Under the pieces are notes generated by a model, which was not told the origin of the DNA, made no database searches, and saw only the letters and a list, made by a program, of their open reading frames with translations. DNA of 64,000 nt, taken from positions 608,001 through 672,000 of the forward strand of contig CAVTBR010000003.1 in assembly GCA_963733055.1 (NCBI GenBank). Reading direction: 5' to 3'. How positions within the stretch are numbered: the first letter of the stretch is position 1; each line of letters starts with the position of its first letter. Below, one piece after another: positions 1 to 64,000 of this stretch. This DNA comes from Candidatus Bathyarchaeota archaeon. GTDB taxonomy: Archaea > Thermoproteota > Bathyarchaeia > 40CM-2-53-6. The position numbers were made by a program, and so were the translations under genes.

Positions 1-575
1 CGATCAGCGTAGCATTCTTTGTCATAATGATTATTGCGGGTTTAGTGACCTACACCGTGCTGTTGACATCGCCAGGTTTAGTGAATGGGTTGCAGGGATG
101 GTTGGAGTCAGCGGGAAGTTACATAGCAATTCCACCACCCTACACCGATAGCCTCTACCGCGTGATTTTTCTAAATAATATCGGCCACTTTTGGAACCCC
201 ATACGGCTCTGGGTATGGATACCGTTCATCGGAGCATTTGACTTAGGATATGAACTCCTGTTGAACGCCGTCCTCATAGGTGGAGTCGCAGCTTTCGTGG
301 GAATGACAAAAGGTCCCGTCTATACAGCCGCCGGGTTACTCCCACATGGAGTTATCGAAATACCCGCGTTCATACTCGAATTCGTTGCGCTCGCAAGATG
401 GCACGTGAGCACGACTCGCGCATTATACACTAAGTTAAGTGGCCAACCAGTTGACCGGCCGCTTCTATTAGAGGGGGTTAAGGATACTCTTACCTTGTCG
501 CTATTGTCTGTAGCCTTGTTCGCTGTTGCGGCATACATTGAGACGTTCATCACGCCTCACTTGTTGGGCCGCTGA
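1..575 (+). CDS. Stage II sporulation protein M (SpoIIM/DUF95)-like membrane protein, probably 5'-truncated by the window edge
   Basis: Hydrophobic ORF with IFLNN, LLPHGVIEIPAF and AAYIETFITP motifs typical of the family; the frame is open back to the window start. Confidence 0.8.
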   Translation, partial: ISVAFFVIMIIAGLVTYTVLLTSPGLVNGLQGWLESAGSYIAIPPPYTDSLYRVIFLNNIGHFWNPIRLWVWIPFIGAFDLGYELLLNAVLIGGVAAFVGMTKGPVYTAAGLLPHGVIEIPAFILEFVALARWHVSTTRALYTKLSGQPVDRPLLLEGVKDTLTLSLLSVALFAVAAYIETFITPHLLGR

Positions 576-587
576 TCGGCTGCCTGT

Positions 588-1328
588 TTACGTGAATGCG
601 TAGGTCACTTGAACGGTTGCTGTCACTTGTAGCGTTCCGGTTTGTATTGGTGTCTGTGCGGTCGCGGCGAATCGGGTGGAGTAGTTCGTGGGTTGAAATT
701 GATAGCCCGGTGTAACCGAGATAGGACCGACAATTGAAACCCCGAGCGTCGTTGCCAGTGCTTTGGCTTGACCGTCTGCGTCGGTTAGGGCAACCTGTAG
801 CGCTTGCTTCTGTAGTGTTGCAAGAGAGCCGCTCGAAAGCGTGAAAGATACGCCTTGTACCTGGTTTGCTCCCGCGGAGATTACTTGATCTAAGATTTTG
901 CCTACGGAGTTTAAGTCGTTAACAGTTACTTGGATTTCATTTACGGCAACGTAGCCGATGATGGTTGGGGACACGCTTTGGTTGACGGGATTGGAGTAGG
1001 TTGGCGTAAGGGTGTAAGAGACGGTTTGAATCGAATTCTTGTCTATTCCGGCGCTGGTAAGAGCCGTGATCACGCTAGTCATAGCTGCCGCGTTGTCTGA
1101 GGTGGCTTGTGTAGCGGTGGCTGCTTGAGTTTGAACGCCGAGATAGAGTATGGCCTCGTCTGGCGGGGAGGAAACTGTTCCGGTTCCTGTGACCTGAATT
1201 GTCTTCGTGGTGGGGTTCGTGAGCGATGTCGGTGGGGGTCGCGTTAGTGCAACTGCGCTCACCAATACCATTGCGATTATGGCTAGGGCGGCTAGGTAGT
1301 ACACTCGTCGACCTGAAGTTTCGCTCAA
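588..1328 (-). CDS. SIMPL domain (DUF541) membrane-anchored protein
   Basis: N-terminal TM, then TIQVTGTGTVSSPPD, GANQVQGVSF and terminal ATVQVTY motifs. Confidence 0.9.
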   Translation of the reverse strand: MSETSGRRVYYLAALAIIAMVLVSAVALTRPPPTSLTNPTTKTIQVTGTGTVSSPPDEAILYLGVQTQAATATQATSDNAAAMTSVITALTSAGIDKNSIQTVSYTLTPTYSNPVNQSVSPTIIGYVAVNEIQVTVNDLNSVGKILDQVISAGANQVQGVSFTLSSGSLATLQKQALQVALTDADGQAKALATTLGVSIVGPISVTPGYQFQPTNYSTRFAATAQTPIQTGTLQVTATVQVTYAFT

Positions 1329-1539
1329 ATCATCAATCCTCCTTTAGGCTGTGGTATGATGTGTCCACGCAATAACCCCATGGTTTTGAACACGCCGTTC
1401 ACACTTTAGAACAAGGCCTCATCGATGGCGTTTAATGGACAGGTACATGGTCAAAGCTCAGTGTCTTAGAACATTTTTCATTCGGGTTTAAGGTTGAAAT
1501 CTTATCTTGCAACTGGCTCACTAGCGGTCGGACCCGTGA

Positions 1540-1977
1540 TTGGTCATGTTTAAGGTATTCATTACAAACCGCGTAGTCGACCGCATTTCACGGGACCTAA
1601 ACCGACCCTTCGAACGCATCGGACTTCTAATGGGCACTTTGCAAGATTCGTCGCTCTGGGTTAATGACACTATTCCGGGTGGGACTGAGATTAGTGAAGT
1701 CTCTTGCGCTTTCCCACCCCAACGCCTTGCACAGGTGGCAACGGATATCGTTGAGGGAAGGATAGAGGGTAGAATTGTTGGCTGGTATCACTCCCATCCA
1801 GGTCACGGTTTGTTTCTTTCGCAAACCGACGTAGAAACGCACATGCAATTTTGCCAATTTTCCCCTTACACTGTGTCGCTTGTAGCAGATCCCAAGTCCG
1901 AGGAATTTGGAATTTGGATATTTGAGAATGGAGCTGGAGTAGTGCAATTGCCCTCCACCTACATTCACATCATTTGA
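1540..1977 (+). CDS. JAB1/MPN+/Mov34 (JAMM) metalloisopeptidase
   Basis: E(RIGLLMG)...VGWYHSHPGHGLFLSQTD is the JAMM E-xn-HxH-x7-S-x2-D motif. Confidence 0.9.
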   Translation: MVMFKVFITNRVVDRISRDLNRPFERIGLLMGTLQDSSLWVNDTIPGGTEISEVSCAFPPQRLAQVATDIVEGRIEGRIVGWYHSHPGHGLFLSQTDVETHMQFCQFSPYTVSLVADPKSEEFGIWIFENGAGVVQLPSTYIHII

Positions 1978-2590
1978 CTGTTGAAGAAAGGCTCTTCCTG
2001 TAAGACCTAGCCGCCGTCTTGTAGAGCTCGTTTGCTGATGGTAGGTTTGAGCCTTGGAATTTCTTGCTCGTACTCTTCCATAGATCCGCGAAGATCGCCT
2101 TTGGATAGCCTCTTCGATGGTACTCCTCAATTTGTATGAGTATATCCAATCGGTCGGCAGCGTGAACAATCCTTGACTCTACGGTTTCTTCAGCGTCAAA
2201 CTCTGACTGAAGTCGTGAATAGAGCTTCCTAACTTCGCCATTGCCAACACCTTTGATCAAATGTCTCCAGGCGGCTTGTTCTAGTTCACTCTTAATGGAC
2301 TGCCCTCTCCTGCCTAGATATTCAAGGTAGGCTTTGCTTATGTCGAACGTTAATGCTTCAGGAAGGTCGTGAAGCAACGCTAAACGAAGAACCCGTTCGG
2401 TGTTGATCTTCCGACCATTCGCGACTTCAAGGTCGGCCAGCAACATGGCGAGTGCAGCGGTTGCAAAAGAATGATCGGCAACTGATTCAACGTCTTGAAG
2501 GCTTACTCCATGACTTATCCAGCCGCTTCTCGGAATCATCTTAATTCTGCTAAGGCTCGAAACGAAATCTAGAAAATCAGTTCCCTCCAC
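1970..2590 (-). CDS. HD-domain phosphohydrolase (YfbR/HDDC2-like 5'-deoxynucleotidase)
   Basis: RSGW, ESVADHS, LLHDLPE and ADRLD motifs. Confidence 0.9.
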   Translation of the reverse strand: MEGTDFLDFVSSLSRIKMIPRSGWISHGVSLQDVESVADHSFATAALAMLLADLEVANGRKINTERVLRLALLHDLPEALTFDISKAYLEYLGRRGQSIKSELEQAAWRHLIKGVGNGEVRKLYSRLQSEFDAEETVESRIVHAADRLDILIQIEEYHRRGYPKAIFADLWKSTSKKFQGSNLPSANELYKTAARSYRKSLSSTVK

Positions 2591-2623
2591 AACTACCCAA
2601 TATCTAGGAAAAGAACAAAAGTT

Positions 2624-3397
2624 ATGGCTTTGACCCTTGCCCTTGCGCCCATGAAGCGTCGAAATTTCCTAATTCTCACGGTTCTTGTTTACGGATTCAC
2701 GTTAGCTGGGTTTTGGGTAGCCGGTATCAAGAGAGTGACTATATTTGCAGACAGTGACAGCTATAGCTGGCAGTCTGTCCCACTTGCTAACAACGGCTTA
2801 TCAAACAATTTTGAGATTACGTCCTACGACAAACCTCCCTACAACATGCGGGGCTGGATACAGTTCAACCTGACAACGATTCCAACCGATGTTTGGATCC
2901 TATCTGCTACGATGCGCCTGCGACTTTGGCACCATACAACTGTAGACCCAACCCAGAACATGGGAGATTCAACAGGAAGAACCTACGGGGCCTATCGTCT
3001 CCTACAGCCTTGGGGCGAGACGACGGTTAACTGGTCCAATCAACCGAACTACACCGAACTCCACCAGGCAAACTCGACCGTTCCTTCCGAACAGGGTGGA
3101 TGGTACGGGCCTTTTGTCTGGATGGATTGGGACATTTCAGGGATCATGAGCGATTGGCGGGCTAACTCGACAAGTAATTACGGTTTGGTCGTTCGAGATA
3201 CTCAGGAATACTCGCCGGTCTTCTATTCCACCCAATTCTTTACAATTGATCAAGTCCCGAACGAGACTTACTACCCAAGGTTATTGGTGACGTATGTTTC
3301 ACCGCTGGCTTTGGCTGTGTTTGGAGGATTTTTGCTTGCGGAAGGACTTATTATGATAAGGGTCTGGCGATCTAAAGTCAAACACGCAGAAATCTAG
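2624..3397 (+). CDS. Membrane-anchored DNRLRE/CBM96-like domain protein
   Basis: Signal/TM; ADSDSY, RGWIQFNL, SATMRL, WGETTVNWSNQP, NYGL and PRLLVTY pattern; C-terminal TM. Confidence 0.7.
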   Translation: MALTLALAPMKRRNFLILTVLVYGFTLAGFWVAGIKRVTIFADSDSYSWQSVPLANNGLSNNFEITSYDKPPYNMRGWIQFNLTTIPTDVWILSATMRLRLWHHTTVDPTQNMGDSTGRTYGAYRLLQPWGETTVNWSNQPNYTELHQANSTVPSEQGGWYGPFVWMDWDISGIMSDWRANSTSNYGLVVRDTQEYSPVFYSTQFFTIDQVPNETYYPRLLVTYVSPLALAVFGGFLLAEGLIMIRVWRSKVKHAEI

Positions 3398-3415
3398 ATT
3401 GGAGAGTCACTGAAG

Positions 3416-4414
3416 TTGGGAAACTTAGTTGAAGGAGCAAGAAACGCCATCGAAGTGTGCATGGCCGTCAAGAAAGGAGAACATGTACTCATCTTAACTG
3501 ACCGCGAAACCTCAGAAGTTGGGGATGCCATCTCAGAAGCAGCAGAGAAAGTTTCGAAGGGGAACGTCAAGACATTCGTCCTAGAGGATTACACAGAACG
3601 ACCCGCGAAGCAACTTCCCAACGAAATCCTCGAATCCATGCCATGGGCAAACGTCACATTCTACGCTGCACAAAGCAAACCGGGAGAACTTGCCGTAAGA
3701 GGCCCGTTCATACGCACAGCCATCAAATACGCCCGCCACGGTCACATGCCAAGCATCTCAAAGGAGCTCATGGAAACGGGCATGTGCGCCGACTACCAGA
3801 AAATCTCTGAACTGACGAAGAAAGTTGATCAGATCGTCAAGGGCTGCAAGAGCGCCAGAGTCAGCAACAGAGCCGGGACGGAGCTTACCGCAGAATTTCA
3901 CCCCAATTGGAAATGGCTCGTTTCTGATGGACTATATCATGATAAGGGCAAATGGGGTAACCTTCCCGACGGAGAAATTTTCACAGCCACTCTCAAAGCA
4001 AATGGGAAAATGGTTATTGACGAGCTTGGCGATTGGTTCAGCCCCAAGTACGGCGTCATCAAAGAAACCCCAGTAACTTTACTTGTTAAGGACTCACGAA
4101 TCGATTTCCCTACAGTTACCTGCACAAATGAACAGCTGCGAAAGGAATTCTTGGATTACGTTCAATCCGACCCGAATGGAAACAGATTGGGCGAGTTTGC
4201 AATTGGTACCAACATTTTCCTTGAGAGATTGACCGGAAACCTGCTTCAAGACGAAAAATTCCCGTCGGTCCACTGCGCTTTCGGAGATCCATACTCTGAA
4301 GAAACCGGCGCAAATTGGCAGGCGAAGACTCATGTCGACGGAATCATGCTCAACTGCAGCATCTGGATTGACGGTAAACAGATTATGGATGAGGGCAAGC
4401 ACCTAACTCATTGA
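3416..4414 (+). CDS. Aminopeptidase, peptidase M29 (thermophilic metalloprotease) family
   Basis: NLPDGEIF, LGEFAIGTN, LQDEK, HCAFG and HVD motifs. Confidence 0.9.
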   Translation: MGNLVEGARNAIEVCMAVKKGEHVLILTDRETSEVGDAISEAAEKVSKGNVKTFVLEDYTERPAKQLPNEILESMPWANVTFYAAQSKPGELAVRGPFIRTAIKYARHGHMPSISKELMETGMCADYQKISELTKKVDQIVKGCKSARVSNRAGTELTAEFHPNWKWLVSDGLYHDKGKWGNLPDGEIFTATLKANGKMVIDELGDWFSPKYGVIKETPVTLLVKDSRIDFPTVTCTNEQLRKEFLDYVQSDPNGNRLGEFAIGTNIFLERLTGNLLQDEKFPSVHCAFGDPYSEETGANWQAKTHVDGIMLNCSIWIDGKQIMDEGKHLTH

Positions 4415-4515
4415 ATACCAAGACCTCACAATGAAATGACGAGAACAATTGTAACGAAAGCAATAAGTAAGCACCTCTAGTATGACTCGCCCGCTCAATT
4501 CTGAGGAAACAATCT

Positions 4516-6306
4516 TTGTCGGAGTTCAAACCAGGAAGCATTGATCGAGTCGCCGGCCCGGTCGTCGTGGCGTCAGGCATGCTCGGCGCCCGCATGTATG
4601 AGCTCGTCAAAGTAGGTAATTCGGGTTTGATTGGCGAGGTAATCCGAGTCGAATCTGACCGAGCCACGATTCAAGTTTACGAGGAGACCACCGGCATCAA
4701 ACCCGGAGAAATAGTAGAGCGAACAGGCCACCCGTTGTCGGTTGAACTCGGGCCGGGTTTGATCAACCAGTTCTTTGATGGAACCCAAAGGCCGCTCCCA
4801 GTACTGCTGAAGCAACAGGGCGCGTTCATTCATAGAGGAGTTACAGCGCCTGCTCTTGATCGCAAGAAGAAGTGGGAATTCACACCCCTACTAAGCAAGG
4901 GAGACAAAGTAACCGGGGGGGACGTTCTCGGTGAGGTTCCGGAAACCGTCCTCGTCAAACACCGTATCTTGGTTCCTCCAAACATTGCGGGAACGCTGAA
5001 GTCAATTGTCTCTAAGGGGGGTTATACTCTCGAAGACCCGATTGCTGAAGTTGAAACTTCCAAATCAACAGAGAAACTCTTTCTCATGCATACTTGGCCC
5101 GTTCGAAGTCCACGCCCTAACCGTGAGAAAGTTCCATCCGACACACCTCTTATCACGGGCCAACGCATCATCGACTTCTTCTTCCCCATAGCGAAGGGCG
5201 GAACAGCCGCGATTCCGGGCGATTTCGGCACGGGAAAAACCATCACACAACATCAGCTCGCGAAGTGGGCGGACGCTGACGTGATAGTGTACGTTGGCTG
5301 CGGGGAACGCGGAAACGAGATGACCGAGGTTCTTGAAACATTCCCCGAACTAAAGGACCCTAGGTCCGGTCATCCATTAATGGAACGAACCCTTCTCGTG
5401 GCCAATACATCAAATATGCCGATCGCCGCTCGAGAGGCAAGCATGTACACGGGCGTAACTCTTGCTGAATATTTCCGGGACATGGGCTATGACGTGGCGT
5501 TAATGGCTGATTCAACTTCAAGGTGGGCAGAAGCGTTACGGGAAGTGTCTGGACGATTGGAGGAGATGCCCGGAGAGGAAGGCTATCCCGCCTATTTGGC
5601 CTCACGCCTTGCTGAAATATACGAGAGAGCCGGCAGGGTGAAAGTCATCGGTCGCGAAGAGAACAAGCTCGGCTCCGTCTCGGTCGTGGGCGCCGTTTCC
5701 CCTTCGGGAGGAGACTTCTCAGAACCTGTTACACAAAACACTCTTAGAATCGTTAAAGTATTCTGGGCTCTCAGCAAACCACTGGCTGAGCGTAGGCATT
5801 TTCCGGCTATCGACTGGTTGACGAGTTACTCGCTCTACTTTGAGTCGCTGGAGAACTGGTACCAGACCAAAATTGGCCCAGAATGGTCTAGCCTTAGAAA
5901 GGAAGGAATGGCCTTGTTGCAACGCGATGAAGAACTCCGCGAGATCGTAATGTTAGTCGGGCCAGACGCGCTCTCGGAATCTCAGAGAGTAGTCTTGGAG
6001 GCGGCGAGAATGATCAAAGAAGACTTCCTAATACAAAGCGCCCTACACCCAGTGGATAGCTATTGCTCTCCAGAGAAAACGTCTCTCCTAATGTCGCTCA
6101 TAATGAAGTTCTACGAGAGCATGAAGAAGTCAACGGAGACAGGAGTCCCATTACAGCGAGCCCTTGAACTTCCCGCAAAGAATGACATCGCACGAGCCAA
6201 GATCCAGCCCTCCGAAACCTTCAAAGAATTCGCAACAGGACTCTCGGCGAGAATTGACGAACAGTTCCAAACGTTGACCAAAGAAATAGCCGAAACTGCC
6301 AGGTGA
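4516..6306 (+). CDS. atpA: A/V-type ATP synthase subunit A
   Basis: Walker [38 protein letters not shown]; no intein. Confidence 0.98.
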
Positions 6307-6316
6307 GACACAACCG

Positions 6317-7716
6317 ATGTCAGTCGTAATTCGCGAATACTCTACTGTTAACGAGATTTCCGGACCGCTCCTTTTCGTAAAAAACGTGAAGGGCGTCGGC
6401 TTTGGCGAGCTGGTTAGGATCCGAACTCCGGCAGGACAAGAGCGACGGGGCCAAGTTCTGGAAGTACGAAGCGATCTGGCTGTGGTTCAAGTATTCGAGG
6501 GAACCTCAGGCCTTGACATAGCTTCAACCAATGTCCGCTTCATGGGAGAAACTGTCAAGTTACCTGTCTCGGGAGACTTGTTGGGCCGCATTCTTGACGG
6601 AAGCGGCAACCCAATCGACGGGGGACCGCGCATCATACCCGAAGATTACTGGGACGTACATGGGGCGCCCATCAACCCGTACGCCAGAACGTATCCGAGA
6701 GAATTCATCCAGACCGGCATCTCCGCCATCGACGGCATGAACACCCTCGTTAGAGGCCAAAAGCTTCCTCTGTTTTCAGGCGCAGGCCTTCCACACAACA
6801 GAGTTGCAGCACAGGTCGCACGACAAGCGCGGGTACGAGGCACGGGAGAACCATTCTCAACCGTCTTTGCAGCCATCGGGATCACGGCGGATGAAGCGCG
6901 GTTTTTCAGGGAAGATTTCGAAAGGCAGGGAGCCTTCGAACACGTTACCATGTTCGTCAACCTGGCTGACGACCCAGCCATTGAAAGAATCCTCACTCCC
7001 CGAATGGCGCTGACCGCCCGGAATATTTCGCGTTCAAATTGGACATGCATGTCCTCGTTATCCTGACAGACATGACCAACTATGCTGAGGCCTTGCGAGA
7101 AATCTCAGCCGCGAGAGAGGAGGTGCCAGGCCGTAGAGGATACCCTGGCTACTTGTACACTGATCTTTCAAGTATCTACGAACGGGCAGGTAGAATTCGG
7201 GATGCCAAGGGATCCATCACCCAGATGCCTATCCTCACAATGCCGCATGACGACATAACCCACCCAATTCCAAACCTAACCGGATACATAACAGAGGGAC
7301 AATTAATCGTCGACAGAGGGCTGCACAGAAAGGGAATCTACCCACCAATCGACGTATCACCCTCACTGTCGAGACTAATGCGTGAAGGCATAGGTAAGGA
7401 AAGAACCCGGCAAGACCATAGAGAAGTTTCCGACCAACTCTACTACGCCTACGCGGAAGGGCGCGCCTTCAGAGACCTCGTAGCAGTCGTTGGCGAAGAG
7501 GCGTTATCTGCTCGAGATAAGATCTACTTGAAGTTCGCAGACGACTTCGAAAGACGCTTCATTGGCCAAAGCGAATACGAGAATCGGGACATCGAGAAGA
7601 CGCTCGACCTCGGCTGGGACCTACTGGCGGCGCTACCGGAGAGCGAACTCAAGCGGATAGACCCATCAACTATCAAACAGTTCCATCCCAAACATAGATC
7701 TGAGTCGGCGAAGTAG
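6317..7716 (+). CDS. atpB: A/V-type ATP synthase subunit B (split by a 1-nt deletion at ~7018, probably a sequencing error)
   Basis: ORFs 6317-7066 and 7039-7716 are the two halves ([16 protein letters not shown]; [15 protein letters not shown]); adding one G restores LTAAEYFAF. Confidence 0.95.
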
Positions 7717-8391
7717 ATGCCCGAACTGATCTCGGGCGTGCACCCAACCCGAATGGAATTACTCACTCTTAGAAAGCGGCGTAAAATCACGGAAAGAGGC
7801 CGCGACCTCTTAAGAGAAAAACTTGACGCTCTGATGATAGAATTCTTCCAATTCGTTCGAGAAATCGCCACCCTGCGAGAGAAGGCGCAGAAGTTGCTTG
7901 CTGAGGCTTACGAGGAATTCGTTGAAGCCCAAATGGCTATGGGGTCCATGAAACTCGAACAGACTTCAACGGGCGTTGAAGACCGGTTCTCAATAGAGAC
8001 TAAGTCTAGAAATGTGATTGGCGTTACGATTCCGTACATTCAGGTTACGTTGAAACCTCTTTCGGCCTTCCCGTACAACCCTTACGATACTTCGATCAAA
8101 CTTGACGAGGCAACCGTTAAGATGGCGGATGCGATAAAGGCAATTGCTGAACTTTCTAGTGCAGAGGCCGCGGTTAAGAAACTCGCTGAAGCGATAGCGG
8201 CTACGAAGCGGCGAGTGAACTCTCTTGAATACGTAATCATTCCGCGAATGCTAGCGACGATTCGTTATATCGAAATGCACTTAGAGGAAGCTGAACGCGA
8301 GGACTTTTTCAGGTTAAAGCGAATCAAAGGCAGAATGGCAAAAGAGAAGCCTGTCGATTTAGACCTACTCGACCAGCAGATTCAGGCCTGA
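7717..8391 (+). CDS. atpD: A/V-type ATP synthase subunit D
   Basis: PTRMEL, LLREKLDAL, TKRRVNSLEYVIIP, EREDFFRLK; abuts atpB. Confidence 0.96.
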   Translation: MPELISGVHPTRMELLTLRKRRKITERGRDLLREKLDALMIEFFQFVREIATLREKAQKLLAEAYEEFVEAQMAMGSMKLEQTSTGVEDRFSIETKSRNVIGVTIPYIQVTLKPLSAFPYNPYDTSIKLDEATVKMADAIKAIAELSSAEAAVKKLAEAIAATKRRVNSLEYVIIPRMLATIRYIEMHLEEAEREDFFRLKRIKGRMAKEKPVDLDLLDQQIQA

Positions 8392-8777
8392 GTTTGAGAA
8401 TTGGGCCGATCTTTAAGGATCAGGATGGCTTTTGCGAGATCGCCCCCTGCCTCTAACAGCGCTTTCTTAGAATCCTCAATCGATCTACCAGTCTGCTGAG
8501 CGACCAACTGGGCGTCGTCTTCCCCTGTGGCTGTCTGGATCGCTACGGGTGCGGCTTCCGAAACGCTGCCCCCCGCAATCTGATACATGGACTGCCCCTG
8601 AATCGTCATCAGGGTTACGCTGGGCGCCTCGATTACAATGTCCTTTGACCCTGTCTTTATGATAACTTGCGTAACGTCGGGGACCTCGTCGACCTTCATG
8701 CCCATCTTCTGCATCATTCGTGCTGCGTCGCGTCCACCCGGTTTTCCTCGAGCCGCCTTCAACGCTTTATACGCCAA
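8382..8777 (-). CDS. nac: Archaeal nascent polypeptide-associated complex protein
   Basis: RMMQKMGM NAC domain plus C-terminal UBA-like LVAQQTG...GDLAKAI. Confidence 0.92.
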   Translation of the reverse strand: MAYKALKAARGKPGGRDAARMMQKMGMKVDEVPDVTQVIIKTGSKDIVIEAPSVTLMTIQGQSMYQIAGGSVSEAAPVAIQTATGEDDAQLVAQQTGRSIEDSKKALLEAGGDLAKAILILKDRPNSQTQA

Positions 8778-8914
8778 TAGTCCTCAACGCCCAATGTTGT
8801 CTTGTCATGAACAATAAGACTATCACACTTAGGAAAACGTGTCTGGTGGCTTCAACTGGAATAGCGACCATGATTTCCACAAATCTTGCGTAGGAAGCCA
8901 AATCAAAGAGAGCT

Positions 8915-10453
8915 TCATCCCAGAGATCCTATAGCCTTCTCCACTTCCGTAAGGATCTCGCATGATTTCACTAGCTCTTTCATCTTATTGTGATCGGGAT
9001 AAAGAGGCCGGTCGGCGTCGAGATACTCGACGTACTTACGAATCACGCTATGAGCAATTCGTGTTCCCTTTCCGAATTCATATGGTTTGTCGTATTTTCT
9101 ACGTAAGTCAAGGGCTTGAGCGGCGGCCATGTATTCAATTCCCAAAATACCATAGGCATCGTCGAGTATCTGGAAATTCTTCAGAGCAGTGTTTAGCCCC
9201 ATGGAAACAAAATCCTCTTGGTCCGCTGCAGCTGGAATGGACTGTATAGAAGCGGGCATGCACAGGATTCGCTGTTCCGCGATCTGCATGTCAGCCGTGT
9301 ATTGGCTTAGCATTAACCCCGAGAACATGCCAGCGCCCTTACTCAGGAATGGGGGAAGGCCGACGCTAAGTGCAGGGTTATTCAGGCGGTTCATACGGCG
9401 TTCCGACAGCACGCACACCATAGTTACCGCAACGCCAATCAAATCCATGGGCAGAGAAACGGGCGAGCCCTGAAAATTAGCGCCCGATACAACCAGGTTT
9501 TTCTCCGGGAAGAAGATTGGATTATCCCCTACACCATTTAGTTCGGTCTCCACTTGCGCTCTTGCAAAAGCAAGTGCGTCATGTGCTGCCCCAATTACTT
9601 GTGGGGTGGAACGCATCGAATAGGCATCCTGCACTTTCACCTTCAAGCGTCCTTCAGAGAGGTCTCCGCCGGCTGTGACGTTGCGGATTGATTTCGCGCT
9701 GCGCACGCCACCGGAGAATCCGCGCGCCTCAAGAATCGATTCATGGTACGGATGGAGGTTGGCTTTCAGCGCCTCCAGGGACATGGCGCAGGCAATTTCA
9801 GCCTGTTTGAGCCAGTTGTTAGTGTCATACACCATCAGGGCAGACATGGCCGTAAGCACATTGGAACCATTGATAACCGCGAGCCCATCACGCGCCTCAA
9901 GCCCGGGGATGGAAATACCAGCGCGCTTCATCGCTTCATTTCCGTTCAGAAATTCACCCTTGTAATAGGCGTGGCCTTCACCCATCATTAGTAAGGCGAT
10001 CTGCGCCATAGGTGCCAAGTCACCGGACGCACCAACCGATCCTTTCGTGCACACGTAAGGTGTGACTTCTTTGTTCAGCATTTCAACTAAAGTCTGACTA
10101 ATCGCGAGGCGGCAACCAGAATTTCCGTGGGCGTGTACATTGATGCGTCCCAGCATAGCGGCACGGACCCAATCAAGGGGCATAGGCTCCCCGATGCCCG
10201 CAGCGTGATTGTAAATCAGATACCTCTGGAACTCTTTTACTTGATCATCGTTGAGCACTATCTCCGAAAATTCGCCAATACCGGTATTGATGCCATACAT
10301 GATTTCATGAGCCTCAACCTTCTTTTCAAGCATCACGCGGCACGCATTGATTTTCCTAATTGAATCGGGATGAAGCTCAACTTTTTCACTACGACGTGCA
10401 ACGTGTACAACGTCTTCAATTGTCAGTCCTGAACCTGTTAGAACCACAGTCAA
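8915..10453 (-). CDS. MIO-dependent aromatic amino acid lyase (histidine ammonia-lyase family)
   Basis: YGINTGIG, GSVGASGDLAP (MIO-forming ASG), QDAYSMR, DNP, GANF and DQEDFVSMG motifs. Confidence 0.92.
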   Translation of the reverse strand: MTVVLTGSGLTIEDVVHVARRSEKVELHPDSIRKINACRVMLEKKVEAHEIMYGINTGIGEFSEIVLNDDQVKEFQRYLIYNHAAGIGEPMPLDWVRAAMLGRINVHAHGNSGCRLAISQTLVEMLNKEVTPYVCTKGSVGASGDLAPMAQIALLMMGEGHAYYKGEFLNGNEAMKRAGISIPGLEARDGLAVINGSNVLTAMSALMVYDTNNWLKQAEIACAMSLEALKANLHPYHESILEARGFSGGVRSAKSIRNVTAGGDLSEGRLKVKVQDAYSMRSTPQVIGAAHDALAFARAQVETELNGVGDNPIFFPEKNLVVSGANFQGSPVSLPMDLIGVAVTMVCVLSERRMNRLNNPALSVGLPPFLSKGAGMFSGLMLSQYTADMQIAEQRILCMPASIQSIPAAADQEDFVSMGLNTALKNFQILDDAYGILGIEYMAAAQALDLRRKYDKPYEFGKGTRIAHSVIRKYVEYLDADRPLYPDHNKMKELVKSCEILTEVEKAIGSLG

Positions 10454-10760
10454 ATTCTATCTCTCATTTTCACGGATTGATTTGTTATGAATATTCCAGA
10501 GCATCCGTCTTCATCTCATGTATCTCTCGATCAAGTGCGGTTGATTACGAAGCCTACGTTTGAAGGTGTGGGTCAGATTCCACGTGTCTCGCTGAAACGC
10601 TGTAGAAAATCTCTTGTGCAATCATCTCAGTAACTATGACGAGTCTTTGATTGGTTGTCAGAGTTTTGCGAGGGAATTTATATACAGGTTGTAACGTAGC
10701 ACGCGGAAATCCCGCGGTTCAATAGGTACCTCAGCCTAGCGCTTAGAAGGCATAAACTGC

Positions 10761-13373
10761 TTGAGCTCACGGAAAGAAAGGCGCTGGCTCTTTTTGAGTC
10801 TCTTACTGGCGGTAGTGTTATTCTCGGTCTTCGCCCAATCAGTCGGGGCGATCTACTTTTTCGATGACAAGATCACGCTAGACCAAAAGGCGAATCCTGC
10901 GCTCCGAGTTTTCTTACATGACAAAGCCGTCGGCGGCGTGAGAGAGGTTAACGTATTGGTCGTGTTCTCTTCCATTCCATCGTCGAACGACCTTGCCATG
11001 CTGGCCTCCCTAGGCACGTTGCGAACCTTCACCGGTCATGTCGCTACGGTGAATACGCAAATCAACTTGCTAACAAAAATTGCGAGCTTACACTTCGTGT
11101 CTCAAGTTGCAATGCCGAGAACAATGAAAGCTAATCTCGATGCTAGCGTCCCCGAGATCCTTGCGGATCGAGTTTGGAATACCGCAATGTACCCAGGCAT
11201 CCGTGATTCGAACGGAAATGAAGTGAACGGGTCGGGTGTGATAATCGGTATCGCCGATAGCGGAATAGACTACTTGCACCCCGACCTCTATTTTCCAAAT
11301 GGAACCAACAAAATCCTCTACATTTGGGACCAAACATCGACCGGAAAGTCGCCCGACGGTTACCCTTATGGGAATGAGTGCGGACCAAGCGACATTCAAT
11401 CGAAAGCCTGTACGGAATTTGATGACGGAGGAGCCTCACTTACTACTGGCCATGGCACAGCAGTGGCAGCAGTAGCCGCGAGCAGCGGGCAGGCATCTCA
11501 TCGATACTATGGAGTGGCACCAGGCGCCTCTATAATTGCAGTGAAGTTGATTGACGGGTCGGAGAACTACGTCATAGATGCAATGCAATATATGATAACT
11601 AAAGCTCATCAGCTCAATAGACCCTTGGTGATTGTTCACAGCCTAGGAGACTCGCTGGGATCACATGATGGAACAGAGCCACTGGAATTAGCTTTTACCG
11701 ACTTTGTCTCCGAGGGCGTTCCGATCGTTGTTGCGAGCGGTAACGATGGCGGCTCGAATTTGCACGTGAGCGGAATTCTGTCTCCTGGTGAAACTGTTCA
11801 TGTTCCATGGTCTATGGCCGCCGGTGCGGACACGAATCAAATCGACTTGTGGTACCCAGTTGCAACTTCAGTCGCGATTTCTGTAGTAACCCCGTCGGGT
11901 GAGGTAGTTACAGGTCCCACCGGCGATATTAGTGCCCAAACTGCGGACGGTACCGTCAGCATCCTCGCCGATATGCGACCGAGTGGCCGAGAGTGGTGGA
12001 TCAACGTTACTGCAAATATGGCTGGCTCTCAAGCCAAGGGCATCTGGTCTTTCGTTCTGACATCACAATCCGGTGCGCAAGGGAAGTGGGACGCGTGGAC
12101 GGAACCGGGGCAATTTGTGGGAAGCAATGAGACCGAAATGCAGCTGTATTCGATCGACCGATCAGATACCATCGACGCCCCGGGAACGGCGAAAGGAGTC
12201 ATAACCGTAGGCGCATACATGTCGAAGTACAGTTGGTGGGCTCAGTGTACTACTTGTGTCCAATGGGCGCAAGAGAATGGTTACAAGGGATATTGGTGGA
12301 CACCAAGTTATGCGCCGGGAGAAACTCAACTACTATACACCAATACTTCTACCGGCATTGTCAGAACTGTCTTGATTGGAGGGCCTGGAGTGGGCCAGTT
12401 ACTCTATTTCAGCAGCGCAGGCCCTACTCGAGACGGCAGGATGAAACCTGACGTAAATGCCCCAGGGGCGAACATCGCCGCCGCTAGAGCATCGACTGCT
12501 CCCCAACGCCACTCTGATCCTGATAACTATCATCAAGTATGGGTAGGAACGTCTTTCGCAGCGCCGCACGTTGCAGGAACCATAGCGTTGATGCTTCAAA
12601 TGAATCCGTACCTAAGCCCTAGCGAAATAACCAGTATACTGAAAGCAGATGCGAGGCAGGACAATTTCACAGGCACCATTAACCGATCCATAGGTTCACC
12701 ACTTTGGGGGTGGGGAAAGGTTAACGCATTTAGTTCAACTCTCGACGCTCCGAAACTTTACTCGGTTATGATTCAGGTCGCCGGAATTGGCCAACCCCTG
12801 AGCGCAGATTTGACTCTCGACGGGGCGTTCGTGGAAAGAATTTCGATCAACCAGACTACAACGGTAACTCTAGAGTTTACTCGTGGTGGAAACCACATGG
12901 TTGAGCTTACCCCAATCATTGCAGTTGAACCAGGAACGAGGTATGTGTTATTTGGCTCCCCGTGGACTTTTTCATCGGGCGGAATACGGAACTACACGTA
13001 TCAAGAACAGTACTATTTGCAGGTCAATTCTGAATACGGGTACGCGAGCGGAACCGGCTGGTATAAAGCGAATACTACGGCGGCTGCGAGCATTACACCT
13101 ACGATCGTGCAGGGTCATCAATTCCAAGGATGGATTGGTTCGGTTGTCTCGAGTTCGCCGAGAGTCACCATAACAATGGATTCAAGCAAGAATTTAGTGG
13201 CGACCTGGAGCCAGGGCGTGAACGGCAATGATCCGACACTCTTGTGGGCGAGCGTCGTGATCGCAATAGTTGCCATCGCCGTAACTGTGATGATAAAGCT
13301 AAGGCGAGAAAAAGCGAGAAAGAATCAACCTCACGGAACTAGCCTAGTCAATTCTCGTCCAAATTACTCGTAG
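10761..13373 (+). CDS. Secreted, membrane-anchored subtilisin-like serine peptidase (S8)
   Basis: Signal peptide; catalytic D (IADSGID), H (GHGTAVA), S (GTSFAAPHVAG); C-terminal beta-repeat, TM and basic tail. Confidence 0.93.
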   Translation: MSSRKERRWLFLSLLLAVVLFSVFAQSVGAIYFFDDKITLDQKANPALRVFLHDKAVGGVREVNVLVVFSSIPSSNDLAMLASLGTLRTFTGHVATVNTQINLLTKIASLHFVSQVAMPRTMKANLDASVPEILADRVWNTAMYPGIRDSNGNEVNGSGVIIGIADSGIDYLHPDLYFPNGTNKILYIWDQTSTGKSPDGYPYGNECGPSDIQSKACTEFDDGGASLTTGHGTAVAAVAASSGQASHRYYGVAPGASIIAVKLIDGSENYVIDAMQYMITKAHQLNRPLVIVHSLGDSLGSHDGTEPLELAFTDFVSEGVPIVVASGNDGGSNLHVSGILSPGETVHVPWSMAAGADTNQIDLWYPVATSVAISVVTPSGEVVTGPTGDISAQTADGTVSILADMRPSGREWWINVTANMAGSQAKGIWSFVLTSQSGAQGKWDAWTEPGQFVGSNETEMQLYSIDRSDTIDAPGTAKGVITVGAYMSKYSWWAQCTTCVQWAQENGYKGYWWTPSYAPGETQLLYTNTSTGIVRTVLIGGPGVGQLLYFSSAGPTRDGRMKPDVNAPGANIAAARASTAPQRHSDPDNYHQVWVGTSFAAPHVAGTIALMLQMNPYLSPSEITSILKADARQDNFTGTINRSIGSPLWGWGKVNAFSSTLDAPKLYSVMIQVAGIGQPLSADLTLDGAFVERISINQTTTVTLEFTRGGNHMVELTPIIAVEPGTRYVLFGSPWTFSSGGIRNYTYQEQYYLQVNSEYGYASGTGWYKANTTAAASITPTIVQGHQFQGWIGSVVSSSPRVTITMDSSKNLVATWSQGVNGNDPTLLWASVVIAIVAIAVTVMIKLRREKARKNQPHGTSLVNSRPNYS

Positions 13374-13903
13374 TCCACTTCATCCTGCTCGATCGCTTCA
13401 GCATGTTCGCTCACACCCTTTCGCAGCTTAACGGCCACACCCCGTCTGAAAGCTGCCATATCTCTCCCACTCAAGACAGCAGATCCAACACCCAGCAACG
13501 ATCCGTCTTCATCAGTTACAATTACTTCCTCCCCCGGCCTCAAATCGTGGTTGGCGCGGGCAACGTGTTTTGAGAAAACATCCCCACCTGCCTTGATAGC
13601 GTCGGACACGTCCGTTTGCACGACGACGAGACTTGATGGAATGTTAACTCTGGACAGAATGATACTTGCGCCGTGTAGTGTAAGTGCTAAGTATCCGTCT
13701 TTCGGCCTAAGCGTCGCAATCAACCGGTTCCGACTGTAGATGTGTCTGATTCGCCCAGTTTTCCTTGAGCATTCAAGCAGTAGCTTTCCACTGAATAGAA
13801 TCGAGCCAAGTCCTTGACCGAATTGGTAGTTTCCAATGCCGACAAGTTTGCGAAGTTGTGAGCTTGAAGGCCGTTTCATGGGCGTCACACCATTCTCGTT
13901 CAA
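13364..13903 (-). CDS. PUA domain protein (archaeosine TGT C-terminal-like)
   Basis: YQFG, SRKTGRIRH, TLRPKDG, GGDVFSKHV, RPGEEV and GVAVKLR motifs. Confidence 0.9.
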   Translation of the reverse strand: MNENGVTPMKRPSSSQLRKLVGIGNYQFGQGLGSILFSGKLLLECSRKTGRIRHIYSRNRLIATLRPKDGYLALTLHGASIILSRVNIPSSLVVVQTDVSDAIKAGGDVFSKHVARANHDLRPGEEVIVTDEDGSLLGVGSAVLSGRDMAAFRRGVAVKLRKGVSEHAEAIEQDEVDYE

Positions 13904-13952
13904 GAAACCAATTTAAGCTTCCACTCGCGGAGAACGAGCGGGGAAGGGCGGA

Positions 13953-14462
13953 TTGAATTGTGATATATGCGGTAGAGAGATCGTAGGGCCAGCCTTCAAA
14001 GTCAAGGTAGAAGGCGCCAAGATGCTTGCATGCCGAAACTGTCAACATCTCGGCGAACCCTACCAAGAAGATCCCGTCCTCCAGCAACCCCGACCTCGAA
14101 CCGGGGTAGTTCGATTGTCAAGGATTCCCGTAAGAAGACCCGCCGAGCTACCGAAAGAGATTCAGGAGTTAGATATTGCCGAAGATTTCGCGGACATAAT
14201 TCGAAAACGACGAATGAAGCTAGGGATGTCCCAGGAAGACCTTGCAAATCGAGTGAAGACAAAACTATCCATCATTCAGCACATTGAAAACGGCAAGATA
14301 GCTCCCGAGACTCGGTTGTGCAGAGTGCTTCAACATGAACTGAAAATCAAACTCTTGGTGCCTCACAGTGAAGCACCCGCGCCCAAGACGGCTGCTCCAA
14401 ACGAAATTACGTTAGGAGACATCATCAAAATAAGGGGCAAACCCGACGAAGAAGCGCACTAA
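13953..14462 (+). CDS. mbf1: Archaeal multiprotein bridging factor aMBF1
   Basis: N-terminal Zn ribbon CDICG...CRNC, HTH GMSQEDLA, C-terminal TLGDI. Confidence 0.93.
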   Translation: MNCDICGREIVGPAFKVKVEGAKMLACRNCQHLGEPYQEDPVLQQPRPRTGVVRLSRIPVRRPAELPKEIQELDIAEDFADIIRKRRMKLGMSQEDLANRVKTKLSIIQHIENGKIAPETRLCRVLQHELKIKLLVPHSEAPAPKTAAPNEITLGDIIKIRGKPDEEAH

Positions 14463-14986
14463 TCTACAGTTACATTCTTTCCGTGCTCAGACGGGATTAT
14501 TCTAATTTCGTATTCGGGAAAATTGTGCTCCAGACGTTTATGTTTGAAAAGCCAATCGAGGAAAATGCCTAACGCGCTAACCTCGCTGATAGGCTGATTA
14601 GTTACGGCGACGTTCCAATCTGCAAGTCCGAACAGTTCCCCAGGCACTTTCTCGGCTCCGACGACAACTAACTTGTCTCCCGGCACATCCCGAATTCCGT
14701 TAATGACTTTGGGCAATGGCATGCCGTATGCTGTTAGATGGATTACTTTCCCGCCGGCGCGTTTCCAATCCATTAGTGTAGATCGCCAGGGTTTTCCTGC
14801 CTCTACCTCGAATTCTCCTCCAAACCTCTCCGATACGCGCTTTACGGTGTCAACAAGCTCTCTATCTTGCACGTCGGAAATGTAGACACCATTGGCACCG
14901 AGCGCACGTGCGGTTAGGCAAACGTGTGTAGTTATGCGCTCATCTCTTGGAATCCTGTGGCCGATTCGGAGCACCATGACCCTCAT
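14459..14986 (-). CDS. trm56: tRNA (cytidine56-2'-O)-methyltransferase
   Basis: LRIGHR..RDERITTHVCLTARALGA, HLTAYG, VGAEKVP, NQP.SEV motifs. Confidence 0.96.
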   Translation of the reverse strand: MRVMVLRIGHRIPRDERITTHVCLTARALGANGVYISDVQDRELVDTVKRVSERFGGEFEVEAGKPWRSTLMDWKRAGGKVIHLTAYGMPLPKVINGIRDVPGDKLVVVGAEKVPGELFGLADWNVAVTNQPISEVSALGIFLDWLFKHKRLEHNFPEYEIRIIPSEHGKNVTVD

Positions 14987-15023
14987 GATCTCGGTGCCCC
15001 TTAGGTTCGCTCTCGGAAGCAGA

Positions 15024-15212
15024 CTAGCGAGTCTTAACTATGAGGTACATTCCGAGAAAGAAAATTACGGTTCCAAGTAGCTCGATTATGCCCACTCTGA
15101 AGTAGGTCGCAGCGGGCGTTCCACCTTCAGTTACCGAAGTTGAGCCGGCTATATCCATCATAGCCCCTAGAAAGAATAATAGAAACCCTAAGGTCCCGAC
15201 AGTTTCCTTCAT
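15024..15212 (-). CDS. Small two-TM membrane protein
   Basis: 62-aa ORF with two hydrophobic segments filling the trm56-tfe gap. Confidence 0.55.
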   Translation of the reverse strand: MKETVGTLGFLLFFLGAMMDIAGSTSVTEGGTPAATYFRVGIIELLGTVIFFLGMYLIVKTR

Positions 15213-15356
15213 TTTCTGCGGCCCGCGAACGCTAAACCAAACCGGTTCGTATAAAAGAGTTACTTACCGCAATAGACTTCGCTGAGTCTCCAACAAAGAG
15301 TTAATGTGAAGTAAAACGTCTAGAAGATACGAAGAACAACCGGGCGGCACACAGAT

Positions 15357-15863
15357 TTGTCAGTCCTAGACGAGGAACTCATTAAGATCGCAAACCTATT
15401 CGGTGGAGACGAAGCGGTCACTGTCGTCAAGAGCCTCAAGAAACTCGGCGAAGGAACCGACGAAATCATAGCGAATGATTGCGCTATAAGATTGAATACT
15501 GTTCGCAAAGTGCTCTACAAACTCTACGACCACGGCCTTGTCTCCTGCACCAGAGTGAGAGATGAGAAGACAGGGTGGTTCATCTTCTATTGGAGACTCC
15601 AACCCGACCAACTCGATGCGTTCATTCGGAGCCGCAAGAAACGTGCCCTGGACAAACTGAAAACAAGACTTGACTTCGAACGTAACCACACATTCTTCGT
15701 ATGCAAGACGGACGTCGATGTGCGAGTGACTTTCGAAGAGGCAATGGAAAGCTCATTCAAGTGCGGCAAGTGCGGAAACCAACTCGACAGTTCCGAGAAC
15801 GCGGAGATGGTTTCAATCCTCGAATCCAAGATCGAGAGACTGGAGGCCGAACTCAGCCGTTGA
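15357..15863 (+). CDS. tfe: Transcription factor E alpha
   Basis: Winged helix TDEIIA...LNTVRKVLYKLY, GWFIFYW, Zn ribbon FEEAME..FKCGKCG. Confidence 0.96.
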   Translation: MSVLDEELIKIANLFGGDEAVTVVKSLKKLGEGTDEIIANDCAIRLNTVRKVLYKLYDHGLVSCTRVRDEKTGWFIFYWRLQPDQLDAFIRSRKKRALDKLKTRLDFERNHTFFVCKTDVDVRVTFEEAMESSFKCGKCGNQLDSSENAEMVSILESKIERLEAELSR

Positions 15864-15878
15864 GAAAGGCTGAGAGGA

Positions 15879-16640
15879 ATGAAGATAACTATCCTTGAAC
15901 GACCAAGCGAAATCACAGCCCGAAATTTCAAACCAAGATTAGAGAAAGCGCTCAACGAACTCAAGAGTGGACTTAAGGCCACAACGACTTTAGATGGCTT
16001 TTCTCCCAACGGATGGACTCGCGTCGGAATCATCGGGGAAGACAGCGAGATCCTGACAGCGCTGATTGGGAAGAAATTCGGATTGGCCCATACGGACTTA
16101 CGAGAAATCGATGTCGCCGACGTTTACGAGGCAATAATCACCGGCGTAACCCCCGGAGGACTGGAGTTTGACGTCGGTTTGGAGAGGGGAGGTCACTGCA
16201 AGTGCTCGGTCCCAGTCAACCACTTGATCGCTCAGTTAGCTGACGGCAAGAACATTCCATGTCGAGAGATTGCTAATGATTATTGCCTCCTGCCCGGAGT
16301 ACGGCTTTCAGTGCGAGTCACGAGAAAGACCGATAACGAAATCGAGGCTTGGTTGTCAGACTCACAAATAGAACGACTGGGAGGATGGATTACATTCGGC
16401 TTGGATCGGATAGAAGTATTCGAGTGCTTTGAGCAGGAGGTAGACGCTGCGATTCTTACGGCACATCTGTCGCGAGATATTATCTCAACTGACCAGATCA
16501 CTTTAACGGTGCAATCAATCGAGTGCAAGCTCGGAACCGACGCAGTAGGGCTCATTCCGAAACTCGGCTCCGTTCTCAAGAAACAAGAGCTTCAACCGTT
16601 CATTCCTAGAAGAATCGTAGCTCGATGTCGCCCTTGGTGA
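15879..16640 (+). CDS. DUF2110 family protein
   Basis: Follows tfe, the usual context; GEDSE, HLSRDI, CKLGTDAVGLIPKLG motifs. Confidence 0.8.
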   Translation: MKITILERPSEITARNFKPRLEKALNELKSGLKATTTLDGFSPNGWTRVGIIGEDSEILTALIGKKFGLAHTDLREIDVADVYEAIITGVTPGGLEFDVGLERGGHCKCSVPVNHLIAQLADGKNIPCREIANDYCLLPGVRLSVRVTRKTDNEIEAWLSDSQIERLGGWITFGLDRIEVFECFEQEVDAAILTAHLSRDIISTDQITLTVQSIECKLGTDAVGLIPKLGSVLKKQELQPFIPRRIVARCRPW

Positions 16641-17425
16641 CAAAACGATATAATTTGTCAAACTGCAGAATACTCACGGTAAGCTATGACTCATGCTTTA
16701 CGAACCTCGCTCTGGAGGAAGCACTCGCCCGCACTAACAGTTCCCAAGATTCACAACACCCGACCACCATAAGATTCTGGAGGAACCCGAACTCGGTGGT
16801 CCTCGGACGATTTCAAGAAGCGGCATCAGAGGTTGATCTTGGGGCATGCAACTTAAACCAAGTGCAAGTTGCTCGCAGGTTCACGGGAGGGGGCGCGGTC
16901 TTTCACGATGAAGGGACACTAAACTTCACCATCCTGAAGAGGCGCTCGGAAAACACATCCGCGCTGCAATTTTGGGATGAAAATCTGAGACTTGTTGCGG
17001 AGGCTCTGGGTAATCTCGGGTTGGACTGCGCGATCTCCGCTCCGAACTCGATTCTGACTGACGGCAGAAAATTATGTGGTGCTGCAGGAGCGCTGGTGGA
17101 GAAATCCGTTTTGTGGCATTGCTCGATAATGGTGACGACAAATACGCGATTATTGGAACTGGTTCTTGGTCCCAGCAAGGCGCGAGCCGCGACTCGATTC
17201 GTTCACAGCAAGTGGAGCCCGGTTACAACAGTAAGCAACGCCCTGTCCAAGTCTGTTGACATTCATGAGGTAGAGCGTAGCTTGAGGGCGGTAGCTCAGG
17301 ACGAGCTTAGCGTGAACTTGAGGACAGGTTCATTGTCGGTGGAAGAGGAGGAGTGCTCAAAGACATTGCTCGCTGGAAGGTACTCAACCGACGAATGGAA
17401 CCTTTACGGAAACAGACGAGTTTAG
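16625..17425 (+). CDS. Lipoate-protein ligase A family protein
   Basis: NLALEEAL, VVLGRFQ, RRFTGGGAVFHD, GRKLCG motifs. Confidence 0.9.
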   Translation: MSPLVTKRYNLSNCRILTVSYDSCFTNLALEEALARTNSSQDSQHPTTIRFWRNPNSVVLGRFQEAASEVDLGACNLNQVQVARRFTGGGAVFHDEGTLNFTILKRRSENTSALQFWDENLRLVAEALGNLGLDCAISAPNSILTDGRKLCGAAGALVEKSVLWHCSIMVTTNTRLLELVLGPSKARAATRFVHSKWSPVTTVSNALSKSVDIHEVERSLRAVAQDELSVNLRTGSLSVEEEECSKTLLAGRYSTDEWNLYGNRRV

Positions 17426-17452
17426 AACGGCAGAAAGAAGGCGTTGAGTGAA

Positions 17453-17683
17453 TCACACAACGATTGCAGTGTGAGTTCGCTCGACGCCCTTAACGGATTG
17501 TATCTTCTTGATCACGAGCTCAGACAGGGTAGTCATGTCGTGCATTTCTAGATAGGCAATGACATCGTACACGCCTGTGACGGCGAACACCATTTTCACG
17601 CCCTTAACTTTCTCGATGGCTCTGGATACCGAACGAGACCGTCCAAGCTGCGCCTGAACCAACACGAACGCCTTTACCACCAC
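17453..17683 (-). CDS. Stand-alone Lrp/AsnC ligand-binding (RAM) domain protein
   Basis: KAFVLV...VTGVYDVIA...KIQSVKGVERTHTAIV; GTG start at 17683 or 17680 after a GGTGA SD. Confidence 0.85.
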   Translation of the reverse strand: MVVKAFVLVQAQLGRSRSVSRAIEKVKGVKMVFAVTGVYDVIAYLEMHDMTTLSELVIKKIQSVKGVERTHTAIVV

Positions 17684-17825
17684 AAAAGTCACCTGTTTAC
17701 CTAATTTCGAGTAGGGGGTACTTAAAAGGAAATTGAGCCACACAGACACACGTCTAGCGGCCGTTTCCATCCATCCTGTTTTCGAATCTGAGTAAAGGAA
17801 AAATAGGCATCCCTTCCCCTGCTAG

Positions 17826-19121
17826 TTGATAATAATGGCGAGAGAATACTTACCGAAACTTACAATCGCTATACTCGCACTCAGCATAGCACTAGTTCTT
17901 CTGTCCGCGCACCCAAGCATCGTTGCTGCTTCTCCGACAAGCCCACAGACCTCGTACCCGACATCCAACCCAACGAGTACACATCCTACGTGGTATAATT
18001 CAACTTACGACTGCTACTACGATTCGTACTATTACTACTATTACCCATACTATTCTTGCGATTACTATTCCAACTACTATTATGGCTACCCGTACTATTC
18101 CTACTACTATTACGGTTACCCGTACTATTACTCCAATTATTACGGCTCCAGCTACTATGGAGGCTACAACTACTATTCCAGTCCTTCAAGCTACACTTTG
18201 ACAGTTGCGACAGACCCGTCTAGCCTTGGAACAGTAACCGGCAGCGGTACGTACACGTCAGGAAGCTCGGCGTCGTTCTCCGTAACTCAGAACACCGTTC
18301 AAGTATCGCCCAATACTCGATACGTGTTTTCGCATTGGTCGGGCGACTATTCTGGAGTGGGAAGTAGTGGTACGGTAACTGTGAATGGCGCTACGAAAAT
18401 CACAGCCGTCTACCAACTTCAATATTATCTGACAGTGCAATCACAACCCCAGAATGCACCCACCCCTCAAGGTCAGGGTTGGTTCAATTCAGGCGACACA
18501 GCTTCACTTCAGAGTCCGGGCCAAACAATCGGAGGAGATGGCGGACGCAGACTAGCGTTTCAGGGTTGGTCGGTTGACGGCCAGGGAACCCAATCCGGCT
18601 CATCTCTGAACGTCGTTATGAATGCGCCACACACCGTCACCGCGCTCTACGGCCAACAGTACTACCTGAACGTTCAGTCGGATCAAGGAGTAACTACTGG
18701 AACTGGTTGGTATGACTCCGGCAGCACCGCCCAAATCTACGTTTCAACACCAGTCAGCACATCTTACGGTACCAACATTGTTTTCAACGGCTGGCAGGGA
18801 GACTTCCAATCAAGTAGCCAATCAGCTAGCGTGCTTATGGATGGCCCTAAGAACGTCATCGCCACGTGGAGAACTGACTCAACAGTGCTTTACCTGACGA
18901 TAGGCGCAGTGATCGTCGCAGCCCTGCTAGTACTGGGCGGATTGATCGCATTCTCGGGTAGAGGACGAGGCAACACACAAACGGTCTACCAACAACCAGC
19001 GGCGCAAACGACTAAGAATACTAGCAGCACATCAGCGCATGATCAATCGAACACGACTCATAAGGCCGAACAGCACCGGAAGAAACCCGAGAACGCGGAC
19101 GAAAGCGAGTCCACTTCTTAG
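17826..19121 (+). CDS. Cell-surface protein: signal peptide, Ser/Thr/Pro linker, Tyr-rich tract, three beta-repeats, C-terminal TM
   Basis: Repeats of YYL.V.S..G...G.GWY..G...F.GW.GD...V.M..P..V.A; TM at about residues 355-378. Confidence 0.8.
   Translation: MIIMAREYLPKLTIAILALSIALVLLSAHPSIVAASPTSPQTSYPTSNPTSTHPTWYNSTYDCYYDSYYYYYYPYYSCDYYSNYYYGYPYYSYYYYGYPYYYSNYYGSSYYGGYNYYSSPSSYTLTVATDPSSLGTVTGSGTYTSGSSASFSVTQNTVQVSPNTRYVFSHWSGDYSGVGSSGTVTVNGATKITAVYQLQYYLTVQSQPQNAPTPQGQGWFNSGDTASLQSPGQTIGGDGGRRLAFQGWSVDGQGTQSGSSLNVVMNAPHTVTALYGQQYYLNVQSDQGVTTGTGWYDSGSTAQIYVSTPVSTSYGTNIVFNGWQGDFQSSSQSASVLMDGPKNVIATWRTDSTVLYLTIGAVIVAALLVLGGLIAFSGRGRGNTQTVYQQPAAQTTKNTSSTSAHDQSNTTHKAEQHRKKPENADESESTS
18006..18176 (+). 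repeat. TAC/TAT-rich low-complexity tract encoding a poly-Tyr segment
   Basis: 34 of 57 codons are Tyr (manual count); internal repeat YYYGYPYY. Confidence 0.9.
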
Positions 19122-19127
19122 ATCCAA

Positions 19128-19155
19128 TTTCTCTCCCTTCCCCTTTTTTTCCTTC
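19128..19155 (+). terminator. Pyrimidine/oligo-T archaeal terminator
   Basis: tttctctcccttcccctttttttccttc directly after the stop codon. Confidence 0.55.
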
Positions 19156-19210
19156 GTCTCCTAGTGTAACCCCTTTAACTCTCAACCCTTAGCAGGCAAC
19201 CCTTCGAGGG

Positions 19211-20371
19211 TTGGTCTTGGATCTGGGCGGGATCAGGCAACAAATTCCCTTACTCAACCACAGCGTGTATTTGGATAACGCCGGCGCCGGCCCCCCACCG
19301 TCCAGCGTCCACACGGCGATGCAATCCTTTCTCGATGAATGGCGGGATTATGGCGAGAAGTGGGAGGCTTGGTTGTTAGACATTGTTAGGGCGAGAGAAC
19401 TGTTCGCCCAACTGGTCGGAGCCAATCCTGATGAAATCGCCTGCGTCCCAAATGTGACCTCAGGTCTCGGTGCAGTAGCCACCGCTCTTCGATTCGGATC
19501 GGGCCAGAACGTTGTGGTTAGTGAACTGAACTTTCCAACAAACGTCTACCTTTGGCATACGCTGCGTCAGAGGGGCTCACTATCTGAAGTCAGAGTAATG
19601 AAAGCGAAGGATGGGAGAATTCCGTTAGAGGATTATGAACGGGCGATTGATGACAAGACGATTGCGGTCTCTCTGGATTACGTTTCCTGGGTCAATGGTT
19701 GTCGGGAGAATATTTCAGAGATTACAAAACTTGCACACTCCCGTGGAGCGCTGATGATGGTTGACGCCTTCCACGCCACGGGCGTAATGCCAATCGACGT
19801 AAGAACACTCGGGGTTGATGTATTGACTTGTGGAACGTACAAGTGGTTGATGGGCCCGCACGGAGCCGCATTTCTTTACGTGAAGCAGGTGGTAGAAGAG
19901 AGGCTCGAGCCTTCAATTGTTGGTTGGCATGGCATCGACGATTCAGTCATCGCCAGAATCCAAGCCCACCAGGACCCGTTTGGACGGCCCTTCGATCTTA
20001 ACCACGCCACCCCCGCTAAGAACGCGACTCGATTCGAGTGGGGAACATGGGCCGTCATAAGCGTGGAGGGTGCAAAGGCCGCCCTGGAATTTACGTTGAA
20101 GTACCCTCCAGAGGAACGATGGCCCCTAATCCAGAAGCTCAACGAGCACCTGACGGACGGATTGAAGGCGAAAGGTAGGCGAATGACCTCACCCTTAGAG
20201 AAGGAGAGGATTAGCGGAATAGTCACCTTCGAGATCGAGCAAGCCGCACAAGTAGCCCGCAGGCTTCAGGAGCAGAAGGTGATTGTCGCCCCTAGGGTTA
20301 ACACGTTACGAGTTTCACCCCACTTCTACAACACCGAGGATGAGATTGACGTTCTCTTGGGGAAACTGTGA
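19211..20371 (+). CDS. Class V PLP-dependent aminotransferase (cysteine desulfurase/kynureninase-like)
   Basis: YLDNAG, VDAFH, GTYKWLMGP (PLP lysine), RVSPHFYNT. Confidence 0.9.
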   Translation: MVLDLGGIRQQIPLLNHSVYLDNAGAGPPPSSVHTAMQSFLDEWRDYGEKWEAWLLDIVRARELFAQLVGANPDEIACVPNVTSGLGAVATALRFGSGQNVVVSELNFPTNVYLWHTLRQRGSLSEVRVMKAKDGRIPLEDYERAIDDKTIAVSLDYVSWVNGCRENISEITKLAHSRGALMMVDAFHATGVMPIDVRTLGVDVLTCGTYKWLMGPHGAAFLYVKQVVEERLEPSIVGWHGIDDSVIARIQAHQDPFGRPFDLNHATPAKNATRFEWGTWAVISVEGAKAALEFTLKYPPEERWPLIQKLNEHLTDGLKAKGRRMTSPLEKERISGIVTFEIEQAAQVARRLQEQKVIVAPRVNTLRVSPHFYNTEDEIDVLLGKL

Positions 20372-20605
20372 AAGGCGAGGCAGAGCAGGGCGGTTGAGCC
20401 CACAAGTTAGAGCTGGTCGTGGCGCTCATGCGTTCCAAGCGGTTCTTCTACCGGTGACCACTGGGCGCCTGTGCCTCCTACCTCTCGCCAGAATATGTAC
20501 CTATTCGCGACGGGTTATGGCCATATCCCACGTAACCCGAGTCTGAAAACGCCTAGTTTTCTGTGGCAGGGCTCCCACGCTGAGAAAACATGACTGCCTG
20601 GGTGG

Positions 20606-20776
20606 TTAGTGGGAGGTTATTTTCTCCATGAATTTCTCTGGCACGCCAGGCCTGTGCCTTTCACAATAGTAATCCGCCCTACCGAACATTTCAACCCGCC
20701 ACTCCCCATCATTACCGCATAGGGGGATGTTGCACACGGGCTTGGTTTCGGAGTTCTGTTCGACGACAGCCGCCAA
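20606..20776 (-). CDS. Small putative Zn-finger protein (56 aa, below the ORF-track cutoff)
   Basis: Manual translation MAAVVEQNSETKPVCNIPLCGNDGEWRVEMFGRADYYCERHRPGVPEKFMEKITSH, with C-x4-C...C-x2-H. Confidence 0.6.
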   Translation of the reverse strand: MAAVVEQNSETKPVCNIPLCGNDGEWRVEMFGRADYYCERHRPGVPEKFMEKITSH

Positions 20777-20868
20777 GAACGATTCACTCTGTTGGCCGTC
20801 AGGTTTTCATGCCCGTTCTAAGCTCTTTCGGTTCCACGCCCAGAAAAGAATAGCAGGAGCAGGAATGT

Positions 20869-21634
20869 TTGGAGGCACTTCGCAGTTGACAATGTGGTAA
20901 AGAGCTTCGGCGGCCTCCAGGCCGTCAAGGGAGTCAGCTTCTCCGTCGAGCGGAATCAAATTCTTGGACTTCTGGGCCCGAACGGTTCGGGAAAATCAAC
21001 CATCATGAAAACCATCGTCGGCATCGTCAAACCCGACGGGGGCAGCATTACAGTTCAGGGCTTGAACGTCGCCGCCGACCCAATCGGTGTGAAGAGAATA
21101 GTTGGTTTCGTACCCGAAAGCCCCAGACTGTACGAATTCCTCTCCGGCATCGAATACCTCGACTTCGTAGCAACCGTCCACGGACTTAGCGCGGATGTAA
21201 AACGTGAACGAATTACGGAATTTCTGAAGGCATTGGATTTGGAGGGTAGGGAGAATGAACTGATACACGGTTACTCGCAGGGGATGAAACAGAAGCTCGC
21301 AATAATCGCTGGGCTACTGCACCGCCCAAAAATACTCATCCTCGACGAACCCCTCAACGCCCTAGACCCACGCAGCGCGCGGATCGTCAAGGACCTCATT
21401 CACCGCCTGAGGGACGACGGCGTACCAACCGTCTTCAGCACCCACGTGCTTGAGATTGCCGATGCGATTTGCGACCGGATAGTGATCATGTACGATGGCC
21501 GAGTGTTGGCGGAAGGAAGCGCGGGTGATTTGAGGTCGAAAGCCGGAACGGCGGGTTCAAGCCTTGAGGAAGTTTTCCTGAAATTAACTGGAACATCGGA
21601 CACGAGGGAGATCGTTGAGGCCTTGACGCGTTGA
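20869..21634 (+). CDS. ABC transporter ATP-binding protein
   Basis: GPNGSGKST, YSQGMKQK, LDEP, STH; the true start is probably TTG 20869 with one extra T at ~20880 (MEALAVDNVVKSFG); the ORF track starts at 20894. Confidence 0.92.
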
Positions 21635-23253
21635 ACCTGAAGGCGGTCTACTCACTCGCCGTCGTCCTCACCCGATCACAAATCCGAGGAACACAACGCA
21701 ACAAATTCTTCGCCCGAGTCTTCGGCGAACCACGAATCATCCTACCAGTCGACATTGCATTGCTATTCGGATTAGGAGGCCTAGGCTACGCTCTGCTCTC
21801 AACAAACGGCCGAGGTTTGTTGGATTTTCTGAGGCCAATTGAACCTGAACTTCTCGCAGGCATCCCGTCGGCGATAATGTTCATGGCCATACTCTTCGGA
21901 GTCCTATACGAAATAAGCCAACCCATCCAATCAATGAACACAGACCTCGTGAACTGGCTGCCCATGACACCAATGGAGTACGTTGGCGGCTCCACAATCT
22001 CTGAGTCCTACATCTACTCATTCGTCTTATGCCTCTTTCTAGGCGTCGTGTTAGGACCCGCCCTTGCGTTGGGCATGGGTTCGGTTTGGATCGCGGCCGC
22101 ATTTATGGCGGTAGTCGCTCTGTTCGCGGGAGCTGCTATCGTTGAGATTCTGGACGCTACAACCAACAGGATCTCCTCCAGCTTCTACAAAAAGAGTGGA
22201 CGTTCGGGTATGGTTTTTCGTTTGGTTGCGACGGTTATCTTGCTCGTTTTCGTTCAATTAATCTTCAGCGGCTACGTGGTTGGTTACCTGCTTCAGAGTG
22301 TTATGCAAGCTGCGGTTTCAGCGTGGTTCATCCCCGTCGTCTGGCCCACATTAGCCGTACTGAGCGCTGCTCGAGCAAACCCATTTAATTTCATTCTGTT
22401 CTCCAGCTTCTCTGTAGCCTTCGTGATTGCCTTGTTCGCGTTGGCCGCTAGATTTCGCGCGCACTTCTGGGTCCCAGTCCCAGTCTCGATCAAGCTCAGC
22501 ACCCGCGCATACCAACCCGCCCAATTTCACTTCCCGTTAATCGGAGCGGCTGAGTCCGCGATGATTCAGAAAGATTTTCGGTCGTTGATCAGGAGGCGCG
22601 AGATGGCAAGGTTCCTAGCCATACCATTCGTACTCGCCATCTCAATGGGCATATCCCTATTGCCCCTAGGCACTCAGGCAACGGCCGCGGCCCCCAGTTT
22701 CGGGTTCATCGCATTCCTGTTACTCATGCCAGTCGCTATTTTCGTCGGAGCCCTATCAATGACAAGCATAGGGCAGGAAGGTAATGCAGTCTGGAACCTG
22801 TACGCGGCACCAATCACTCCAACCCAACTATTGCGAGCAAAACTTCTATTCACAGCGATTCTGGGAATACCATTCGCTGCGGCACTGCTCTCCATATTCG
22901 CCCTTTTGTTGAGCACGGTCGGAACCTACTACGAAATCCTTCTGCCGGTCAGCGTCCTCGTCGTGTTAGAAGTCGCTGCGGTAGGCGTTTATTTCGCGGC
23001 GCGGTTCCCCGATTTTCGTGAGATGGTCAGAAGCCGCTATGTAAGTGTCTGGGGCTCACTCCTAGGAATCGGCACGGCGCTTGGGATTTCTTTTCTCGTG
23101 GTCCTGCCGTTGTATCTTTCAATGCTCCTGTTTGGTTCGATACTCCCAGAACTTGCGATTACAAGCCTCGCTGTGGCTCTTGGAATCTTCATCGTCGCAT
23201 TGAAAATAGCGCAGCGCCAAGTCCGACGCTTGTTCCAGAATATTCCTAACTAA
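21631..23253 (+). CDS. ABC exporter permease (multi-TM)
   Basis: Overlaps the ATPase stop; many TM segments; KDFRSLIR and SIGQEG..WNL motifs. Confidence 0.8.
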   Translation: MNLKAVYSLAVVLTRSQIRGTQRNKFFARVFGEPRIILPVDIALLFGLGGLGYALLSTNGRGLLDFLRPIEPELLAGIPSAIMFMAILFGVLYEISQPIQSMNTDLVNWLPMTPMEYVGGSTISESYIYSFVLCLFLGVVLGPALALGMGSVWIAAAFMAVVALFAGAAIVEILDATTNRISSSFYKKSGRSGMVFRLVATVILLVFVQLIFSGYVVGYLLQSVMQAAVSAWFIPVVWPTLAVLSAARANPFNFILFSSFSVAFVIALFALAARFRAHFWVPVPVSIKLSTRAYQPAQFHFPLIGAAESAMIQKDFRSLIRRREMARFLAIPFVLAISMGISLLPLGTQATAAAPSFGFIAFLLLMPVAIFVGALSMTSIGQEGNAVWNLYAAPITPTQLLRAKLLFTAILGIPFAAALLSIFALLLSTVGTYYEILLPVSVLVVLEVAAVGVYFAARFPDFREMVRSRYVSVWGSLLGIGTALGISFLVVLPLYLSMLLFGSILPELAITSLAVALGIFIVALKIAQRQVRRLFQNIPN

Positions 23254-23606
23254 CCGTGCAAGTTTCATCGCGACGCCGAAATTTCTGTGAGGGTTGCGGG
23301 TCTAAGCTACGCTTTCCGTCGGTGCAGGCACAATCTGAGCGGTATCATTCATCTTCATTTTGATTTTGCGTTTCTTAGCCAACTCAAACACATCCTCTGG
23401 AACCGTAGTATCTCCCGGCATGATATTTAACGTGGCTTGGAGGGGAAGTCGTAAAGGGTAATTATATCTCATTTCTACTGGGTAGAATTGAATGGTAAAA
23501 ATCTAATCTTAGGATTCTGCTTTGTCGATAGTATTTCCTTCTGCATCAATAATGCGTGCGCCAGTCATGTTTTGAGTGGGTTAGGGACTGTCGTGGGTTC
23601 ATCAGT

Positions 23607-23653
23607 TGGTGGGCCGGACCGGATTTGAACCGGCGACCTTTGCCGTGCAAGGG
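23607..23653 (-). repeat. att-like duplicate of the tRNA-Val 3' half
   Basis: 47-nt direct repeat of 24571-24617 with 2 mismatches. Confidence 0.9.
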
Positions 23654-23846
23654 TTCGGTTGCCGTAGATGGGATCAGTCTCACACTCGTTGACGTGATCA
23701 AAGATTCGTTCTCAGTATGCCTGATACCACACACCCTCTCAACAACTCTGGGTTGCAAGACTAAAGGCGCCTCCGTTAACATAGAAGCGGATGTGATCGG
23801 CAATTACGTGAGGAAATCCATAGAACAGCTCAAACAAGTATCGTAG
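23649..23846 (+). pseudogene. C-terminal fragment of bacterial-type riboflavin synthase (alpha chain)
   Basis: KGSVAVDGISLT...FSVCLIPHT..TTLG....G..VNIEADVIG.YV; 5' part absent, fused to the tRNA fragment. Confidence 0.85.
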
Positions 23847-23849
23847 CGC

Positions 23850-24356
23850 CTAAAGGTTCTCAGGAAGGCTAAGCTTCTTCCTTCTCCTTGAGGCATAGAT
23901 TCCGAGCAGCAACGCGGGAAGCAGTAATCCTAGAACTGATGCTGTTTCAGGTACTGTCGTGTTTGTCACCGTGATTCCAACGACAGGGTCTAATGTGAAC
24001 GTATCATTTTCAACCACTAATGTCCCAACCCAATAGTGGCCGGGCGTTATGCTGCCTGGAAGTGTTAATGCTACGGTGCCTCCGCTGAGGGAGACGCTTC
24101 CACTCACAGTAGGGACGAAAACTGACCCCCCGGACACAGGAACGATTTCAACGGTTATGCTTGTGGCCCCAGTGAGTGGAACCCTTACCGTCACTGTCGC
24201 TTGGACGGTGCCACCGGGGTTGTAGGTGGTCTTATCGGTGGTGATACAGATGGGCGTCTGAGGACTGGGAGTACATCCAGCGGCCTGAACGACTCCAATT
24301 ACCGTCAATAGTAAGAAGCATGCCAAGAGAACAACAATTGAATTAGGCCTACACAT
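23850..24356 (-). CDS. Secreted Ig-like protein with a PEF/PEP-CTERM-like sorting tail
   Basis: Signal peptide, ITTDKTTYNPG motif, C-terminal VPE-TM-RRRKK. Confidence 0.75.
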   Translation of the reverse strand: MCRPNSIVVLLACFLLLTVIGVVQAAGCTPSPQTPICITTDKTTYNPGGTVQATVTVRVPLTGATSITVEIVPVSGGSVFVPTVSGSVSLSGGTVALTLPGSITPGHYWVGTLVVENDTFTLDPVVGITVTNTTVPETASVLGLLLPALLLGIYASRRRKKLSLPENL

Positions 24357-24570
24357 AGCTTACCATTCCAAACCGTTATCCTCTGAGTTCACTAGAGATT
24401 TACAACTTGTGGAAGTTCCCACATCCCGAACCCTCATCAAGAAGGCGATGTTCAGGTCACTGGTGGATTTGAAGAGAGGGAACTGGATTCCACCGGAAGA
24501 ACGTAATCCTTGAGTCAAGAGGGAGAAGCAATGACCGAGAATCAAAAGAAACGTTCGCCGGTCGGTAAGA

Positions 24571-24667
24571 TGGTGGGCCGGACCGGATTCGAACCGGCGA
24601 CCTTTGCCGTGTAAGGGCAACGTTCCAGTCGGACACGAGTCCTCTAACCAGGCTGAACTACCGGCCC
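24571..24667 (-). tRNA. tRNA-Val(TAC) with a 19-nt intron at 22/23 (24625-24643); CCA encoded
   Basis: Cloverleaf GGGCCGG...TTGCC-CTTACAC-GGCAA...CCGGCCC-ACCA; splice motif GGTT/GACT helix with AG^A and GG^A bulges. Confidence 0.95.
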
Positions 24668-24867
24668 ACATAGTAGCGCTGTTACTCGTGCCCCTAATCT
24701 GCTTTATTTGAGCCCTGTAATATTCAAATTTCGTAGGAATACCGTGAGATCGCAGGTTCAGAGAACGACCGTGACCAATCTGAGAAACGGTTGAGATTTG
24801 GGGGTTATTCGGGTAGATACTTTTAGTCTGGTTCGTGCTCATACGGGAATGTAAAGAGGGATCGAGC

Positions 24868-25122
24868 GTGGTTTTCGCGAGGCTGCTTGCTCATGGGGCG
24901 GAATGCCGGGAATGTGAGACCGTTCGCAGGTTCCTTTCCGACCACAAAATTCCCTTTGAAGAACATGACATAGACCGTGATCACAATGCGCTACAGGAAT
25001 TAGTCGACCGCACTGGTTCGGCTACCCATGTACCCGTCTTAGTTGTAGGAGAAGAGACGTTCATAGATTTCAACGAGGATATCGCAGCGAGCCTAATCGA
25101 TCTAGCCTCCAAATCCAAGTAA
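24868..25122 (+). CDS. Glutaredoxin-like protein
   Basis: CREC, FLSDHKIPFEEHDI and VPVLVVG motifs; start uncertain (24835 or 24868). Confidence 0.8.
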   Translation: MVFARLLAHGAECRECETVRRFLSDHKIPFEEHDIDRDHNALQELVDRTGSATHVPVLVVGEETFIDFNEDIAASLIDLASKSK

Positions 25123-25240
25123 CCCTAACCCAAAACGACTGTATCGAAATGAACGTTGACCATAAGGTGAACATGCGACGCGAAACCTGCTCCCATTAGC
25201 CACACAACGGATCAACCTCTGAAACTCGTCGGGGGAACCG

Positions 25241-25248
25241 TTTTATAG
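25241..25248 (+). promoter_or_regulatory. TATA box of a probably leaderless ilvE transcript
   Basis: TTTTATAG begins 27 nt before the ATG; no SD. Confidence 0.5.
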
Positions 25249-25267
25249 CATCCCTAAACCCCAAACG

Positions 25268-26203
25268 ATGGGAAACGGATTGGGTGCCAAGGAACTCGTA
25301 GTCTACGTAGACGGCGAATGGTTTCCAAAGTCGAAGGCTACGGTTTCAGTCTTTGACCACGGTATGCTTTATGGCGATGGCGTCTTCGAAGGGATTCGAG
25401 TCTACAACGGCGTCATATTTCAATTCAAAGAGCACTTAGACCGACTCTACAGCTCCGCCAAATCCATCAAACTCAACATACCCCTCACCCCTCAGGACAT
25501 GACGGCCGCCGTTGTCGAGACGATCAAACGCAACTCCCTCAAGGACGCTTACATCAGGCTGGTTGTTACGAGGGGAACGGGTGACCTTGGCGTAGACCCA
25601 CGAAAATGCAAACGATCCTCGACCATCATCATCACTGAACCCGTGGACCCGTCGTATGGCGTCATCGCCAAACAGAAAGGCATCTCAGTCATCATCTCTT
25701 CTGTCCGACGGGACGCGGTAGATGCTACTACACATGAAATAAAATCACTCAATTACCTCAATAGCGTATTGGCTAAACTTGAGGCAGCGGATGCTGGCGC
25801 GGACGACGCCCTCATGCTTGACAGAGAAGGCTTCGTATCTGAGGCTACAACAACCAACCTGTTCACAGCTAAGAACGGTGACATCTTCACCCCACCCTCA
25901 ACCTCGGGCATTCTTCAAGGCGTCACTAGGAATCGAATCATACACCTAGCGAAGGACCTAGGCCATACAGTGCTAGAGAGAGGGTTAACCCCCTACGACG
26001 TGACCAATGCCGACGAAGCTTTTCTCACTGGTACTCTTTCGGAAATAGTGCCTCTCGTGAAAGTGAAAGGCATTGAAGTTGGGGACGGTAAGGTTGGGCC
26101 TCTCACGCGGAAGATCATGAGCGCCTTTGTAACCATACGCTCCAACCCGAAGGAAGGTCTCGCAGTCTACCAGGAAACCGAACGAATAATCACCCACCGC
26201 TAG
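25268..26203 (+). CDS. ilvE: Branched-chain amino acid aminotransferase
   Basis: DHGMLYGDGVFEGIR, IKSLNYLN, ILQGVTR, ADEAFLTGT. Confidence 0.96.
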   Translation: MGNGLGAKELVVYVDGEWFPKSKATVSVFDHGMLYGDGVFEGIRVYNGVIFQFKEHLDRLYSSAKSIKLNIPLTPQDMTAAVVETIKRNSLKDAYIRLVVTRGTGDLGVDPRKCKRSSTIIITEPVDPSYGVIAKQKGISVIISSVRRDAVDATTHEIKSLNYLNSVLAKLEAADAGADDALMLDREGFVSEATTTNLFTAKNGDIFTPPSTSGILQGVTRNRIIHLAKDLGHTVLERGLTPYDVTNADEAFLTGTLSEIVPLVKVKGIEVGDGKVGPLTRKIMSAFVTIRSNPKEGLAVYQETERIITHR

Positions 26204-27116
26204 ACCCGAACTTCTTCACCACCTTCCGGAAGATGAGGATGTACTGATGGTGAATGTTCGAGACAAAAGCGTAGGGCATCCCGTACGGGTATAGGTTCTT
26301 GCTATCCTGAACTAAAATCGTAATTCCCTCCAAGGTGAAACCAATCTGCTGAACGGCCTCCGATAGGTCGTTGTGGAATGACACAAACTTTGAACCGTGC
26401 CTGAAATCCGATACGACGATCACCATGTACTTTCCTTGCTTAAGCAACCGATAACATTCACCGAAAACGTGCGTTAGCTGGTCGAGAAAGTCAATATACC
26501 TTGAAGCATTTCCCAGATCTCGAATATCTTCGCTGTACTTTGTGGGCAGCCCCTTGCTCAATCGTTCCCGCTTGGATTTGTGATCTCTCGCCTTGGTGAG
26601 AATGGCCCAGTAAGGGGGACTAGTCACGACGAAGTCAAACGACTCAGAGGCTATCTGCTTCAGAAGCGTCAGGGAATCTCCCTGCAAGATTTTCAGAGCT
26701 GGCTGCTTGCTTTGTACAGCGCCGCGCTCGATAAGCTCCGTTGGGTGAGTCAAGCGAGATCTGCAGATTTTCTTCGCACGTTCAACCCGCTCATTACTGA
26801 TTACTACCCATTTTTCGACCAGTTCTATCCCTAGGCCTTCGCGGCCGGTGTTAAGACAGGCAATCAACGTCGACCCTGATCCCAAGAAAGGATCCAGCAC
26901 CTTTCCTCCTTTCTTAGTGAAAAAGAGGATTAGTTTCTCGATGTCGTTCTCCGCGTAAGTTGCGGGATGCTGTGCTTTGAGTTCATCTCGAGGAGGGGGG
27001 CGGCTTTGCCAAACACTCTTAGTGAACGTCAACCACTCTACGTTACTCAAATCGTTAAGATTGTTCCGAGCATCATAGCGCACTCGCTTCGAGATCTCTG
27101 AGTGTTTCAAGACCAT
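26190..27116 (-). CDS. Orphan DNA amino-methyltransferase (N4-C/N6-A; motif I before motif IV)
   Basis: HPAT, VLDPFLGSGST, GIEL and VVTSPPY motifs; start chosen at MVLKH (the track gives 27170). Confidence 0.9.
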   Translation of the reverse strand: MVLKHSEISKRVRYDARNNLNDLSNVEWLTFTKSVWQSRPPPRDELKAQHPATYAENDIEKLILFFTKKGGKVLDPFLGSGSTLIACLNTGREGLGIELVEKWVVISNERVERAKKICRSRLTHPTELIERGAVQSKQPALKILQGDSLTLLKQIASESFDFVVTSPPYWAILTKARDHKSKRERLSKGLPTKYSEDIRDLGNASRYIDFLDQLTHVFGECYRLLKQGKYMVIVVSDFRHGSKFVSFHNDLSEAVQQIGFTLEGITILVQDSKNLYPYGMPYAFVSNIHHQYILIFRKVVKKFGSSGG

Positions 27117-27260
27117 CTTTTTCGATTTGCCTACCGTTTTTTCCCCCGACGCGAGCGACCACTCCCACATACTAATTCCCGCGAGTTCAAGACGTGTCAG
27201 CGGAGCACCCTTGCTGGAGGCTCGCGGGCGCAGTTGTAAGCTTTCCCTCCGGTCGAACCT

Positions 27261-28085
27261 TTAGTCTTCCCTCCGTCTCCTCAAATTCAAACACATGAGG
27301 ACCACCCACCCGAATGTAACGATGACTGCGAGTGCGAACCTTGGAACAGGTTGCGGCTGACTCTCTTTGGTTGTGGACATCGTCGTCGATTTCGCGCCAA
27401 TTGCCGACATGTAGTAAGCATACGGCACGCTAAGTGGTAGAACGACATTTGTATCCCGGTTTCCCCCAGCAAGTTGATGCAACCCGTAGAGATCAAGGGT
27501 AGAAGGGTATTCGTTCGGATAGTACATGCATAACAAATCCTGGAACGGGCATGATACAGAAGATGGATAGTCTGTCAAACCAAGGGCATGCGCGAATTCG
27601 TGAAGAACCAAGAACAGTGGATCATATTTCGGTCCTTGATAGGTTAGGAGGCTCGTATCAAGGAACACAATGGCGTTGGTTATGTTGTTAGAATCATCCC
27701 ATCGGATGTGTGTGCACCCGTCAATGCCGAATGGGGTTGAAGAGCAGTAGCTGTTGACTGTCCAGTAGTCTGTGAATTCTACCTGAACGTGCGATGATTC
27801 ATTCCCGATGGCAAACGTGTAGGTTTTCCCGTTCGGAAAGTAGGTCGCCCTGAACCACGATTGCGCCTGATCCCAAATCGCAATCGCTCTCACGACAAGG
27901 TCATGAGCAACCGTTGGCGTCGAAGGTATCCGGACGTATATCAACGGACTCGGCCAACTAACCCCGAAGGTTGGGATCCAATACTGAGACTGCGGACGCG
28001 CTTGAACGAAGGGGGTAGTGAAGAATACCATCAAGAGTAGAACAGCGAGATAGAGACGCTTCTCGTTTCGCGACCAACAGCCCAA
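27261..28085 (-). CDS. Membrane-anchored zinc metalloprotease (matrixin/metzincin-like)
   Basis: Signal peptide, HEFAHALGLTD zinc motif, Met-turn-like LCMY, C-terminal TM and basic tail. Confidence 0.8.
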   Translation of the reverse strand: MGCWSRNEKRLYLAVLLLMVFFTTPFVQARPQSQYWIPTFGVSWPSPLIYVRIPSTPTVAHDLVVRAIAIWDQAQSWFRATYFPNGKTYTFAIGNESSHVQVEFTDYWTVNSYCSSTPFGIDGCTHIRWDDSNNITNAIVFLDTSLLTYQGPKYDPLFLVLHEFAHALGLTDYPSSVSCPFQDLLCMYYPNEYPSTLDLYGLHQLAGGNRDTNVVLPLSVPYAYYMSAIGAKSTTMSTTKESQPQPVPRFALAVIVTFGWVVLMCLNLRRRRED

Positions 28086-28271
28086 TTCTACCAGTTTAGC
28101 CTCCCTTTGGAATCGGAAGGATTTGTTCGTTCATCCAGGGTCGTCCTAGGATATTAGCGGGGGCTATCTCAATAGTCTTTGCCACTCAGGCCCATCAACA
28201 GCCGTGGAGTGACGGCGATGTGCTAGGGACATATCGGTCACTTGCCCAGGATAGAATGTGACAAATGAGGC

Positions 28272-28284
28272 GGTTCTGTCAAGT
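28272..28284 (+). mobile_element. IS6-like terminal repeat copy 1 (GGTTCTGTCAAGT)
   Basis: Identical 13-mer at 29294; resembles IS6-family IR consensus GG(C/T)(A/T)CTGT..AAGTT; abuts a transposase fragment. Confidence 0.55.
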
Positions 28285-28285
28285 C

Positions 28286-28549
28286 GATGGCATCAGGTTA
28301 CGGGAAGATTTCAACAACAACAAAATGGAACGTATGAACGGCGAGATCAGGGATAGAGAGCGGGTTATGCGTACGCTAGAGAAAATGGACACACCGATTC
28401 TTGCAGGTATGCGCATCTTCCACAACTACATACGACCACACCAAGCCTTGAAAGGCAAAACCCCTGCCGAAGCAGCAGGAATCAAGGTGAATGGCGAGAA
28501 CAAATGGATAACCATAATACAAAATGCCAGCAAAGAGAAACAGCACTGA
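28286..28549 (+). pseudogene. DDE transposase/integrase C-terminal fragment 1
   Basis: NNNKMERMNGEIRDRE...FHNYIRPHQALKGKTPAEAAGI...NKWITIIQNA; N-terminus and the first two catalytic acids are missing. Confidence 0.88.
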
Positions 28550-29201
28550 TGCACACAGCTTGATCTTTATCGCATTTATTCTACTATTTCTCTTAATACT
28601 CTTGATTGTCGCATTGGTCATAATCTTCGCATATATGTTGACACAAAAGGACCCAAAGACTGGTGATACTCCTTCAATCATTCTGAAAATGCGAAAGTAC
28701 GTACTACTGGCGCTTGGTGTGACCACACTGCTAATCATCAGCTTTGACTTTTACCGAGTCCCCCGTCTTGTCGAATACGGGGTCATCGGAGTTGTGGGTT
28801 TGCTTATTGGAACGTATTGGTTACGTCGAAATGCTGGAACGACTGATATTAGAAAGCTTCACTTTGATACTGACGAGTCGTTTGTTCTGCCACATTCCTT
28901 TGCGAGAACTTGCAAGGTCATCCCGACTGTTGTGACAGGTAACCATTGGAAGCTAGTCGAGAGCAACGAGGATTCAGGAGTCTTTCAAATCAAAATCGGC
29001 ATGAGCAGGAAAACATGGGGAGAAATCATGGTAGTTGATGTTACTCAAGTGAATGCAAAATCTTCCAAGGTCAATGTTCGTTGTAGCGCACAACACCAAA
29101 TCTACGACTATGGAAAGAATTATGCGGACATTACAAAATTTCATACTGCGTTGCTCAAGGAACTAGACTCAGGTAGAAAGGAAAAGGCTGATAATCAATA
29201 G
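28524..29201 (+). CDS. Passenger membrane protein 1 (3 TM plus soluble alpha/beta domain)
   Basis: 225-aa ORF overlapping the transposase tail; C-terminal WGE...V...S....YDYGKN pattern; start uncertain. Confidence 0.7.
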   Translation: MPAKRNSTDAHSLIFIAFILLFLLILLIVALVIIFAYMLTQKDPKTGDTPSIILKMRKYVLLALGVTTLLIISFDFYRVPRLVEYGVIGVVGLLIGTYWLRRNAGTTDIRKLHFDTDESFVLPHSFARTCKVIPTVVTGNHWKLVESNEDSGVFQIKIGMSRKTWGEIMVVDVTQVNAKSSKVNVRCSAQHQIYDYGKNYADITKFHTALLKELDSGRKEKADNQ

Positions 29202-29226
29202 TCCAATGATCGAAATCTAGGGGTTG

Positions 29227-29291
29227 GGTGCCGATTTTATCCAGCTACCAAAACCTAGCCTAGGTGCCGTGAACTATCCGTTACCCCCGAA
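29227..29291 (+). repeat. Conserved ~65-bp element end, copy A
   Basis: GGTGCCGATTTTATCCA...GGTGCCGTGAACTATCCGTTACCCCCGAA; matches 30884-30949. Confidence 0.85.
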
Positions 29292-29293
29292 AG

Positions 29294-29307
29294 GGTTCTG
29301 TCAAGTT
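29294..29307 (+). mobile_element. IS6-like terminal repeat copy 2 (would be the right end of the minus-strand unit)
   Basis: GGTTCTGTCAAGTT immediately after element end A. Confidence 0.55.
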
Positions 29308-29351
29308 GATGTCGGTTACTCATGTTTTTCCACCTTGTCAAGTTTCGTCGG

Positions 29352-29587
29352 CTAGAATTTGCCAAATTCGTAATTAGAAGATGTGTGTTCGTAGAATTCG
29401 AGATAGTCGCATTTGTCACATCGATAGACATCAATCTTCTTTCCTCCGATTTTATGCTCTGCAATTTCCTCGTTTCTCTGGTCAATCCAAGGAATGACGT
29501 GGGCGATGTCACTCGGAACAAGTTTGCCGCCACATTTCGGACAACGCGGTATCTCGTGATCTCGGTTGAAATGAGCTCATAATTCAT
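29352..29587 (-). CDS. Passenger 2: Zn-ribbon protein with a frameshift near 29550
   Basis: ATG abuts the transposase-tail stop; the alternative frame reads RCPKCGGKLVP...IDVYRCDKCDYLEFYEH...stop 29352. Confidence 0.65.
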
Positions 29588-29668
29588 CTACTCCAAACTC
29601 TCCTTTCGAGCGGCGTTCTGTATTAGCGTTATCCACTTGTTCTGCCCTTCAACACTGATTCCTGCTGC
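29588..29668 (-). pseudogene. DDE transposase C-terminal fragment 2 (inverted)
   Basis: Manual translation AAGISVEGQNKWITLIQNAARKESLE*. Confidence 0.85.
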
Positions 29669-29669
29669 G

Positions 29670-29855
29670 AAAGCAGACACACCGATCTTAACAGGCATGC
29701 AAATTTTTCACAACTATCTACGGCCCCATGAGGCTTTGAATGGAAGAACACCCAGCGAGGCTGCGGGAATCAAGGTTGAAGGAGAGAACAAATGGATAAC
29801 CATAATACAAAACGCATCAAAGGAAGGAACCAACGACGATTCGAAGTCTTCATAG
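29670..29855 (+). pseudogene. DDE transposase C-terminal fragment 3
   Basis: KADTPILTGMQIFHNYLRPHEALNGRTPSEAAGIKVEGENKWITIIQNAS; paralogous to fragment 1. Confidence 0.88.
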
Positions 29856-30869
29856 ATGCGACTTGTTACTTGCAAAAATTGCGGAGCCAAGGTCAGCGAC
29901 CAATACAGCTATTGTACGATATGTCAAGCTCCAATTAGTGCAGCTGCAATCGCGTCGAGCACTGAGACACGTGAACGCCGCCAAACACTGATTGAATCTG
30001 TGTATCTGCCAAAGAAACCCACGCCTGACCCAAAGACTTCCATTGAGCCGAAGAGACCCCAACGGCGTAGATGGAATTACGCAAGAAGTTCAGCCTCAAG
30101 AGGCAAACCAACAACTCACGGAGAACTTGCGATTCTGAATCAATCCTTATCAGGCATCGCAGCAAATCCCGTGATCTTGACTCCCGCCCTAGTTTCCGCG
30201 CTTAACGGCGTCCTGTTGTTATTTCTCATTGCAAGAACAACTCAAGCTTCTCAGGGAACAGAGATGTCACAAATCATTTGGGGCATCATCCCTTTGTTGT
30301 TTGTCAGTTTGTTCGTTGGTTTCCTCGTTACCATAGGCTTGGCATCTATGTCAGTGAATATCGTGATGGAGGGAAAATGCAACTTTTCTGATTGGGTGAC
30401 TGGTGTGAGAGAGTACTTTTGGAGGATACTGAACATATCGATTGTGGTCGGGATTCTCTTGGTAGTCGTTTTTGGAGGCATCTCATTGGTGCTACCCTTG
30501 GCAATCAAAGGGTTGGTTTTGAATCTGGTCGACGCTGGAACTATTTTGTTCTTGAACGTCTGTTATGCAGCAATTATGATTAGTGACGCGACTTTGCGAT
30601 CAGCGATAAATCTTGGGTTGAAAACTATCCGGATGTATTCACGAACATTCATAGGTTTCTCTCTTTTGCTCTTTGCTGTATTAGAGGTTAGGGCGATCCT
30701 TGAAGTTGGTTGGACAGGAAGTGAATCACTTTCTGTTTTGGTCTCACTGGGCATGAATGTACCGATGATAATGTATGCTGTGATGCAAGGCTTCTTGTGG
30801 CCGATATGGTCTTTGCTCAGCTCCACTCTCTATCGCAACTTTTCATTTCCGCAGGCTACAATGAAGTAA
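29856..30869 (+). CDS. Passenger 3: N-terminal Zn ribbon plus multi-TM membrane protein
   Basis: CKNCG...YCTICQ followed by about six hydrophobic helices; ATG abuts the transposase-tail TAG. Confidence 0.8.
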   Translation: MRLVTCKNCGAKVSDQYSYCTICQAPISAAAIASSTETRERRQTLIESVYLPKKPTPDPKTSIEPKRPQRRRWNYARSSASRGKPTTHGELAILNQSLSGIAANPVILTPALVSALNGVLLLFLIARTTQASQGTEMSQIIWGIIPLLFVSLFVGFLVTIGLASMSVNIVMEGKCNFSDWVTGVREYFWRILNISIVVGILLVVVFGGISLVLPLAIKGLVLNLVDAGTILFLNVCYAAIMISDATLRSAINLGLKTIRMYSRTFIGFSLLLFAVLEVRAILEVGWTGSESLSVLVSLGMNVPMIMYAVMQGFLWPIWSLLSSTLYRNFSFPQATMK

Positions 30870-30883
30870 CCGTGAGCAACTTC

Positions 30884-30949
30884 GGTGACGGTTTTATCCA
30901 CCGCCCTAAATCCTGCTTGGGTGACGTGAACTATCCGTTACCCCCCGAA
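30884..30949 (+). repeat. Conserved ~65-bp element end, copy B
   Basis: GGTGACGGTTTTATCCA...GGTGACGTGAACTATCCGTTACCCCCCGAA. Confidence 0.85.
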
Positions 30950-31046
30950 GAAAGCCTCTTGAGAGAGAACGCAAGAAACGGATACTAGGCACAATCCCAG
31001 AAACGGCTAGAGTAATTCTGGGAGAATACCTAGCCAAGAATGAAGC

Positions 31047-31598
31047 TTGAAAGAGCTCATATCCTCTTACAAGGATTGGTGGCACTCACGATTTGTAGGT
31101 ATCCTATTCATTGCCTTTTCGTTCTCTGCTTTGGACCAAGGAATAACTGCCGTATCAAACGAGGTTATTGTCTCTGCTGAAATGCGTCAAATGGCTAATA
31201 GTACAAGCACTAATGGCACAAGCACGCTTCATCTTCAGGCCACCTCAAGTCTTCCTCTCTGGCCCAGCATTCTTTCGTTCACGATATTGCTAGTTTCATT
31301 GTTCGTGTTTTATCGTGTTGGAAATTCTGTTGACTTGAAGAACAACTATCTCCGCGTTGCCGTCTGCTTGTTTGTTGGTGGCAGTTTGGGCGGAAATTTC
31401 GGCCTTATAGTCGTACCGATGCTGATGATGTTCAGCGAATGTTCACTGGGATTGGCAACAGGGTGTTCCTTTGGTAATTTTCTGGTGCTTCCACTGTTGG
31501 TCATTCTCGAACCTCTCTCGCTTGGGTACGCCTTGAGTATGTTGTTTCGTGGCTTCTTCGCAATTGCTCTAGCCAATTTCAGAAAGAAACCCACGTAG
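31047..31598 (+). CDS. Hypothetical multi-TM membrane protein
   Basis: 183-aa hydrophobic ORF; TTG start overlaps the TGA of an upstream truncated ORF. Confidence 0.7.
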   Translation: MKELISSYKDWWHSRFVGILFIAFSFSALDQGITAVSNEVIVSAEMRQMANSTSTNGTSTLHLQATSSLPLWPSILSFTILLVSLFVFYRVGNSVDLKNNYLRVAVCLFVGGSLGGNFGLIVVPMLMMFSECSLGLATGCSFGNFLVLPLLVILEPLSLGYALSMLFRGFFAIALANFRKKPT

Positions 31599-31669
31599 GC
31601 CAAATGAGCCGACAGTTAACGAGCAGATTTTCTTGGCCCATGAGCTAACAAGTTAACGTTACCACGGCG

Positions 31670-31684
31670 GTAAAGATTTATACC
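31670..31684 (+). promoter_or_regulatory. BRE-TATA promoter of htpX
   Basis: gtaaagaTTTATAcc, with a GGTGA SD at ~31714. Confidence 0.55.
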
Positions 31685-31725
31685 GGACTGTTACTTGAGG
31701 TAACAAAACTGCTGGTGAGTTAGGG

Positions 31726-32610
31726 ATGGTTTGGACGTTCATCAAAACTACTCTCTTAGTCGGTATCCTAACGGGCATACTGTTCGCCGTTGCTTACCTA
31801 ATGGGGTTAAACCCGATCGTAGCCTTGGGTTTCGCTGCAATCATGAACTTGATAATCTACTGGTTCAGCGACCGAATAGTTCTCCGAATGGGCCGCGCGA
31901 ATGTTGTGGGCGAGGAGGAAGCGCCGCGCGTCTATGCCGCTCTTCGAAGGCTCAACGTGGCCTCTGGAACTCCGATGCCGAAGGTTGCACTTGTGAATAG
32001 CCCTGTGCCGAACGCTTTCGCGACCGGCCGAAGCCCAAGCAAAGCCACAGTGGCAGTCCACACGGGCCTCTTGAGTATAGTTAACGATGAAGAGTTAGAG
32101 GGCGTGCTCGCACACGAACTCACCCACGTTAAGCACTGGGATACATTGACGATGACGATCGCAGCCACAGTCGCAGGTGCCATCACGTACCTTGCGCAGT
32201 GGGGATGGTTCTTTGGCGGCGCTTTCGGGGGCGGCGGTTACGGCAGAAGTAGGCAGCAGGGAAGTCTGATCGGCTTACTGTTCATGCTCGTCCTCGCACC
32301 CTTCGCCGCTATGCTAGTGCAACTCGCGGTTTCCCGCACGCGCGAATACTCCGCCGATGAAGGCGGAGCTAAGCTCTCAGGGAAACCCTTGGCGCTTGCT
32401 AGTGCGCTCGAAAAAATTGAGTACGCGGCTAGAAGCCGAAAGCCCAGTACAAACGCAAACCCAGCACTATCATCACTCTACATCATCAACCCCTTTAGAG
32501 GTTCCATGATGGCACAACTTTTCTCAACCCACCCCGCGACAGAGAAGCGGATTGCAAAGTTGCAACAGATCGCGGGCAACATGGGCTACGGATCATATTA
32601 CAGGCAATAA
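31726..32610 (+). CDS. htpX: Membrane zinc metalloprotease HtpX (M48)
   Basis: PNAFATGR, AHELTH, SRTREYSAD, FSTHP motifs. Confidence 0.96.
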   Translation: MVWTFIKTTLLVGILTGILFAVAYLMGLNPIVALGFAAIMNLIIYWFSDRIVLRMGRANVVGEEEAPRVYAALRRLNVASGTPMPKVALVNSPVPNAFATGRSPSKATVAVHTGLLSIVNDEELEGVLAHELTHVKHWDTLTMTIAATVAGAITYLAQWGWFFGGAFGGGGYGRSRQQGSLIGLLFMLVLAPFAAMLVQLAVSRTREYSADEGGAKLSGKPLALASALEKIEYAARSRKPSTNANPALSSLYIINPFRGSMMAQLFSTHPATEKRIAKLQQIAGNMGYGSYYRQ

Positions 32611-32628
32611 CCGTAGCCAAGCACGAAA

Positions 32629-33192
32629 TCAGTCAAGAATGGCTACTGCACGTACGGGAGAAGTCGGAGCTTTCGCCTTCAACGGAAACGCCGCTAGTTT
32701 GAATCTCGGAACATCTACCTCATCGAGGTTACATAACCCCTCCAAAATTAGGATCCCCTTGCTTAGCAGTGTAAGGTGCGCTGGCAAGTCATGGGACGTT
32801 GAGTTATCGATGCTGGGGGTATCTATTGCGACCATGCCGACGCGCTTGAATTCGAGATATTGAGCGGCGTTCTCGCTAAGATATGCGTAAGGCTTAACGG
32901 CGCCACCCGTGTGAATAATAGCAACCTCTCTCTCCCTAAGGGATAATCCAGCCGCTTCCTCAGCCGCCTCCAAATCCTCATCATCCACAGCTTCACCAGG
33001 CTTCGTGTGGCTTAGATCGAGAATTACTGCGTCAGAGAAGAAATACTCCAATCCGAAGTCACTGATCGCCTTCTGATTCTTCAGCAAATAGGCCGGTGCG
33101 TCGAGATGCGTACCCGCATGTGAGTCCTTGGCAAACTCGTCTAACGAGAACTTGATGGATAAGTCGACTATCTGCATGAGTGCATCCGTCAA
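32629..33192 (-). CDS. Cyclase family protein (kynurenine formamidase-like)
   Basis: HAGTHLDAP, IDTPSID, ILEGLCNL, SPVRAVA motifs. Confidence 0.88.
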   Translation of the reverse strand: MTDALMQIVDLSIKFSLDEFAKDSHAGTHLDAPAYLLKNQKAISDFGLEYFFSDAVILDLSHTKPGEAVDDEDLEAAEEAAGLSLREREVAIIHTGGAVKPYAYLSENAAQYLEFKRVGMVAIDTPSIDNSTSHDLPAHLTLLSKGILILEGLCNLDEVDVPRFKLAAFPLKAKAPTSPVRAVAILD

Positions 33193-33320
33193 CTACCAGA
33201 TAGATTTCGCATTAAAGGACATCCAAAGAGTGTACCCATTGGAGACGCGATCGTTTCGAGTGATCGACCGGTTGAATTTCGGTTCGATTCGAGATACCCT
33301 TTTTAGCCCACTCCACAAGT

Positions 33321-33962
33321 TTGAATCTTGAAAGCAATACTGAGCTGCAAAATATGCAAGCAACCGTCCCACCAGGGCAAACCTTTGCGAAACGATGGGC
33401 TATCTACGCGGCCTTCGGAGCCCCGGAAGTTGACCTCAAACCTTGGCGCTTAACCACCGACGGGCTCGTCGAAAAACAACTTAACCTAAGTTTCGAAGAC
33501 ATTCAAAAAATGCCACAAGTGAAACTCACACGAGACTTTCACTGCGTGACGACATGGAGCATCAAGGACGTTGTTTGGGATGGGGTGGCGTTCCGGGAAG
33601 TGGCGAAACTGACCGGGATTAAACCCGAGGCGAAGTGGGTGATGTTTCACTGCGCAGATGGGTACACCGCCCCCGTGCCATTAGAGGATGCTATGGTTGA
33701 GGACTCGCTGATAGCTTTCAAGATGAATGGCAAACCCATCCCAGTCCAACAGGGATTTCCTGCGCGGCCGTTCATTCCTCATCTTTACGGTTGGAAAAGC
33801 GCGAAGTGGTTGACTGGAATCGAATTCCTTGCCGAATACCACGACGGATACTGGGAAGCCTACAATTATCACGAGCGTGGCAACATTTGGGATGAAGAAC
33901 GCTTCAAGGGCCAAGGCGGAAAACACGTACGACACCGAGGCCTCGGATCAATACCGGTCTAA
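33321..33962 (+). CDS. Sulfite oxidase-like molybdopterin oxidoreductase
   Basis: PPGQ, DFHCVTTWS (Mo-ligand Cys), GFPAR, YGWKSAKW, GYWE motifs; no Tat signal. Confidence 0.92.
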   Translation: MNLESNTELQNMQATVPPGQTFAKRWAIYAAFGAPEVDLKPWRLTTDGLVEKQLNLSFEDIQKMPQVKLTRDFHCVTTWSIKDVVWDGVAFREVAKLTGIKPEAKWVMFHCADGYTAPVPLEDAMVEDSLIAFKMNGKPIPVQQGFPARPFIPHLYGWKSAKWLTGIEFLAEYHDGYWEAYNYHERGNIWDEERFKGQGGKHVRHRGLGSIPV

Positions 33963-34159
33963 GTCATTTCTTGGGGCAGGAAATCACAGACATCATCTCA
34001 CGTTCTCAACCCACATATCTCAAGAAGTCACATTCGAATCAACAACTCCCAGAACAAAATCAACCGTTGCCAATTACCGAACACCACACCGGACTACACG
34101 TAGAATGATTTTTCTTCAAGTCAATATGCTGCTTGAGGGTTCATTAGAGGTAGTGACTC

Positions 34160-34636
34160 ATGGCTGAAGGTCTCGCTCGGGAAATCAAAAGCGCGCTGAC
34201 TGGTTGGTTCTATCCAGTTCACTACAATCTTGAGCGATGGGCCTATGCGCTCCAACGAATATCCGGAATCGCTGTAACCGCCTACTTCCTGGCACATATC
34301 GTAGAGACTGGAAACGTCGTGGGCGGTCTAAGTGTTTGGAGTGTTCCGTCCCAAGATTTTGCGAGCGCAATCTGGAGCGCAACATTCCATTTCCTAGAGA
34401 ACCCTCTCTTCGACACAGGGCTTATCGTCATCGGGTTCATGCTCTCCTACCATACCATAAACGGAATCAGGTTAACGCTCACGGAGTTTGGGGTTTTACA
34501 AGGTAAGCCTTCTCGTCCCGATTTTCCCTACGAGCCGAAGTCATTTTCCAAAGCTCAACGGGCAATATTCTGGCTCAGTGTTCTGTTTGCTGCCGCGACT
34601 GCGGTATATGCGTTGAATGTTTTCTTTGGGGTTTAG
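34160..34636 (+). CDS. sdhC: Succinate dehydrogenase/fumarate reductase cytochrome b subunit
   Basis: LQRISG, LAHI and YHTINGIR motifs; three TMs. Confidence 0.85.
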   Translation: MAEGLAREIKSALTGWFYPVHYNLERWAYALQRISGIAVTAYFLAHIVETGNVVGGLSVWSVPSQDFASAIWSATFHFLENPLFDTGLIVIGFMLSYHTINGIRLTLTEFGVLQGKPSRPDFPYEPKSFSKAQRAIFWLSVLFAAATAVYALNVFFGV

Positions 34637-34639
34637 GAA

Positions 34640-34984
34640 ATGAAAGAATCTACTAGAATGCTTCTGCATTACGCGACGGGGCTCGGCATCGTCATAGCCG
34701 GAGGGGTGCACCTCTTCACTGTCTTCCTCACAGGGCCTTACGTTCAGAACCTAGCGTTTAGCAGCGTGATGATGGTTTACAGAAACATCCTCCTAGCAGT
34801 CACCCTTGAGCTTTTACTGCTTTTCGTGGACTACCATGCTCTGAACGGGGTTAGAATCATATTGATCGAGTTTCACCAAGGCGCGATATGGGAACGCGGG
34901 GTTTCATGGGTGCTCGCGGTTGCAGGCCTCTTACTTCTAATCTATGGGACGAGAACAATCCTAATCGCAAATGCTCTAGCGTGA
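34640..34984 (+). CDS. sdhD: Succinate dehydrogenase hydrophobic anchor subunit
   Basis: LHYATG, VHL and YHALNGVRIILIE motifs; directly follows sdhC. Confidence 0.82.
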   Translation: MKESTRMLLHYATGLGIVIAGGVHLFTVFLTGPYVQNLAFSSVMMVYRNILLAVTLELLLLFVDYHALNGVRIILIEFHQGAIWERGVSWVLAVAGLLLLIYGTRTILIANALA

Positions 34985-34996
34985 AGACCGCCAATC

Positions 34997-35704
34997 TTGG
35001 AAAAAACTGTCACCGCCGGGGACAAAGAGAAAGCCCAAGAAATCCTAAAGATACTTAGTGCGAAGATACCGCTCCGTGAAGAAGACTTCGCCGCCTCACG
35101 TGTGGCCAAGGAATCCAGTGACCCATTCCGCGTCCTGATAGTTACAATTCTTTCACAGAACTGCACTGACATCGCGGCACTCAGGGCTTACGAAATCTTG
35201 GACCGGAGAGTAGGGGTCTCAGTTTCAACTCTGAGTAAGGCGCGGGTTCCAACCATCGAGAAAGCAATCCACGTCGCGGGCTTGCATAAACAGAAGGCTA
35301 AAGCCTTGAAGCAACTTTCGAGGGTCGTAAATGAGCAATATTCTGGTAACTTCGCCTCAATGTTGGAAGGTTCATTCGAACAGGTTCGCGAGAGGCTTCA
35401 AGAATTGCCAAACGTCGGCCCCAAGACGGCAGATGTGTTGCTCAGCATTTGGGGTCAGCCAACTATCTCCGTTGACACGCACGTTGAGCGAGTCTCGAAA
35501 CGCCTTGGCCTAGCGCAGCCCAAGGCAAGGTACAGAGAGATTAGGTCGGCTCTCATGCAAGAATTTCTCGCGAAAGACTATCGATCCGTTCCTCTTTATT
35601 TCATGGCCCTTGGCCGAAGCATATGCAAAGCCCGACGCCCACTCTGTCCTACGTGCCCCGTTAACAACCTGTGTCCGTATGAACGAAAAACGAAGTCGAT
35701 GTGA
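34997..35704 (+). CDS. nth: Endonuclease III (HhH-GPD DNA glycosylase)
   Basis: ILSQN, LPNVGPKTA, VDTHV and 4Fe-4S C-x6-C-x2-C-x5-C motifs. Confidence 0.93.
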   Translation: MEKTVTAGDKEKAQEILKILSAKIPLREEDFAASRVAKESSDPFRVLIVTILSQNCTDIAALRAYEILDRRVGVSVSTLSKARVPTIEKAIHVAGLHKQKAKALKQLSRVVNEQYSGNFASMLEGSFEQVRERLQELPNVGPKTADVLLSIWGQPTISVDTHVERVSKRLGLAQPKARYREIRSALMQEFLAKDYRSVPLYFMALGRSICKARRPLCPTCPVNNLCPYERKTKSM

Positions 35705-35726
35705 TTTTACTGATCGAGAGGGGAGC

Positions 35727-37265
35727 CTACTCTGGTGGGATCTCCTTGAACGCTAACGAGATGCTCATCCCCTCCTTTGCCCGCAAGTGCCGAGCGATGC
35801 CGTAAATCGCAACGGAGAGGATGAGTGATACGGCAATGTATCCGTAAGCTAGCGGGTTGCCGCCGTAGATGTTGGGGTAGTCTAGGAATCCGTAGGTTAA
35901 GTATGCGAAAACAACCGTTTGGAGCACGCCTGCGGTTGCGAGCGAGACCTTCGTCCATCCTTTCTCCCTCTTGAATGCATAAGCCACCGCGCCGATGCCC
36001 ACTATGGCGAAGTATACCATCGAAGCGACCAGTACCCCGTAGAGCGAGGATATCGTTCCGTAGAGGAACGCGGCCAAACCGATCAGGAAGACTGTTACAA
36101 CGAGATCCACAAGGTGTGCTACAACCGGGGAACCATACTTCGGGCTAACATAGGCGAGCTTTGAAGGAAGGAATCTGTCAAAGGCTTGGGCGAGCATGTA
36201 TCTTGAGATTGTGATTATTCCGAACGCGAGAATCGCTACCGTTAGCACAATCCAACCGAGCCCAATCAGGAAAGCTTCCGCAAAATTTCCGGACACACCC
36301 ATTGCAAGAGTCCAGAAGTTGAATGAATGGTCGTAGACGAGAGCCGAATTGGCGAGCGCCGCTGTTGTAAACTGAAACCCTGCAGCATAGTACATGGCGG
36401 CAAACGGGATGGTGACTATCAGGAACGCGAAGGCTAACGAGATCGGAACGTTCCACCTTGGCGCTTTTCCCTGTAACTCAGAACCAACTGAAGGGGCAGC
36501 GTTAAACCAAGGATAAGTAAACAAGGCGAAGTAAGGCATCATTAGCAGAGTAGATCTCAAGTCGAATGTAGGTCCGGAATAGGAGTTCGCGACGGACGTG
36601 TAAGTTAAATTCGCAACTCTCAATCCATCAACATAGTTCTCTACACCTACCTTCCCGGCGTTGAGTACAGCGAAAGTTGCGACGGCCATCGCGATTATCC
36701 CGATCACCCAGAAAATCGAGATGAGCTTGAACCCAAACCTAGGCCTGATGATATTGACTCCAATGAGAATTATCAATAATGAAGATGCGAGTAGGAATTG
36801 AGAGAGCGGGTCCCCTCCCGGGATATTCCCTGGTAAGGCAAGTCCAAGCAAGCCCGAAAATCCGAGCGCCACCCCGACGGAACCTATTGCAAAGACCGCC
36901 GACAACGCAATCAGGGCGAGGTACGGCATAGTTTCCAAAGTTATGCCCGTAAACGTCATGACGCTCCCAACAAAACCGCCCAACGATCTGGAAACCCAAA
37001 CGTAGTCCCCACCAGTTCTTGAGATTCGCCTAGAGAGCATCGTGTAAACGATAGCTTGCGGAACAGCGAGCAGCGCAGCTATTGCCGATCCGAGAACCAA
37101 GTTTACTCCTGAGACGGTAGGCAAAGCGAGCATAGTGTATCCGACAAGTGCAAGCGCAGGACCCACCGACATGTAGCTGACATTGATAGCAATCGCATCG
37201 AACAACGAAACCCGCTTAGTTAGTCCAGTTGCCTCTCGAACGAATACGGTGTGAGGATTCGGCAT
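35727..37265 (-). CDS. APC-family amino acid permease
   Basis: FVREATGL N-terminus (ATG 37265), RTGGDYVWVSR, SRYMLAQAFDRFLP, terminal FKEIPPE. Confidence 0.92.
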   Translation of the reverse strand: MPNPHTVFVREATGLTKRVSLFDAIAINVSYMSVGPALALVGYTMLALPTVSGVNLVLGSAIAALLAVPQAIVYTMLSRRISRTGGDYVWVSRSLGGFVGSVMTFTGITLETMPYLALIALSAVFAIGSVGVALGFSGLLGLALPGNIPGGDPLSQFLLASSLLIILIGVNIIRPRFGFKLISIFWVIGIIAMAVATFAVLNAGKVGVENYVDGLRVANLTYTSVANSYSGPTFDLRSTLLMMPYFALFTYPWFNAAPSVGSELQGKAPRWNVPISLAFAFLIVTIPFAAMYYAAGFQFTTAALANSALVYDHSFNFWTLAMGVSGNFAEAFLIGLGWIVLTVAILAFGIITISRYMLAQAFDRFLPSKLAYVSPKYGSPVVAHLVDLVVTVFLIGLAAFLYGTISSLYGVLVASMVYFAIVGIGAVAYAFKREKGWTKVSLATAGVLQTVVFAYLTYGFLDYPNIYGGNPLAYGYIAVSLILSVAIYGIARHLRAKEGMSISLAFKEIPPE

Positions 37266-37378
37266 TTTGCGTATCAACTTGTCGCGGGCTATCGGCCACT
37301 TTTTCATCGATGAGCCCAACCCTGAAGACCTAAACATAAAAGGAAATCTAGGCGCAGAATAGTGGATGCGGGTTCGCC

Positions 37379-38311
37379 ATGGTTTCCACTGTCGTCGTCG
37401 GAGCGATAAACTGGGACACAACCCTCTTTGTGGATGAGTTCCCTCGAAAGGGTGCGGAAGCGGTTGTTCGCCGAATCACCCACGTCCCTGGAGGGAAAGC
37501 AGGAAATGCTGCCGTTGCAGCTGCTCGGCTCCTTGGACCCAAGCACGTAGCGATCATAGGCGCGTTAGGTAATGACTGGGTCGCCTCAGAGCATACAAGA
37601 GCCTTCGAGCAGGAGGGAATAGATTGTTCAGGGCTAAAACGCGACGATTCAGTTCAATCCGGACAGGCCCATATAGTCGTGGACGAAACCGGGGAAAATG
37701 TGATTCACACGTACTTTGGAGCCAACGCTACAATGCTGCCCGAAGACCTAGATGACGCAAACCGCCGTGAACTGATCGAAAGCGCGAGCATAATCGCAAT
37801 CATGGATCCACCGTTCGAGACATCTATGAAGGTGGCCCAGGTAGCCAAGAAGTTGAACAAGACTGTGGCGTGGGATCCCGGCGTTAAGTCCCAGCTAGGC
37901 TACGAAACGACGAGCTCGCTTCTGCGGAACGTTGACTATTTTCTGGCCAATGAATCTGAAGTTGGATTTCTAACGGGAACAAAGACGCAAGCTTTGGCGG
38001 CACGCAAACTTCAGCGCGCCAATCCAAACCTGAAGGTGATAATGAAACTCGGAGCAAGAGGGTCCGTAATGTGCAGCGGGAAGAAAAGAATCGTGACACG
38101 AGGTTTAGATTTGAAGCGGGCTGGTTTGAAGGTTGTGAATACTGTAGGTTGCGGCGACGCTTTTCTTGGCGCTTTTGTCGCCGCCATAAGCGAAGGTCGA
38201 CCGGAACTGGAGGCCTTAAGGTGGGCTAACTTCACAGCGGGACTAAACGCCACGCAGCCCGAGACTCGTGGGAGCCCGGATCGAACCACGCTAATGAAGT
38301 ATCTCGGTTAG
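37379..38311 (+). CDS. PfkB-family carbohydrate kinase (ribokinase-like)
   Basis: PGGKAGNAAVAAARL, ANESE, NTVGCGDAF motifs. Confidence 0.92.
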   Translation: MVSTVVVGAINWDTTLFVDEFPRKGAEAVVRRITHVPGGKAGNAAVAAARLLGPKHVAIIGALGNDWVASEHTRAFEQEGIDCSGLKRDDSVQSGQAHIVVDETGENVIHTYFGANATMLPEDLDDANRRELIESASIIAIMDPPFETSMKVAQVAKKLNKTVAWDPGVKSQLGYETTSSLLRNVDYFLANESEVGFLTGTKTQALAARKLQRANPNLKVIMKLGARGSVMCSGKKRIVTRGLDLKRAGLKVVNTVGCGDAFLGAFVAAISEGRPELEALRWANFTAGLNATQPETRGSPDRTTLMKYLG

Positions 38312-39198
38312 TTGGTTTTCTTCCTCAACTGGTCAGCGATGAGTGGCGCGACCGTAACGCGGCTTATCGGGCTCGGGACGGTATCGGTTCCAACTACGTC
38401 CTGTACACCAGCCGCGTTGATCTTGGCGAGAGCTCCTGGCGCTAGGATGGGATGCGTGCACGCGACCTGAATCCTAACTGCACCTTGGGATTGTAGGATC
38501 TTCACGGCTTCTACAATCGTGCCCCCTGTGCTAATTATGTCGTCAACGATGAGCACGTCTCGTCCCTTAGCATTGGATTTTCTAGGGCGAACCTCAACAT
38601 GAGCATCACCCAGCCTTTTCTTCTCAAAGACATCATAATCAGTCCCCAACCTTTCCGCCGCAATCTTTGCCCATTGCTCGGCTTCTGCATCGGGGCCAAT
38701 GACCAGCGGCTTTTCCATCTTGCCAGTTTTCTTGACGTAATCTGCGAGTAGTGTCATTGCGGAGAGGTTGTGGGCGGGTATTCTGAAGGCTTCAGAGGAT
38801 TTGACGACTCTATGCTGATGCATATCAATCGTGTAGATTTCGTCGGTTCCAACGGTTTCGATGAGCTTGCTTACCGTTTTGAAACTCAACGCCTCACCGG
38901 GCTTGAACCGTTCGTCCTGACGCGCATAGGCAAAGTAAGGCATGAAAGCGATGACCCTCTTGGCGCCAAGATCTTTCAAGGCGTCCGTCAGGAGAAGGTA
39001 TTCGAACAACAATTCGTCGGGAGTATGATGAATTGACTGAACGACCGCAACTGTTTGATCCTTTACCTCACTGAGGACCCTAAGGTATTTTTCGCCGTCG
39101 GGAAATCTGCGAACCTCTAATCCTCCTAGATCAACGCCTAGCTCTTTTGCGACCTTAGACGCTAGAGCTTCGGAGGTTGGTCCACCAATCACAAGCAT
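38308..39198 (-). CDS. prs: Ribose-phosphate pyrophosphokinase
   Basis: FPDGE, PYFAYARQD, IVDDIISTGGT motifs. Confidence 0.96.
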   Translation of the reverse strand: MLVIGGPTSEALASKVAKELGVDLGGLEVRRFPDGEKYLRVLSEVKDQTVAVVQSIHHTPDELLFEYLLLTDALKDLGAKRVIAFMPYFAYARQDERFKPGEALSFKTVSKLIETVGTDEIYTIDMHQHRVVKSSEAFRIPAHNLSAMTLLADYVKKTGKMEKPLVIGPDAEAEQWAKIAAERLGTDYDVFEKKRLGDAHVEVRPRKSNAKGRDVLIVDDIISTGGTIVEAVKILQSQGAVRIQVACTHPILAPGALAKINAAGVQDVVGTDTVPSPISRVTVAPLIADQLRKKTN

Positions 39199-39245
39199 TC
39201 TATGTCACTGCGAGTGCCGTATTAGTAAGTCAGATAAAACCTATC

Positions 39246-39920
39246 TCAAGAACCCTCACGTAATCGACCGCGCAGCTCGTCCACGACTTTTTGAAAGTCA
39301 TCTATCTCCTTGTGTGGAACGTTGCCCTCTCGGCATAGTTCTGCGAGCCTAGAGGCCCTAATGGCAAACGCCAAATCCGATTCCCTAGCCGCGGGATAAT
39401 CACCAAACCCATTTCCGACGAAGAAAACTTGTTTGCCATTCATCTTCTCGCGCTTGACCAGATCATCTTTGAAGTTGACTGATGATGCAGTGATCTTTTC
39501 GGGAAAAGTAGGCGTGTACCCGTTTTCGGTGAATCGTATTTTTGGTGCACGAATTTGTATGAATTTCAACCATTCATCCTGATTGAGAAAATGTTGAATA
39601 CAAAAGTCGAACCCACCACTAGCGACCATGAGTTCTATGCCATTTGACATGCAATAGTTGACCAGCCGATCAAAGTTGGGCCTAAGAACTGCAACCCGAT
39701 CCAGCTGCTCGAGGATAGTCTCCTGCGGGACTTTGAGCATCGCGTATTGCTGTCGGAGGGAATCTTCGAATGAAATTTCCCCTCTTTCTAATGCTTCATC
39801 TATCTGCTTCCAGTCGGGGTCTGCGTAGAGATCCAAAGCTACCTGGGCCGTATCGACGTTGACAATCGTCCCGTCAAAATCGCAAACCACCATTGCTTTC
39901 GCGAACGGGCGGCGGTTCAT
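39246..39920 (-). CDS. HAD-IB phosphatase (MtnX-like)
   Basis: CDFDGTI, ASGG, K, VGNGFGD motifs; start chosen at MNRRPF. Confidence 0.88.
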   Translation of the reverse strand: MNRRPFAKAMVVCDFDGTIVNVDTAQVALDLYADPDWKQIDEALERGEISFEDSLRQQYAMLKVPQETILEQLDRVAVLRPNFDRLVNYCMSNGIELMVASGGFDFCIQHFLNQDEWLKFIQIRAPKIRFTENGYTPTFPEKITASSVNFKDDLVKREKMNGKQVFFVGNGFGDYPAARESDLAFAIRASRLAELCREGNVPHKEIDDFQKVVDELRGRLREGS

Positions 39921-40003
39921 ATCTGCTCCAGCCTTGAAACCAGTAGGGTGAGGATTAAAGGTAAATGTGGCCACTTGGCTGTAACGCAGTGTGATATTAT
40001 CCA

Positions 40004-40348
40004 ATGCTGGACAGAATCACCGTCGTGCTTGCCCCATGGTGTCCCCATTGCGTCCCCCTTTCCTCAGAGAAGGCTGAACAGATGGCCAAACAACTCGGGG
40101 TTGAGTTGCGAGTGCTTGACATAGACGAACCGGACCAGGAGAGAATCGCAGATTCCTTGGTCAACGACTACGGAGACGCTGCTGACGACTACCTGATACC
40201 TCAAGTGTTCTTCGAGGAAGACGGCAAAATCAAACATGTCTTCACAGGATTCTCAGAAGGCCTTGACGTAACGAGGGCGCGATGGGATGATTTCTTCGCA
40301 AGCGAATACTACCAGGCAAGACTACAGACTCCTAAGAAACCGAACTAA
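40004..40348 (+). CDS. Thioredoxin-fold protein
   Basis: WCPHC active site and a cis-Pro-like IPQV motif. Confidence 0.85.
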   Translation: MLDRITVVLAPWCPHCVPLSSEKAEQMAKQLGVELRVLDIDEPDQERIADSLVNDYGDAADDYLIPQVFFEEDGKIKHVFTGFSEGLDVTRARWDDFFASEYYQARLQTPKKPN

Positions 40349-40354
40349 CCAAAG

Positions 40355-40864
40355 TCAATGGCTCATTAGACTAGATTTGCATATTGGGCATTGGCTCACA
40401 ACCGAGTCACGGTCGTGTGCGAAAAGTTTGGAGCAGCCTGGCCGCGAATGGTCTCCTATACACATGGAAATAGCGACCTGTTTCTCCGAGTCCGTATGTG
40501 CGTATCTTGTCCAATAGACTTCAGTAACCGTCGCGCCGTCGCCGGCCTTTTCCTTGAGGATTTGAACTGCATTTCCTCCGAGTTCCCATCCGTGTCGTGA
40601 AGCTACTCGAACATCAGTGCTGGAGAAGTTCTCGCGGCCAACTTCGCTCGTCAGCTTCTCCGTGAACCATTTCAGGTCCGGTTTTTGGCTGAAATAGACG
40701 ACTTGTGATACGAACCCATCCGGACAAACATATGCTCCTAAGACGTGTGTAGCGGCCTCGACTAGCAGCCTCATTGAGGTTTGCTTGTCGCAATGCCGGA
40801 AGCATTTCCCGCGGAAACTAAGATGCTCTCGGACGAATTCCGGAAACCAATCCATCTCAATCAC
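40355..40864 (-). CDS. Hypothetical Cys-rich protein
   Basis: 169 aa with CFRHC, CP, C-x7-C and CPIC. Confidence 0.7.
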   Translation of the reverse strand: MIEMDWFPEFVREHLSFRGKCFRHCDKQTSMRLLVEAATHVLGAYVCPDGFVSQVVYFSQKPDLKWFTEKLTSEVGRENFSSTDVRVASRHGWELGGNAVQILKEKAGDGATVTEVYWTRYAHTDSEKQVAISMCIGDHSRPGCSKLFAHDRDSVVSQCPICKSSLMSH

Positions 40865-40928
40865 ATCGAACCCCCGTAAACATTAGGGAACTTTAAAACG
40901 TTCCAGGGGGTGACCTTCGCGAATCGCA

Positions 40929-41159
40929 TTGAGACCACGAGGGATCGCCGCCATTTCTCTGATGATTATTGGCGCCTCGCTCGTCGCATTCGCAGCAATC
41001 CTACTCATTTCACATGCACCGACCATGAACTGGATAATCGCCGCTGCCTTCGGTTCGATTCTCATTCTAATCGGCATAGGTATTCTTGTGATGGAACTTA
41101 TGGAAACATGGTTGACCAGAGGACAGAGAGCCTTAGTCGACGGGCTTCAAGCAGGCTAG
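40929..41159 (+). CDS. Small two-TM membrane protein
   Basis: Two hydrophobic helices; ends 7 nt before the IMPase gene. Confidence 0.6.
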   Translation: MRPRGIAAISLMIIGASLVAFAAILLISHAPTMNWIIAAAFGSILILIGIGILVMELMETWLTRGQRALVDGLQAG

Positions 41160-41166
41160 AGGAAAC

Positions 41167-41985
41167 ATGTCACAATCCGATTCAACTTTTCTCCTCGAAC
41201 TCGCTGAGTCCGCCACCGAAGAAGCGGGTAAGAAGTTGAGGACGCTCTTCCGACGAAAGTTATCGATAAGACGAAAGTACGATTACGCGGGCAGCATTGT
41301 CACGAATGCCGACTTAGCTGCAGAGAAACTCATTCTTTCCAAGATACGAAAGAGCGGCGTTAAGGGCAGTGTTGTGTCCGAAGAGGCAGGCAGAGTTCAG
41401 TTTGGTTCGGGCGACGTGACTTGGGCGGTCGACCCGCTGGATGGTACTCTCAACTTTGCAAAGCGAATACCGCATTTCGCGGTTTCAATAGGCGTGAGGG
41501 TGGGCAAGAGGACAGTGGCTGGAGCGATTTATGATCCGATGCTGGAAGAGATGTTCACGGCGAGAAGAGGCGGGGGAGCATTCCTGAACGGAAAGAGAGC
41601 TAGGGTTTCGAACGCAACTGCGCTTCGCACCTCGGCTTTCATCTTCGAATGGTGGGAGCCCGAACCTTCGATTCCCGACCCGTTAGGTTTGGAGAAGAGA
41701 CTCTACAAGTATACGCGGAGCTTGCGGTCTCCGGGAAGCATAGCTTTGAACTTGTGCTCAGTTGCTTCCGGGAGATTTGACGGAATGATCACTGTCTTTC
41801 CCAGATCCCCCATCTATGAGACACTTGCGGGCGCGTTGATAGTTGAGGAAGCGGGCGGACGAGTAACGAACTCTTTGGGCGAAAGTTGGGAAAGCCTCTC
41901 GCGGTCGATTATAGCGGGCGGGCCGGCCATACACCGACGATTGATGTCATTCCTAGATCATCGTCAACGAAAACGGTCCATTTGA
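41167..41985 (+). CDS. Inositol monophosphatase/FBPase family protein
   Basis: VTNAD, SEE, WAVDPLDGTLNF, AGALIVEEAGG motifs. Confidence 0.93.
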   Translation: MSQSDSTFLLELAESATEEAGKKLRTLFRRKLSIRRKYDYAGSIVTNADLAAEKLILSKIRKSGVKGSVVSEEAGRVQFGSGDVTWAVDPLDGTLNFAKRIPHFAVSIGVRVGKRTVAGAIYDPMLEEMFTARRGGGAFLNGKRARVSNATALRTSAFIFEWWEPEPSIPDPLGLEKRLYKYTRSLRSPGSIALNLCSVASGRFDGMITVFPRSPIYETLAGALIVEEAGGRVTNSLGESWESLSRSIIAGGPAIHRRLMSFLDHRQRKRSI

Positions 41986-43071
41986 TTAGAGCCCTTCCCT
42001 CGAAAGTTCCTGCACAAGTTCCTTTTGATGGGATGTCAAGCTTGTAGGCGTCTTCACTTGGACGACTACTAGTTCATCTCCTTTCCCGTTTTCTCGTATT
42101 GCTGGCATTCCTTTCTTTCTGAGTCTGAAGATTGCACCACTCTGAGTGCCGGGTGGCATCATGATATTTGCTGGCCCATCCAACGTTGGAACTTGCACAT
42201 CACCGCCTAGGGCGGCTCTAGAGAAGGACACGTCAACATTACATATCAAATCGTTTCCTTCTCTTCGGAAGGTTTGATTCGGTTTTACGTGAACAACGAC
42301 GTACAGGTCTCCTCTTCTGCCGCTCCCGCTTGGGGCATCTCCTTCTCCGCGCATGAGTAGCTGGGAGCCAGTATCAACGCCCGGTGGAATCTTTATTGAG
42401 ATACGACGGTCGCACTCAAGGATTCCTGCACCATGGCATTCGTTGCATGGTTTATCGATTATCGTCCCTTTACCGCGGCACTTCCTGCACGGCTCAATTC
42501 GCGCGAAATGCATGAAGCCCGCGTTCTGAACGTGTTGAATCTGCCCCGAACCCCCGCACTCCGGACACTTCTTCGGAGACGTACCAGGCTTAGCTCCGGA
42601 ACCGTTGCATTCTGAACACCGTTCTGTTCTCGGAACCTCGACCTCTGTCGCCAACCCTGCGTAAGCCTGTTCGAGCGAGATCTCGAGGTTAAAGCTGAGG
42701 TCCTGTCCGCGCTGGGGCCCACGCGCGGGTCTGCCCCCGAAGAAGGAGTCAAAGATGGAACCGAAACCGCCTCCGAACCCAAAGCCGATACCTCGGAGGA
42801 TCTCGTCGAAATCGACGCCGCGGAAGATGTCCTCGGTTGAGTAGCGGTTGTCGATTCCCGCATGGCCAAACTGGTCGTATTGTGCTCTCTTTTGTTCGTC
42901 CGAGAGGATTGCGTACGCTTCGGAGATTTCCTTGAATTTGTTCTCGGCGTCTGGAGATTTGTTCCGGTCAGGGTGATACTTTACAGCTAGCTTTCGATAT
43001 TCTGACTTGATCTCGTCCTTGGTTGCGTTGCGTTGCACGCCAAGTATATCGTAATAGTCACGCTTCGACAA
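41986..43071 (-). CDS. dnaJ: Chaperone DnaJ
   Basis: J domain HPD, G/F-rich region, four CxxCxGxG repeats. Confidence 0.98.
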
Positions 43072-43095
43072 TAGTGATCTGCCGCAAATTCATCT

Positions 43096-44982
43096 CTACT
43101 TCTTATCGTCAACGACCTTGTAGTCGACGTCGACGGGTTGTTCCTTATTCTCACCCGTTGGAGGAGGTGGAGATGTTGCTTCGCCTGCCGTTCCCGCCCT
43201 CTGCTGGGCAACCTGTTGATAGGCAGCCGTTCCGACATCCTGCAAAAGTTTCTGTAGTGCTTCAAGTTTCTGCTTTATGGTTCCGAGGTCCTTGCCGGCG
43301 AGGGATTCTCGGAGTTCTGAGATGGCCTTGTTTATTTGTTCGGATTGTTCCTTCGAAACTTTGCCTGCGAGTTCCTTTGTCAATCTTTCGGCGCTGTAGA
43401 TCAGATTATCAGCTGAATTTCTAAGTTCCGCTTCTTCCTTCCGTTTCTGATCTTGCGCTGCAAATTGGTCGGCCTGTTTCACCATTTTTTCGATCTCGTC
43501 TTTGGGAAGTTTGGTTGAGGCGGTGATTGTGATCTTCTGCTCTTTGTTCGTGGCAAGGTCCTTTGCTGATACGCTCAGAATTCCGTTGGCGTCTATGTCG
43601 AATGTAACTTCGATCTGTGGTACGCCTCTTGGGGCGGGTGGAATGCCTGATAGGTTGAACATTCCGAGGGACACGTTGTCTGAAGCCATCGGTCGTTCTC
43701 CTTGCAGTACATGAACGGTGACGGTTGTTTGGAAATCAGCGGCGGTCGAGAATACTTGTGTACGCTTCGTGGGGATGGTAGTGTTTCTTTCGACTAACTT
43801 TGTTAGAACGCTGCCCAGTGTTTCGACTCCGAGCGAGAGAGGGGTTACGTCAAGAAGAAGGAGGTCGTGAACATCGCCCGCGATTACCCCAGCCTGTATC
43901 GCCGCTCCCATCGCGACGCATTCCATAGGGTCGACTCCACTCTCAACTCCTTTACCCATGTAGTCTTCCACGAACTTTCTCACTATGGGCATGCGAGTTG
44001 GGCCCCCTACCATGATGATCTTCGAGATTTCCTTCGGCGTAAGCTTGGAATCGGCGAGCGCTCGGTCAAGCGGACCTCGGCATCTGTCTATGGTAGGACG
44101 AACAAGTTCTTCCAGTTTGCCGCGAGTCATCGTCATGGTTAGATGCTTAGCTCCTGAGGCATCGGCGGAGATGAAGGGGAGGTTGATGTCTGTGGTGAGG
44201 ACGGTTGAGAGTTCAATTTTCGCTTTCTCACCTGCCTCCCTAACGCGTTGGATGGCAACTTTATCGCTTCGAAGATCGATTCCGTTTGTTTTCTTGAATT
44301 CGTCAGCTATGTAATCGATTATGGAATTGTCCATGTCAGTTCCTCCAAGCTGTGTGTCACCGTTGGTGGCAAGAACCGTAAAGACGGGAGTTACTTTCCC
44401 TGTCTCGTCTTTGGACGGGCCAACTTCCATAAGTGTCACGTCGAGCGTTCCGCCGCCCAAATCAAAAACCATTATTTTCATCTCCTTCTCGGGTCGATCC
44501 ATCCCGTACGCCAATGACGCAGCCGTCGGTTCGTTGATTATGCGGACGACTTCGAGGCCGGCGATTGAGCCAGCGTCTTTTGTTGCCTGCCGTTGGTTGT
44601 CGTTGAAGTAGGCGGGCACCGTGATGACCGCCTTCTCGACCTTGTCTGCCAAGAACGCCTCGGCATCCCGTTTGATCTTCTGAAGGATAAACGCTGAAAT
44701 TTGTTGTGGCGTGTATTCCTTACCGAAAATTTTAACTTTGTAATCAGTGCCCATCTTGCGTTTGATCGCCATGACGGTACCTTCTGGGTTCGAAACTGCT
44801 TGGCGCCTTGCAGGTTCACCGACCAGGAGCTGCCCATCTTTCGTAAAGGCAACGTATGACGGAAACGCCTTTCCAGCGACCGACGTGCCTTCAGCGCTGG
44901 GTATGATGGTTGGACGCCCAGCGATTATGGCCGCTGCAGCGGAATTACTTGTTCCAAGGTCTATTCCTATGATCTTTGGCAA
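43096..44982 (-). CDS. dnaK: Chaperone DnaK (Hsp70)
   Basis: [34 protein letters not shown]. Confidence 0.99.
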
Positions 44983-45050
44983 GGTTCATGTCACCATTAG
45001 TTACTATACGTAACAATGGAACGAGGATTTAGTTCAAAAACATTGCGGGA

Positions 45051-45644
45051 CTACCCGCTCGCCGGCAGATTAGAGTCCGCTTTCTTCGGGAGCTTACTGA
45101 CAACTACAAGGCTTGACCTGATTACTTTACCGTTGAGAGTGTAGCCTTTCCGAATCTCCTCAACGATAGTGTTTTCTGGAGTCTCATCGGTTTCCACATA
45201 GCTAACAACTTCGTGCAACTCTGGATCCAACTGCTTACCAACAGCCGCGATTTCCTCCAACCCCTCACTCTGGAGTACCTCAGTCAGCTGTTTTTGGAGC
45301 ATCCTCAATCCAACTGCCGTTTCGTCTTGCAGAAGCGGATTGTCGGAAGCTGCGACGCTTACAGCTTGCTGCAATGAATCCAGGCTCGGGAGTAGCTTGG
45401 CCATTAGTCTTTCAGACGCCTGCGAAGTTACTTCCTGAACTCGCCGCCGACTAATCTTCTGTACATTCTCCATGTCTGCCTGGAGTCGCTTAAGTCGGTC
45501 AAGGTACTCGGCCGCTTTTCTCTCGCTCTCCTGCTTTTGCCTAACCGCCTCAAGCAATTCATCCTGAACATTTTCCGATTTGTCCTCATCGGAGGGCAGG
45601 GATTGCTCTTGTTTAGGGTTAGGTTTTGTGTCTTCAGTCTTCAA
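45051..45644 (-). CDS. grpE: Nucleotide exchange factor GrpE
   Basis: RLQADMEN, DPELHE, KGYTLNGKVIR; upstream of dnaK. Confidence 0.95.
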   Translation of the reverse strand: MKTEDTKPNPKQEQSLPSDEDKSENVQDELLEAVRQKQESERKAAEYLDRLKRLQADMENVQKISRRRVQEVTSQASERLMAKLLPSLDSLQQAVSVAASDNPLLQDETAVGLRMLQKQLTEVLQSEGLEEIAAVGKQLDPELHEVVSYVETDETPENTIVEEIRKGYTLNGKVIRSSLVVVSKLPKKADSNLPASG

Positions 45645-45770
45645 CTCCGACCACTGGACGACGACTTACAACACCACTTTTCGGTTCCCTAACAAGTCCT
45701 TTTCGATATGTCCTGCCAGGGCGTAAACATGAAGCGAGAGCCATGATGTTGTAATGCTATAGAATCGAAG

Positions 45771-46379
45771 TTATTGGACGGCTTGCGTTCCTAGAACCGT
45801 TCCATCTTTTAGTCTATCGAATGCGTATTGCGGGACGAATGTTCCCACGGAGACAGTGGAATCCGGAGTTCGTCGGAAATACTGACGGGCGATTAGGGTT
45901 TCTGTTTTCGTGATTCCCTGCACCCCTTCAAACTGATTGACGGCGGTTTCCAAAATCTGCTCGACATTCTTGCTGTGCAGGATCAATAACAGATCCCAGT
46001 CTCCTGGAATTATGTGTCCTTCAACAACGTGCTTCAGCTCCCCGAGTTGAGACAGAACTGTCGGTAAGACACCTTGAGAGCGCAGGAGAGAAATCGCCAA
46101 TGCGTCATTCTCGTCAACGGCATAATCCTTTGTGAAACCCTCAAACGGAATGTGCGTACTTGTGGATTTTATCCCCTGCATTGAACGTATCTCGGAGACG
46201 ACCCTGTACAGGCCGGTTCGGTCGTAATGGCCTACGCGGACTAGTAGGTCATATCTACCGATGAGAAGCGCCCCCTCCTCAACTTGAGGTATTTCCTTAA
46301 CCGTTCTCACAACATCGGCAACCTGTCCGCGCTCGATAACAGCTAAAATGTATGAAGACGATTTCAAGGGGGAACTCAT
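45771..46379 (-). CDS. Tandem Lrp/AsnC ligand-binding (RAM) domain protein without HTH
   Basis: Two repeats: GRYDLLV...GIKSTST and GDWDLLL...GITKTET. Confidence 0.8.
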   Translation of the reverse strand: MSSPLKSSSYILAVIERGQVADVVRTVKEIPQVEEGALLIGRYDLLVRVGHYDRTGLYRVVSEIRSMQGIKSTSTHIPFEGFTKDYAVDENDALAISLLRSQGVLPTVLSQLGELKHVVEGHIIPGDWDLLLILHSKNVEQILETAVNQFEGVQGITKTETLIARQYFRRTPDSTVSVGTFVPQYAFDRLKDGTVLGTQAVQ

Positions 46380-46582
46380 TGCCGACTCTCCAGAGAGTTA
46401 CTGAAAGCGATGGAAGACGGGAACACGAAAGCTTCTACTTAAATCACGCACCCAAGTCCTCAACCGCGGTTGTCAATTAATAATGCATCATACAGACACA
46501 TGATTCACTGTCACTATTGGAGCCCCCATCGGCAGAATCATATACGAACCGTATTCATCCGCCGTAATCTGCCCCTAGAAAG

Positions 46583-47798
46583 GTGATACTGGTGGATTCC
46601 AAGTGGATCGACCGCGATGGAAAAGTGATCTTCATTGAGAAAATCATCCGAACGGTACCATATGGTTTTCTTGGCGTATTATTCGGAGTTTACATGGCCC
46701 AGCTAGGGTTCCAACCTTTCGCCATAGGCGTAGTACTCACGATCACGGTGTTCACTAGCGCAGTCTACACGTTAGGAATAAGTTTCGTAGCAGATAGGTT
46801 CGGTCGAAAACGAACGCTCATTATTTTCGCTTTGATGGACTTCATTGCTGGATCGGTCTTATTTTTGTCCACGGCCTGGTGGGCGCCCATCATCGCGGGC
46901 ATCGTTGGGAATATGACGGTCGGGGCAGGCGAAGTTGGTCCCTTCCTCACTCTAGAGCAAGCGATCATACCGCAGACATGTGACTTAAAGCACCGAACTG
47001 TAGCGTTCACAATCTACAACCTCGCCGGCTACGGCGCATCCTCCATTGGTGCGTTGATGTCTGGCCTGCCCCAATACATAGGATCAGGAGTAATTGGATA
47101 CCGACCACTGTTCGCGGCCTACTTAGCCTCGGGCCTCATCGGCGGCATACTGTATTCTAGGCTGTCGAAGAAAGTTGAACTTGAGACCGCGGTCAAGAAA
47201 CGTGCCGTACTATCGGAGAAATCTAAACCCATAGTTCAGAGATTGGCGGGAGTCTTCGCGATAGACGCCTTCGGAGGCGGGTTAATTGGCCAGAGCATTC
47301 TGGCTTACTACTTCTACTTGAAGTTCGGGCTGAACAACGCAACTCTCGCCTGGATATTTTTCGGAACTCAAATCATAACGGCGTTCTCATTCCTAGCCGC
47401 TGAGCGAATTGCAAGACGGTTGGGCCTTCTGAACACCATGGTTTACAGCCACATCCCATCGAACGTATTCCTAGCAAGCGTCGCGTTTCGCGCCTACCGC
47501 GATCGGGGCGGTGTTCTTGCTATTTTGCAGACAAACCCTATCACAGATGGATGTGCCCACACGTCAATCATACGTGATGGCCGTTGTTGACGAGTCGGAC
47601 AGAACCCCAGCTGCCGGTCTCACAAACGTCTCACGAAGCATCTCCCAATCAATCAGTCCCTCCATAGCCGGCTATGCTATGGCGAACTTTTGGATCGGCA
47701 CTCCGCTCTTCGCCGCGGCCATGCTGAAACTTGTGTATGACGGCCTAATCTATGGAAGCTTCCGAAAGGTAAAACCTCCAGAGGAACAGAAACGATAG
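46583..47798 (+). CDS. MFS transporter (1-nt insertion at 47486-47488)
   Basis: ADRFGRKRTL and EVGPFLTLEQA in ORF1; MDVPTRQSY in ORF2; removing one T joins VAFAPTAIGAVFLL. Confidence 0.9.
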
Positions 47799-47901
47799 CT
47801 TTGGCACTGGTTCTGCTCTGCTCAAATCGTACAACCAAGCATTCCGAGATGCTCAAATCTAGGTTCGGAATTATAGCTCCGTTTCAGCCTATTCGAGATG
47901 C

Positions 47902-50025
47902 ATGGGCGACTTGAAGAAAGAACAAGCGGTTACAGCACCGAAGCGGGTGAGGTACGTGCGGGTACTTGTGGACCCAACGTTGAAGGTGCAACCTGAGATC
48001 CACGTACCGCAGCCGAACTTCGGGTCGCTCATTGAGATTACGCCCTTTCGAGATGGTTTCTTCCACCACCCCGCAACCCTCAATCCCGTTCTCGCACAGG
48101 AAACTTACCGTCAATCTGGGCTGAAACTAGAATACTCGCCTCAAGCGCTCAAACTAATTCGCGAACACCGAACCGTGATACTTGAGTACGATCCCGAAGG
48201 ATACGTTTGGGTCAGACCGCTGAAAGATGACTCATTGAAAGATATTCTCGACGACTGGACTTTCAAGACGTATGTTGTTTGGAGCCCATACTATGATAGC
48301 TACAGACTCAGACAGGCAGGATCATTGGAATTCGCGAAAGAGGCTTTCGAACGAGACGGCGTTCGCCTGCAACTCAAGAACTTCCCGCAAAGAGAAACGA
48401 GACTGCGCAAGACTCACGCTCCAAGAAACATCAATGTCACACTCTACCCGTTCCAACGAAAAGCGGTACAATTCATCCTAGAAAACGATGGCCGCGCCTG
48501 CCTTTTTGATGAGATGGGGCTGGGTAAGACAATCTCAGCGACCAGCGCCTTGATCGAGCTAGAGAAGCTCAGAAAGTCTTCCAGGGCGTTGATAGTCGCA
48601 CCAAACGCCGTCGTTGATCAGTGGCGGGAAGAACTTGTCGAGAAATTTAACCTTGAACCAACCATTGTCACTTCTAAGCGTTCGATTCGGGAACGCGCCA
48701 AATTGTACGATGACCCCTTAGTCGTCGTAAACTATGAACTGCTTCGCACGGACGCGGATATGATAATGCAGAGAGCTTTCGACACTCTGATACTTGATGA
48801 GGTAACCCGCGTCAAGAACTTAGACACTCAGACGAGTGAGGCGGTCAAGAAGTTAATCGTCCGAAACGTGATAGCCTTGACGGGCACACCGCTCGAAAAT
48901 CATCTCGGTGAACTCTACAATATTGTGAATATTGTACGGCCAGGTTTCTTCGGGCGGTATCATGAAGACTTCCTAGCTAGGTTTACCTTGAAGTTATCGG
49001 GGCAGGGATGGCAATCGTACCGGCCCATCATCAACCCTGAAACTCTACCCTTACTTAGGAGAGAGCTGAAGGCGGTTTCGATCCGCCGCACCAAGGCCCA
49101 AGTTCTGAGACAATTACCCTCTCTAACAATGCAGTATGTATACACTGAACCAGCCAGGAACCAACGTACGATCTACGATATACTCCAAGAGAGTTTAAGC
49201 GAAACCGTTCTTGAAGAGTACGCTTTCAGCACCACCGAACACGAAGGGCCCAACCCCTTCACATCCAACCGACTTAGACTCTACACACTTCTCAGAGAGG
49301 CTTGCGCCGACATAAGCATGATAGCAGGTTACCTGCGACGGAAGCAACGCGAGGACTCTCGCGATGCCGAGTTACTCCGTGAATCGCCAATCTTCAAGAA
49401 ATTGCTACGAGCGGTCGCCAGACTAGAACCTGAGAACGCAAAGCTTATCGAACTAAAAGAACTCGTCGAGGATCTAACGGAGCAATCACATAAACTGGTA
49501 ATCTTCTCGCAATTCGTACCTGTAGTTAATCTGATACAAGAAGAACTAGAGGGTAAGGGGATCCCAACACTTGTGTACCATGGGCAGCTTTCACGCGAGG
49601 AACGAATAGCCAACCTGCACAAATTCACAGAGCAACCTATCTACAGAGTTCTCGCGAGCACGGACGCTGGACAGTTTGGCTTGAACTTGCAGGCGGCTGA
49701 TGTCGTCGTAAATTACGACCTCCCATGGAACCCCGCTAGGCTGCTTCAGCGGATCGCTCGCCTCCACCGAATCGGCCAAACCAACAAAGTACTTGCAGTG
49801 AATTTCGTCGTCAAAGGCACAATCGAAGAACATGTACGCGACGTACTGGAACGGAAGCGAACGTTATTCCGACAAGTCACGGTAAGCGACATGACTGAGA
49901 GTGAAGAATTGACTTTGGACGAATTGAAGGAAATCTTCGGCTTTGACATGATGAAGTTAGCCGCGAAGATCCGCGAACGCTATGGATTGAAACTCGAAAA
50001 GCCCCTAGCTAGAACGAACCCATAA
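47902..50025 (+). CDS. SNF2-family DEAD/DEAH helicase-like ATPase
   Basis: DEMGLGKT, LDEV, LTGTPLEN, IFSQF, GLNLQ, WNP and QRIARLHRIGQ motifs. Confidence 0.93.
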   Translation: MGDLKKEQAVTAPKRVRYVRVLVDPTLKVQPEIHVPQPNFGSLIEITPFRDGFFHHPATLNPVLAQETYRQSGLKLEYSPQALKLIREHRTVILEYDPEGYVWVRPLKDDSLKDILDDWTFKTYVVWSPYYDSYRLRQAGSLEFAKEAFERDGVRLQLKNFPQRETRLRKTHAPRNINVTLYPFQRKAVQFILENDGRACLFDEMGLGKTISATSALIELEKLRKSSRALIVAPNAVVDQWREELVEKFNLEPTIVTSKRSIRERAKLYDDPLVVVNYELLRTDADMIMQRAFDTLILDEVTRVKNLDTQTSEAVKKLIVRNVIALTGTPLENHLGELYNIVNIVRPGFFGRYHEDFLARFTLKLSGQGWQSYRPIINPETLPLLRRELKAVSIRRTKAQVLRQLPSLTMQYVYTEPARNQRTIYDILQESLSETVLEEYAFSTTEHEGPNPFTSNRLRLYTLLREACADISMIAGYLRRKQREDSRDAELLRESPIFKKLLRAVARLEPENAKLIELKELVEDLTEQSHKLVIFSQFVPVVNLIQEELEGKGIPTLVYHGQLSREERIANLHKFTEQPIYRVLASTDAGQFGLNLQAADVVVNYDLPWNPARLLQRIARLHRIGQTNKVLAVNFVVKGTIEEHVRDVLERKRTLFRQVTVSDMTESEELTLDELKEIFGFDMMKLAAKIRERYGLKLEKPLARTNP

Positions 50026-50136
50026 ACCGAGTTAAGGCCTCGTCAAGCGTTCACAGTAAATCGTTAGATGGCCTAGGAGAACTTTCACTCATCTCTCTAC
50101 CGTATTACACAGATCTGCAATGGTGAGGCTCGGGGA

Positions 50137-50391
50137 GTGGAAATCTTCTGCGAAGCTTGTAGCCCGCCTAGGACTCCTCGATACGAAGGAACCAAACTAA
50201 TCCTAGAACAAGTAAGCTGTAATTGCCAGTGCCCCGAAACCGTATTCGAATCCAGAGGCCCCCGTTGCTCTAAGTGCGACCACCCTGTGAAGGTTGAGCT
50301 TACGGATCGATGGGAGGACCCGTACCTGTGGATTAACCCCAAAACACATAGGCCTGTAAGAATCGACGAAGTCAAAACCCAGATCGCATAA
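50137..50391 (+). CDS. Small Cys-rich putative Zn-binding protein
   Basis: CEAC, CNCQC and CSKC in 84 aa. Confidence 0.6.
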   Translation: MEIFCEACSPPRTPRYEGTKLILEQVSCNCQCPETVFESRGPRCSKCDHPVKVELTDRWEDPYLWINPKTHRPVRIDEVKTQIA

Positions 50392-50468
50392 GGGCTAGGT
50401 TTGTGGCTGGCCACAGTTTTTGACAAAAGGTAATTAGCGACACAGAACCGCATCTTTGCTGAAGCCTC

Positions 50469-52859
50469 ATGGTATCTGAACTTCCAGTCAACGCCCTTCG
50501 TTGGACTTGCGATCCTAAGATCATTGGAGGAAAGACGACCGAGGAACTCAAACCCCTACAAATGATGGTGGGTCAACCCCGTGCCAACCAAGCGCTATCT
50601 CTTGGCTTTTCGGCCAAGGAAACCGGCTTCAACATCTTCGTGGCAGGCCCCGCAGGAACCGGAAAAACAACCACCGTAACCGATTTTCTCGATGAACTCG
50701 CGAAGAAATTGCCGACGCCGATGGATTGTTGTTACGTCCACAACTTCGAAGACGAATACCAACCGACCACCCTCCGTTGCCCACCTGGACTGGGAAAACA
50801 ACTCAAACAAGACATGCGGGAGCTCATAGCCGCCGCACGGATTGCCATTCATCAAGTATTCGAGGGCGAAGACTACGCAAGCAAACGAGAAGAAATAATC
50901 AAGAAAGTCAACGCGAAACGGGAAGAAATAATCGCCCGTATGGGCCAGATTGCGGAAGAAGCAGGGTTCATACTTCAGCTGACACCCGTTGGAGTCTCGC
51001 TTGTACCGGTGATCAAGGGCCGGCCCCTAAAGTCAGACGAGTACCTTTCCCTACCAAAAGAAGCTCAACAGAAGTTAGCGCAACAACGGGAGGCTCTTAC
51101 AGAGAAACTGCAATCATCCGTGAAGGAACTACGCGATCTAGAGGCTGCGGCTCGAAACGAAATCGCGGAATTCGATAGAGATGTCACGTTGTATGCGATC
51201 GACCACTTAATGTCCAGTTTACTGGAGAAATACAAACCCCACGAGGAGATTGTCAAGTTTCTACATAATATCCAGACACACATCGGCGAGGACATTGACA
51301 GATTTCGCGGACCGAGCGACGAGAAGAAGAAGGATGCCAAGGAGGAATATGCAGACGAATTAGGATTCCGCGTCTACGAAGTCAACGTGATTGCGGACAA
51401 TTCTGGAACACAGGGTGCTCCGATCATTGTCGAGCAAAATCCAATTTACGACAACGTGCTTGGACGCATTGAGCGAGAGAGCCAGCTTGGAACCCTAACA
51501 ACTGATTTCACGCTAATTCGAGGCGGGTCAGTCCACCGCGCGAACGGCGGCTTCCTTGTAATGCGCGCCGAACAGCTTCTTCGCGACATAATCGTCTACG
51601 ACTCGCTGAAACGAGCCCTAAAGTCTGGAGAGATTCGTATAGAGGATTTACCGCAGCGGATTGGCTACGCGAGCGTTAGGTCACTCGCCCCCGAGCCGAT
51701 TCCTTTAGAATTGAAGGTGATCCTCATTGGGGACTCGAGCATGTACCAATTGCTGTATGCATACGATCCGGAATTCAAAGAGCTATTCAAAGTAAAAGCA
51801 GAATTCGACTCAACTATGGCGAAGACTGAGGCAAATATACGGAACTATGCAGGGTTCTTTACCACCCTCGCCATGAATGAAAACCTGAAACACTTAGACG
51901 CCTCAGCGGTAGCTCGCCTAATAGAACACAGCTGCAGGCTGGCTGAGGATCAGGATAAACTCTCGACGCAATTTGGTTTGGTCGGTGACGTTGTGCGTGA
52001 AGCTCATTTCTACGCCCAACAGGACAATTCAAAGTACATCACGAGAGACCACGTTGAGAGGGCCATTGAGGCCAAGATTTACCGGTCTAATTTGATTCAA
52101 GAGAAACTGCGCGAGTACATTGAGAAGAACATCATTTTCATTTCAACCGACGGTGAGGCTGTTGGACAAATTAACGGACTTTCGGTTCTCAGCCTTGGTG
52201 ATTTCTCTTTCGGCGCTCCCTCACGGATAACCGTAGCCGCGGGGTTGGGGAAGGAGGGGTTGGTTGACGTTCAGAGAGAAGTAGCAATGAGCGGCCCGAT
52301 ACATGGCAAGGGAGTTATGATAATTGCGGGCTACATCGCCTCGAAATTCGCGCGGGACAAACCTCTCACACTATCCGCCAGAATAGTGTTTGAACAGAAC
52401 TACGAAGGGGTGGAAGGAGACAGCGCCTCAAGTACAGAGCTGTACGCACTTCTCTCAGCACTATCAGGGGTTCCGATCAAGCAACACTTCGCCGTGACTG
52501 GATCAGTCAACCAGAAAGGTGAAGTTCAACCGATCGGAGGCGCCAACGAGAAAATCGAAGGATACTTTGAAGTGTGCAAGGCCAGGGGCCTCGACGGACA
52601 GCACGGCGTAGTGCTACCGAAAAGCAATGCTCGTAGCCTCATGTTGAAACAGGAAGTGCTGGACGCTGTGAAAGCCGGAAAATTCCACATATACCCAGTA
52701 TCAACGATCGAAGAAGGCATCGAAGTTCTAACTGGCGTTCCTGCCGGGAAGCAGCTTCCGAACGGCGGATACGAAGAGAATACCATCTACGGGCTCGTTG
52801 ACAAGCGTTTGAGGGAGATGGCGGAAACAGTGAAACGTTTCCAAGCGTTCTCGATGTAA
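50469..52859 (+). CDS. Lon-like (LonC/AAA_32 type) S16 protease
   Basis: GPAGTGKT, coiled-coil insertion, HRANGGFL, GDSAS (Ser) and GGANEKIEG (Lys) dyad; no TM. Confidence 0.92.
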   Translation: MVSELPVNALRWTCDPKIIGGKTTEELKPLQMMVGQPRANQALSLGFSAKETGFNIFVAGPAGTGKTTTVTDFLDELAKKLPTPMDCCYVHNFEDEYQPTTLRCPPGLGKQLKQDMRELIAAARIAIHQVFEGEDYASKREEIIKKVNAKREEIIARMGQIAEEAGFILQLTPVGVSLVPVIKGRPLKSDEYLSLPKEAQQKLAQQREALTEKLQSSVKELRDLEAAARNEIAEFDRDVTLYAIDHLMSSLLEKYKPHEEIVKFLHNIQTHIGEDIDRFRGPSDEKKKDAKEEYADELGFRVYEVNVIADNSGTQGAPIIVEQNPIYDNVLGRIERESQLGTLTTDFTLIRGGSVHRANGGFLVMRAEQLLRDIIVYDSLKRALKSGEIRIEDLPQRIGYASVRSLAPEPIPLELKVILIGDSSMYQLLYAYDPEFKELFKVKAEFDSTMAKTEANIRNYAGFFTTLAMNENLKHLDASAVARLIEHSCRLAEDQDKLSTQFGLVGDVVREAHFYAQQDNSKYITRDHVERAIEAKIYRSNLIQEKLREYIEKNIIFISTDGEAVGQINGLSVLSLGDFSFGAPSRITVAAGLGKEGLVDVQREVAMSGPIHGKGVMIIAGYIASKFARDKPLTLSARIVFEQNYEGVEGDSASSTELYALLSALSGVPIKQHFAVTGSVNQKGEVQPIGGANEKIEGYFEVCKARGLDGQHGVVLPKSNARSLMLKQEVLDAVKAGKFHIYPVSTIEEGIEVLTGVPAGKQLPNGGYEENTIYGLVDKRLREMAETVKRFQAFSM

Positions 52860-52863
52860 AGGC

Positions 52864-53995
52864 TCACTCTATAACACGTATGTTCTTTCTTGTGCACATA
52901 TCTTTCAGAATCTTCGGCCAGACCGTGACGCTGACCTCACCAAGGTGAGCTTTCCGCAGCAGATACATGTAGGTCCGGGACTGCCCGATACCGCCCCCGA
53001 TGCTGAGAGGAAGTTCTCCGTTTATGATTCCTTGGTGGTATGGGAAGTTCAGGAAGTTCAATTGTCCTGAGAGTTCAAGTTGCTTCTTCAACGAGGCCGC
53101 GTTGACGCGAACGCCCATTGATGTAAGTTCGTGCCGACGCTTCGTCACAGGGTTCCAGACCAGAATATCGCCATTCAACCCATGCATGGGCCTCCCGTCT
53201 TCCGATCTTGTCTCTGTGACCCAGTCGTCGTAGTCTGCGGCCCTCATCTCATGTGGGTAACCATCTTTCAGAACCCAACCAATTCCAACAATGAAGATCG
53301 CAGGATATTTCTGGAGAATCGCGGTCTCGCGCTCTTTCCGTGGCATATCTGGGTATTTGTCTAGAATTTCTTCGGCGTGGAGGAATGTGATCTCTTCTGG
53401 CAAGTTTGGATATTTGTTGGTCTTGAGTTGGGGAAACGCCTGTTGCACATGTGTCTCCGCGCCTTTGAGAACCTTCCAGATCTTGCGAACGGTGTCCTTC
53501 AGGTAGGTGAGATTTCTCTCCTTTTCAGTGATTGCTTTTTCCCAATCCCACTGGTCCACGTACTGCGCTGTGGTCGTGGTCCAGAAAGTAGTCCTTACGA
53601 ACCGCACGCATATCGGTGCAGATTCCTTCCCCAACCTTCATCCCATACTGCTTGAGAGCCACCCTCTTCCATTTGGTTGCGGCCTGAACTACCTGAGCAT
53701 CGATCGGGTGCTTGTTATGGTCATTAGAGATGTGGAATTGCACCGGCGTTCTTGAACCGTCGCGGTCGAGCATATCGTTGACGCCGCTTTCCACATCGAC
53801 TATCAACGGAACTTGAACCATCATCAGGTTCAATTCCTTGCAAAGGTTCTGTTCGATGTAGTTCTTTGCCGCGAAAATTGCTTGTTGAGTATCTTTTGGA
53901 TTGAGCAGAGAACGGTAATCGTTAGGAAGAATCTTGTCCAAGTCCTCGTAGTTGCCGATTCCCGGCCCCGCGAGGTCAGCTTTCTTACTTGACAT
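52864..53995 (-). CDS. asnA: Aspartate-ammonia ligase AsnA (1-nt insertion at ~53563)
   Basis: SGVND.L, VVQAATKWKR, HSA-YVDQWDWEK, RAADYDDW, GLNGDILVW, SIGGGIGQSR. Confidence 0.92.
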
Positions 53996-54263
53996 ACCCG
54001 TCGAACTTCGAAAACAATGTGCCCTTATTACGCCTGCCACTGTTTACCAAGAATGGCAAATGCGGCAGCCATACTCGCCAGTAAGAGCATGTAGAAGGTA
54101 GAACTCGTCCAGTCGAAAGACACTGTTTCCTGGGCTATTAGTGGATTCGATAACCAAAATCAGAGCTCAAATTTGCGCTTCCGCATCAGCTGTACAAAGA
54201 AAGGCCGGAAGGGACTAAAGCCCAGCCTAAGGTGGTATAATACACAAACGTCAGGTCAGAAGG

Positions 54264-55193
54264 ATGACGGAGCCTATTTCAAATCCTCTAATCATCATTG
54301 GGGCACCAAGCAGCGCCGGAGCTTATGCACCTGGACAGGAAAAGGCTCCGGGGGCTCTACGTGCTGCTGGTTTGCTCGAGTGCCTGCGCTCTCACGGCAT
54401 CCGTGTTGATGATCGGGGGGACGTTCCAGGTTTTCGATGGCGTGCCGACAGAGCAAATCCACGCGCCATGAACGCAGACAATGCCACAATGGTCGCTAGA
54501 GCTACCGCAGACCGCGTTGCCACCGCACTCGCTGAGGGTTCGGCAACGCTTGTCCTAGGTGGCGACTGTACAGTTGGACTGGGCACGGTGGCCGGCGGGC
54601 TTCGTGGGACTGAGAATATTGGGCTTGTTTACATTCACCTCGACACTGACTTGAACACACCAGAAAGCACTGAGGACGGGGCCCTCGACTGGATGGGAGT
54701 CGCACACATGCTCGGAATTCAGGGTACGGTACCAGGGCTCGCTGGATTTGGTCCGCGTGTACCGATGCTGCGCCCAGACCAAGTTCTCTTCTTCGCCAAT
54801 GACAACTCCAAGCCATTCGAGCGGAAGATCATTGAAGAACGAGGCATCGCGGAAGTTGGACTGGCGGCCGTCGTAGCCGATCCGTCTGGTGCTGCACGGT
54901 CTGTGGTGGACGGCTGGGCTCACCGCTTTGATCGCTTACTCGTTCATCTGGATCTTGACGCCCTTGACTTCCTCGATATGCCTCTAGCCGAAGAACGCCG
55001 TCGCAACAGAGGCCTCCGATTCGACCAACTCATGGCAAGTCTTCAGGTGTTCCTGCAGGCGCGGAATTGGGTTGGGCTAACGGTTACAGAGTTGAACCCT
55101 GACCATGGGGAAAGTGATGGCTCTACCTTACGTTCGTTTACCGAGAGGCTCTCGGACGCCTTATCCTCGTCCCCCCGGCTTCATAGCGACTAA
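54264..55193 (+). CDS. Arginase/ureohydrolase family protein with variant metal ligands
   Basis: APGALRAAGL, LGGDC, YIHLDTDLNTP, HLDLDALD, TELNP motifs. Confidence 0.88.
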   Translation: MTEPISNPLIIIGAPSSAGAYAPGQEKAPGALRAAGLLECLRSHGIRVDDRGDVPGFRWRADRANPRAMNADNATMVARATADRVATALAEGSATLVLGGDCTVGLGTVAGGLRGTENIGLVYIHLDTDLNTPESTEDGALDWMGVAHMLGIQGTVPGLAGFGPRVPMLRPDQVLFFANDNSKPFERKIIEERGIAEVGLAAVVADPSGAARSVVDGWAHRFDRLLVHLDLDALDFLDMPLAEERRRNRGLRFDQLMASLQVFLQARNWVGLTVTELNPDHGESDGSTLRSFTERLSDALSSSPRLHSD

Positions 55194-55228
55194 CATTTGT
55201 AAACAGAAGCTCCAATAGTCCCATAAAA

Positions 55229-55335
55229 TGGTGGGCCCGGAGGGATTCGAACCCTCGACCAGCAGGTCCCTCAGGACTTCTTATGAGCTTCGACGTTCGA
55301 ATTCTGTCGCTCTAGCCTAGCTGAGCTACGGGCCC
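55229..55335 (-). tRNA. tRNA with CAT anticodon, Ile2-type, with introns at 30/31 (55289-55303) and 37/38 (55268-55281); CCA encoded
   Basis: GGGCCCG acceptor stem is typical of tRNA-Ile(CAU); removing 15+14 nt gives a 78-nt cloverleaf; central helices CGAC/GTCG and CTCA/TGAG. Confidence 0.9.
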
Positions 55336-55502
55336 AAACACAGTCAGCCTCATGCACCCCAGTCAGAAAAAGCTTAGCACCAGCGCATTCCTGAGTGGAA
55401 CCGACCAATTCTGTTAGGTCCCATGTTGATTGGGTTGGTGAAAACGCATGAAATTCCTTATATTGACACCTAGCGGCATACGCACTCCTCTGTGATTAAT
55501 CA

Positions 55503-56297
55503 GTGCCGAATTCAACGCCAGTCACGGACATAGTAAAGGAAGCGCAACGGATTATTGACGAGGCCGAGAAAAGCCAGATAACCCTTCGCCTGTTCGGGGG
55601 TTTGGCGGTTCGGTTTCATTCTCCAAGCGCGACGCACAGGTCGCTGTCTCGCAAATACGCTGACATCGATTTTATGGGGTTGAAGAAGCAGGCGCGCAGC
55701 ATGAAGAAACTGTTCATAGGCCTCGGATACACGCCACGCGACATCTTCAACGCACTGCATGGAGACACCCGCCTCATCTTCAACGACATTGAAAATGGAA
55801 GACGGGTCGACATTTTCTTAGACGTATTCGAGATGTGTCATAAACTGAATTTCAAAGACCGCCTGCTGATTGACAAATACACGATTCCTCTCGCGGACCT
55901 GCTGGCGACGAAGCTTCAGGTGGTCGAAATAACCGAGAGGGAGTACCGTGATATAATCTCAATCCTGCACGACCACGAGATCTCAAACACGGAGACACCG
56001 GAAATGATTAACGGCCAATATCTCGCGGACCTATGCGCCGGGGACTGGAGGATATACAAGACATTCATGGTCAATTTGGAGAATATATCGACGGGGCTTG
56101 CTCAGTATCAACTTGACAAGGATACAGAGCAGACTGTACGAAAACGAATTGAGGATTTGAAGGGGCGAATAGAGAACGCGCCTAAGAGTATGGGCTGGAA
56201 GCTTAGAGCCAAGGTAGGCACGAAGAAGCAATGGTATGAGCTTCCTGAGATGGACAAAGAAGTCGTAGACTCACGCATTACTAAGGATGCAAACTGA
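55503..56297 (+). CDS. Hypothetical nucleotidyltransferase-fold protein
   Basis: LRLFGGLAV...YADIDF...RVDIF resembles the Pol-beta hG[GS]..DhD..D pattern. Confidence 0.7.
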   Translation: MPNSTPVTDIVKEAQRIIDEAEKSQITLRLFGGLAVRFHSPSATHRSLSRKYADIDFMGLKKQARSMKKLFIGLGYTPRDIFNALHGDTRLIFNDIENGRRVDIFLDVFEMCHKLNFKDRLLIDKYTIPLADLLATKLQVVEITEREYRDIISILHDHEISNTETPEMINGQYLADLCAGDWRIYKTFMVNLENISTGLAQYQLDKDTEQTVRKRIEDLKGRIENAPKSMGWKLRAKVGTKKQWYELPEMDKEVVDSRITKDAN

Positions 56298-56385
56298 ACC
56301 AAGGACATTAATGATTGAACTCTTGGCTTTTTCCTGTGGCGTTAAATAACTCGACCTGTTAACTAGATATGCGGAACTGTGTGAC

Positions 56386-56709
56386 ATGGAAGAAGCGAAC
56401 GAAGAAAAGAAAACGCCGACCAAATTAGAGATTGACCGGCCGCAAGATTTCAAATTCCATCTCGCATACGAGGTTTATTCGAAGGCTTGGGATGAAAACG
56501 CCTCCGACGAAGCTAGATCAAGGCTCAACGGACTCATATCAACCCTCGCCGACAATGCGGATGGGTTCACAGACTTTTACTCGCAGGTTCAGCAATACCG
56601 GGGAGGAACAGGATCCTTCGGCTCCGGCAGGACCAGAATTGAAACCAGCCGTAAACGCAGCTGGCAAAGAGAACAGAATCGCGCGGGTAGAGACCGAAGA
56701 CACCGATAG
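56386..56709 (+). CDS. Hypothetical protein with basic C-terminus
   Basis: 107-aa ATG ORF filling the gap before tRNA-Glu. Confidence 0.7.
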   Translation: MEEANEEKKTPTKLEIDRPQDFKFHLAYEVYSKAWDENASDEARSRLNGLISTLADNADGFTDFYSQVQQYRGGTGSFGSGRTRIETSRKRSWQREQNRAGRDRRHR

Positions 56710-56774
56710 CGCGTCCCGCTGCTTGAAACCTGAAGCTTAGATTTCCCGATTTATCCCGAAACGGAATGGTTTCG

Positions 56775-56892
56775 TGGTGCTCCGGGCGGGATTTTCAGCG
56801 AACGGCCGTTCGCTTTTGAACCCGCGTCGCTGACTCGAGAGGCCAACATACTTGACCGGGCTATATTCGGTAGCTTACGCTTCTACCGGAGC
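56775..56892 (-). tRNA. tRNA-Glu(CTC) with introns at 10/11 (56866-56882) and 59/60 (56792-56814); CCA encoded
   Basis: Removing 17+23 nt gives a 78-nt cloverleaf; splice motifs CGGT/ACCG (AG^A, AA^T) and TTCA/TGAA (AA^A, AA^T). Confidence 0.93.
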
Positions 56893-56961
56893 CCTGAAGC
56901 CCGGAGCAAGCCGACTTACGCGGTTACAATCTATTTTAAGCGTGCGTTAGAGCGTGGGGTC

Positions 56962-58598
56962 TTAGTAGTCACCCATGTCTCCGCCACCGCCTCTCGGTGG
57001 GGGCGCTGGTGGAGGTTTTGCGGCCGCTATGACGTCGTCAATTCTGAGTATCATCGAGGCAGCTTCGGTGGCTGATCGGATCGCATGTTCCTTAACCTTC
57101 ACTGGTTCTACGACTCCTTGTTTCTTCATATCCTTCACGCCGCCCTTGAACACGTCTACGCCCTGGTTTACTCCCTCTTTCTTGTCGTGCGCTGATCGAA
57201 GGGCGACCATAATATCGATTGGGTCGAGGCCCGCGTTTTCTGCGAGCGTTTTTGGAATTGCTTCGAGAGTCTCGGCGAACGCCTCTATCGCGAGTTGCTC
57301 ACGCCCACCGACTTTGCTCGCATAATCCCTGAGTCGCTTGGAGAGTTCAGCCTCAATTGCGCCCCCTCCGACTACAACTTTGGGTTTCTGAACCACATCA
57401 ATCACGACTGAGAGAGCATCCTTCAAAGCCCTTTCAGCTTCGTCCACTAGACGTTCAAGGCCTGCTCGAATCAGGACGCTAACAGATCGTGGGTCTTTGC
57501 ATCCTTCTATGAATACCATCTTGTCGTCCCCAATCTTTCTCTCTTCGACGAGGTCCGCCTTTCCTAGGTCTCCGGCTTTCAGGTCATCTAGGTTTGTCAC
57601 AATCCTCCCTCCAGTTGCTCTGCCGAGCTTTTCCATATCGGATTTCTTGATTCTTCTTACCGCGAGCATTTCCTTCCTTGGCCAGATAGTGTTGTGTAGT
57701 GTCGTCGATCCCTTTTTGGCAGAGCACCACGTTGGCGCCTGAAGCCTTGATTTTAGTGACCATCTCCTTCATCATTCGCGTCTCTTCGTCGAGAAAGGCT
57801 TTCATTTGGGACGGGTCGTTGATTCGGATCTCGGCTGAAATTTCGGTCTTCTCAATCTCTAACGCAGCGTCGAGAAGGGCGATCTTAGCGCTCTTTACCT
57901 GTTTCGGCATGCCTGGATGAACGACTTCCTTGTCTACGATTATTCCTCTAATCAATTGCGTATCCAGCAGGCTCTTCCCTTCCTTTTTCACAAGCTGGAT
58001 ATTGTCGATGTCGGCATACCAAGAATCACCACGTTTCTCCTTCACCTGTTGCACGGCTTCTATTGCGATGTCCGCGAAGTGCTCACGCGCGCCGCCCAAA
58101 CCTTTGCTGTGCATGGCGGTCATGGCGACTTTCTTCAGAGTGGCATTATCATCAGCTTTGATGGGTTCAGAAAGCGAGTCGAGAACTGCGATCGCTTTAT
58201 CGGCTGCTTTCTTGTAGCCCGCTACAATCGTAGTTGGATGAACTTCGTCGTCGAGAAGGTCCTGTGCTCGTTTGAGTAAACCACCCGCCAGCACGACGGC
58301 TGTCGTGGTTCCGTCGCCTACTTCGTCATCTTGCGTCTTCGCGACCTCAACGATCATTTTAGCCGCAGGATTTTGCACGTCCACCTCGTCCAACACAGTC
58401 GCGCCGTCATTCGTGACGGTTACATCGCCTAGACTGTCGACGAGCATCTTGTCCATTCCACGGGGGCCAAGAGTGGTTTTGACAACTTCGGCAACGATGA
58501 TCGCGGCAGTGATATTACTCCGCTGAGCATCTTGGCCGCGGTTGCGAGTAAGATCCTTCTTTCAATATGAGTACGGGTTGACCTGTCAAATAGGACAT
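56962..58598 (-). CDS. ths: Thermosome subunit (group II chaperonin), with two 1-nt insertions at ~58550 and ~57670
   Basis: [52 protein letters not shown]; GAGGT SD before the ATG. Confidence 0.96.
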
Positions 58599-58860
58599 TT
58601 TTGTTACCTCAGGTGACTACTACATCATAAAAATCGGAGGTACATAAGTATTTTTCTGAGAGAGAGCTAAGCGACCTCCACGGCTGTAGAATGGCGTTCG
58701 CGAGCGCCTTCTGTGATAGTCTTAGTGGATGCGTTCTTCGATCCGCTTCTGTGAAGGTCAACTTCAGTTAGATCGAGGAGCTAGCGAAGTTATTATATTC
58801 GTCCGGACATGCGCAAGAAATCGTTCTCGTAATTCTCGGGAATGTTTGAGGAAAATCGGT

Positions 58861-59563
58861 TTGCCTGTTAATTTCATGGTTGGAGCTAAGAACCTCCGGA
58901 ATAGCACACTGATAACTGGCTTCCACGGTGTAGGCGAGACAGGCTACATTTCAGTTTCATACCTAGTTCACTCTTTGAACGCCAAGAGGATTGGTTTCAT
59001 AGATGTAGCCCACCCACCCCCCTTCATCGCCACCTCCGAAACCGGGCTCGTCACACCATTCGAAGTCTATCGGGCCGGGAGAATCATACTTGTGAAGCTG
59101 GAATTTTCACCACACAGAACAGAAGAGTCGGAATTTGCAAAGACGCTCGCCCAGTGGGCGATGAACAATAAATTCAGAGACGCCGTGATGATAGGTGGTT
59201 TGGACGCAAGTCTGCAGGAAGGGTCGGATTCGATTCGGATAGTTCCAACTGCAAGCTACCCGCCAAAAACTGTGAAGATGAAGCACACAATGCTAGAGCC
59301 AGGCCTCTTCGTTTACGGTCCCTTGGCCGTCATGCTTGGGGAATTCGAAAAACAAGACTTCCCCGCCGTCGCCGTCCTACCCTACGCCTCTGCCGAGCAC
59401 GCTGATCCCAAGGCCGCGGCGACCCGCGATCAAGGCCGTTTCGAAGGGTTACGGACTCAAAGTCGACGTGAAGGATTTGGAATACGATGCGGCGGATATT
59501 GAAGAGGAGATCGATAAGCGCCTACAACAAACGGCCCGATCGCTGCGGGGAATGTACGGTTAG
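58861..59563 (+). CDS. PAC2-family proteasome assembly chaperone (1-nt insertion at 59423-59425)
   Basis: LITGFHGVGETGYI, IGGLD, GPLA, DPKAAA motifs; terminal MYG in the second frame. Confidence 0.88.
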
Positions 59564-59636
59564 GCCGGAAATCTTACATTTGCGTAGCCAATTTGGGGAA
59601 AGTCGACGGTTTCACGAAGAGATTAGCTGATTACGG

Positions 59637-60896
59637 ATGCAATTACGGTTTCTCGGAGCTTGCCAAGAGGTAGGACGCTCCGCCGTTGCGGTCAAAACCG
59701 CGCGGAGTCAGATCCTCATGGATTACGGGGTCATGATAAATCATGAAGTGGGTTTCCCAGTTCATATCTCGCCCAAAGACTTGGACGCGGTGGTTCTCAC
59801 ACACGCGCACCTCGACCACAGCGGCCTGATCCCACTATTCTACGTTCATGCCCTAAAACTACCGGTCTACGGCGTTGAGCCAACATTCAAACTAACTAGC
59901 GTGCTCGTCCGTGACATGATCAAACTCAGCGGGTACTATCTACCCTTCGAGTATATCGACTTGGAGAGCATGATGGCTCATGCGGTTCCCGTGGATTATC
60001 ATTCACAATTCTCAGTGAACGATGCAAAGATTACTCTTGTAAACGCAGGCCACATACCCGGCAGCGCCCAGGTAATCGTTGAAAACGATGGGAAGCGCAT
60101 CCTCTACACGGGGGACTACAACCTCGTCCCGACACACCTGGTGGGCGGAGCTGATAGAGAGTACAACAACCTAGACGCACTGGTTATCGAGAGCACCTAC
60201 GCGGGGCAAGACCATCCCGATAGGGCGGAGTCGGAACGCAATTTCGTATTAGCGTGTAAAGAGGTCGTCGAAGGCGGCGGCACCGTTCTGGTTCCAGCTT
60301 TCGGCGTTGGCAGGTCTCAAGAGATACTTTGTATGCTCGCCGGCCACAATTTCACATACCCAGTCTCCGTGGACGGCATGGCGTTGGATGCCATTAGAAT
60401 GCTGGAGGAATACCCTAAGGCTCTGAAGGACGAGCAACTCTTCCGATCGGCGATGAGGGATGCCGACCAAATAAGAAACTGGCACGAGCGAAGACACGCA
60501 GCCCGCATGCCGGGTGTAATTGTTTCACCGGCGGGCATGCTGAAGGGCGGAGCCTCAGTGTTTTACATGGAAAACATTGCGTTGAAGGAAGGCAATGGCA
60601 TATTCCTAGTTAGTTATCAGGTTGAAGGTTCACCAGGCAGAATCCTCCTTGATGAGGGGCATTTCATTCTGCACGGTAAGACACGAAAAGTGAACGCTCG
60701 CGTCGAGAAATACGACTTCTCATCCCACGGGGGTAAGACACAGCTCCAAGAAACACTCAAAGAAGTCGCCAAGAGGACACGAGTCTTTGTCGTACACGGC
60801 GACCAGTCAAATTGCAAAGGCCTTGCGGATTGGGCGTCCCAAGAATTGGGCCTGCAGACTGCAACCCCAAAGCCCGGTGAAGTATTCGATGTCTGA
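59637..60896 (+). CDS. Beta-CASP metallo-beta-lactamase ribonuclease (aCPSF2-like)
   Basis: EVGRS, THAHLDHSG, AGHIPGS, TGD, ESTY, FSSH and VHG motifs. Confidence 0.93.
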   Translation: MQLRFLGACQEVGRSAVAVKTARSQILMDYGVMINHEVGFPVHISPKDLDAVVLTHAHLDHSGLIPLFYVHALKLPVYGVEPTFKLTSVLVRDMIKLSGYYLPFEYIDLESMMAHAVPVDYHSQFSVNDAKITLVNAGHIPGSAQVIVENDGKRILYTGDYNLVPTHLVGGADREYNNLDALVIESTYAGQDHPDRAESERNFVLACKEVVEGGGTVLVPAFGVGRSQEILCMLAGHNFTYPVSVDGMALDAIRMLEEYPKALKDEQLFRSAMRDADQIRNWHERRHAARMPGVIVSPAGMLKGGASVFYMENIALKEGNGIFLVSYQVEGSPGRILLDEGHFILHGKTRKVNARVEKYDFSSHGGKTQLQETLKEVAKRTRVFVVHGDQSNCKGLADWASQELGLQTATPKPGEVFDV

Positions 60897-61425
60897 TAAT
60901 TTGGGCCTAATTCAGATCGGCCCATCAACCGGCTACCCTCTCGACACGTTGAAGGAACAGGTTTCTCGGCGATTCACCCGATACCGAGTGGAGACGCTAG
61001 AGCCCATTGTGGAACCTGCGGAGGCTTACGATTCATTCCGCGACCAATACCACTCAACCCGCATTCTAGTAATCCTTGAGGAACTCGTTCAAACTGCTCA
61101 CGTGGAATTACTCCTAGGCGTTGCCCCTTGGGATCTTTACGTTCCGGGCATGAATTTTGTTTTCGGTGAAGCCAGATGCCCTGGGAGGGCCGCTGTGATC
61201 TCCACGTTTCGCCTCAGGCCGCAAACCCGTAACAATCCTGAACTCTTTGGAAAAAGAGTAGCCAAGGAAGCGGTGCATGAAATCGGACATATGTTAGGGC
61301 GGAAACATTGTACGAACCCCTTATGTGTCATGTATTTTTCCGAGCGATTATCTGACACCGACAGAAAACAGGAAGATTTCTGTGCTGAATGCGAGCAAAA
61401 TTTGAAGTGGTTAGAGGTTGAGTAA
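60889..61425 (+). CDS. amzA: Archaemetzincin (M54)
   Basis: NFVFGEA, KEAVHEIGHMLGRKHC...CVM.FS...D.K...FC..C. Confidence 0.93.
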   Translation: MSDNLGLIQIGPSTGYPLDTLKEQVSRRFTRYRVETLEPIVEPAEAYDSFRDQYHSTRILVILEELVQTAHVELLLGVAPWDLYVPGMNFVFGEARCPGRAAVISTFRLRPQTRNNPELFGKRVAKEAVHEIGHMLGRKHCTNPLCVMYFSERLSDTDRKQEDFCAECEQNLKWLEVE

Positions 61426-62272
61426 GAACAAATTCAAAGCCAAGCCTCAACAGCTAATCCCGGAAGTTCTCGCAGTCCTTCTGGCAGGGCTCCTTACTTA
61501 CAGCCTCCAAGCATCAAACGCCCCAATTGTGTCGATCACAATTTTCCCGGAAACCACTAGCGGAATCACTCTCAACGCAGGCATTTTCGTAATTCTGATG
61601 GCGGCTATGGGCACCCTGATGTACCTGTTCATAAAATTCGGGTTGAAGCGTGTCGTCAGATACCTAATCAACGTGGCACTTTTCGCCTTGGTCTTCTTCC
61701 TATTCACCTGGTATGGGACACTGTATGCAAACGTTCTCCCGGCGGTCTTGATGTCCTCGCCGTTGCCCTGGCTTGTAATTAGCTTGCTAGGTGCGATCGC
61801 TCTCGGTTTAGCCATCTACAGGTCGAAGGGCGTGCCACACTTTGCCGCAATCATCATCATCGGGGGGATGACGGGAACCTTCCTTGGCGTTTCCATACCC
61901 ACCTTGACGGGCATTGTGCTTCTGCTAGCCCTGGCTGGATATGATCTCTTCGCGGTGTACAAGGGTCCAATCGGGAAGATGGCTGAATCGACGGACCTGG
62001 AAGAATTCACGGGTGCCGTTTTCACATACGGCGACTTAACTGTTGGCATGGGAGACATGGTGTTTTACTCTATGCTTGCAAGCATTTCGATGATGAACTT
62101 CGGCTTCCTCCCATTCATTGCAGCAGCGTTCGGTGTAGTAATTGGGGCCTACCTTGGGTTTAAGATGTTAGAGGGCAGGGACATGTTTCCAGGACTGCCT
62201 TTCGCAATTGTACTCGGATTAGCTTTCATGTATATAACCTCCCAAGCTATCCACTTCCTGAAACCGACTTGA
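61418..62272 (+). CDS. Presenilin-like GxGD intramembrane aspartyl protease
   Basis: YDLFAV, GMGDMVFYS and PGLP motifs; about nine TMs. Confidence 0.88.
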   Translation: MSKNKFKAKPQQLIPEVLAVLLAGLLTYSLQASNAPIVSITIFPETTSGITLNAGIFVILMAAMGTLMYLFIKFGLKRVVRYLINVALFALVFFLFTWYGTLYANVLPAVLMSSPLPWLVISLLGAIALGLAIYRSKGVPHFAAIIIIGGMTGTFLGVSIPTLTGIVLLLALAGYDLFAVYKGPIGKMAESTDLEEFTGAVFTYGDLTVGMGDMVFYSMLASISMMNFGFLPFIAAAFGVVIGAYLGFKMLEGRDMFPGLPFAIVLGLAFMYITSQAIHFLKPT

Positions 62273-63533
62273 GGGAACTACCGTTCGGCTTCCCGGTCAA
62301 GACATCAGCCAAATAACTGACGTTTAGTATAGTGAAGGCTGTTCCTGTAAGGAAGTTCATCGCGTACCTGGCCGGACCTATCATCGAGTACATTCCGTTC
62401 TCGAACTCGACAAAACCTGGGTATACGGGAGAAAGAAAGCGGATGAGGAAATAGTTGTTCATCACCAGATATATCATCGCAACAACCACCGTTGCAACAA
62501 GAAGCCGCTTTCTGCGCGGATTCCACAGAGCGACATCAATGGTCGCTAACGCGAAGAAGTAAAGAGCGTACTGTTCCGCAACTTGCGCCTTGAAAATTAG
62601 AAAGGCTAGGGTACAAACAAGCAGTGCTTGGAACAGTCCATGATCCGTTTCAGTTCGAAAACGTCGAATCGCAATCCAAGTAAAGATCACCAGCGCCGGA
62701 ATCCAGACCAACCCCAAAGCTCCGTATATTTCAGGAGGCAAGGAAGGAAGCAGACCCAAGTAAGTGAAGTAAAAGAACCCGCTCCAGATCGACATCGACC
62801 AGCCTCCTTTCCCAGCAGTGGAAGCCACGGTGGTACTGACGATCGAAAGCGGCCAACCCATAATCATGAAGGTCGCAGCCGAGAGGGCTACAGGAAGACC
62901 GATGGCGGCAAGGAAAGCCGGAAGTTCCTGGACTCTGCGGTTACGCAGCGTAATTGGGGCACAATAAATGATCGGTACGGATTTGGCGAAAACGGCTAGA
63001 CCAGCCCAGAACGACCGCCTCAACTGACTGATCGCCGTCGCGGAGATCATTAGGAAGCAGATTGCGATGGAGTCGAACATCCCCCAAATTCCGGAAATGA
63101 TTATCGTGAATGGAGAGAAGAGCCAAAACGACAATACCCAAAATCCCCCACCATCAGGCTTTCTCGATGACACATACGAGTACAACAAGTAGCCCAGTGC
63201 CGTATCTGCAAGGATGGCTGGCTGTTTCAAGAGGAAGTAGTAAACGAACCGGTCATTAAATCCGAACATCGAGTAGATCGCGTAAATCAAGCCCGTCATC
63301 AAGGGCCAGAACGGAAGATACGCGATAGTCGGTGTGTTACCGACCGAAAAGACGTTCGCGAAGCTTAAGCCAGGAACCGGAGGTAGAGTGTCATACGGGT
63401 TTCCTCCATGGTTCATCCAATAACCCAATCTCACCCACAACTCGAAGTCCGATGGATGGCCTGTCCAGAATGAGAAGAGCTCACGAATCAGAAGCCCAAG
63501 CACTAATAGTGCAACCAATCTCCGAACAAACAT
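62247..63533 (-). CDS. GT-C fold membrane glycosyltransferase (GT87/PIG-M-like)
   Basis: TGHPSD, NPY, AYLP, LLK.P..LAD, WGMFD and EQY motifs; many TMs. Confidence 0.8.
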   Translation of the reverse strand: MFVRRLVALLVLGLLIRELFSFWTGHPSDFELWVRLGYWMNHGGNPYDTLPPVPGLSFANVFSVGNTPTIAYLPFWPLMTGLIYAIYSMFGFNDRFVYYFLLKQPAILADTALGYLLYSYVSSRKPDGGGFWVLSFWLFSPFTIIISGIWGMFDSIAICFLMISATAISQLRRSFWAGLAVFAKSVPIIYCAPITLRNRRVQELPAFLAAIGLPVALSAATFMIMGWPLSIVSTTVASTAGKGGWSMSIWSGFFYFTYLGLLPSLPPEIYGALGLVWIPALVIFTWIAIRRFRTETDHGLFQALLVCTLAFLIFKAQVAEQYALYFFALATIDVALWNPRRKRLLVATVVVAMIYLVMNNYFLIRFLSPVYPGFVEFENGMYSMIGPARYAMNFLTGTAFTILNVSYLADVLTGKPNGSSLKSVSGSG

Positions 63534-63661
63534 ACCGGGACCTGTCTAAGGTTTCTTCATTATACTTTTCATTACGCAACCCAGCATCTTAGCCAGGGCG
63601 GCCATTTTCAGCATAAGACCTACAAGGATTGGGCCCAACATCACTGTTTCGTGGGGATAAC

Positions 63662-64000
63662 TTGCCATCGAGCGGTGATTACCTGCGCCTAGAAACCATC
63701 GGTCGACGAACCAAGTCCCCACACAACGTGCTAGTTCGTTTCATCGCTTATGGCGGAAAGATAGTTGTTTTCCCTCAGAATCAGGGACGGCAAGACTGGG
63801 TTGCTAATATTCGCGCAGACCCCAGTGTCAACTTGTTTGGCGTCGACAAAACCATCGCAGGCCAGGCTCAGGTTAAGCAAATCTCGGGCTTGAAAGATCC
63901 ACTCCTTGGCGTATTCACCAGAAAATACGGGGAGGACGAAGTGCGGAAGAGATACTGGGGTCAAACCCGGTATATCGAAATCGAAATCGTGTCTGAATCA
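63662..64000 (+). CDS. Deazaflavin (F420)-dependent nitroreductase-like protein, 3'-truncated by the window edge
   Basis: Manual translation MPSSGDYLRLETIGRRTKSPH...QDWVANIRADPSV...FTRKYG; open to the window end, absent from the ORF track. Confidence 0.78.
   Translation, partial: MPSSGDYLRLETIGRRTKSPHNVLVRFIAYGGKIVVFPQNQGRQDWVANIRADPSVNLFGVDKTIAGQAQVKQISGLKDPLLGVFTRKYGEDEVRKRYWGQTRYIEIEIVSES

Follow-up and report, generated by a model that had tools for sequence, protein, structure and literature searches.

A probable decayed array of IS6-like cargo transposons ahead of htpX in a Bathyarchaeota archaeon

Several truncated transposase genes, each beside a different gene, lie close together in a 64,000-nucleotide stretch of a Candidatus Bathyarchaeota genome (hereafter the window), and the question raised by this locus is what kind of system leaves such units behind at one place. 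The initial annotation had taken them for passenger-carrying elements of a candidate gene-capture system, with an integron-like array of cargo genes as the outcome. The observation itself was borne out: positions 28272-31663 contain three transposase 3' fragments, four differing passenger genes and four transposon ends. We consider it highly probable that this interval is an array, now decayed, of four or more units from an archaeal IS6-like family of cargo transposons.

Transposase remnants, passenger genes and ends in the window

The three diverged C-termini are all present, with the motif AAGI.V.G.NKWIT.IQNA in each. The first (28265..28549, plus strand) is a 94-aa ORF that matches residues 296-382 of a 390-aa full-length copy in tblastn with 68% identity; the first two catalytic acidic residues are missing, and its rve_3 match (E = 3.1e-5) is below the cutoff. 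The second (29588..29668, minus strand, within the ORF 29588-29698) keeps the last ~27 residues (tblastn residues 361-383) and the third (29669..29855, plus strand, within the ORF 29637-29855) the last ~62 (tblastn residues 330-381), the two being joined head to head as an inverted repeat (I1/I2). The third fragment is 76% identical to the first across 147 nt. A full-length transposase is indeed absent from the window, and four full-length copies are present elsewhere in the genome.

A different gene had been said to abut each tail. This holds on the plus strand, where the stop of the first fragment is overlapped by a 225-aa ORF and the TAG of the third is followed by an ATG. On the minus strand, the ATG abutting the second fragment opens another frame, and the Zn-ribbon ORF begins 6 nt further and is frameshifted. 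The 225-aa ORF, cargo gene 1 (28524..29201, plus strand), encodes a membrane protein with no Pfam family at E <= 1e-4, is present in none of the 22 other genomes of the genus and is matched by a single relative, with 63% identity, in 5.8 billion proteins. The frameshift in cargo gene 2 (29352..29581, minus strand), which encodes the Zn-ribbon protein, was located near 29548 of the assembly by frame comparison; a metagenome contig (run X1) lacks one base at 29548 and thus gives an open 75-aa ORF. All Zn-ribbon Pfam matches of this protein are sub-threshold. Cargo gene 3 (29856..30869, plus strand) is an ORF of 337 aa whose product has a Zn ribbon at its N-terminus and a multi-pass membrane domain, and its DUF7577 and Zn-ribbon matches are likewise sub-threshold. 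A word-indexed search returned this protein alone, but an exhaustive search gave 47 distant relatives (best identity 43%, one with DUF7847), so it is not an orphan. Besides the units described initially, a fourth was seen: it consists of cargo gene 4 (31047..31598, plus strand), an ORF for a 183-aa membrane protein, and an end at 31604-31663. This gene has no transposase remnant upstream and no Pfam family, and is present in none of the 22 other genomes of the genus.

The ~65-bp sequence reported to close both plus-strand units was recovered as a 70-nt direct repeat (29224-29293 versus 30881-30950, 79% identical). This sequence constitutes the right-hand inverted repeat (IR) in a family of IS6-like archaeal transposons. 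The IR of unit A (29224..29285, minus strand, tip 29285; IR profile E = 2.1e-8 and 1.3e-6) carries CGGCACC twice in subterminal position and aligns with the ends of intact elements, and that of unit B (30881..30942, minus strand, tip 30942; E = 5.6e-7 and 9.7e-4) has CGTCACC sites. The minus-strand unit ends on the right in an IR at 29294..29356 (plus strand, tip 29294; E = 7.8e-4 and 2.1e-3), which aligned with the family ends and belongs to a separate lineage with a GGTTCTG tip and GTCGG sites. Between the facing tips 29285 and 29294 lies a spacer of exactly 8 bp, CCCGAAAG (29286..29293), and this joint is one of 16 such 8-bp joints found. The IR of unit D (31604..31663, minus strand, tip 31663; E = 0.11, 0.006 and 7e-4) represents a third lineage with GCTCA sites, and its first 26 nt nearly match an hsp20-adjacent end in a related genome (G016). 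With family-end profile E values of 1.3e-6, 2.1e-3, 9.7e-4 and 7e-4 in ~3.3 Mb, the four window ends are beyond chance. No transposase with ends of any of these three lineages was found in this genome.

Neither the full IR at 29294-29356 nor a partial copy of it at 28272..28289 (plus strand) had been recorded before. The latter, 18 nt with 94% identity to 29294-29311, forms the tip of an end that agrees with the full IR in type and orientation and is fused to the first of the transposase fragments; by eye, a gapped likeness may run ~15 nt further.

Repeats of 56-147 nt with 76-82% identity within 1.5 kb, and the one-base difference from the metagenome contig at 29548, could be signs of a chimeric assembly of repeated transposon pieces, a reading that we regard as extremely unlikely. 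Repeats this diverged would not mislead an assembler, and arrays of like kind occur in many genomes. Three short contigs, all from a single soil run, mapped to the region, and contigs of >=99% identity span 28401-28606 and 29504-29692 and so bridge two of the joints, with the reservation that this run may be the assembly's own source. An Rfam scan of 26000-33000 gave no match, and the single tRNA found lies outside the array. Counts in a sigma-70 promoter and terminator scan, which does not cover archaeal promoters, were at or below the shuffle means.

An IS6-like transposon family with variable cargo

Intact members of the family in this genome and its genus are 2644-4966 bp long and carry 2-7 further ORFs besides the transposase. 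From one end to the other they consist of a ~62-nt two-part IR, variable slot 1, a conserved gene of 60-64 aa, a ~380-aa SWIM/Zn-ribbon DDE transposase, variable slot 2 and the other IR, each IR being built of a GG tip and two lineage-specific sites of 7-8 nt that lie ~40 nt apart. The 56 distinct ends share this one architecture; 54 of them start with GG, and position 7 is G in the common tips GGTAACG and GGTTCTG. Identical 8-mers flank 12 of 13 two-ended, transposase-bearing elements, and for 32 of 69 ends a partner end lies exactly 8 bp away.

Two full-length transposases matched PF13610 (DDE_Tnp_IS240 domain) with 53.8 and 49.3 bits at a cutoff of 27. Their scores against the NCBIfam IS6 model NF033587 (96.9 and 110.8 bits) are below its cutoff of 125, with IS6 as the best-scoring NCBIfam IS family and IS1 next at 48-49 bits. 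Public data contain 5079 homologous proteins at E <= 1e-10, and close relatives are labelled Candidatus Bathyarchaeia at NCBI. The small conserved protein was modelled as three helices (pLDDT 89.8), and it had no Pfam match, no PDB sequence match below E = 0.7 and no fold match at E <= 0.001. Our literature search for the family found no description of it.

A rival reading is that the IS ends at the transposase stop and is followed by ordinary host genes that lie beside independent insertions, with no cargo at all. Consistent with this, the DNA similarity of all 15 tails ends right past the IQNA codons, with the stop codon already in variable DNA, and short-word blastn with the 70-nt end retrieves the two window copies as its only matches in the genome, the family being visible only by profile. 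Two results make such host genes very improbable. Identical copies at separate sites span 0.3-0.5 kb after and ~1.1 kb before the transposase, complete with IRs and 8-bp duplications: one relative (G011) has two 100% identical copies of 2748 bp with differing 8-bp duplications and with ORFs other than the transposase to either side of it, and another (G017) has an inverted pair of 2673 bp with 99.9% identity. Moreover, the profile finds such ends past the downstream genes at three of the four full-length copies in this genome, which they bracket, and at many copies in relatives, so that the proposed link between end motif and transposase stands.

The cargo of this family is highly diverse, with 107 cargo ORFs falling into 96 clusters. 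In a pair of elements that are 85% identical, common DNA is confined to the core. A single variable slot after the transposase stop had been proposed; variable passengers do occupy this position, where no two delimited intact elements have common DNA, and a second slot exists between the left end and the small conserved gene. Cassettes without a transposase, bounded by two ends, also exist, such as a 585-bp cassette (G000 C2:505890-506474) with a 114-aa ORF and a perfect 8-bp duplication, CCAGTATG. As for gene capture, relic ends within the slots point instead to a patchwork assembled from neighbouring elements.

The suggested loss of the 5' part of the transposase was confirmed, as 35 fragments are 3' and one is 5'. 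The 5' joints of the truncated copies had no common feature, and in 33 fragments they had no outward-facing tip, which speaks against truncation by adjacent deletion from a neighbour's end. Retention of tails for the sake of co-oriented cargo was hinted at in this genome, where all truncated units seemed co-oriented; it failed over all loci, where crude ORF picking gave 20 plus, 9 minus and 5 without cargo for truncated copies versus 15, 9 and 5 for full ones. A conserved tail acting as a second, internal end was ruled out, with 5' limits ranging from residue 195 to 361. The short 3' fragment is not a mini-element inserted in another copy, as the flanking 8-mers in the window differ by eye, and cassettes with an orphan C-terminus in the style of polymorphic toxins were ruled out by the variation, which involves only a few transposase residues.

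These truncated copies also bear on whether the array is a relic of IS26-style events, namely cointegrates, translocatable units and adjacent deletions or inversions, with passengers originally situated between whole IS copies. In favour of this are the IS6-like nature and 8-bp duplications of the family and the presence of inverted and direct neighbours as well as head-to-head transposase joints; IS6 members are also described in a review as generating such rearrangements (PMC7986276). On the other hand, the cargo of intact members lies inside one pair of ends and moved together with them, the 33 truncated fragments are not preceded by the outward-facing end that adjacent deletion predicts, and the window cargo is not flanked by whole copies. 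Such an IS26-style origin is therefore improbable.

Hot spots before htpX and hsp20 and a proposed history of the array

The array ends close to htpX, which encodes an M48 protease (31726..32610, plus strand; PF01435, 123.2 bits) and has orthologues in 15 of the 22 other genomes of the genus. Its promoter motif, a TTTATA followed by a GTTAC-N5-GTAAC palindrome (31677..31704, plus strand), is one of only three such sites in the genome and is conserved ahead of htpX throughout the genus. On its promoter-proximal side the array is bordered by the 8-bp target ACGGCGGT (31664..31671), with an IR tip at the equal position in six relatives (G019, G021, G006, G010, G014 and G002); these 8 bp and 5 further nt separate the array from the htpX TATA box. 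The same site is empty in three relatives, is occupied in another (G021) by a single intact element of 3588 bp with a perfect duplication, CAGGCGCT flanking both sides, and holds unrelated arrays in others; the spacing between BCAT and htpX is 110-264 nt in 4 of 14 relatives. In the closest relative (G019, flanks 83-85% identical), the transposase tail alone is in common within the interval. Repeated insertion at this locus, as first supposed, is well founded: the same point before htpX carries other lineages in relatives, a turnover between species.

A second hot spot was found before hsp20, where an end lies 57-78 nt ahead of the start codon in 12 of 18 genomes, with lineages that differ even between close relatives. 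Outside the hot spots, four insertions have clean duplications, and TACC adjoins the target in only two of these, so targeting is a preference and not a rule. The inner spacer CCCGAAAG differs from the promoter-proximal 8-mer, and the htpX array is therefore not the simple reuse of one target, unlike the hsp20 arrays.

From these arrangements we infer the following history. Insertion would be favoured exactly 8 bp from a GTTACC-like sequence, supplied either by the tip of a resident relative or by the palindrome half-site beside the hsp20 or htpX TATA box, and elements would pile up because each insertion recreates the target. At least three lineages would have landed at the htpX site. Later deletions may then have taken the left parts and left units of transposase tail, cargo and right end, the promoter-proximal side perhaps being spared because deletions in the other direction would hit htpX. 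The residual units of the window are probably immobile.

Gathering of units at one promoter-adjacent point, together with repeat-bounded single-gene cassettes and extremely diverse cargo, might also be expected of a dedicated integron-like capture platform, in which a site-specific recombinase adds single-gene cassettes at a fixed site beside a promoter. We hold such a platform to be very unlikely, as the cassette limits are transposon IRs with 8-bp duplications, the DDE transposase is the sole linked recombinase, no integrase family was detected among the 10 ORFs of 26190-32610 at E <= 0.1, and cargo lies in either orientation relative to the promoter. "Integron-like" is accordingly valid as an analogy alone; the machinery is DDE transposition.

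More tentatively, and with the balance of our judgement against it, the GTTACC tip might copy a stress-gene operator half-site, which would steer the element beside the hsp20 or htpX TATA box and rebuild the operator there, producing self-renewing landing pads. Such pads could be an archaeal, transposase-driven counterpart of the integron that stores ever-changing genes for small membrane proteins. If so, the same repressor might couple transposition or cargo expression to stress.

IS6-type elements are deemed minimal. In the large archaeal branch described here, two slots filled with highly diverse, membrane-rich genes, most of them unknown, are routine, and the elements stack at defined sites next to promoters. 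The family offers a concrete route for accessory-gene shuffling in uncultured soil archaea, and it may be a naturally occurring instance of DDE transposition that is directed by sequence and restores its own target. Its ends, 8-bp joints and hot spots are easy landmarks toward novel archaeal accessory genes, and can correct the annotation of regions now labelled just "DDE-type integrase/transposase" or "hypothetical".

Comparison with known systems

Among known elements, the long zinc-finger clades of IS6/IS26 (ISCpe7-like; clades h and i in the account of Varani et al. 2021, PMC7986276) are alike in having a DDE_Tnp_IS240 domain with an N-terminal zinc-finger extension, and ISCpe7-family transposases were the best tblastn plasmid matches, at 27% identity. 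Further likenesses are the 8-bp duplications, ends that start with GG and have G at position 7, as described in PMC6807381, and, in some lineages, TGT and CAA-type motifs as described for IS6. In contrast, IS6/IS26 elements have ends of 14-20 bp and are compact, with the transposase only and lengths of 0.7-0.9 kb up to ~1.7 kb; the present elements have ends of ~62 nt with two subterminal repeats, and at 2.6-5.0 kb they hold a small conserved gene as well as additional genes in two slots. They also differ in scoring below the cutoff of the curated IS6 model and in inserting preferentially 8 bp from a GTTACC-like site. In the 2021 review, ISDsp3 is the only IS6 member said to carry a passenger gene (PMC7986276). 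By that description, ISDsp3 is similar in having an IS6-type transposase and a non-transposition gene inside its ends, and different in that here passengers are the rule, fill two slots and change with nearly every copy.

The terms mobile insertion cassette (MIC) and "transporter IS" come from ISfinder. In both, as here, IS ends bracket genes unrelated to transposition, with or without a transposase, and the co-movement of passengers inside the ends that marks a transporter IS is seen in the G011 pair with its differing duplications. IS231/MIC231 is an example of a MIC. The present family is distinguished by its archaeal host, its IS6-like backbone and the stacking of its cassettes at promoter hot spots. 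Pseudo-compound transposons of the IS26 type are a poorer match: passengers in the window are not flanked by whole direct IS copies, and a single pair of ends encloses the cargo of intact relatives.

Integrons resemble the array in building up, in order and at one promoter-side site, small genes that are highly diverse and for the most part unknown. They differ in that the present family moves by transposition with target duplication, with no integrase found and no fixed cargo orientation; in that integron borders are attC sites, whereas the array borders are accounted for by transposon ends; and in that the adjacent promoter drives a host gene and not the cassettes. Tn7 inserts at attTn7, and IS1202-group elements reportedly abut XerCD sites (bioRxiv 10.1101/2022.12.17.520857). 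Like these site-seeking transposons, the present family inserts repeatedly at a set distance from a recognised sequence, which yields safe landing sites and tandem arrays; unlike them, the sequence that it appears to recognise resembles the element's own tip and is the half-site of a stress-gene promoter palindrome.

Transposase fragments, ends and cargo of the window array

The initial annotation had described stacked units within the window, each made up of a transposase tail, a variable passenger gene and a conserved end. According to the ORF list and the sequence, three C-terminal fragments of one transposase are indeed present, as ORFs at 28265-28549 (+), 29588-29698 (-) and 29637-29855 (+), and all three contain AAGI.V.G.NKWIT.IQNA. 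Repeat finding related the plus-strand fragments to each other as a 147-nt direct repeat (76% identity), and the minus-strand fragment to the plus-strand ones as inverted repeats of 56-57 nt (79-82% identity). The conserved end was recovered as a 70-nt direct repeat at 29224-29293 and 30881-30950 (79% identity), and an 18-mer occurs at both 28272 and 29294. The genes behind the fragments are as described, namely cargo 1 (28524-29201, membrane protein), cargo 2 (29352-29581, minus strand, Zn-ribbon protein) and cargo 3 (29856-30869, Zn-ribbon membrane protein), except that the frame of cargo 2 is not opened by the ATG that abuts the minus-strand tail; reading-frame inspection showed that this gene is frameshifted in the present assembly. 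A base at window 29548, inside the same gene, is present in the assembly and missing from a metagenome contig; either the gene is truly frameshifted or the assembly is in error. One soil run, possibly the source of the assembly, has three contigs that match the array at ≥99% identity. They cover the joint between tail and cargo 1 (28401-28606), part of cargo 3 and the joint at which two tails meet head to head (29504-29692).

No full-length transposase lies in the window, as previously stated; elsewhere in the source genome (2.88 Mb, 3 contigs) there are four, each about 380 residues long. In these, a DDE_Tnp_IS240 domain scores above threshold and is accompanied by a SWIM finger and a zinc ribbon; their best NCBIfam match is the IS6 model, yet under its cutoff, and the nearest plasmid-borne relatives are ISCpe7-type IS6 transposases with 27% identity. 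At E ≤ 1e-10, 5079 homologues were found in public data, and those with a name are labelled Candidatus Bathyarchaeia. Among the relatives sampled, 19 of 22 genomes of the genus carry the family, and genomes from outside the genus seldom do. The four copies are only about 70% identical to each other, and their similarity ends straight after the IQNA codons. An element ending at these codons, as the similarity limit would suggest, was ruled out by longer recent copies in relatives: G011 carries two 2748-bp copies, 100% identical and flanked by 8-bp duplications that differ between the two, and G017 carries an inverted pair of 2673 bp (99.9% identical). Upstream of the transposase these elements extend for about 1.1-1.3 kb and on its downstream side for 0.3-0.5 kb, with inverted repeats starting GGTAACG at both limits.

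Fourteen elements and one more were examined; for two of the 14 only one end could be placed, and 13 elements had both ends delimited. All share the order left end, variable slot 1, conserved ORF of 60-64 aa, transposase, variable slot 2, right end, with lengths of 2644-4966 bp, and identical 8-mers stand on either side in 12 of the 13 with both ends delimited. The 60-64-aa ORF is transcribed divergently from the transposase (e.g. at fetched loci L004:2704-2883, L002:2714-2902, L025:2739-2930 and relatives) and has a mean column identity of 71% over 13 copies; its product, predicted as three helices (pLDDT 89.8), gave neither a family nor a fold match. The fourth full-length transposase of the source genome (C2:143983-146652), 58% identical to the other copies, has an inverted tail of 27 residues facing it from 1.2 kb downstream. 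Neither family ends nor the small ORF were detected for this copy, which may represent a separate sub-family with different ends.

The conserved end proved genuine and linked to transposase elements, and we could identify it more precisely as the right inverted repeat of this transposon family. All aligned ends are built alike: a GG tip, then about 16 nt inward a site of 7-8 nt, which recurs about 40 nt on after a middle part containing TGT. The sequence of this subterminal site differs from lineage to lineage. A profile of the ends found 69 at E < 0.01 in the source genome and fetched loci, four of them in the window (29224-29285, 29294-29356, 30881-30942 and 31604-31663). The last stands behind a fourth cargo ORF (cargo 4, 31047-31598) that the initial annotation had left out; an 18-nt inverted repeat with a 13-nt loop (30985-31033) lies between the unit B end and this ORF. 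The feature in the window is real and well delimited: an IS6-like transporter transposon with derived cassettes. By their subterminal sites, the window ends sort into three lineages (A and B; X; D), none of which matches the ends of intact copies in the source genome, so the window units are probably relics that can no longer move, left by no fewer than three separate arrivals. The inner spacer of the array is not the same 8-mer as the promoter-proximal one, and the first transposase fragment is joined to a partial end; the history of the array was thus more complex than simple stacking.

Variable cargo of the elements

Non-overlapping ORFs of ≥80 aa outside the core genes were collected from 36 element or array regions, yielding 107 distinct proteins; clustering sorted these into 96 groups, of which 88 have a single member. 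After removal of nine proteins outside stored loci and one wrong-frame ORF, 97 were scanned against Pfam, and 22 of these had a family at E ≤ 1e-4 (e.g. Usp, glyoxalase, GST, PIN, HEPN, V4R, ArsR, TauE, peptidases and methyltransferase). By a crude hydropathy test on related, non-independent sequences, a TM-like segment occurs in 64/107 cargo proteins versus 107/436 length-matched control ORFs (odds ratio 4.6). Even in the closest element pair (85% identity), the shared DNA spans no more than the small ORF plus the transposase. Cargo genes of the window are rare: neither cargo 1 nor cargo 4 was found in any of the 22 other genomes of the genus, and 5.8 billion proteins included a single relative of cargo 1. 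For cargo 3, a word-indexed search returned no relative, while an exhaustive search returned 47 distant ones, one with DUF7847.

Cassettes bounded by family ends and lacking a transposase are also present in the source genome at C2:525959-527184, C2:28016-29021 and C2:505890-506474, encoding a secreted-looking protein of 298 aa, a 258-aa protein and a 114-aa protein, respectively, the last cassette having a perfect 8-bp duplication. Relic ends occur inside slots at L075:3285 (E = 0.002) and, weakly, L064:7613 (E = 0.046), which suggests that cargo accrues in part by fusion of neighbouring elements.

Insertion at hsp20 and htpX promoters

Of the 69 ends, 32 are paired, with exactly 8 bp between the partners, making 16 joints, and the spacer of nine of these is TTACGTAA, the 8-mer that sits in front of hsp20 (Pfam HSP20). 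The hsp20 gene was found in 18 genomes; in 12 of them an end (E < 0.01) has its tip 57-78 nt ahead of the start codon, and in 12 transposase sequence lies within 1.4 kb, oriented toward hsp20 in nine. In three very close relatives (hsp20 95% identical), the hsp20-adjoining ends are of different lineages. All hsp20 array joints within any one genome carry that genome's own variant of the 8-mer, as expected if elements inserted again and again into a target that each duplication restores.

Both the hsp20 and the htpX promoters have TTTATA followed by GTTAC-N5-GTAAC, a combination with only three sites in the source genome, two of them occupied. Immediately ahead of the hsp20 TATA box, a second GTTAC-N5-GTAAC palindrome is recreated from the terminal six bases of the end, the 8-mer and the base after it; similar native sequence is present at apparently unoccupied sites (hsp20 in G002 and G003, htpX in G017). 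The third site (C1:383040-383095) is unoccupied and has a second palindrome directly upstream of its TATA box; its half-site is followed by G, not C, and the downstream reading frame looks short or broken. In archaea, some heat-shock repressors, such as Phr, are known to bind palindromes in promoters of the hsp20 type (PMC10746257). We regard GTTAC-N5-GTAAC as a putative operator of a heat-shock repressor. Given that four clean insertions lie away from hsp20 and htpX, the targeting is only a preference.

In the window, the array adjoins htpX (31726-32610), a gene detected in 15 of the 22 other genomes of the genus; the locus was compared in 14 of these 15. The conserved order is the branched-chain aminotransferase gene (BCAT), a variable stretch and htpX. 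The gap is 110-264 nt in G017, G010, G001 and G011, with an end tip still kept in G010 as judged by eye. In G021 the interval holds one intact 3588-bp element with CAGGCGCT on each side; G019, G002, G006, G014 and G018 have other arrays or remnants, and G013, G015, G016 and G022 have other DNA with no detectable ends. In 7/15 genomes, including the source genome, an end tip stands exactly 8 bp + 5 nt upstream of the htpX TATA box, and these tips are of different lineages. The closest relative, G019, is 83-85% identical to the window up to 28224 and from 31653 on. Because only the transposase tail is shared between these flanks, the array is fully turned over since the two species split.

The variable interval in the window also contains, at 26190-28085, a DNA methyltransferase (PF01555) and a 274-aa membrane-anchored protein. 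Both genes are missing from the four short-gap genomes and present in G019 and G013 (the methylase broken in G013), and G016 has the methylase only. No transposon end was detected beside them; the pair may represent cargo of an earlier date or form an island of its own. A tRNA-Gly(TCC) called at 24571-24667 is 97 nt, above the standard tRNA length, and may hold an intron.

Bias toward 3' fragments and comparison with known IS6 elements

Across the source genome and all fetched loci, which were chosen around full copies and the two hot spots, the transposase pieces comprise 32 full-length copies, 35 3' fragments, four internal pieces and one 5' fragment; the source genome has 4, 12, 2 and 0, respectively. 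The 5' joints of the fragments have no common feature, and the bias does not follow from the orientation of the cargo. Our best guess is that the right end of an element would usually be aimed at the host promoter, that every element would be promoter-proximal when new, and that silencing deletions could then extend only away from the host gene. Inverted 3' fragments are joined head to head at four loci (window 29668/29669, L060:7062-7066, L064:10228-10240 and L077:7051-7052), with one partner in every case beginning at residues 330-335. An internal deletion joins residues 5-47 to 340-381 in a transposase copy at G021:C118:22742-22972.

Full-text literature searches on IS6 passenger genes, Bathyarchaeal transposases and archaeal mobile insertion cassettes returned no description of this family. 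A review of IS6 elements gives ends of 15-20 bp and mentions one passenger-carrying member (PMC7986276), and Harmer and Hall question the placement of archaeal members, and of those with long transposases, in the IS6 family (PMC6807381). The new points are the promoter hot spots, the match between the tip and a half-site of a promoter palindrome, the turnover of arrays at the species level and the strong bias toward 3' fragments.
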